DNA from: a virus
Taxonomy: Duplodnaviria; Caudoviricetes
DNA length: 35,308 nucleotides
Direction: 5' to 3' (one strand)
IMG/VR virus record: IMGVR_UViG_3300038317_000237
Location: 1 to 35,308 of that record
The notes under the pieces were generated by a model. The model saw nothing but the letters and a program-made list of their open reading frames with translations, ran no database searches and was not told the DNA's origin. The number at the start of each line of letters is the position of its first letter. The stretch's first letter is position 1. A program made the position numbers and the translations under genes. Positions 1 through 35,308 of this stretch are shown one piece after another.

Positions 1-150
1 CCTTTGCTGTTTTGGTCTCAACTTAACTGTACAGCAGGTTTTTCCTATTCGCTACTTTTTTATTATCTTTTTGTAACACATCAATTGTAATCCTACAATA
101 AAGGATACCATTTCATGATTCTTTGACGGTTTCTTGACTTGGTGCTTTCT

Positions 151-228
151 GAATCCCTGGGTTGCAGCCTGGGGATTCTTCTTTTTTTTGTCCACTTTAT
201 GGTTGCAGCCATTAGGTGGATTTTTTTA
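151..228 (+). terminator. Two tandem hairpins with GGTTGCAGCC apex, each followed by a T-tract
   Basis: GAATCCCTGG-GTTGCAG-CCTGGGGATTC (151-178) and TCCACTTTATGG-TTGCAG-CCATTAGGTGGA (191-220), each followed by T7-8. Confidence 0.6.
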
Positions 229-714
229 TTAGATATACTTACTTAATTCATAATCAATAGCGTGTTTGATATTCTTGTTCAATTCTAAAAACTGTTCCTG
301 CGTTAAAATAATTGAAGTTTCGCCTTTTCTAATACAAGGTACTCGTCTTTCGATTTTGGGTAGTTGAATCTTACCATCTGCATCATAATTTGAATACTGG
401 ACTTCTTTTAATGCTCCATTTTCTAATTGTGCATGCACATATTCAAATCCATAACCAATTGACAGAAGATATTTAGACAGCAGAATTAATTCATCATCTT
501 TTACGAAATCATACCCTGCTAACCAATAAGGATTAACTTGCAATTTTTCAGCTAATTCAACAGCTAAATCAAATTTTGGTATTCTCTGCCCTAATTCATA
601 TCGGTTTAATGTTTGAGCAGGTATTCTCACCAATTTTGAGAATTCTTCAAGGGTCAAGTTTTTCCTTGTACGAATTTCCTTCAACCTGCTGCCAAATGAA
701 GATTTTAATTCCAA
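229..714 (-). CDS. XRE/CI-like HTH master repressor (Stl-like)
   Basis: FGSRLKEIR..LTLEEFSKLV..TLNRYELGQRIP HTH; likely TTG start at 714 after AGAAAGGGGG RBS; divergent from cro. Confidence 0.85.
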   Translation of the reverse strand: MELKSSFGSRLKEIRTRKNLTLEEFSKLVRIPAQTLNRYELGQRIPKFDLAVELAEKLQVNPYWLAGYDFVKDDELILLSKYLLSIGYGFEYVHAQLENGALKEVQYSNYDADGKIQLPKIERRVPCIRKGETSIILTQEQFLELNKNIKHAIDYELSKYI

Positions 715-755
715 ATACAGTACCCCCTTTCTATGAAGTAAATGATAACACACTT

Positions 756-842
756 TATCACCAAATGCAATAAAAAATATTAATTTGTGGTTGACTTTAA
801 CGCAGTTCGGTGATAGTATATGTTTAACACCAAATGGTGATA
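756..842. promoter_or_regulatory. Genetic switch: rightward promoter and TATCACC-N4-GGTGATA-type operators
   Basis: TTGACT(791-796)-17-TAGTAT(814-819); operator-like 18-mers at 756-773, 798-815 and 825-842, plus a perfect copy at 1067-1084. Confidence 0.7.
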
Positions 843-861
843 GAAGAAAGGAGTGTATTAA

Positions 862-1161
862 ATGATTGATACCAAAGCATTAAGAGGAGCGATTTATAAA
901 GCTTATAAATCACAATCCCAATTATCAGATGATATTGGATGGGCAAAAAATAAAATAGGTAGAATACTTAATGGTACAAGCATCCCTTCTATTGAAGACT
1001 GCCATGTTCTGATGGACAAGCTAAATCTTTCAGATAGGGAATACAAACAAATTTTTTTACCCTCGTTATCACCAAATGGTGATATGCGTGTGATGGATGC
1101 TGCAACATCCTATGAAAATATTAGGGATTCAGAAAGCGAAATAAACCAAAGAAGGGAGTAA
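862..1161 (+). CDS. Cro-like HTH regulator
   Basis: SQSQLSDDIGWAKNKIGRILNG HTH; AAAGGAG RBS; divergent from repressor. Confidence 0.8.
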   Translation: MIDTKALRGAIYKAYKSQSQLSDDIGWAKNKIGRILNGTSIPSIEDCHVLMDKLNLSDREYKQIFLPSLSPNGDMRVMDAATSYENIRDSESEINQRRE

Positions 1162-1169
1162 TCAAAATT

Positions 1170-1367
1170 ATGATTGGTGTGCAAAAGGCAACAAAGGCAG
1201 AAGCCAAATTCCTATGTGCTGATGATGTAGCTGCTATTTTGCAGGTAAGTCAAACAACAGCTTATAGAATTATAAGAAGGTTGAATACACAGTTACAGCA
1301 GCAAGGGAAAATTACAACAGCAGGAAAGGTTTCAAGACGATATTTTGAAGAAAAGGTGTATCTGTAA
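1170..1367 (+). CDS. Excisionase-like winged-HTH protein
   Basis: DDVAAILQVSQTTAYRIIRRLN..GKVSRRYF; clearly similar to 21760-21954, which lies next to an integrase. Confidence 0.75.
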   Translation: MIGVQKATKAEAKFLCADDVAAILQVSQTTAYRIIRRLNTQLQQQGKITTAGKVSRRYFEEKVYL

Positions 1368-1400
1368 TATGTTCAATTTATTTAAAGGTGGTGATAAAAC

Positions 1401-3370
1401 ATGATAGATGGTATTTGTACCGCTGTTGGCAAGCACCCAAATCAAAAGGAAGCAGACAGAACATATTATCAAAGTACAATTCCTGGATGGTCAGGGGATG
1501 AATGTGCAAGGCTAAAGCTTGGTTTTGTCAAGGTGGATTTTGATGACATTGACAAGAAGACTGGTGAACTGGTTGAACCTGTTAGGGCAATCCCAAGAAG
1601 TGAAGCTGTAAAGCAGATGTTAGATTCCTTGGGAATGAAATACAACCTTATGGTTACAGAGCATGGAAAACACTTTTACTTCAAAATTCCTGAATCAGCT
1701 ATTGATGCCAATAAGATTAACTGGTATTCCCCTATTGGAATCAAGGCAGAATGGAAGCTTGGGGGTGGTCAATCAAAAGAGCATATTCCATATAAAGTGA
1801 ATGGTGTGCTTCGTTCCTGGGCAAAAGGATGCCTTATAAATGAAGATATTGATTATCTTCCAGTATGGCTATACCCCTTGCAGAAATCGTTGAAAAGACC
1901 CTTTGACTTAGAAATTGTTTCAGGTGATAGAAATAACGGATTTTCAAAGTATGCTTTTCATTTGGCTCAAAAAGGATATTCAGCAGAAGATTCCATCAAG
2001 ATTATTAAACTGATGAATGCCCATGTTCTTGAATACCCTTTGACAGACAATGAAATTGAAGTGCTGCTTCGACCTGAAACATAAACAAGCTGAAAGGAAT
2101 TGAAGACCAACAGACTGAAAAAAATTTATCTCATGTTACAGCAGGTGAAGAAGTTATTGAAGAATTTGATGTGATAACTGTAAATGATAATTTCTACACT
2201 TATGATTCAGGGGTGTACAATCCCTTATCAAAAGAAAAGATAAAGTCTTTTATAGTCAGGCAGCACCCTACTGCAAAAATCAATTTTAGGAATGAAGTGC
2301 TTGAATTTGTAAAAGGACAAACTTACAGAGAGTTGGATAACATCCGCACAGATTTAATCAATGTGAAGAATGGAATGTTACGTATTGAAGGTGACACAGC
2401 TAAACGGATTCCACATTCAAAGGATATAGTTCAGTTTACACAATTTAATGCGGAATACAATCCTGATGCTACATATCCACTCTTGGATGACATGCTATTA
2501 AAAGTATTTGATAATAGTTCAGAGCAAATTGAACTTTTTCATCAAATGCTTGGTTACCTCATGATGAACCATGTCAATTATCAAAAATGCTTCTTCATGA
2601 TTGGCTTGCCCAGTTCAGGAAAGTCAACTGTAATAAATATGATAATCTGCTTCTGTGGCAAAGAGAACGTTTCAAGCATTGACCTTAACGCTTTCAACAA
2701 AAGATTTGCGATATCTGAAATTGTAAACAGGACAGCTAATATTGTGGCAGACCGTCAGAAATACAAAATTGAAACATCAGGTATCTTCAAGAGCCTTGTA
2801 ACTGGGGATGGAATCACTGTTGAAAGGAAATATCAGCAATCATTCACTTATTACAACAGTACAAAGCTAATCTTTGGTATGAATCACTACCCTGATTTTT
2901 CTAATGATTTTGATGGTGTGGAAAGAAGGGTTATCTGTATCCCCTGCAATCATGTGTTCAGTAAAACAGATGCAGACTACAACCCTAATATTGAAAAGGA
3001 CTTATCAACTGACCTATGTATGTCGGCATTGCTGAACAAAGCTATTCAGGGGTATATGAGCCTGGTCAAAAATAAAGGCTTCATCACAACTAAAGAAGCA
3101 GAAGCAGCAACAAAAGAATTTGAAAAGGAAAATGACAATGTGCTTCAATGGATTGAAGAAAGTGAAGATGTGCTTGACCGCTTAGAAAGTGAACCTATCA
3201 AAAATGGGCATGTCGGCTTATATCCTGAATATCAGGCTTTTTGCTTAAACAATGGTGAATCAGCAAAAGCACAAAAGGACTTTTCAAGAATTATTTGCAA
3301 CAAGTATAATCTTGAACCTTATCGAAAAAGGATTGGTGGTGAACGAATTCAATTTTATAGAAAAAAGTAG
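1401..3370 (+). pseudogene. Prim-pol plus D5/SF3 helicase (P4-family primase), split by a -1 frameshift near 2080
   Basis: N-part has VDFDD, GKHFYF and PriCT-like GDRNN..F..A; C-part has GLPSSGKST and FKSLVTGD; downstream frame is open back to 2078. Confidence 0.75.
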
Positions 3371-3371
3371 A

Positions 3372-3495
3372 TTGTCCGTCTGTCCATTTGAAAAGGCTTT
3401 TACAACTATCTTTTTATAGGGAAAAATATTTTTAGAAAAAAAGATAGAAAGTAAAAAGAGTTATTATTTATATATAGATAATGGACAAGAGGACA
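3372..3495. other. Putative replication origin of the satellite
   Basis: TGTCC x2 (3373, 3381) and inverted GGACA x2 (3483, 3491) flank ~90 bp of very AT-rich DNA directly after the helicase. Confidence 0.65.
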
Positions 3496-3598
3496 CCCAC
3501 TTCACTGTTCGCAGTAGTGAAGGGTAATGGTCAGGGGTCAGGCAGTAACTAATAATCATATCAAGACACCAAATACTTAATGAAAGGATGTGAACAGA

Positions 3599-3730
3599 GT
3601 GGAAAAATTAATTGATGCAATCAATGGGTTAGCAGTTTCTATTGATGAATTAGTGTCAGAGATTCAGCAACTTAGAGAATCAACAGAATCTTTGGAAGAA
3701 ACTCTCAAGTCAATGGAATTTACAAACTAA
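3599..3730 (+). CDS. 43-aa acidic coiled-coil peptide (not in ORF track)
   Basis: GAAAGGATG RBS, GTG start; MEKLIDAINGLAVSIDELVSEIQQLRESTESLEETLKSMEFTN. Confidence 0.65.
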   Translation: MEKLIDAINGLAVSIDELVSEIQQLRESTESLEETLKSMEFTN

Positions 3731-3741
3731 GAAAGATTAAG

Positions 3742-4239
3742 GTGAATCAGATGTTGAAATTTATAGGTAGAGGGCAGAGAATTGACAGCAAGATGAATTA
3801 TATTGTTGATTATATGGACTTGCTTCATGGTAGAGATAAAATTGACACAGCACTAATGCTATCAGAAAAAATTTCACAGTCATCAAGTAAAAAGGCATTA
3901 GAAAAAGTGCTAGATGATTTTATTGAAGATATGGGTTACATAACCGTAGGTTTTCACAATGTAGGCAAGCTTAAGCTTCATCATGTGGTAAAGATGGAAC
4001 TTGCACTTGACAGGAAAGGTGATCCTGTAATGCAGATATGTGATTCCAATACTGGTTCATTGATATTTTATGAGTTTCCATTATGCAAGGGCTTTGAAGT
4101 ACACATATGCAATGAATTTTTGAGGTCAATTGATGAAGGCAATGAACTTGATATTTGCTTTCAGACCTATTGCCAATATGGTCAACTTATATGGAAATGC
4201 TTTGACCTGCTTAAGAGAAATCAAGAAGCCACTGCATAA
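3742..4239 (+). CDS. Hypothetical protein
   Basis: 165-aa ORF co-oriented with the satellite operon; no recognised motif. Confidence 0.65.
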   Translation: MNQMLKFIGRGQRIDSKMNYIVDYMDLLHGRDKIDTALMLSEKISQSSSKKALEKVLDDFIEDMGYITVGFHNVGKLKLHHVVKMELALDRKGDPVMQICDSNTGSLIFYEFPLCKGFEVHICNEFLRSIDEGNELDICFQTYCQYGQLIWKCFDLLKRNQEATA

Positions 4240-4341
4240 GCAAAATTACTTACACAATGGCTTCAAGATGGGACTATCTTATTCGCAATCTGATTTTACC
4301 ATCTTGAAGTTAAAAATTCAAGATTGGATGGTGAAAAATAG

Positions 4342-4647
4342 ATGATAAAAACAGTTGAATTGGTTCGTGAGGTCTTAGCAGAAGAAGCTGCTACACGAAA
4401 CAGTGACCACCTACTATATTATTGGGTGTGTGCGTTTCTCTTAAAAATAAAAGGTATTGATATTGAAGATACTGATTTTGGTGATATATTCATTACACCT
4501 AATGAATATGGACTTCCCCAGTTTGAAACAGTGTCCAAGGCAAGAAGGAAGCTGCAACATGACTTTCCTGAATTGGTTGGCAGTGTGGAAGTGTCCATGC
4601 ACAGAGCAATGAATGAAGATTCCTTCAAAGAGTTTGCAGTGGAATGA
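4342..4647 (+). CDS. Hypothetical phage-type protein
   Basis: 101-aa ORF with GGATGGTG RBS; TRNSD..LY / LPQFETVSKARRKLQ resembles small phage proteins. Confidence 0.7.
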   Translation: MIKTVELVREVLAEEAATRNSDHLLYYWVCAFLLKIKGIDIEDTDFGDIFITPNEYGLPQFETVSKARRKLQHDFPELVGSVEVSMHRAMNEDSFKEFAVE

Positions 4648-5063
4648 CTTGTATTTCAGATATTTGCACATAATGTCACTAAATGTTATGCATTGCACCT
4701 TGTTTGTTATACTCTCATATGGTATGATATATACTAAGGAAACCAATAAGGGAAAGCACTTCTGATGATTCAGGGGTACTTTCCCTTTTGTGTTTCCTAT
4801 CTTAATTTTACTTCATTGTAGTGCAGTGCCTACCTAATGTATTATTAAAATAGGAAAGTGGTAGGAAGCATACGAGACGTGAAAGGGTTATTTGTTCAGA
4901 TTTTTCATGCCCTAAAAATAAGTATTCTGTCATTTCTGCCACCCTAAAAAGGGGTAAAGCTGTTATTGCACATTTGATGCAATACAAGCACCCTTGAGTG
5001 CTCTCTTTAGACAGGGTAAAATTAGTATAGTTAATTTTATAAATAGAAAGGATGGTGAAGATA

Positions 5064-5340
5064 ATGACCAAGAAACAGAAACGATTCGTTGAAGAATATT
5101 TGATTGATTTAAATGCCACACAGGCAGCAATCAGAGCAGGGTATTCCCCTAACAGTGCAAGACAGATTACTGATAAAAACATGTCAAAACATGACATTCA
5201 AGCTGCTATTGATAAGGCTATGGCTGAAAGGTCAAAACGAACTGGTGCAAATCAAGATAGAGTTGTTCAGGAACTTGCAAAGATTGCCTTTGTGAATCCT
5301 GCTGACATCATCAATTTTGATGAAGCAACAGTCAAAGATA
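5064..5340 (+). pseudogene. terS: Terminase small subunit, C-terminally truncated
   Basis: MTKKQKRFVEEYLIDLNATQAAIRAGYS signature; similarity ends near 5340, where unrelated P/Q-rich sequence begins. Confidence 0.85.
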
Positions 5341-5535
5341 CCGCTTCAACAACATCCGCGCCGGCACAAAGTTATCCGCAGTACGTACAACAGCAACCAA
5401 CACCCGATATGCCGCAAGGGTTACCCGCAGGCGCCACAACAACAGCCTGTGTATGCACAACAGCCCAGGGAAATGAACACACCCATGAGTTATTCCGCTG
5501 TTGACCCAATTACCGGGCAACCGATTGTAAGGTAA
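5341..5535 (+). pseudogene. C-terminal tail of a phage ssDNA-binding protein (DUF2815-like)
   Basis: P/Q/Y-rich tail ending VDPITGQPIVR directly before phage polA; +1 shift at GGG 5418-5420. Confidence 0.55.
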
Positions 5536-5540
5536 GTAAA

Positions 5541-7524
5541 ATGTTACATCATCTTAATATAGACATTGAAACTTATTCATCTGTACCAATAGCAAAGGCG
5601 GGACTGTACAAATACGTGCAGCCCCCCGATTTTCAAATACTACTATTCGGTTATTCACTTGACGGCGCACCGCCGACAGTCATTGATATGGCACAGGGCG
5701 AAAAAATACCGTGCAATATATTCTATATGCTTGACGACGACAACTATATAAAACACGCATATAAAGCCGCTTTTGAATGGTATTGTCTAAACAAATTTTG
5801 GTTTTGTTCCATTGAGCAATGGCGCGATACCATGCTTCACGGGCTTTACTGCGGATACACCGCAGGGCTTGATGCAACAGGTAAGGCTTTGGGGCTGCCG
5901 CAGGAAAAGCAAAAACTTGCAACAGGTAAGGCATTAATCAGAACTTTCTGTGTTCCGTGTAAACCAACGGCACGAAACGGCGGAAGAACCCGAACACTTC
6001 CACATCATGAACCTGAAAAATGGGAACTGTTTAAGAAATATAACGCACAGGACGTTGTTACTGAACAAGAAATTGAACGCAGGCTTTCACCGTTTCCGGT
6101 TCCCGACGAAGTTCAGCATCAGTGGGAAACTGATTTGAAAATCAATGCCCGAGGCGTATCCGTTGACCTTGACTTAATTAATGGAGCGATTAGCTGTTCC
6201 GATACGGTAACATCCGAATTGACGGATGAAGCAGTTAAGTTAACAGGACTTGAAAATCCAAACAGTGTGGCACAGTTAAAGGGTTGGCTTGAAGAGGAAA
6301 CGGTGAAAGAAATTAAATCTTTGAACAAAGAAACCGTATCAAATTTACTCAATGAAGTTGATAATAAAAAAACCCGACGTGTGCTTAAAATACGGCAGAA
6401 ATTAGGAAAAACAAGCGTTAAAAAATATACTGCAATGGACGATGCCGTCGGTGATGATGACCGTGTCCGCGGATTGCTTCAATTTTATGGGGCTAACCGC
6501 ACAGGACGCTGGGCGGGTCGAATTATACAGCCACAGAACCCTGCCACGTACGTATCTTCAAGGAAAAATGCTTGACTACGCGCGTGAACTGGTAAAAGAG
6601 AAAAAGATTGAAAACATTAAACTGATTTACGGAGGCGTACCCGATACACTATCGCAATTAATACGAACCGCGTTGATACCCGCAAAAGAACATGTGTTTG
6701 TTGATGCGGACTTTTCCGCCATTGAAGCACGAGTTATAGCTTGGCTTGCGGGTGAAGAATGGGTACTTAATGTATTCAGAACGCACGGCAAAATATATGA
6801 AGCCTGCGCATCACAAATGTTCGGTGTACCGATTGAAAAAATCACAAAGGGACAACCTGAGTATGCACTACGACAAAAAGGAAAGGTCGCAACTCTTGCA
6901 CTCGGATATCAAGGCGCATCGGGCGCATTAATTAATATGGGAGCATTAAAGCAGGGGCTTACCGAAGAAGAACTCCCCGATATTGTGCGCCGCTGGCGTG
7001 ACAGCAATAAGAGAATTACCGCCCTTTGGTATGCCGTTGAAAATGCCGCAATATCTGTTGTAAAAACGGGAAGACCCACAGGCGTTCGCGGATTGATGTT
7101 TGCACTTGAGGGCGACCACGCAACAGACCAATACTTCTTGACTATAACCCTACCGTCGGGGCGTAAACTCTTTTATGCTAAACCTTTTCTTTCACCAAAC
7201 AAATGGGGAAAAGACAGTATCCACTATTATGGTATGAACCAAACAAGTAAGAAATGGGAAGTATTGGACACTTATGGCGGCAAGCTCGTTGAGAACTGCG
7301 TGCAAGCTATCGCCCGTGACTGTTTGGCTGTAAACATTGAACGGCTTGAAAATGCGGGCTACCCCGTTGTGTTTCATGTACATGATGAGGTAGTAATTGA
7401 TTGTCCAAAAGAAAAAGCAGACCTCGTCAAAGTCTGCTTTATAATGGGACAACCGATAAACTGGGCGCCCGGGCTTCCGCTTAAAGCGGACGGCTGGATC
7501 GGGGATTATTATACTAAGGATTAA
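5541..7524 (+). pseudogene. Phage family A DNA polymerase, +1 frameshift near 6540
   Basis: DIET exonuclease motif, RTGRWAG, ADFSAIEARV, KVATLALGY, HVHDE; QNLPR is restored by removing one C at 6539-6541. Confidence 0.9.
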
Positions 7525-8091
7525 TTTTTAGCACCAATATCTTTTCTCATAAATTGTATTAATTCATTTACTTGTTTAACAACTTCTGAGGCTTCCTTTT
7601 CAGTGAATACTTTTGGGTATTTAGGACCTATTTCGGATAAAACATGGGCATACTTTTTAGGTATTTTCATACTCAAATCTCCATTTGATTTCTCTACACA
7701 TTTGTTTATAATATACGCTTCTAATATCGCATTTTTTTCTTCTTCTTCATCATCCATAGACTCTGCCTTACAACCAACAGAATACTTAATATAATCCAAC
7801 ACGTATTCGAGCTCATTAAGAAATTTTTTGGACAAAAATAGGTTACGTTTTCCGGCGTCATTTTTTATAAGCCCATCCATGTTATTTAATGCTTTTTGGA
7901 TATTTTTTGCATCCTCATTGTCTAATCGGGTTGGATTAATTTTTTGTAAATAATTTAAACTATTTTGTAAACCTATATATTTTTTTTTTGCGTTCAATCC
8001 AATTACATTCTTCTTTTTTTACGTTCTTTTCAATAACATCCGATATAAGTTTTAAAAAAACTGGTATACAGCTTAGGGATTCTCCGTTCAT
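7521..8091 (-). pseudogene. AT-rich moron, ~189-aa hypothetical protein interrupted at an A10 tract
   Basis: GGAGGAG RBS and ATG at 8091; A9 instead of A10 at 7980-7989 joins it to the 158-aa ORF. Confidence 0.6.
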
Positions 8092-8120
8092 AATAAACAT
8101 CTCCTCCCACATTTTTCCCC

Positions 8121-8149
8121 ATTATACCCCTAATTTTTTATTCTGTAAA
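8121..8149 (-). promoter_or_regulatory. SigA-type promoter of the moron
   Basis: TTTACA-17-TATAAT on the minus strand. Confidence 0.7.
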
Positions 8150-8162
8150 GGAGTGATACTCC

Positions 8163-10614
8163 ATGTTAATTAACGATAGACAAATAACAATAAGCGCCGC
8201 GGGCAGCCGAAAAGCTGCCAAATGGCCGGCGCAGACTTTATATATATCTGAATTATATGACAAACTTCAAGTGCCGACACGCGGTACTGAAACATTAGCC
8301 GAATACCTTAGGCTTAAAAAGTCACAACAGGACAACCTTAAAGACGTCGGCGGCTTTGTAGGAGGTACTTTTCAGGATAACCGCCGAAAAGCAAACTCAG
8401 TAGTTGGACGTGACATTTTAACCCTTGACCTTGACCACATAGAAGCAGGTAAAACTGATGATGTTCTGCGGCGCGTTGACGGTCTTGGCTGTGGTTACTG
8501 TGTCTACTCTACCCGCAAGCACTCGCCCGATGCACCACGTATTAGGGTTATTCTTCCGCTTGACCGTACGGTAACAGTGGACGAATACGAACCAATTGCA
8601 CGTATGGCGGCGAAATTAATCGGTATAGAAATGTGCGACCCGTCAACCTTTGAAGCGTCAAGGCTAATGTACTGGCCGTCATGCTGTGCAGACAGCCAAT
8701 ATGTTTACAGGCATGGTGATAAGCCGTTTTTAAGTGCTGACGGAATGTTGGGGTTGTATCCAAATTGGCAGGATTATAACTCATGGCCGCAGGTGCCGGG
8801 AACACAGGACGTACATACACGCCTTGCAAAAAAAGCAGGGCGACCCGATGCATAAAAAAGGCGTTGTCGGAGCATTCTGCCGTACATACAACATCTATTC
8901 TGCTATGGACAAATTTTTACCTGGAATATATGAACCGGTTGACAATAGCAGTGACCGCTATACTTTTACAGGCGGAAGTACAACGGGCGGCGCTGTGATA
9001 TATGAAAACGGAAACTTTTTGTTTTCACATCATGCCACGGACCCCGCAGGAGGTAAACTCTGCAATGCCTTTGACCTTGTTAGATATCATTTATTTGCTG
9101 ACAAGGATGATGAAGCTAAACCTGAAACGCCTGTAAATAAATTACCGTCATACATATCAATGTGCAAACTTGCTGTAAAAGATGAAAATGTCGCGGCTCT
9201 CCTTAATAAAGAGCGGTACGAAACAGCTACACAAGAGTTTGCGGGTGTCAAGCCGAATAATGATGATGAACCCGAAAACTGGATGTCAAAATTGCAAGTT
9301 AATTCTCAAACAGGTGCAGTTTCAAAAACCGCAGACAATATATTAATCATACTTGAAAACGACCCATTATTAAAAGGGCACGTCCTCTATGATGAATTTG
9401 CTAAAAAAGGTGTAGTTGCTGATACGCTTCCCTGGGATTTAACACACCCCGGGCGGCGGTTTTGGAACGACAACGACGATAAGGGGGCGCGCTGGTACAT
9501 GGAAAAAATATATAACATAACCGGTAAAGACAAGGTAACAGATGCATTAGGACTCTGCGGAAATAATCACTCTTTCAATGAAGTAAAGGATTACCTTGCC
9601 GGTTTATCGTGGGACGGTGTGCCGCGGCTTGACCAATTGTTTATCGATTATTTAGGTGCTGCTGATACGGAATATGTAAAAGCTGTTACCCGTAAATCAT
9701 TCACTGCAGCTGTTGCAAGAGTATTTGATGCAGGCTGTAAATATGATACCATGCCGATTTTAACAGGACCGCAGGGGCTCGGTAAATCAACTCTGCTTAA
9801 TAAAATGGGCGGAAAATGGTTCACCGACGGACTAAAGACTTTTGAGGGTAAAGAAGCCTGCGAATTAATTCAAGGTGTTTGGATAGTAGAAATCAGCGAA
9901 CTTGAAGCATTCAACAAGTCGGAAGTGGGCAGAATAAAGCAGTTTCTAAGTCAAAGGATAGACCGCTTTAGGGCAGCATACGGGCGACATGTACAGGAAT
10001 GTCCGCGCTGTTGTGTGTTTTTCGGTACGTCCAACAATGGAGAATATCTCCGCGACCCGACAGGCGGCCGCCGTTTTTGGCCTGTTGACCTTGCAGTGCA
10101 GAAACCAATAAAGAGTGTCTTTAAGGACCTTGATAACGAAATAGACCAACTGTGGGCTGAAGCCTTGGCGCGCTGGAAGTTAGGCGAACCTTTATATCTT
10201 TCGGGTGAACTGGAAAAAGCCGCAAGGGAAGAACAGGAGAACCACAGGGAACACTCTCCACGTGAAGGAGTTATTCGTGATTTTATAAAGCATAAAGTGC
10301 CTATTGACTGGAGCAAGTGGCCGCTTGAACGGCGCCGAATGTTTTGGGCGGGCGGTATAGCTGATAAAAAAGATACTGATCTTGTACCGCGCGACCGCGT
10401 ATGTGCTTTGGAAATATGGTGTGAAGCGTTTAACGGTGATCCTAAGTATATGAAATATCAAGATACTAAAGAAATCAATGAAATCCTTTCTATGGCAAGT
10501 GGTTGGAAAAGACAAAAAACGCCGAGAAAATTTGGATATTGCGGTTCGCAGAGAGGATTCGAAAAAGACAATAAAAACGACTACATTCAACCAACTACAT
10601 TTAAAAATATGTAG
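8163..10614 (+). pseudogene. Phage primase/helicase with VirE (VapE) domain, +1 frameshift at A7 8828-8834
   Basis: LKDVGGFVGG, LDLD, YSTRKH in the N-part; GPQGLGKST, FFGTSN, GGRRFWP in the C-part. Confidence 0.9.
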
Positions 10615-10826
10615 CTACCTCAAACTACATTGGCTACATAAGAACTACATTGAATGTAGTTCAAAGTTACCGCATACACACTGGATTATATGGATAAAAC
10701 TACATTTACTACATTTATCTTAATATTAATGTTTAAATAGGGGAATTAGGTAATATACGTATATACCTAATACGCCTAATGCGCCTGTTTATATAGTATA
10801 TATAGGAAACACATAGCAAATGTAGC
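10580..10826. repeat. CTACAT iteron cluster, putative prophage replication origin
   Basis: About 7 direct CTACAT and 3 inverted ATGTAG copies plus AT-rich TATATA tracts after the primase gene. Confidence 0.7.
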
Positions 10827-10854
10827 ACAATTAATTGAAAGGCGTAATAAGACA

Positions 10855-11148
10855 ATGAGAGAAAAAGTAGTTGAAGCATATTTGCGAGACCGGGTGAAAG
10901 AAATCGGCGGTAAAGCATATAAGTTCGTAAGTCCGGGAAATAATGATGTGCCTGACAGACTGGTATGTTTACCGGGTGGACAAGCAGTTTTTGCTGAACT
11001 GAAAGCCCCGGGGAAAAAGCCGACAGCACTCCAAATCAATCAACAAAATAAACTTGCGAAAATGGGCTTCAGCGTTTGGACTTTAGACAGTAAGCACGAA
11101 GTTGATGTGTTTATTAATTACTGCACAAGTGTGGTGAAAAGACAATGA
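10855..11148 (+). CDS. VRR-NUC domain nuclease
   Basis: KFVSPG..VPDRLV..FAELKAPGKKP. Confidence 0.9.
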   Translation: MREKVVEAYLRDRVKEIGGKAYKFVSPGNNDVPDRLVCLPGGQAVFAELKAPGKKPTALQINQQNKLAKMGFSVWTLDSKHEVDVFINYCTSVVKRQ

Positions 11149-12518
11149 TATTCGTACCGCATGGGTATCAAGCATATTGCATTAAGCAGATTATTAATCA
11201 CAATGCATTAGGGTTATTTCTCGATATGGGTTTAGGGAAAACAGTTATCACATTAACCGATGTGAATGACTTGAAATATAACAGATTCGCAGTCAATAAA
11301 GTACTTGTCATAGCACCTAAAAAAGTCGCAGAGGCAACATGGAGCAAAGAAGCACAGAAATGGGATCATCTGAAACTTTTGAGAATTTCAACGGTACTTG
11401 GGACAGCAAAACAAAGAATTAAAGCCTTAAGCATGCCGGGGGACATTTACATAATCAACCGTGAAAATGTGCAGTGGTTAGTTGACTATTACAGAAATGA
11501 TTGGCCGTTTGATATGGTGGTAATTGATGAATCATCCAGCTTTAAAAATCACCAGGCGAAAAGGTTTAAAGCATTAACATGGGTGCGGAGTAAAATATCA
11601 CGTATTGTAGAACTTACTGGTACACCTGCGCCTAATGGGCTAATTGATTTGTGGTCTCAGATTTATCTCCTTGACGGCGGGCAAAGGTTGGGGAAAACTA
11701 TAGGCGGCTTTCGTCAGAGATATTTTGATCCCGACCAAAGAAACGCACAGCAGATTTTCAGTTACAAGCCAAAAGAGGGAGCGGGACAAACAATACAGGA
11801 CAGAATATCGGATATATGCATCAGCATGAGTGCAAAGGATTATCTGGAATTACCCGAATGTGTTTATGTTGATGTTCCAGTTGCACTTGATAGAAAAGCT
11901 GCTAATGCCTATAAGAAACTTGAACACGATATGCTTTTGAAAGTAGATGAAGATGAAATATCAGCAACAACTGCGGCAACACTTGGAAATAAGCTGCTAC
12001 AACTTGGTAATGGCGCTGTATATGACGAAAACCATAAAGCCGTTGTAATTCACAAATGCAAAATTGAAGCCTTTATGGAAACTGTTGAAGCACTGCAAGG
12101 ACAATCAGCTTTAGTATTTTATAATTTCCAACATGACCGAGATAGGATTTTAAAGGCACTTGCCAAAACTAATTTACGAGTTCGAGTGTATCAGGGTCCG
12201 CAGGACGAAACCGGTTGGAATAACCATAAAATAGATATTCTTCTTGCGCATCCGGCAAGCACGGCATACGGGCTTAATTTACAAGAGGGCGGAAACCACA
12301 TAATTTGGTTCGGCCTAAATTGGAGTTTAGAACTGTATCAGCAAGCAAATAAAAGACTTCACAGGCAAGGACAGAAACAGAAGGTATTTATTCATAACCT
12401 TATAGTTCAGGGCAGTGTGGACGAGGATGTACTTGATGCCCTACAGGGTAAAAGCAGTACGCAGGAAAGTCTTTTGAAAGCACTTAAGGTAAGAATTAAA
12501 AAGGTTAAAGGAAAGTGA
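11145..12518 (+). CDS. SNF2-like phage helicase
   Basis: DMGLGKT, DESS, LTGTP, GLNLQ, RLHRQGQ. Confidence 0.92.
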   Translation: MIFVPHGYQAYCIKQIINHNALGLFLDMGLGKTVITLTDVNDLKYNRFAVNKVLVIAPKKVAEATWSKEAQKWDHLKLLRISTVLGTAKQRIKALSMPGDIYIINRENVQWLVDYYRNDWPFDMVVIDESSSFKNHQAKRFKALTWVRSKISRIVELTGTPAPNGLIDLWSQIYLLDGGQRLGKTIGGFRQRYFDPDQRNAQQIFSYKPKEGAGQTIQDRISDICISMSAKDYLELPECVYVDVPVALDRKAANAYKKLEHDMLLKVDEDEISATTAATLGNKLLQLGNGAVYDENHKAVVIHKCKIEAFMETVEALQGQSALVFYNFQHDRDRILKALAKTNLRVRVYQGPQDETGWNNHKIDILLAHPASTAYGLNLQEGGNHIIWFGLNWSLELYQQANKRLHRQGQKQKVFIHNLIVQGSVDEDVLDALQGKSSTQESLLKALKVRIKKVKGK

Positions 12519-12522
12519 TTTT

Positions 12523-12747
12523 ATGATGAATATATTATCAGTTCGGCTTAGAAATTTGAGGGGCGAAAAAAATATAAGTCAACTTAAACTTTCATTGGAA
12601 CTGGGATTTTCACAAAGTGCAGTTGCCGCATATGAAGCGGGACGAAAAAATCCATCAATTTTCAGCCTTTGCTGTATGGCTGATTATTTTGATTGCAGTA
12701 CAGACTATTTACTTGGACGTACAGATAGGAGGAGCAAGAATGTATAA
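12523..12747 (+). CDS. XRE HTH regulator
   Basis: RLRNLR..SQ..YEAGRKNP..DYLLGR. Confidence 0.85.
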   Translation: MMNILSVRLRNLRGEKNISQLKLSLELGFSQSAVAAYEAGRKNPSIFSLCCMADYFDCSTDYLLGRTDRRSKNV

Positions 12748-12961
12748 GTTTGCAAAGAGGCTTCGCCGACTCAGGCGAGGCAAGCTGTTAAGCCAAAACC
12801 AACTTGGCGAGCAAGTAGGAATCGCAAGGGTTACAATTTATGCTTATGAACATGGAGAACGTAATCCAACAGCATATACGTTGTGTCAGCTTGCCGATTT
12901 TTTCGGGGTTTCGGTTGACTTTTTATTGGGGAGGTCGGATAAACGGAATGTACAACCCTAA
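12740..12961 (+). CDS. XRE HTH regulator, paralogue of the preceding gene
   Basis: AGGAGG RBS, ATG at 12740; RLRRLR..SQ..YEHGERNP..DFLLGR. Confidence 0.85.
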   Translation: MYKFAKRLRRLRRGKLLSQNQLGEQVGIARVTIYAYEHGERNPTAYTLCQLADFFGVSVDFLLGRSDKRNVQP

Positions 12962-13356
12962 ATACATAAGCTTACCAAATGATATTTATCGTACAGCTGT
13001 TAATGTATCAAAATCCTATTATGCAATGCTTCGGCGACGAAAAGAAATTGAGGATGAAATAATTCATGAATCGCCATGTTCTGACGGGCAACCACACGGA
13101 AGCGGGACAAGCGATACAACGGGGCAAAAGGCGGAACGAATATTATTAAGGCAGGCTGAAAATGAACGTAAGATTAAAGCAGTAGAACAGGCATGGGCTG
13201 AATTTACAGAGCCATATCAAAGGGAGTTTATAAAATTTAAACCTGTTTGAAAATATCAGAATGGATGATATTAATTTACCGTTTGCGATTATAACCATGA
13301 AGCGAATGAGGAAAAGATTTTTAGTTAGAGTCGCTGAGAACTTAAACGAAATATGA
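12948..13356 (+). pseudogene. ArpU/RinA-like late transcription activator, +1 frameshift near 13237
   Basis: Last early gene before terminase; GQPHGSGTSDTT..KA motif; C-terminal helix MKRMRKRFLVRVAENL lies in the shifted frame. Confidence 0.65.
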
Positions 13357-13460
13357 TACCTAAAAACAAAGTCAAGGGGGTATAATGAGTATAGTAAGAA
13401 AATAAGGTAAAACTTGGCTACCTCCTTAAAAGCGCCGTCTGTAATGGGCGGCGCAAATAT

Positions 13461-13514
13461 GTTAGACTTCAAGCAATAGCTGTGCTAAAGGTGCGAATCC
13501 GAAGTTTAACACCA
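13461..13514 (+). ncRNA. Putative tRNA-like mini-RNA (acceptor/T helix, T-loop, ACCA, no anticodon arm)
   Basis: GTTAGACTTC/GAAGTTTAAC 10 bp plus GG-TGCGAAT-CC, followed by A-CCA. Confidence 0.5.
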
Positions 13515-13602
13515 ATAGTGCTTTACGGTGTAAGTACATAACAAGGCTTGATTAGGATAAGTCCAAAAGAGCAAACCGTTTGGGATATTTAAGCCCACAG
13601 AA

Positions 13603-13632
13603 AAAAGCAGAGGATTTTATTCCCCTGCTTTT
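13603..13632. terminator. Hairpin between convergent transcripts
   Basis: AAAAGCAGAGGA...TCCCCTGCTTTT. Confidence 0.5.
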
Positions 13633-13802
13633 CTGCAAAAATCATCAATGAATTTTTTTATTTCAGCTGTGGGTGTAGTGCCTAACTCTACACACTTTGT
13701 TTTAAACTTATCTAATACATCCGGCTTTAAATCAAGAGGGAAGCGAACGTATTTTGCACGAAGATGTTTTTGCTGGGCTTTGTATTTATTTTCGTTATTC
13801 AA
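13617..13802 (-). CDS. Small ribbon-helix-helix-like DNA-binding protein
   Basis: YVRFPLDLK beta pattern followed by two helices; overlaps the upstream stop codon. Confidence 0.7.
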   Translation of the reverse strand: MNNENKYKAQQKHLRAKYVRFPLDLKPDVLDKFKTKCVELGTTPTAEIKKFIDDFCRKAGE

Positions 13803-13969
13803 TTCAATTCTCTTTTCTTAATGATTTTATAGATATCTAAACAAATATTGAAAAGTATTATTATAGCATTTATTATTACAGCACATTTTATTATGAATCC
13901 CCAACTTGTTGCAAATGCAATTACCAATAATGCAGCAAGGATAAATACCCAAACTCTATTATTCTTCAT
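13799..13969 (-). CDS. 56-aa two-TM membrane peptide
   Basis: GAAAGGAG RBS; MKNNRVWVFILAALLVIAF..IINAIIILFNICLDIYKIIKKRELN. Confidence 0.7.
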   Translation of the reverse strand: MKNNRVWVFILAALLVIAFATSWGFIIKCAVIINAIIILFNICLDIYKIIKKRELN

Positions 13970-14054
13970 ATTGTTAAATCTCCTTTCATATGGTATTCTA
14001 TATTTAAAGCAAAACCCCAAACGGGGGAGGGAGCTTTTACTCCCTCAGCTTTCA

Positions 14055-14159
14055 TTAAGATTTTATTGCTGTAATCAAAGCGGCTATTGCAATGACGGCT
14101 TGGATTATCAACTCAATTAAGTCTTTAGTTGAAAGCTTTTTGCTTTTCTTTTTACTCAT
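14055..14159 (-). CDS. 34-aa basic/hydrophobic peptide, type I toxin-like (not in ORF track)
   Basis: AAGGAGA RBS; MSKKKSKKLSTKDLIELIIQAVIAIAALITAIKS. Confidence 0.7.
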   Translation of the reverse strand: MSKKKSKKLSTKDLIELIIQAVIAIAALITAIKS

Positions 14160-14190
14160 TTATGTATCTCCTTTTCTTTACTGTACTTAC

Positions 14191-14219
14191 ATTATATCAT
14201 ATACGTACGTATATGTCAA
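14191..14219 (-). promoter_or_regulatory. Consensus SigA promoter overlapped by a perfect 18-bp palindrome
   Basis: TTGACA-17-TATAAT with extended TG; CATATACGTACGTATATG at 14198-14215. Confidence 0.85.
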
Positions 14220-14250
14220 TACTTTTACATACAAATTAGAAATATTTTCA

Positions 14251-14286
14251 AAGCATCTCACTAAAGCGTGAGGTGCTTTTCTTTTA
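14251..14286 (+). terminator. Intrinsic terminator-like hairpin
   Basis: AAGCATCTCAC-TAAAGC-GTGAGGTGCTT followed by a T-rich tail. Confidence 0.6.
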
Positions 14287-14306
14287 CCCATTCGGAGGAT
14301 TAAAAA

Positions 14307-14495
14307 ATGAACTGTATAAAGAAAATAGCCGACCATGATTGTAATAACTGCCCGTGCGGCTATATAAAAAATAAAAAAATACACTGCGGCAGGTGCGAGT
14401 ACAGCAACGTACTAAAGACGGGAACGACGAGCTGTATGCTGCCGAGGTGCGCTAAACTATTGAAACGAGGTGGTGATGCATGTGGCGAAAGGTAA
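14307..14495 (+). CDS. Small Cys-rich phage protein
   Basis: GGAGG RBS; CNNCPC, CGRC and CMLPRC motifs. Confidence 0.6.
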   Translation: MNCIKKIADHDCNNCPCGYIKNKKIHCGRCEYSNVLKTGTTSCMLPRCAKLLKRGGDACGER

Positions 14496-14928
14496 ATATC
14501 AGAAGTGGCTGACTCAGGATGGACACACACTTCTTGAAGCGTGGGCGAGGGATGGACTGACGGATGAGCAGATTTCTCACAATATGGGAATTGCCACGTC
14601 AACTTTATATGATTGGAAAACAAAATATCAGGAGATTTCGGACGCCTTAAAAAAGGGTAAAGAAGTTGTTGATATTGAAGTTGAAAATACACTCCTTAAA
14701 AGGGCTTTAGGTTATAAGTATAAAGAAGAAAAAATCGAAACCGATGAAGCGGGCGGAAAAAAAATAACAACTACAACAAAAGAAGTTGTACCCGATACAA
14801 CCGCTCAAATCTTTTGGCTTAAAAACCGTAAACCTGAACAATGGAGAGAAAAGCAGACGGAAAATCAAAATATCACTGCTGAAGATGACCCAATTACAAA
14901 ATCACTTAAGGAGAATTTCGGAAAATGA
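14482..14928 (+). CDS. Putative terminase small subunit (HTH type)
   Basis: WARDGLTDEQI..TLYDWK..PDTTAQIFWLKNR; overlaps the terL start. Confidence 0.75.
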   Translation: MAKGKYQKWLTQDGHTLLEAWARDGLTDEQISHNMGIATSTLYDWKTKYQEISDALKKGKEVVDIEVENTLLKRALGYKYKEEKIETDEAGGKKITTTTKEVVPDTTAQIFWLKNRKPEQWREKQTENQNITAEDDPITKSLKENFGK

Positions 14929-15705
14929 GTTTATCAGAAAAACAAAAACAAATACTTACTTTTCCGTATTCCGGTAAATCAGCGCTGATTTGCGATGGCG
15001 CTGTCCGCTCCGGCAAGACATCTATCACGTCATTGTCCTTTATCCTATGGGCAATGGGCAACTTTTCCAACCAAAATTTCGGAATCTGTGGAAAAACGGT
15101 AATATCAGCTGAACGAAACGTAATTAAGCCCTTACTTGGAATTAAATATTTGAGAGAACAGTTTACATTGCACTTTGCAAACCACATATTGACAGTGTCG
15201 AGAGGACGCAAAACAAATACATTTTATGTGTTCGGCGGTAAAGACGAAGCGTCATATATGCTTATACAAGGTGTAACTCTTGCCGGCGTGTTTTTGGATG
15301 AAGTCGCATTAATGCCGGAATCATTTGTTAACCAGGCACTTGCCCGCTGTTCCGTTGAGAGTTCAAAATACTGGTTCAACTGTAACCCCGAGGGTCCACA
15401 GCATTGGTTTTATCGGGAATGGATTTTAGACCCGGAGCATAAGCATAACGCCGAACATATTCATTTTCTGCTGGACGATAATCCATCCTTAAGTGAAGCA
15501 AAAAAGCAGGAATATTACAGCAGCTATTCCGGCGTTTTCTATGACAGATATATTTTGGGGAAATGGGTAGCTGCTGACGGGCTTATATATCCTGACCAGG
15601 CGAACGGACAGGGTATTGTTCCGAACCAGCCACGCGACTATGTAAAATACGTGATAAGTATCGACTATGGCACGCTAAATCCTTTCTCAGCGGGTTTGTA
15701 TGGTT
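14925..15705 (+). pseudogene. terL: PBSX-family terminase large subunit, truncated and fused in frame to tnpV
   Basis: DGAVRSGKT, LDEVALMP, FNCNP, SIDYGTLNPF; similarity stops after SAGLYGL. Confidence 0.85.
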
Positions 15706-16049
15706 TGTGGTATGAGTTTCAGGAAGAATATTATTTTCCTTGCCTATCACTCCACGAAGAAGAACAAAAGCCAATCGGCATTTGGGGACAAAGGCATTTG
15801 AGATATATCAAGCAGCACACGCGAAACTTGTACTTTAATCTTGTTGCTAAAGGAAATCTTAACAGCTACCTTGCTGATATTGACAAGCAGGCTGAAGAAA
15901 TGCTTTCTCAGCTAGTGCAATCAATGAAAGAGAGTGAATGCCTCACTGAAAAACTCAAGACGGAAAATCAAATGCTGTGGATACAAAGGATGAATAATAT
16001 TCACAGCAGGGAGATAGAAGTTGTAAATGCTGATTTGATTTTTATGTAA
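15702..16049 (+). pseudogene. tnpV: TnpV-family protein lacking its own start
   Basis: GLWYE..YYFPCL..IGIWGQRHLRY..YLADID..LK..NQMLW..MNNI..EVVN.DLI matches TnpV. Confidence 0.8.
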
Positions 16050-16055
16050 AAATAT

Positions 16056-16096
16056 ACCGAGTGCAGCTCAAAGTTCAAAATTGAACTGTACTCGGT
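16056..16096 (+). terminator. Hairpin after tnpV
   Basis: ACCGAGTGCAGCTCAA...TTGAACTGTACTCGGT. Confidence 0.55.
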
Positions 16097-16119
16097 TATA
16101 TATAAATAATTGTAAAAGT

Positions 16120-16145
16120 TGCTTATAAACTGTTGTCTTATAGTC
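16120..16145 (+). promoter_or_regulatory. Putative C-box operator pair
   Basis: TGCTTATAAAC-TGTT-GTCTTATAGTC with 15-bp spacing; resembles the GACTTATAGTC C-box; third copy GACTATAAGTT at 16412-16422. Confidence 0.55.
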
Positions 16146-16200
16146 CGTTTTCTTTTATAATATAAAATATCTAACTATGATATCAGGGAGCTTGTTTAGT

Positions 16201-16419
16201 ATGGAGAATAACATAATTACTGAAAAATTTGGTAATAGAATCAGAGAATTGCGTAACAAAACTGGATTAAGCCAAGAAAAATTTGCATTGAAAATAGGAA
16301 TGGATCGCACATACTTTGCAAGTGTAGAACTCGGAAAACGCAATATAGCTTTAAAAAATATTAAAAAAATAGCAAATGGTTTAGGGGTAACTTTATCTGA
16401 ATTATTTGAAGGACTATAA
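16201..16419 (+). CDS. RM controller (C) protein, XRE HTH
   Basis: FGNRIRELR..LSQEKFA..DRTY..VELGKRNI; first gene of the RM operon. Confidence 0.85.
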   Translation: MENNIITEKFGNRIRELRNKTGLSQEKFALKIGMDRTYFASVELGKRNIALKNIKKIANGLGVTLSELFEGL

Positions 16420-16459
16420 GTTACTATTTACATAATGAATCGATAGAGAAGTGAGGACA

Positions 16460-17512
16460 ATGATGATGGCAACAGTTGATAAAAAAATATATAAGACATC
16501 ATTGATAAATAACCGCAGGTATTTAGGAAACAAGTATAAACTTCTTCCTTTCATAACAAAAGTGGTTAATGATGAATGTACAGAAATCGAATCTGTTGCT
16601 GATATTTTTGCTGGAACTGGTGCGGTTTCATCAGCTTTTAATGATAAAATAATAATTACAAATGATTTAATGTATAGCAATTATATTTGTAATTTAGCTT
16701 GGTTTGGAGCTCAAGAATATAATCCACAGATAATAATTGATTATGTTGTTGGATATAACGTTATATCAGAGTACAATGAAAACTATATGACTGAAAATTT
16801 TGCAAATACATATTTCAGTTATAATGATTGCTCTAAAATTGGTTTTATAAGAGAAGATATTGAGAACAGTTATGATGCAGGAAGAATTAACGAAAGAGAA
16901 AGAGCAATTCTGATTACTTCCTTGTTATATGCAATGGATAAAATTGCAAAAACTTGCGGGCACTATGACGCATATCGAAAAGGTGCTGAATTTAACTCCT
17001 CTCTCGAATTGTATGTACCGTTAGCGGAAGTAAAAAATCGTAAAGAAAATAAATGTTTTAACGAAGACGCTAATGAATTGGTAAAAAACATTTTGGCAGA
17101 TTTAGTTTATATAGATCCACCATATAATTCTCGCCAATATTGTGATGCCTATCACTTGCTTGAAAATGTCGCACGCTGGGAAAAGCCAGAAGTTTACGGT
17201 GTGGCAAGAAAAATGAATAGAGATAGTATGAAAAGCAAGTACTGCACTAAAAGTGCAACCGAGGCATTTGAAGATTTAATAAAAAATATAAAGGCAAAGT
17301 ACATTTTGTTTTCGTATAACAATATGGCTACCAAAGGAAATGATAGATCTAACGCCAAGATATCTGATGAAGATATTATGAGAATTTTACAAAACAAAGG
17401 CAATGTAAAGGTTTTTTCAGAAAATTACAAAGCGTTTTCAACTGGAAAATCCAATATCTCAGATAATGCAGAAAGACTGTTTTTGTGTACTTGCTTTAGC
17501 GAGGAAAAATGA
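16460..17512 (+). CDS. DNA adenine methyltransferase M1 (D12 class)
   Basis: RRYLGNK, DIFAGTG, YIDPPY; exact start uncertain (16451-16466). Confidence 0.92.
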   Translation: MMMATVDKKIYKTSLINNRRYLGNKYKLLPFITKVVNDECTEIESVADIFAGTGAVSSAFNDKIIITNDLMYSNYICNLAWFGAQEYNPQIIIDYVVGYNVISEYNENYMTENFANTYFSYNDCSKIGFIREDIENSYDAGRINERERAILITSLLYAMDKIAKTCGHYDAYRKGAEFNSSLELYVPLAEVKNRKENKCFNEDANELVKNILADLVYIDPPYNSRQYCDAYHLLENVARWEKPEVYGVARKMNRDSMKSKYCTKSATEAFEDLIKNIKAKYILFSYNNMATKGNDRSNAKISDEDIMRILQNKGNVKVFSENYKAFSTGKSNISDNAERLFLCTCFSEEK

Positions 17513-17513
17513 T

Positions 17514-18425
17514 ATGATACAATCTCCTTTAAATTACACAGGCGGAAAATTTAAATTGTTACCGCAAATATTACCTTACTTTCCAAATGATATTGATGTA
17601 TTTGTGGATTTGTTTTGTGGTGGTTGTAATGTAGGAACCAATATCCAAGCTAATAGAGTCATATATAATGATTTAAATGAACACTTACTCTATTTGTATA
17701 ATACATTTAAAAATTTAGATAAGGAATCGACCTTTGAATGGATTTATCAAATTATTGATAAGTATCAGTTATCACTTGTAAGTAGGAACGGGTATGATTA
17801 TTATGGATGTGAAAGTAGTAAAGGATTAGGAGACTATAATAGAGAGCACTTTCTGAAGTTGCGTGAAGATTTTAATAACAACACAAATGAAGATTATTAC
17901 TATTATGTAATGCTGTATGTAATAATCGTATATGCTTTTAACAATCAAATACGATTTAATAGTAAGGGCAAATTTAATTTACCAGTTGGAAAACGTGATT
18001 TTAATAAAAAAATGGAAAATAAGCTATCTGCATTTATAGATACACTAAAAGCTCAAAACTGTTATTTTACGTGTAAGGACTTCAGAGAATTTGATGTTTC
18101 TCAACTGGATTCCAATGACTTTGTTTATGTAGATCCCCCATACTTAATTACCTGTGCTACATATAATGAGCAAGGAGGATGGGATGAGAACTCGGAACGA
18201 GATTTACTATCCTTTTTAGATAAACTTTCTCAAAACAAAATACGTTTTGCGTTATCAAATGTGCTTAGAAGCAAGGGAAAAGAAAATCAAATATTGATTG
18301 AATGGCTTAATAAAAATACCAAAAGATATAAGGTTATACAGCTAAATTACAGCTATTCAAATTCTAACTATCAAACTAAGGATAAATCATCTGTCAGTGA
18401 GGAAGTATTGATTATAAACTATTAA
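17514..18425 (+). CDS. DNA adenine methyltransferase M2 (Dam-like)
   Basis: SPLNYTGGK, DLFCGG, FNLPVG, YVDPPY. Confidence 0.92.
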   Translation: MIQSPLNYTGGKFKLLPQILPYFPNDIDVFVDLFCGGCNVGTNIQANRVIYNDLNEHLLYLYNTFKNLDKESTFEWIYQIIDKYQLSLVSRNGYDYYGCESSKGLGDYNREHFLKLREDFNNNTNEDYYYYVMLYVIIVYAFNNQIRFNSKGKFNLPVGKRDFNKKMENKLSAFIDTLKAQNCYFTCKDFREFDVSQLDSNDFVYVDPPYLITCATYNEQGGWDENSERDLLSFLDKLSQNKIRFALSNVLRSKGKENQILIEWLNKNTKRYKVIQLNYSYSNSNYQTKDKSSVSEEVLIINY

Positions 18426-18437
18426 GGAGGAGCTGGC

Positions 18438-20408
18438 GTGGCAAACATTATACCATATAAGAGTTTTTGTTGGAGCTTAGGCACAACAAGCTTTAGAACT
18501 AAAAATTTTAACAAGACCATAGAGGAACAGCTCGCTCTTTTGAACGAGTTTTGGAATAAGGCAGAAAATAAAGATGAAAAGTGGTCTGGAAATAACGAAT
18601 TACAAACTAAGTATTATAATTTTATGAAAGAAAAAAGGTTTGTTGAAGGGAACGCAGGAAATAAACCCAAAGACGCTCGTGAGAAAACTTCGGGGTTAGT
18701 CGATATCGGTTTGATAGATGATGGAAGAAAGCTTACTGATGCTGGACTAAATTTATTAGCTATTAGCGAATCCAATGACTTTTCCACTGATAATTTCTTT
18801 CACATACCCAAAGACAGTTTTATATATTTAAAGCAACTGCTTAAAACTTATAACGATATAAACGGAGGTGTTGTGCGTCCGTTTATTGTTCTGTTATATG
18901 TACTTTCTAAACTTGACACACTATCTTTAGAGGAATATACATACTTGTTACCACTTTGCACAAACAAAACATATACAGAACAAATTATTAAAGGTATTCA
19001 ACAGTGTAGGAATAGTGAAGCTTCAATAGATGACATAATCATCAACAGACTAATGAAAATGGATAATTATAATACAGCATTAAATTTGTTGCTTAAAAAT
19101 AATGTTAAAGAAGCTTTGCTATGTGAAATCGGTCTTAATAGGAAAAGTCGAAATTACGACAAAGTATATTGGCCGTTATATCAACATCTATATTCTGTAT
19201 ATGTTCAAAATGATATAGACTCACTTTCTTTGGTTTATTCTGCTACAAGAGATGTGAAAATAGGAAAATGGTGGCGCAGCTATATTTTCAATACAACATC
19301 AGAAGTGGCTATCGGTAAAAATCCAGCCGCCTGCAAAAAGAAAACAATTTTTGATAGTGTTACTAATGAAGCGGAGTTTAAGGTAACATTCTTTAAAATA
19401 ATGCACTTGTTCAAGGCAAAAGCAACACTATCGGACTATCTTGATCTTAACAGAAGATATATCAAAACAACAGATATTGTTTTGTTTGAAGATAATCTTG
19501 TGAAATTGGATATCGTACCAAAACATTTCTTTAAATCTGTTGCAGAACGGCTTTATTTGGAAGCATATACTTCATCTGAACTTCTTTTCAAAGATTGTTC
19601 ACTTCAAGAAATATCATCTTGTCTTGTAATTGATGAATCAGCAGTTATTACAGGCGTAAATGAAGAACTGGGAACAGATGTTACGACAATTGAAGAAGCT
19701 CGTTTAGCACTTGATGATAACCGTTATGCAAGATTACAACATCTAATTGATAATAAATTTACTGATGAAAATATCCTTACTCTTCTTGATAACTTCGAAG
19801 CAAGAAATGATAATGAAATTAGAGCGATGGTTACTGATAACGCTGATATACCTACTATTTTTGAGTATATATTGGGTATTCTTTGGTATAAAGTCAGCGA
19901 AAGACAAGGGAAACTTCTTGACTATATGAAGCTTTCTCTTGATGCGGATTTACTGCCTAAAACCCACGCTGCCGGTGGTGAAGCAGATATTGTTTATGAA
20001 TATGCGGAAACTGGATATTATCCAGAGCATACACTGTTATTGGAAGCAACGCTTGCCGATAGCACAAATCAGCGTAGAATGGAAATGGAGCCTGTTTCAA
20101 GACATTTAGGGCAGCATTTAATTCGTACAGGTAATTTAAATTCCTATTGCGTCTTTGCAACTAATTTTCTTAATATAAATGTAATAGCTGATTTTAGAGG
20201 AAGAAAACATATGCCTTACTATGATACTCAAGACTATTCGAAAAGTGTTTCAGGAATGAAAATAATTCCGCTGCAAACATCAGAGCTAAAGAAAATAGTC
20301 ATAAATCAAAAGAAATATAAAGACTTGTATCCATTGTTTGATGAGGCGTTTAATTCGGATTTGCCTCCACACGAATGGTACAGTGAGTGCATTCTAAGGA
20401 CTATTTAA
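18438..20408 (+). CDS. AlwI-family type IIS restriction endonuclease
   Basis: W.LGTTSFR N-terminus; PKTHAAGGEADI..LLEATL..QRRMEMEPVSRH catalytic region; two MTases imply an asymmetric site. Confidence 0.85.
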   Translation: MANIIPYKSFCWSLGTTSFRTKNFNKTIEEQLALLNEFWNKAENKDEKWSGNNELQTKYYNFMKEKRFVEGNAGNKPKDAREKTSGLVDIGLIDDGRKLTDAGLNLLAISESNDFSTDNFFHIPKDSFIYLKQLLKTYNDINGGVVRPFIVLLYVLSKLDTLSLEEYTYLLPLCTNKTYTEQIIKGIQQCRNSEASIDDIIINRLMKMDNYNTALNLLLKNNVKEALLCEIGLNRKSRNYDKVYWPLYQHLYSVYVQNDIDSLSLVYSATRDVKIGKWWRSYIFNTTSEVAIGKNPAACKKKTIFDSVTNEAEFKVTFFKIMHLFKAKATLSDYLDLNRRYIKTTDIVLFEDNLVKLDIVPKHFFKSVAERLYLEAYTSSELLFKDCSLQEISSCLVIDESAVITGVNEELGTDVTTIEEARLALDDNRYARLQHLIDNKFTDENILTLLDNFEARNDNEIRAMVTDNADIPTIFEYILGILWYKVSERQGKLLDYMKLSLDADLLPKTHAAGGEADIVYEYAETGYYPEHTLLLEATLADSTNQRRMEMEPVSRHLGQHLIRTGNLNSYCVFATNFLNINVIADFRGRKHMPYYDTQDYSKSVSGMKIIPLQTSELKKIVINQKKYKDLYPLFDEAFNSDLPPHEWYSECILRTI

Positions 20409-20573
20409 TTTAGAGGGATAATTAAGATGATTAAGCATAAATTTTTATAAGTTACTGACTCCATTTTGACTCTACAATTTATGCAAGTCTAAATTTAAGA
20501 ACACTAAAATGCAAATATCGACAATAAAAGCTATTAAATTACACATGAAATAACCTATATTAATCCGTTAGGA

Positions 20574-20588
20574 ATCGAGTGGGAATGA
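20574..20588 (+). repeat. att core resembling the guaA 3' end
   Basis: ATCGAGTGGGAATGA encodes IEWE*; CGAGTGGGAAT is repeated at 35280. Confidence 0.75.
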
Positions 20589-20648
20589 TTTGAAAAGGCC
20601 ATTGAACCCAGTAGTTATGCGGGTCGGCGTTTTATCAAGGTTCCCGAT

Positions 20649-20665
20649 GGCAACGTTTTGGCAAC
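20649..20665 (+). repeat. Arm-type-like site GGCAAC-N5-GGCAAC (left)
   Basis: GGCAACGTTTTGGCAAC; 16/17 identical to 35163-35179. Confidence 0.65.
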
Positions 20666-20683
20666 ACTGATTCCAAGATTCAT

Positions 20684-20728
20684 AAAAAGAGCTAACTGAT
20701 TTTAACCGATCAGTTAGCTCTTTTTTTA
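20684..20728. terminator. Bidirectional intrinsic terminator
   Basis: AAAAAGAGCTAACTGAT-loop-ATCAGTTAGCTCTTTTTTT. Confidence 0.85.
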
Positions 20729-20781
20729 TTGAATGCCCATGTGCTAAGCAACATAATTTAATAAAGTGTTATTCGGACAGT

Positions 20782-20949
20782 CTAGTTTTTACATCCATTT
20801 TTGTCGCATGTAATAGCCTCAGTAGTTAAAACCCAGTCCTCAGGGTTGTCATCTATTCTCGCTCCGCAACCAGTGTAATTACCGTTTTTGAGATGTATTT
20901 TCCCTTTTTCCGATTTCGTTGTGTCATTACCAATGTATTTAATGTTCAT
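20782..20949 (-). CDS. 55-aa His/Cys small protein (not in ORF track)
   Basis: AAAGGAGGTG RBS overlapping the repressor end; MNIKYIGNDTTKSEKGKIHLKNGNYTGCGARIDDNPEDWVLTTEAITCDKNGCKN. Confidence 0.75.
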   Translation of the reverse strand: MNIKYIGNDTTKSEKGKIHLKNGNYTGCGARIDDNPEDWVLTTEAITCDKNGCKN

Positions 20950-20954
20950 TATGT

Positions 20955-21407
20955 TCACCTCCTTTGTATGATCGGATAATTATACCGCCAAGTATTATAT
21001 TCCTCTTTGGTAATTTCTCCGTTTCTAAACTTTTCAGCCTCATGCTGCCAAGCACTGAACATATCAAGCAAAGAAAGATAGGTTGTATCCTTGGATTTAT
21101 CAAGTCTAAGGCAAAGCTCTCCGTCAATTTCGCCAACCTTGATACCATATAAATCTTCCAATGCGAAAAAGGTGTGCATCAGACCAATATATGAGTCGAT
21201 TTCAGGGACAGTGAGGGCTTTTGGTGATACTTCCAGCGCCTCCGCCAAGGTGTTCACCAGATTTTCTTTTGGAGTGCGGGTGCCCGATTCGTATTGCGCC
21301 ATGCGCACATCGGCATTCCGCTTATCAAAGCCGACTTTTATTCCCAGCATTTTCTGCGTCATGCCGCGGAGATTTCGGATAAACCGAATTCGTTCACCGA
21401 TAGCCAT
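20955..21407 (-). CDS. XRE-family repressor of the IME
   Basis: IGERIRFIRNLRGMTQK..QYESGTRTPK; divergent from xis-int. Confidence 0.9.
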   Translation of the reverse strand: MAIGERIRFIRNLRGMTQKMLGIKVGFDKRNADVRMAQYESGTRTPKENLVNTLAEALEVSPKALTVPEIDSYIGLMHTFFALEDLYGIKVGEIDGELCLRLDKSKDTTYLSLLDMFSAWQHEAEKFRNGEITKEEYNTWRYNYPIIQRR

Positions 21408-21451
21408 AACCGTCTATCCCCTGTTCTGTGTAAGATTGAACTTATGAATTC

Positions 21452-21579
21452 ATTATAGCTTATTTGTTTAAGAATCGTCAAGATATATTAAACAAAAAAG
21501 TTAAATATTTTGGAGGAGAAGCCATTGACACAAGCAAATATGCTTAGTATAATAAGAACAGTTAAACAAATATGTTTAA
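21452..21579. promoter_or_regulatory. Divergent promoters with four TTAAACAAATATGTTTAA-like operators
   Basis: Plus strand TTGACA(21525)-17-TATAAT(21548); minus strand TTGACG(21481)-18-TATAAT; operator copies near 21456, 21488, 21530 and 21562. Confidence 0.8.
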
Positions 21580-21759
21580 TACAAAGTGAATGACCGTCCA
21601 AACAGATACCTTCCGGGGAAACAGGCTAAGACCTTTTGATGACACAAGTGAGCCTGCCAAGGAGGAAAAAACGGCACAGCGCCAAATAAGGTTGCCTGCC
21701 AGGAAGCTGCACGGGGAGAACGGCGCCAAATAAGAGCAATAACGAAAGGAGAGGCTTTC

Positions 21760-21954
21760 ATGAGTAATTTCTTTATGGGAGTGGACGAGGTGGCAACGGA
21801 GCTGGAGGTGTCGAAATCCTTTGCCTACAAAATCATGCGTGAGCTCAATGCCGAGCTGAAAAAGAAGGGATATCTGACCATTTCCGGCAAAGTCAGCCGA
21901 AAGTATTTTTTGGAGAAGCTTTGTTACGGCGAATCCAAAAGCGAAAAGGAGTGA
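21760..21954 (+). CDS. Excisionase-like protein
   Basis: VDEVATELEVSKSFAYKIMRELN..GKVSRKYF, immediately before the integrase. Confidence 0.8.
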   Translation: MSNFFMGVDEVATELEVSKSFAYKIMRELNAELKKKGYLTISGKVSRKYFLEKLCYGESKSEKE

Positions 21955-21959
21955 TACGG

Positions 21960-23063
21960 GTGGCTGCTTATAAAGAGCCCCAAACAAACACATGGCGCGT
22001 AGTTTACCGCTATACCGACTGGAAAGGAGAACGAAAACAGACCCAGAAACGTGGGTTCCCAACCAAAAGAGAGGCCCTTGCGTGGGAACGCGAACAGCTT
22101 CAGAAGGTGAAAGCCGATCTGGACATGACATTTGAAAGTTTCGTGGCGGTTTACACAGAGGATATGCAAAACCGTATGAAGGAAAATACTTGGGCTACTA
22201 AGGAACATATCATTCGTACAAAACTGGTTCCATTCTTCGGAAAGCGGAAAATGAGCGAAATTCAGCCAAAAGACATTATTGCCTGGCAAAATACCATGAT
22301 TCGGTATCGGGATGAGCATGGCAAGCCTTACTCGCCGGTTTATCTGAAAACACTCCACAATCAGCTCAGTTGCCTTTTCAATCATGCGGTGAAATATTAC
22401 GAGCTTTCCCAAAATCCGGCGGCTAAGGTTGGGAATATGGGCAAGGCGAAAAACCAGGAAATGCAGTTCTGGACAAAAGATGAATATCTGAAATTTGCCG
22501 ATGCCATGATGGACAAGCCGATGTCTTATTATGCGTTTGAAATGCTGTACTGGTGCGGTATTCGGGAAGGTGAGCTGCTGGCTTTAACGCCCGCCGACTT
22601 CGATTTCAAGAAGAATATGCTTTCCATCACAAAATCCTATCAGCGACTGAAAGGCAAGGACTTGATTACGACGCCGAAGACGCCAAAAAGCAACCGGGTG
22701 ATTAAGATGCCCCAGTTCTTGAGTGATGAAATGCAGGATTTTCTCAAGACTTTATATGGGCTTCAGCCGTCAGACCGGATTTTTACCGTCACGAAATATT
22801 ATCTTCATCATGAAATGAAACGGGGCGCGGCGACTGCCGGGGTAAAACGTATCCGCATCCATGATTTGAGGCATTCACACGTTTCGCTGCTAATTGAAAT
22901 GGGCTTTTCCGCCGTAGCTATCGCCGACCGGCTCGGTCATGAGAGTATTGAAATTACATATAATTATGCCCATCTGTTTCCGTCGGAGCAGAAAGAAATG
23001 GCGGATAAGCTGGATATTGAGCGTACTGGAAGGAGTGTTAAAGATGTCCCTGAAAAATCGTGA
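21960..23063 (+). CDS. Tyrosine integrase with N-terminal arm-binding domain
   Basis: KRGF.TKREA; GIREGE, HDLRHSH, RLGH..ITYNYAH; GTG start after AAAGGAG. Confidence 0.95.
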   Translation: MAAYKEPQTNTWRVVYRYTDWKGERKQTQKRGFPTKREALAWEREQLQKVKADLDMTFESFVAVYTEDMQNRMKENTWATKEHIIRTKLVPFFGKRKMSEIQPKDIIAWQNTMIRYRDEHGKPYSPVYLKTLHNQLSCLFNHAVKYYELSQNPAAKVGNMGKAKNQEMQFWTKDEYLKFADAMMDKPMSYYAFEMLYWCGIREGELLALTPADFDFKKNMLSITKSYQRLKGKDLITTPKTPKSNRVIKMPQFLSDEMQDFLKTLYGLQPSDRIFTVTKYYLHHEMKRGAATAGVKRIRIHDLRHSHVSLLIEMGFSAVAIADRLGHESIEITYNYAHLFPSEQKEMADKLDIERTGRSVKDVPEKS

Positions 23064-23364
23064 TGAAAAGGGTCGCTGGAGAAATAAGACCGTGGCGTTT
23101 AGGGTTTCACCGGAGGAGGACGAGCAGATTGAAACAGCTGTCCGACTTTCCGGCCTAACAAAACAGGACTATATCATCCGGCGGCTGCAAAACCGCGATG
23201 TTGTGGTAGTTGGAAACCCGAGAGTCTATAAGGCACTTCGGAATCAGCTTGCGGCGGTGCTTACGGAATTGCAGCGGATTAGCGCCAGCGCATCGGTCAG
23301 CAGTGAGTTGTTGGACATGATTAGGCTGATTACTGTTACCATGAACGGCATGAAGGAGGACTGA
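23044..23364 (+). CDS. MobC-like RHH mobilisation accessory protein
   Basis: KTVAFRVSPEE..LSGLTKQDYI. Confidence 0.7.
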   Translation: MSLKNRDEKGRWRNKTVAFRVSPEEDEQIETAVRLSGLTKQDYIIRRLQNRDVVVVGNPRVYKALRNQLAAVLTELQRISASASVSSELLDMIRLITVTMNGMKED

Positions 23365-23368
23365 TAGA

Positions 23369-24514
23369 ATGGGCTTATCCCAAGAAAAAACGACTACCCT
23401 TGATTCATCTGTTGGCGCAGACGATGGGCAGCCGCTTCATAACACTACTGACAAAATTATAGCAGATGAGAATTCGGAAAGCAAGGAAACCGAAAAGTAT
23501 TTGGAAGCGTATCAACGCGATGTACTCCGAATGATGGACCCGGCTTACCTTCACACAGTTTCCATGAACGAGCTTTATGAAACGGTCTATTCGAGCAGGC
23601 CGCCGCTGATTGACGGACTGCTCTATCCGGGTACATACCTGTTTGTGGGCGCGCCGAAACTCGGCAAGAGCTTCTTTATGGCACAGCTTGCTTACCACAT
23701 CAGCACGGGACTCCCGCTCTGGAATTTTTCCGTTAAACAGGGCACAGTGCTATATCTGGCGCTTGAGGATGATTATAAACGGTTGCAGGAGCGTTTGTTC
23801 CGGATGTTCGGAACAGACAGCGCGGAAAATCTCTTCTTTTCCATTTCTGCCAAGCAGCTCGGAAACGGTCTGGAAGAACAGCTCCAGAGATTCACACAAG
23901 AGCACTCCGGGACAAATCTGATTATTATCGACACGTTACAGAAAATCCGGGAGATCGGCGGAGATTCTTATAGCTACGCGAACGACTATGAAATTATCAC
24001 GAGGTTGAAACAGTTTGCAAATGACTCCGGCGTCTGCCTGTTGTTGGTGCACCATACCCGGAAGCAGCAGGCCAATGATCGATTCGATATGATTTCAGGC
24101 ACCAACGGCTTGCTAGGCGCGGCGGACGGTGCTTTCCTATTGCAAAAGGAAAAGCGCACGAGCAACGACGCTACGCTGGATATATCCGGACGTGACCAGC
24201 AGGATCAGCGGCTGTATCTTAAGCGTAATCCGGAAACGTTAGCATGGATACTGGAAAAAGCCGAAACGAAATTGTGGCGGGAACCGCCCGATCCCATACT
24301 GGAGGCAGTAGCTTCGGTTGTTACGGAAGCACAGCCGGTTTGGAACGGGAGTCCAACCGAGCTTGTCAATCGGATTGGTCTAGATATGAAGCCGAACGCG
24401 TTGACCTTACAGCTGAATGTAAAAGCCGGGCGGTTACTCAATGAGCATGGAATTCGTTATGAAAGCAGCCGGACCCATTCAGGCCGAAATATTTGCCTTA
24501 CATTGGAAAAATGA
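23369..24514 (+). CDS. AAA_25/RepA-like replicative helicase
   Basis: GAPKLGKS, VLYLALED, IIIDTLQ, LVHHTRK. Confidence 0.85.
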   Translation: MGLSQEKTTTLDSSVGADDGQPLHNTTDKIIADENSESKETEKYLEAYQRDVLRMMDPAYLHTVSMNELYETVYSSRPPLIDGLLYPGTYLFVGAPKLGKSFFMAQLAYHISTGLPLWNFSVKQGTVLYLALEDDYKRLQERLFRMFGTDSAENLFFSISAKQLGNGLEEQLQRFTQEHSGTNLIIIDTLQKIREIGGDSYSYANDYEIITRLKQFANDSGVCLLLVHHTRKQQANDRFDMISGTNGLLGAADGAFLLQKEKRTSNDATLDISGRDQQDQRLYLKRNPETLAWILEKAETKLWREPPDPILEAVASVVTEAQPVWNGSPTELVNRIGLDMKPNALTLQLNVKAGRLLNEHGIRYESSRTHSGRNICLTLEK

Positions 24515-24520
24515 TAAAGC

Positions 24521-24602
24521 GTGACGATGGTGACGGTCGTGACGGTATTTCAGATAGTGGGCCCGGTGTCTCAGACATCGACACCATCGTCACAGTCGTC
24601 AC
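24521..24602. repeat. Inverted iteron arrays, putative IME replication origin
   Basis: GTGACG at 24521, 24530, 24539; CG(T/A)CAC at 24579, 24588, 24597; 9-bp period. Confidence 0.7.
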
Positions 24603-24720
24603 GGAAAGTTTGGACGGAATGCAGAGATGCCCTTTTCAAAAGGCGTTCCCTGCTGGGGCACTGTCCGCAGACAGTGGGGCAAAGCCCCAACCGCCGTAGG
24701 CGGATAACCACTCCGTAGGG

Positions 24721-24783
24721 CGCAAAGGTACTTTTGATGCGAAGTGTCAAAAGTGCTTTTGCGTTACTTTTGACAAAAGTAAC
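24721..24783 (+). other. Putative oriT
   Basis: Adjacent inverted repeats CGCAAAGGTACTTTTGA/TCAAAAGTGCTTTTGCG and GTTACTTTTG-A-CAAAAGTAAC just upstream of the relaxase. Confidence 0.6.
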
Positions 24784-24830
24784 AAAACCCGGCATTCGCC
24801 GAATATTAGCCCACAAAGAAAGGAGAGCAC

Positions 24831-26066
24831 ATGAAGCGGACAATCAGCGTTATGATTGGGAAAGGGTGCCTCAACCATAACGAACGGAAATTCCATGCAA
24901 AAAATACCGACCCGGAACGTACTTATTTGAATCAGACTTATTGCAATGAGCGGATTCGGAATGTCTATCATGAACTGTTTGATGATGCGGTAAAGCGCTA
25001 TAACGCCAAACAGAAACGGAGCGACCGCTGCATTTCTGATTATTACCGCAAAATCCGCACGGGCAAGCAGGAAAAGCCGTTCCATGAAGTAATCATCCAA
25101 ATCGGAAATAAGGATGATACCGGCGTCCTGACGGAGAACGGCAAGGTTGCTGTTAGCGCTCTGAATGAGTATATGGAAGACTTTAAAAAGCGAAACCCGT
25201 ATCTCCGGGTCTTTTCTGCTCATCTGCATATGGATGAGGCCACGCCACATTTACATATCGATTTTGTTCCGTTTACCACCGGCAGCAAGCGGGGACTGGA
25301 TACGCGGGTATCGCTGAAACAGGCGCTGGCGGCGCAGGGTTTCAAGGGTGGCAGTCGGCAGGACACGGAGTGGAACCAATGGGTCGATGCGGAGAAACAG
25401 CAGCTTGCCCTTGTGATGGAGCGTCATGGTATTGAGTGGGAAAAGCTCGGAACACATGAAAAGCACCTGAGCGTTTTAAATTATGAAAAGCAGGAGCGGG
25501 ATAAAGAGGTTGCTCGTCTGGATGTGCAAATTGAAAAGCAACTCACTGATTTGCAACGGTTTGATACCAAACAGAAAAGTCTGCAAGCCGGTATCGGACA
25601 GACGGAAAAATCGCTGGAGGTGGTGCAGAAGAAGCTGAACCGCCTGCAAAAACAAGAATCGTTGGTGAATCTCAATGTGGACCGTTATGACACCGAGAAA
25701 AAATGGCAACTTCCTGAGCCGGGAGCGTTGATGTCGGCCAGAAGCTACAAAATCAAAATTGTTGCGCCGTTTATTTCCAAACTGAAAGACGTGATTCGAA
25801 GCATTGTGGCGCAGTATCTGCGGTTGAAAGGAAAAACAGATGATTTGGAGAACCAGCTTGCCAGCGCATATGACCGTCTTGGTACCTTGAATTCTTCGTT
25901 TGATCGCATGGTAGAGGAAACACTGACTCTCCGTCGGACTCTTGTGGATTACAAACGGATTCGGCGTGCGTTAGGGGAGCGGCAAGCGGACAAGCTATTG
26001 GAACAGGTGAAAACGGAAGAACGGAGCAGAAATATATTATCGAAAACGAAAAGAATAGATAGATGA
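24831..26066 (+). CDS. MobV (Mob/Pre) relaxase
   Basis: NHNER, HLHMDEATPHLHIDF, coiled-coil C-terminus. Confidence 0.9.
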   Translation: MKRTISVMIGKGCLNHNERKFHAKNTDPERTYLNQTYCNERIRNVYHELFDDAVKRYNAKQKRSDRCISDYYRKIRTGKQEKPFHEVIIQIGNKDDTGVLTENGKVAVSALNEYMEDFKKRNPYLRVFSAHLHMDEATPHLHIDFVPFTTGSKRGLDTRVSLKQALAAQGFKGGSRQDTEWNQWVDAEKQQLALVMERHGIEWEKLGTHEKHLSVLNYEKQERDKEVARLDVQIEKQLTDLQRFDTKQKSLQAGIGQTEKSLEVVQKKLNRLQKQESLVNLNVDRYDTEKKWQLPEPGALMSARSYKIKIVAPFISKLKDVIRSIVAQYLRLKGKTDDLENQLASAYDRLGTLNSSFDRMVEETLTLRRTLVDYKRIRRALGERQADKLLEQVKTEERSRNILSKTKRIDR

Positions 26067-26153
26067 GGCAGATGTGCAATAGAAGACAAAGAACATACAT
26101 GTAAGTTAAATAAGTCATGCATAGAATATGACAAAAAAATAATGCAAAAAATA

Positions 26154-26182
26154 TTGACATGAGGAAAAATATATGATATATT
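26154..26182 (+). promoter_or_regulatory. SigA promoter of the cargo region
   Basis: TTGACA-17-TATATT with extended TG; flanked by inverted TGCATAGAATA/TATTCTATGCA. Confidence 0.7.
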
Positions 26183-26191
26183 CTATGCAGG

Positions 26192-26260
26192 ACAAGAAAA
26201 TACCGTCAAAAGCAGTGGCAACTACTCTTGACGGTACCCTCATTGATATACTTCAATCTA
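26192..26260 (-). ncRNA. Putative cis-antisense sRNA
   Basis: Minus-strand TTGACA(26294-26289)-17-TATCAT(26271-26266), then hairpin 26201-26236 and a TTTTCTT tail. Confidence 0.5.
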
Positions 26261-26332
26261 ATTGCATGATAGCAAAATTCCATCGATTTGTCAATGAAGG
26301 CTTGTTACTTTGGCAAAAAGGAGGACACTATC

Positions 26333-26536
26333 ATGCGATTTTATGCTAATAAAAATGCACAGTCGAATGGGGATCACGAAGTTCATCGCTCGACATGCAA
26401 CTGGTTACCAGATGCCGAAAATCGGTTATACTTAGGCGATTTTTTGACGTCACAGGACGCAGTCAGAGAAGCAAAGCAATACTATGACCGTGCTGACGGT
26501 TGTGCCTATTGCTGCCCTGAGTCGCATACATCCTAA
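26333..26536 (+). CDS. 67-aa His/Cys putative metal-binding protein
   Basis: AAGGAGG RBS; GDHEVH..C..LP..YLG and DGCAYCCPESH; followed by hairpin AGCCCGTCC/GGACGGGCT. Confidence 0.8.
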   Translation: MRFYANKNAQSNGDHEVHRSTCNWLPDAENRLYLGDFLTSQDAVREAKQYYDRADGCAYCCPESHTS

Positions 26537-26594
26537 TTCCTTTTCAGCCCGTCCGCATTCTGTGGACGGGCTAAGACTTAATAAGGAGCATTCT

Positions 26595-27191
26595 ATGGAA
26601 AAGTTGAAACTGTCAAGGATTGCGACTGTGCAGAGTGGTTTAGTTCTGAACCGAAAAGAAGCCAGAGAATCCGGATCGGTAAAGAAGCAGTATAAACGGT
26701 TAAGCTTACGCTCGCTTGGCGATGATGGGTCGCTGAAAATTAATGAGTTGGATGAATATAATTCTTCTGAGATTCTCGACCAAACGGTTTTGACTCAGGA
26801 GAAAGATATTGTTGCTAGGTTGTTTGCACCTATTTTTCCAGTAACAATACAAGAAAATGAAACCGGGTTTGTCATTCCTTCACAGCTAGCAGTAATCCGG
26901 CTAAAGAATGCACGCAAGATCATGCCGGATTATTTAAGGTGGTATTTATCAGTACCATTAGTTACAGATAAAATTCTTTTAAAGGAAGGTTGGCAAATGC
27001 AGCGGGCAATAAAGATCAGCACACTGTCTGATATTTATATTCCAATTCCGCCACTACAGAAACAGCGGCTTATCGTTCAAATATGCACAACGGGTATGAA
27101 ACGCGAGAGTCTATATCGCGAGCTTATCGAGCAAGAAAAACTTTATATGAATGCGCAGATTCAGAAAATAATCGGAGGAACAGTGGAATGA
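26595..27191 (+). CDS. Half-size HsdS-like protein (single TRD)
   Basis: KLSRIA..SG, DIV, PDYL.WYL, IPIPPLQKQ plus coiled coil; ATGA overlap with hsdM. Confidence 0.75.
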   Translation: MEKLKLSRIATVQSGLVLNRKEARESGSVKKQYKRLSLRSLGDDGSLKINELDEYNSSEILDQTVLTQEKDIVARLFAPIFPVTIQENETGFVIPSQLAVIRLKNARKIMPDYLRWYLSVPLVTDKILLKEGWQMQRAIKISTLSDIYIPIPPLQKQRLIVQICTTGMKRESLYRELIEQEKLYMNAQIQKIIGGTVE

Positions 27192-28753
27192 GTACGTCAA
27201 AAAAAAATATTGAGAATGCGTTGATGCGTTGCGCAGATTCGCTACGGGATACCATTGATGCAGCAAACTATAAGGACTATGTTCTTCCGCTGATGTTTGT
27301 AAAATACCTTAGCGACACATATACGGAAAAAGTGCAGGAACTGGAAAAAGAATATGAGGGCATACGCTTGGAGAGGCAAAAGCGGTATCTTCCGTTTACT
27401 GTTGCGCAGGATTGCTCTTTTTCTACCCTTTATGAACAAAGATATTCGGATAAAATCGGCGAAATTATCAATATGGCGATGCGTCAGATTGAAAATGACA
27501 ATAATCAACAACTTGCCGGTGTTTTAAACACAACCGATTATAACAGTGAAAACGCACTTGGCACTCGTGAACATAAAAACGCAATTCTTAGAGAGTTGCT
27601 TGAAGATCTGTATCCTCTGGATCTGCGTCCGTCACAGATTGAAGTTACGGAAGGACAGGTTCCGGCGGATGTCATTGGTGATGCCTATGAATATATGATC
27701 GGTCAGTTTGCGAGCATGGCAGGCAAAAAGGCGGGCTCTTTCTACACACCAGCTGCGGTGTCGGAATTAATGGCCCGTATTGTTGCTGTCAAACCAGGTG
27801 ACCGGCTGTACGATCCCACATGCGGTTCCGGCTCTCTCTTGATAAAATGCGCAAAACAGGCTCGGTCAAAACAGATTTCTATATATGGTCAAGAGGTTAA
27901 CGGTTCCTCGGTCGCTATGGCAAAGATGAATATGTATATCCATGAGATAAGCGATGCAAAGATTGCTTGGGGTGATACCCTCGCCAACCCTATGTTTAAA
28001 GATGACGATGGAAATCTTCTTACTTTTGATGCTATCGTTGCAAATATGCCTTTCTCCAAAGATAAATGGGCTGTCGGTTTTAATCCAGGCGGCGAATCCA
28101 GTGGCAAAGGAAAAAAAGAATTCAAGATGGAAGCCACGCTGGATAAGTACCACCGTTTTGATTGGGGTGTGCCTCCGGCAAGTAAGGGTGACTGGGCTTT
28201 CTTGCTTCATATGATTGCCAGTCTTGCTGTTGGCGGAAGAATTGCTGCTGTCGCCCCACATGGTGTCCTGTTCCGTGGTGCCGCAGAAGGCAGAATCCGC
28301 CGGAGAATTGTGGACGAAAACCTATTGGATACAGTTATTGGATTGCCGGAAAATCTGTTTTATGGTACCAGCATCCCCGCCTGTATTCTTGTATTCAAAA
28401 GGGGACGTAAAAACACAGACATCTGCTTTATTGATGCCAGCAAGAAAGATGAGAACGGTAATCTCCGTTATGTAAAAGTATCAAACCAGAATGAACTCAG
28501 TGAGAAGAACATTAATGATATCGTAACGGCTTATAAGAATCGTGTTGATGTAGAAAAGTTCGTTCATGTTGCATCTTTGGAAGAAATCAGACAAAATGAC
28601 TACAATCTGAACATTCCACGCTATGTGGATACCTTCGAAGAGGAAGAACCGATTGATATTGAGTCCGTTCAGCAGAATATTGCACATTTAAAAATTGAAA
28701 TTACTGAAGCAGAAAAGCAAATGGATGCTTATCTAAAGGAGCTTGGTTTATAA
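27188..28753 (+). CDS. hsdM: Type I RM methyltransferase
   Basis: GDAYEY, FYTP, DPTCGSG, GQE, N(M)PF, PHGVLFRG, YNLNIPRY. Confidence 0.95.
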   Translation: MSTSKKNIENALMRCADSLRDTIDAANYKDYVLPLMFVKYLSDTYTEKVQELEKEYEGIRLERQKRYLPFTVAQDCSFSTLYEQRYSDKIGEIINMAMRQIENDNNQQLAGVLNTTDYNSENALGTREHKNAILRELLEDLYPLDLRPSQIEVTEGQVPADVIGDAYEYMIGQFASMAGKKAGSFYTPAAVSELMARIVAVKPGDRLYDPTCGSGSLLIKCAKQARSKQISIYGQEVNGSSVAMAKMNMYIHEISDAKIAWGDTLANPMFKDDDGNLLTFDAIVANMPFSKDKWAVGFNPGGESSGKGKKEFKMEATLDKYHRFDWGVPPASKGDWAFLLHMIASLAVGGRIAAVAPHGVLFRGAAEGRIRRRIVDENLLDTVIGLPENLFYGTSIPACILVFKRGRKNTDICFIDASKKDENGNLRYVKVSNQNELSEKNINDIVTAYKNRVDVEKFVHVASLEEIRQNDYNLNIPRYVDTFEEEEPIDIESVQQNIAHLKIEITEAEKQMDAYLKELGL

Positions 28754-28811
28754 GTGATATCGTAAAATACAGCGATAAGAGTTTGAAGAAACTGAAAGGG
28801 AGGATAAATGA

Positions 28812-29282
28812 ATGTCAAAGCTAAAAGAAGCCGATTTCTATTATGGAGCTGTTTTGTCAAATCTCCTAAACAACCACATTTGTCCAGCTCTAATTGAGGG
28901 CGGAACTGATCGTCAGATTTATGATTTCACAACTGATAATACGGAATTCAGACTTTTTGTAAAATATCGTTCCGAACCTATAAAAACAAAAACAGTAAAT
29001 TACTTAAGCTGGCAGTTCGCTTTTTCAGATTCAGATATTCGGGAACTTTCAGACTATTATAGTCAGAATATGAATGTTTCACTTGGCCTTGTCTGTGGAG
29101 ATGTTCCGATGAGGCAAAGCCAATATGCAGTTTTACATAAAGATGAGTTGAAAGAGCAACTGCTGCAGCCCGGGAAGAAATCCATTACCCTAAGCATAAA
29201 AAAAGGCGAGCGTGCTTTTAGGCTGTCTGTAGGCGGCGGAAGAGAAAAAGCTATCCAAATTCCCTCGAACAGGCTGTACTAA
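28812..29282 (+). CDS. Hypothetical protein inside the hsd operon
   Basis: GGGAGG RBS; 156 aa with alpha/beta pattern, YDF..LFVKYR, WQF.F, LGLVCG. Confidence 0.8.
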   Translation: MSKLKEADFYYGAVLSNLLNNHICPALIEGGTDRQIYDFTTDNTEFRLFVKYRSEPIKTKTVNYLSWQFAFSDSDIRELSDYYSQNMNVSLGLVCGDVPMRQSQYAVLHKDELKEQLLQPGKKSITLSIKKGERAFRLSVGGGREKAIQIPSNRLY

Positions 29283-29308
29283 GGTTGTTAACTTAAGGAG
29301 ATTACTTC

Positions 29309-30559
29309 ATGACCGAAGAGATCAAAGCAAGGATAGAACAGATTAAAGCAGGTAAGGTACCGGAGGGGTACATAAAAACGAAAGCCGGACTTATGCCATC
29401 TGACTGGAATATTAATAAAAAAGCTAAAGAAGTCTTCAGACGACATACGGATAAAAAGCATGATGATTCATTGGAAATATTGGCAGCAACGCAAGAAAAC
29501 GGGATTGTTCCAAGAAGTCAGATTAACATAGATATTAAGTGTTCAGAAGAAGGCATTAATGGGTATAAGAAAGTCGATGCGGGTGACTTTGTAATTAGCC
29601 TGCGTTCTTTTCAAGGTGGAATTGAGTATTCTCCATACGACGGTATAGTAAGTCCGGCATATACAGTCCTGAAACCTGCCATTCCGATATCAAACGAATA
29701 CTACAAAAATTACTTTAAGACAGAAGAATTTATCAGCAGATTGAATAGCACTATTTATGGTATTCGTGATGGAAAACAAATCGGATATGATGATTTTGGG
29801 GATTTAATCATTCATAACCCTCCATTGTCGGAGCAGCAGAATATCGCTGATATTCTGCTGCAATGCGACAAAGTAATTGCTTTAAAAAAAGAGCGTATCA
29901 AGGAAGAAAAGAGGCTGAAAAAGTGGCTGATGCAAAAGTTGCTTAATCCGAACAGCGGAGTAAGGTTGCCAGGATATGAGAAAAGTGAATGGGAAAAAAC
30001 TAATATTGGTTGTGTTACGATTTCATTTTCTGGTGGAACTCCGGAATCCTCAAAAAAGGAATATTATTGCGAGAATGGAATTCCGTTTATAAGGTCTGGT
30101 GAAATTAGCTCCACAAAAACAGAATTATTTCTTACACAGAAAGGGTATCAAAACTCCTCTGCGAAAATGGTTAACAAAGGAGATTTACTGTATGCGTTAT
30201 ATGGAGCCAATAGTGGTGATTGTTTCATCTCACAAATTCATGGAGCAATCAATCAAGCCATTCTATGTATAAGAAGTACAAAAGTCAATATTGTTTTTCT
30301 CTATTATGTTCTAAAAAATGCCCAAAATCACATTGTCTCCACTTATTTACAAGGCGGTCAGGGAAATTTATCGGCGGCCATAATTAAAAAAATAAGTGCA
30401 TTTATTCCAATACAAAATGAGCAAATTGCTATTTGCAAAGTCCTTTCTACACAAGACGAAAAAATTCATAGATTAGAACAAGAACTTGCCCAATGGCAGC
30501 AAAAGAAAAAAGCCCTGATGCAGCTTCTACTGACTGGGATTGCGAGGGTTCCAATATGA
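29309..30559 (+). CDS. hsdS: Type I RM specificity subunit
   Basis: Two TRDs with PPLSEQQ.IA and P..NEQ.AI..KKKALMQ.LLTG conserved regions. Confidence 0.93.
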   Translation: MTEEIKARIEQIKAGKVPEGYIKTKAGLMPSDWNINKKAKEVFRRHTDKKHDDSLEILAATQENGIVPRSQINIDIKCSEEGINGYKKVDAGDFVISLRSFQGGIEYSPYDGIVSPAYTVLKPAIPISNEYYKNYFKTEEFISRLNSTIYGIRDGKQIGYDDFGDLIIHNPPLSEQQNIADILLQCDKVIALKKERIKEEKRLKKWLMQKLLNPNSGVRLPGYEKSEWEKTNIGCVTISFSGGTPESSKKEYYCENGIPFIRSGEISSTKTELFLTQKGYQNSSAKMVNKGDLLYALYGANSGDCFISQIHGAINQAILCIRSTKVNIVFLYYVLKNAQNHIVSTYLQGGQGNLSAAIIKKISAFIPIQNEQIAICKVLSTQDEKIHRLEQELAQWQQKKKALMQLLLTGIARVPI

Positions 30560-31227
30560 CTAAAACTTTTAAAGCAACATGCCCGTATTGTGGCACAAGA
30601 GTATATTTAGAATTATGGGGTGAAGGATACAAGGAACAAAAAGAAACGAAAAGCGGCGGTTATAATGTCGCTGCTGGTTTTTGTCCCAATTGTGATGAAT
30701 TTATAGTAATAGTAGAGCATGGGGAAAAATATGAGGAAACGCAAAGCGATGATGAGGCATACGAAATAGACAGCACAAAAATAGTATTTCCAAAATTTGC
30801 GACTGGCCGTACTCTCGAAGATGGAATCCCAGAAAAATACTCCAAAAATTTTAGAGAAGCAGAACAAGTCCTTGAGATTAGTCCAAAAGCAAGCGCCACG
30901 CTCAGCAGGTATTTGCTTCAACTCATTCTCCATGAAGAATTACATATTAAGAAGAAAAATCTTGAAGAAGAACTTAATGAATTGGCAACTCAAAAAATTG
31001 TATCAGTTAACCTTGCAAAAATGCTTCAAGTTTTTCGGAAAGTTGCAAACTTTGGGGCACACCCAAAGAAAAGCTCAAATAGTAATGAGATCATTGAGGT
31101 TGAGAAGGGTGAAGCAGAAATTATACTTGATCTTTTAGAAGAATTATTTGACTGTATCTTTGTAAAGCCAAAACAGCAAGCTGATTTTCTAGCTGATATA
31201 AAAGATAGGTACGGAATAGAGGTTTAG
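30556..31227 (+). CDS. Zn-ribbon plus DUF4145 (HEPN-like) protein
   Basis: CPYC..CPNC; SPKASATLSR..LQ; RKVANFGAH; ATGA overlap with hsdS. Confidence 0.8.
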   Translation: MTKTFKATCPYCGTRVYLELWGEGYKEQKETKSGGYNVAAGFCPNCDEFIVIVEHGEKYEETQSDDEAYEIDSTKIVFPKFATGRTLEDGIPEKYSKNFREAEQVLEISPKASATLSRYLLQLILHEELHIKKKNLEEELNELATQKIVSVNLAKMLQVFRKVANFGAHPKKSSNSNEIIEVEKGEAEIILDLLEELFDCIFVKPKQQADFLADIKDRYGIEV

Positions 31228-31229
31228 TT

Positions 31230-34200
31230 ATGCCAAACCATACAATATTCAACGAGCGCCCGGAGTCTCAGGACAGAGCGCTGAAAGTCATAGAAAAACT
31301 TGGATATACCATTGTGCCTCGCAGCGATGCGGAGAAAAAGCGCGGTTCTCGCCGAGCGGTACTGTTTGAGGATGAGTTACAGACTTTTCTGAGCAGGCAG
31401 ACATATCCTTACAACAGTGAAAAACGCTATTTTTCCGGCGGCTCTATTGCTGCGGCAATTCGGGCTGTCAGTCTGCAGAACGCTGCTGGTTTATATGCTG
31501 CCAACAAAGAGATCTATGACCTTCTCTGCTCAGGGAAAAGCTTGGAAGAAACGCTTCCCGATGGGACACGACAGTCGTTTGATATCAACTTCATCGATTT
31601 TGAGCACCCGGAAAAGAATATCTTTCAGGTGACAGATGAATTTGAAGTTGAACGCCCAAACGGGAAGTTCGCCCGCCCGGATATTGTTGTTTTTGTGAAC
31701 GGTATTCCTCTCGTAGTAATCGAGTGCAAGAAATCGAGTGTGGACGTCATGGAAGGCGTTACTCAGAATATCAGAAACTGGGGGAACGATTACATCCCCC
31801 AGCTTTTCCAGTATTCTCAGATGGTTATGGCTGTCAACCCGGACAAAGTGTTATACGGTACCTGTGGAACGGAGGCCAAATATTTTGTTTCTTGGCATGA
31901 GGATGATAAGGAATGGCTGGACGCCTGGTGTCGAAAGTGTTCACCAGACGGCAGCGTAAAAGAGCAGGATCGGGCACTAATTTCCCTGCTATATCCTGAG
32001 CGCCTGCTGGATATTATACGTAACTTTATTATTTATGACAATAATGTCAAGAAAATTGCCCGATATAAGCAGTATTTTGCAGTAAAGAAATGCATGAACC
32101 GGATTCTGATGAAAGACGGGAAAAATACCAGAAACGGCGTTGTATGGCACACTCAGGGCAGCGGCAAAACGCTGACCATGATTATGTTGACTAAAATGAT
32201 CTTGCGTGAAAGCATGAATCCTCATAGCTCGATTAAGCATCCGCGCTTTATTATGGTTACTGACCGTGTTAATTTGGATAAACAAATCCGTGATAACTTC
32301 ATCCACACAAAAATGAGCCCTCACCGTGCAAAGACAGGGAAAGGGCTTATCGAATTGCTGCAGGACGAAGGCAATACGGTAATCACTGCGTTGGTCAATA
32401 AATTTGAAGCAGCAGTAAAGCAGGAATACTGCAATGATAGCCCCAATATCTTCTTGTTTATTGATGAAGGCCACAGGACGCAGTATGGGCGTTTGAATAT
32501 CTACATGACAAAGGTTTTGCCAAATGCAGCCAAGATTGCTTTTACAGGCACACCATTGATTCAGAAGCCAAAGAAGAATGACAAACGTGGTATCGAAAGC
32601 GCTAAAAACACGTATCTCAAATTTGGCCCCCTGATTGACAGCTATACTCTTCAGGACGCTATCGACGATAAAGTTACGGTTCCGCTTGTATATGAAGGCC
32701 GTGTCGTTCCGCAAAAAGTTACCAGTCAGCAGATTAACGAGCATCTGAAGCATATTACGGTAGGTCTTACGGATGAAGCTCGAAAAGACCTTGAAAAAAA
32801 ATATAGCCGGTTTGTAGCACTGGCGCAGACAGACCCCAGATTGAACATGATTGCCTTTGACTTGCACGAGCATTTTTTGACTTATGTGAAGCCGAAACAT
32901 TTCAAGGCGATGCTTACATGCTCCTCACGTGCAGCGGCTGTACAAATGTTCTATAAACTGCGGGATCTGGGCGGTATCACACCTGCCGTCGTTATTACAC
33001 CGAACAATGCAAAAGAGGGCAATGATGAGGAAAATACACCTCAAATGAAAAAAATTATAGGTGACTTTTTTAAGAAAGAAATTGACCCGTTATATAAAAA
33101 CAATTACGATGCTTATGAAGATTCAGTAACCGGAGCGTTTGTGGATCCGGAAGGAGACATTGACCTCTTAATAGTGAAAGACAAGTTGTTAACTGGCTTT
33201 GATGCACCGGTAGCTGCAGTTCTGTATGTAGATAAGAAATTGCAAGATCATACCCTTCTACAGGCGATTGCGCGTGTCAATAGGGTATATGAAAACAAAG
33301 ACTTCGGGCTTATCGTAGACTATATTGGAATTTTTAAAAAACTCAACACTGCCCTAGACTTATATGGCGATGAGCAATCCGGGATGGATTCCTTTGATAG
33401 AACCGATATAGAAAATGCGATTTCGTCGGTTTCTGATGAAAAAACAAAACTTGAGGACTCACACAAAGGACTGTGGAAAATATTTGACGGCATTGATCAA
33501 AATGAGACTTCGGCGAATGTGTGGCAGGAAAGGCTGCGAGAATTTGATGTCCGTAAGGATTTTTATGATAAGCTGTCTAGTTTTGCAAAACAAGTTGATT
33601 TCATGTTTTCAAGTTACGAATTATATCAGTCGGTAGGAGAGAAAAAAGCGGAAGAATATCGCCGCGATTATCTGTTTTTCAAGAAGCTCAAGGATAGCGT
33701 TTCATTGCGTTTTAACGACAGTGTAGACTTTTCAAGATATGAAGATGGAATTCGTCAGCTTTTGAACACCTATGTTAACGCTGATGATGTTAAGATGGTG
33801 ATTGAACCTCTTGATATATCCAACAAAGCCAAAATGGAAGAGCAGTTGGCTCGGTTGGGTTCCAATGAGGCAAAGGCGGAAGCTATTCAAACCCGTCAAG
33901 TCGAGGTACTTGAAAGTCATCGATATGATGATCCGATTCAATATATGACCTTTATGGAGCGGATTAATAAAACCATACAAGACTATTTAGCTGAGCGAGA
34001 CAGCGAAAAATATCTTACGTCAATGGAACGAATGGCGGAAGATTATCGGGCAGGCAGAAGTGCGGTCAATTATCCTGAAGTCATTATGGACGATGGTGAT
34101 GCAAAAGCATTCTATGGCGCTGTATGCAGCGGAATTAAAAAGTCCTTGGGGGAAATGAATGGATATGACGAGGAAAGCCTTGGAAATATGGCGCTGAATA

Positions 34201-34388
34201 TAAAAAATATTGTGGCATCTAATGCTAAAAGAGACTGGCGTGATAATGTGATTGTTCATCGGAACATCAAAAAAGAACTGGATGATTTACTTTTCGATTA
34301 TATGGAAGATCATAGTCTTAATTGGTCGCTGGACACAATTGATATTGTTATTGACGAAATTATGATGGTGGCAAAGAAGGTGTTCTGA
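31230..34388 (+). CDS. hsdR: Type I RM restriction subunit
   Basis: RPDIV..NGIPLVVIECK, HTQGSGKT, DEGHR, FTGTP, LLTGFDAP, QAIARVNR. Confidence 0.96.
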   Translation: MPNHTIFNERPESQDRALKVIEKLGYTIVPRSDAEKKRGSRRAVLFEDELQTFLSRQTYPYNSEKRYFSGGSIAAAIRAVSLQNAAGLYAANKEIYDLLCSGKSLEETLPDGTRQSFDINFIDFEHPEKNIFQVTDEFEVERPNGKFARPDIVVFVNGIPLVVIECKKSSVDVMEGVTQNIRNWGNDYIPQLFQYSQMVMAVNPDKVLYGTCGTEAKYFVSWHEDDKEWLDAWCRKCSPDGSVKEQDRALISLLYPERLLDIIRNFIIYDNNVKKIARYKQYFAVKKCMNRILMKDGKNTRNGVVWHTQGSGKTLTMIMLTKMILRESMNPHSSIKHPRFIMVTDRVNLDKQIRDNFIHTKMSPHRAKTGKGLIELLQDEGNTVITALVNKFEAAVKQEYCNDSPNIFLFIDEGHRTQYGRLNIYMTKVLPNAAKIAFTGTPLIQKPKKNDKRGIESAKNTYLKFGPLIDSYTLQDAIDDKVTVPLVYEGRVVPQKVTSQQINEHLKHITVGLTDEARKDLEKKYSRFVALAQTDPRLNMIAFDLHEHFLTYVKPKHFKAMLTCSSRAAAVQMFYKLRDLGGITPAVVITPNNAKEGNDEENTPQMKKIIGDFFKKEIDPLYKNNYDAYEDSVTGAFVDPEGDIDLLIVKDKLLTGFDAPVAAVLYVDKKLQDHTLLQAIARVNRVYENKDFGLIVDYIGIFKKLNTALDLYGDEQSGMDSFDRTDIENAISSVSDEKTKLEDSHKGLWKIFDGIDQNETSANVWQERLREFDVRKDFYDKLSSFAKQVDFMFSSYELYQSVGEKKAEEYRRDYLFFKKLKDSVSLRFNDSVDFSRYEDGIRQLLNTYVNADDVKMVIEPLDISNKAKMEEQLARLGSNEAKAEAIQTRQVEVLESHRYDDPIQYMTFMERINKTIQDYLAERDSEKYLTSMERMAEDYRAGRSAVNYPEVIMDDGDAKAFYGAVCSGIKKSLGEMNGYDEESLGNMALNIKNIVASNAKRDWRDNVIVHRNIKKELDDLLFDYMEDHSLNWSLDTIDIVIDEIMMVAKKVF

Positions 34389-34390
34389 AT

Positions 34391-35116
34391 ATGGAAACTA
34401 TAGATATCACTTTGCCATTGTCATCAAAGGTGGTTAAGGTTGTTGTTGACCGCAAACGGATGAAAACTTGTCGCCTAAAAGTATATCCAGATACATCTGT
34501 CGTCATCGCTGTACCACTGACGATCCCCACAGATTGGATCCAGAATTTTCTTATTCAAAAATCAGGCTGGATTGAAAAAAAGCTTGAAAAGTTCACGAAA
34601 ACAACCGGATATGCGGCAACTACTGAAATTCGCAATGGACAATCCATTAAAATGCTTGGTGAAGATCTGATTTTTTCAGTATCAGCCAGCAACAAATGCA
34701 GTGTTTATAAAGAAGGCAAGGCAATTTGCATATCAAGTTTTGATATAAACCATCAGGAAAAATTGTTACAGCTATTTGAAAAATGGTGGCGTAAAGAGGC
34801 ACTGCGAATTCTGCAAGAAAAAGTTGAAGAACTTTATCCGATAATCGGGAAATATGGCATTGATAAGCCAAGTATCGCTTTAAGAAAAATGAAAACCCTC
34901 TGGGGCAGTTGCAGTGTGAATCGTAAAACAATTACTTTCAATCAGTACCTGATAAAAGCCAAGCCGGCTTGTGTTGAATATGTCGTGTTGCACGAGTTGG
35001 TGCATTTTCTCTACCCAAATCACAGTAAGCAATTCTACGATTTTTTGAGTATTCACATGCCTGACTGGAAAGAACGAAAAAAAATTCTAGACTTGGATGT
35101 AGTTCATGGTTTATAA
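34391..35116 (+). CDS. M48/YgjP (DUF45) zinc metallopeptidase
   Basis: MKTLWGSCS, YVVLHELVH..NHS..F; commonly found after hsdR. Confidence 0.9.
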   Translation: METIDITLPLSSKVVKVVVDRKRMKTCRLKVYPDTSVVIAVPLTIPTDWIQNFLIQKSGWIEKKLEKFTKTTGYAATTEIRNGQSIKMLGEDLIFSVSASNKCSVYKEGKAICISSFDINHQEKLLQLFEKWWRKEALRILQEKVEELYPIIGKYGIDKPSIALRKMKTLWGSCSVNRKTITFNQYLIKAKPACVEYVVLHELVHFLYPNHSKQFYDFLSIHMPDWKERKKILDLDVVHGL

Positions 35117-35162
35117 TATCCTCGTTAAATGGTACTTGTTTGGTTATATAAAGTATTTACTC

Positions 35163-35179
35163 GGCAACATTTTGGCAAC
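35163..35179 (+). repeat. Arm-type-like site (right)
   Basis: GGCAACATTTTGGCAAC. Confidence 0.65.
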
Positions 35180-35279
35180 CTAAGATCAGGAAGCCCTTCC
35201 AATATGAATATCTGATGGAATCAGAATATGAGAAGCCCTATTTATTAAACAAAATTGTTTAAGTTTCACTCAAAGTGAG

Positions 35280-35292
35280 CGAGTGGGAATAA
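35280..35292 (+). repeat. att core resembling the guaA 3' end
   Basis: CGAGTGGGAATAA (EWE*), direct repeat of 20576-20588. Confidence 0.75.
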
Positions 35293-35308
35293 CAAAACGA
35301 AACCCCAA

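Follow-up and report, generated by a model that had tools for sequence, protein, structure and literature searches.

The element at positions 13461 to 13514 of the window, the 35,308-nucleotide viral stretch analyzed here (IMG/VR record IMGVR_UViG_3300038317_000237), resembles the top half of a tRNA more closely than chance would give. It is a poorer likeness than the preliminary description held, and it belongs to a widespread, uncatalogued set that we term tRNA shells. Judged from sequence, the chances seem evenly balanced that the shell acts as an RNase P cut signal punctuating a short late-leader RNA. The preliminary description had presented an anticodon-less mimic in the phage late leader that tRNA scanners overlook, and this was borne out: ARAGORN called no tRNA or tmRNA gene in the whole window, and Rfam scoring of positions 12000 to 15000 gave seven weak matches, none at cut-off and none to Y RNA, GOLLD, or ROOL. 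Between the roles proposed for it, a processing signal for late RNA is still the best reading.

The window runs from replication genes through XRE regulators to the small and large terminase genes, as annotated with PHROGs. The region around the shell contains the following features:

12948..13356, + strand: late-activator-like gene of a distant RinA/ArpU type, with a frameshift near 13236
13381..13386, + strand: TATAAT -10 box of a predicted late promoter, without a consensus -35; transcription would start near 13393
13393..13460, + strand: 5' leader module with CCTCCT at 13421-13426, a GC-rich hairpin at 13432-13454, and an AAATAT spacer ending in A-2 U-1
13461..13514, + strand: tRNA shell, its acceptor-like stem pairing 13461-13468 with 13503-13510 (10 bp in the window allele), with an inner hairpin region at 13469-13485, a 2-bp T hairpin at 13490-13500, discriminator A13511, and C-C-A at 13512-13514
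13513..14306, - strand: allele-specific cassette behind the shell, with small ORFs at 13617-13802 and 13799-14020, a perfect sigma-70 promoter at 14219-14191, a hairpin with A/T runs near 13601-13633, and a terminator-like hairpin at 14250-14279
14307-14495, + strand: 62-aa ORF with no PHROG match
14470..14928, + strand: small terminase gene, the first recognized late gene (phrog_309, E 3e-59)

The activator-like frame of 100 aa stops early, most of its 59 homologues are 135 aa long, and contigs of three sequencing runs carry one base fewer at 13236. Its relative P0054 matched TIGR01637/TIGR01636 at an E value of about 1e-4, below the cut-offs, and the nearest named Atlas clusters of the gene are DUF722 and DUF1492. 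The arpU label first attached to it keeps a weak RinA/ArpU likeness in its favor, although the matches fall under the cut-offs and the gene is frameshifted in the window. The late promoter is activated by RinA/Ltr-type regulators encoded 5' of it (excerpt of PMC13123087). The TATAAT at 13381-13386 was not called by a sigma-70 scan; a -10-like box sits at the equivalent place in most related leaders, and contigs of other phages join the window sequence at 13393. Activator relatives were found in Anaeromassilibacillus, Ruminococcaceae, and Clostridium records, and we infer a clostridial host for the window phage.

The leader module is common to the window and locus L072, though L072 has a different upstream gene. 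Its GC-rich hairpin showed one compensatory change, and the same layout recurs in many leaders: most related leaders have a CCTCCT/CTCCTT anti-Shine-Dalgarno-like tract in their first 100 nt, followed by a GC hairpin, and often a CAT, the complement of a start codon beside a ribosome-binding site, a few bases upstream of the tract. With relatives' leaders as queries, no trans target was found at two or fewer mismatches in two host-family genomes, and none of 209 sites in the window stood out as a partner. Behind the shell, other alleles part from the window sequence beyond 13512 and match it again from about 14307-14329, the insert being different or absent; in the window, the cassette ORFs encode a 61-aa ribbon-helix-helix-like protein (weak Pfam match) and a hydrophobic 73-aa protein.

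The window looks like a decayed prophage: the polymerase and primase frames are split, and the large terminase is cut short. Between 14925 and 20408, similarity to the large terminase ends near residue 264 and the frame runs into the unrelated domain phrog_24764, 3' of which lie an XRE gene, two methyltransferases, and a 656-aa ORF; an insertion or an assembly error terminates the phage late region here. Between 26484 and 34388, methyltransferase, specificity-like, and helicase ORFs stand in split frames, and we take them to resemble a type I restriction-modification locus.

The letters of the element were as first reported: 54 nt at 13461-13514, a 10-bp stem with all pairs closed (pair 5 the sole G-U, pair 3 U-A), a 19-nt insert, GG-UGCGAAU-CC, an A-CCA end at 13511-13514, and an AT-rich leader whose AAATAT spacer lies directly 5' of G+1 (13461). 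The predicted fold has a free energy of -14.9 kcal/mol (z -2.75), equalled by 3 of 200 shuffles. A descriptor of tRNA-top geometry, blind to positions -2/-1 and 73-76, matched five times over both strands of the window, and an AT/G start (the slash standing before G+1) together with an ACCA end was found in this element alone. An origin by chance is excluded by the shuffle folding and by the descriptor census given below. The interior fared less well, since the AGCA/UGCU hairpin proposed as a D-arm differs from the inner hairpin that folding predicts: the minimum free energy fold of the window pairs AGC with GCU and forms neither that hairpin nor the GG/CC T hairpin, and alleles with G at position 9 form a 6-bp arm at 9-25 between an 8-bp stem and a 2-bp T hairpin.

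Close relatives, which we call type A, define what is kept. The element also occurs in L046 and in L072, where it sits behind a gene unlike the activator of the window, and L057 retains the 5' half alone. The three complete alleles (window, L046, and L072) all keep pairs 1-8; among these pairs, one differs on both sides (A-U to G-C) and one on a single side. Pair 9 is broken by G9 in L046 and L072, and pair 10 is broken in L046. The covariation looked for among homologues thus amounts to one compensatory change in an 8-bp stem, with pairs 9-10 unconserved, and the 12-bp helix of 10 + 2 pairs first described belongs to the window allele but has only 8 bp of conserved stem. The T stem is 2 bp in all three alleles, the distance from T-loop to discriminator is 12 nt in all three, and AU before G+1 is kept. 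Among contigs from sequencing runs, the window allele recurs unchanged in X1 and X8, whereas those of X4 and X7 carry T13469G, the G9 allele being deeper there than the window allele; X4/X7 contigs diverge after 13512 and read CAA, and X1/X5 contigs end in G-CAA. The encoded CCA of the preliminary description is therefore a property of the window allele, one of five with a visible 3' end, the other four reading CAA; R73-C74-M75-A76 is kept. In the RNA-seq run, X7, element-bearing contigs also span the antisense cassette, so that neither transcription nor ends can be read from them.

Further type A copies were sought by exact and degenerate searches, which returned no match, one match, and 22 matches; of the 22, one was type A (the viral L072 again) and the rest were tRNAs or chance. 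Cultured phages gave no real type A match, and 401 host-family genomes gave seven weak matches, with the three inspected all due to chance. The window copy is a weak member of its family and may be drifting.

The wider set was drawn from late leaders gathered behind the same activator and by two motif scans; removal of duplicates, cut-off loci, and matches outside late leaders left 70, many of them related and 15 picked for a type-B or type-D motif. Across these, the descriptor found 29 distinct matches in 23 leaders versus one on the reverse strands, and 20 doublet shuffles of the leaders gave 0-6 matches (mean 2.3); a few of the 29 are probably chance matches. Their interiors span 6-100 nt, CCA is encoded in 7, and an AT/G start is present in 14 versus a background of 7%, a feature to which the descriptor is blind. 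Several leaders hold two or three consecutive shells, and arrays with other hairpin modules are common. A part in EF-Tu binding or aminoacylation, suggested earlier, is weakened by the 7/29 encoded CCA ends, as against 60/60 for host-family tRNAs. Most shells are missed by tRNA scanners and Rfam. ARAGORN called nothing in 60 activator loci nor in the array loci, and the Rfam tRNA model scored 2 of 20 loci; shells with longer interiors (L055, L008, and L426) do score as tRNA. The near-full-length copies in L014 and L069 have anticodon loops that differ from each other.

Structured interiors of 60-100 nt replace the anticodon/variable region in L055 (3470-3601), L008 (3231-3338), the first shell of L239 and of L269, and L274. 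Shells were also seen 3' of a large terminase gene (L077) and within a long non-coding stretch (L353). A generic mini-tRNA pattern run over 5 of 64 parts of the viral contigs gave at least 120 loci, mostly tRNA/tmRNA-like 3' ends; 76 of the matches were not ARAGORN calls, and two of these 76 had 6-7 acceptor pairs. A pattern of the same kind gave 42 matches in 401 genomes, with one clear shell (L353) in the matches listed among the 30 fetched. BLAST of the whole L268 array against cultured phages returned nothing. Other phages carry a family of tRNA-like 3' halves that end in CCA, have a short T stem, and are not called by ARAGORN (L101, L118, L163, L165, L177, and L191).

Two other modules recur in these leaders. 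An H-type pseudoknot, made of a CCGCC...GGCGG stem, a short AAUA linker, and a co-varying loop pairing, lies near the leader start in L233 (=L002), L239, L253, L257, L259, L010, L016, L032, L287, L288, L292, and L300; it had no Rfam match in those scored and is missing from the window. A hairpin of CAGCCGG, a purine loop, and AGACCG was seen in L008 (3207 and 3395), L026, L035, L204, L243, L283, and L285, often just 5' of the final terminator-like stem. The idea that a shell replaces the terminator was weakened, as most leaders with a shell retain a terminator-like hairpin at their end.

A sister family, type B, marks the limits of conservation more sharply. It accounted for 20 of 62 pattern matches, of which 16 were distinct and 14 complete. 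Conservation spans -4 (ATAT) to 76, and beyond 76 no position reaches more than 8 of 14 copies. U-1 is present in 14/14, A-2 in 13/14, and A73, C74, and A76 each in 14/14, with position 75 being C in 9 copies and A in 5. Ninety percent of cells are paired, with three both-side changes, and the inner helix was fixed in advance by the search pattern; the covariation score exceeded 499 of 500 shuffles, and the both-side pair count was not above the control (115/500 shuffles). Pair 2 is mismatched in 6/14, and the T-loop is unconserved at 5-10 nt. The type B covariance model R1 matched L007, L009, L047, and L353, and not the window, L046, or L072. Type B and the window element share a slot and an outline but belong to different families.

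For an RNase P cut signal, the sequence of events would be as follows. The upstream activator would switch on the promoter at 13381, and transcription would give a short leader RNA ending at a terminator-like hairpin farther downstream, some of it continuing into the late genes. A cut by host RNase P at AU/G13461 would free a 5' RNA of ~68 nt, made up of CCUCCU and the hairpin, and thereby define its 3' end, while the rest of the RNA would begin with a base-paired 5' end; trimming from the 3' side, possibly accompanied by repair of CCA starting at C74, would then yield a small shell RNA. In relatives, the equivalent cut would free adjacent cargo RNAs, such as abiF-like RNAs.

What the shells keep is consistent with this proposal. 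Bacterial RNase P recognizes the 12-bp length of acceptor plus T stem, U-1/A-2, and RCCA, according to an excerpt of PMC11143913, and the element shares with tRNA (RF00005) and minihelix substrates a G1-C72 acceptor stem, a T-loop-like heptamer between GG and CC that lies 12 nt from the discriminator, an A-2 U-1 leader, and an R-C-(C/A)-A end. The leader is single-stranded, with AAATAT/G and ACCA in the window and RCAA in other alleles. The 12-nt spacing is kept, but of the roughly 12 bp that a substrate has from G+1 to a T-loop, only 8 + 2 pairs are conserved. Because interiors and anticodon loops vary, the features that are kept are those that RNase P reads. A 7-bp acceptor stem plus discriminator is present, with 7/7 pairs in three alleles; the cloverleaf is not, a 19-nt interior standing between acceptor and T arm and Rfam and ARAGORN results lying below threshold. 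Unlike tRNA, the element has no anticodon arm and no D-loop GG, its T stem is 2 rather than 5 bp, and G replaces U55. The missing D-loop GG counts, along with the 2-bp T stem, against reading by RNase P. The D-loop appears dispensable for the enzyme (excerpt of PMC4919913), and B. subtilis precursors without CCA are still cut (excerpt of PMC1874595).

Among three host-family genomes (G001, G002, and G140), a type-A RNase P RNA was found in two and a CCA/poly(A)-polymerase-family gene in two, and none had an RNase Z match over the family cut-off; in line with this, all 60 tRNAs called in G001 and G140 encode CCA. The 3' cut that full tRNA-type punctuation needs is thus without a named enzyme in those genomes. 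Two further points temper the proposal. Ordinary tRNA genes have AT at -2/-1 in 29/60 host and 148/357 other cases, a rate equal to that of the shells, so inheritance alone could explain AT/G across families; and 47 of the 70 leaders had no descriptor match, so the shell is dispensable.

Inheritance is the core of one alternative, which we think unlikely: tRNA genes in the leader slot would have been eroded by internal deletion, the pairing would reflect recent descent and module swapping, and the copy would be inert. It would account for the continuous series from near-full pseudo-tRNAs (L014, L069, and L426) to bare stems (L249), for the 2-bp T stem, the mostly lost CCA, and the half-deleted L057 copy, and for the AT/G rate, and frameshifted or truncated genes lie nearby. 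A decaying relic sits poorly, however, with pairs 1-8 being unbroken in three alleles and showing a compensatory change, with type B conservation sharply bounded at -4 and 76, and with the same shell lying behind two different upstream genes. Compared with single internal deletions of 417 ARAGORN tRNAs, a sample comprising 60 from two host-family genomes and 357 others, type A had 22/51 mismatches at best, and 47 of 60 randomized controls came as close. The element is thus no simple deletion of an ordinary tRNA in that sample, the outcome that the preliminary description had named as fatal to it, nor does it match ordinary tRNA ends, as would a fragment left by deletion or by integration (the latter covered in an excerpt of PMC9897764). 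A tRNA-Cys origin, hinted at by CTGCAA in the G9 allele, was unsupported by the same comparison.

Another possibility, which we consider improbable, is that maturation serves to make the shell RNA itself, which would end in CCA and act as a decoy for defense enzymes whose target is the acceptor end or T arm of tRNA, such as toxSAS, nucleotidyltransferase, and acetyltransferase toxins. Types A and B both keep R73-C74-M75-A76; since CAA is the commonest non-CCA end of non-host tRNAs (24/357), it could plausibly be repaired to CCA; acceptor sequences vary between shell families; and toxSAS FaRel2 reads the acceptor stem (excerpt of PMC11559606). Yet few shells encode CCA (7/29), a shell without an anticodon arm could not decoy anticodon nucleases, and the large variable interiors would be superfluous. 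Very improbable is an uncut cis-acting fold of the nascent late leader that aids passage of the downstream terminator or shields the message, its tRNA likeness incidental: the element does lie between promoter and terminator-like hairpins, the H-type pseudoknot and the CAGCCGG..AGACCG hairpin do occupy the same slot, and, by eye, the first hairpin before the shell mostly lacks a U-run (12/14 with at most 4 T in 8 nt, versus 5-6 in four shell-less leaders), but these leaders are related and the contrast is not independent, type B conservation ends exactly at the pre-tRNA ends, and RinA/Ltr proteins are promoter activators (excerpt of PMC13123087).

An RNase P cut signal of this kind would have partial counterparts among known RNAs. 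The tRNA-like domain of tmRNA consists of an acceptor and T arm without an anticodon arm; the element differs in having no G3-U70, tag frame, or pseudoknots, its CCA is unconserved, and ARAGORN called no tmRNA. A likeness in processing is seen with YrlA, a Y RNA with a tRNA-like module of D, T, and acceptor-like parts that in M. smegmatis is cut by RNase P and gains CCA (excerpt of PMC4201824). YrlA, however, adjoins an Rsr/Ro60 gene and has an Rsr-binding stem, whereas the acceptor stem of the element closes the whole RNA, as in tRNA; a PHROGs scan of 38 window ORFs gave no Ro60-type annotation. Phage tRNA regions also hold non-coding RNAs to which no role has been assigned, as with T4 RNAC/RNAD (excerpt of PMC3014915) and GOLLD/ROOL, ROOL averaging 581 nt (excerpt of PMC5737381). 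GOLLD and ROOL are far longer than shells, which are short, swappable, located in temperate-phage late leaders, and without a match to either Rfam family. In lambdoid phages, the pR'-tR' short RNA from the late promoter is processed to the small regulatory RNA StxS; there, per an excerpt of PMC7547250, RNase E makes the cut and Q antitermination acts as the switch. In the shell leaders, the cut is probably marked by the tRNA mimic, and the target searches gave none. Rfam has no family that we found for shells as such. A literature search, with most subscription papers outside it, returned no description of anticodon-less tRNA shells in phage late leaders, nor did the three of six supplementary files searched of PMC10690425, which reports 10,006 candidate viral RNAs, contain a match.

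Beside shells, the loop motif and stem of abiF RNA (RF03085) recur in L008, L010/L050, L055, L353, and L426, at the following positions:

L055, 3612-3648
L008, ~3350-3390
L010, ~3110-3150
L353, ~530-570
L426, 1201-1240

The stem lies directly behind a shell in L055 and L008, within the array in L353, and behind a collapsed shell-like stem in L010/L050. In the gut phage L426, the order is shell, abiF-like stem, and ATAT/G tRNA-like shell, upstream of the small terminase gene. The L055 stem, the sole phage copy with an Rfam score, reached 36.1 bits against the RF03085 cut-off of 37; as positive controls, abiF RNA before an Abi_2 gene scored 48 bits in L112 and 41.6 bits in L424. Unlike abiF RNA proper, the phage copies have no adjacent Abi_2 gene: none was found in the array loci, nor in the records of L008 and L010 (49% and 56% complete). 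The motif is missing from the window and hence bears on the shell family rather than on the window copy.

In AbiF, a type III toxin-antitoxin system, the antitoxin is abiF RNA, and RNA mimics can let phages evade the related ToxIN, according to an excerpt of a review (PMC13064643). The orphan abiF-like RNAs beside shells are candidate RNA anti-defense mimics. More broadly, and only tentatively, clostridial temperate phages may express from the late promoter a modular small-RNA array in which shells, the window element being one, serve as processing and stabilizing scaffolds, much like the tRNAs of engineered tRNA-spaced guide arrays, and free interchangeable cargo, including AbiF antitoxin mimics that would disarm defense during virion building. 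The motif also gave six matches in 401 host-family genomes, four of them orphans (L420, L421, L422, and L425) with no Abi_2 gene in the locus, with their own sigma-70-like promoter boxes, and outside shell arrays, which argues against a phage-specific role.

If shells are RNase P cut signals, a slot left empty by annotation in many temperate phages of gut and fermentation clostridia would be an RNase P-cut RNA operon, and the shells would be natural minimal RNase P substrates, with a T stem down to 2 bp. Such a role would explain the persistence of anticodon-less pseudo-tRNAs in phages. Should the array reading also hold, the abiF-like RNAs in the arrays would represent a testable RNA-based counter-defense.
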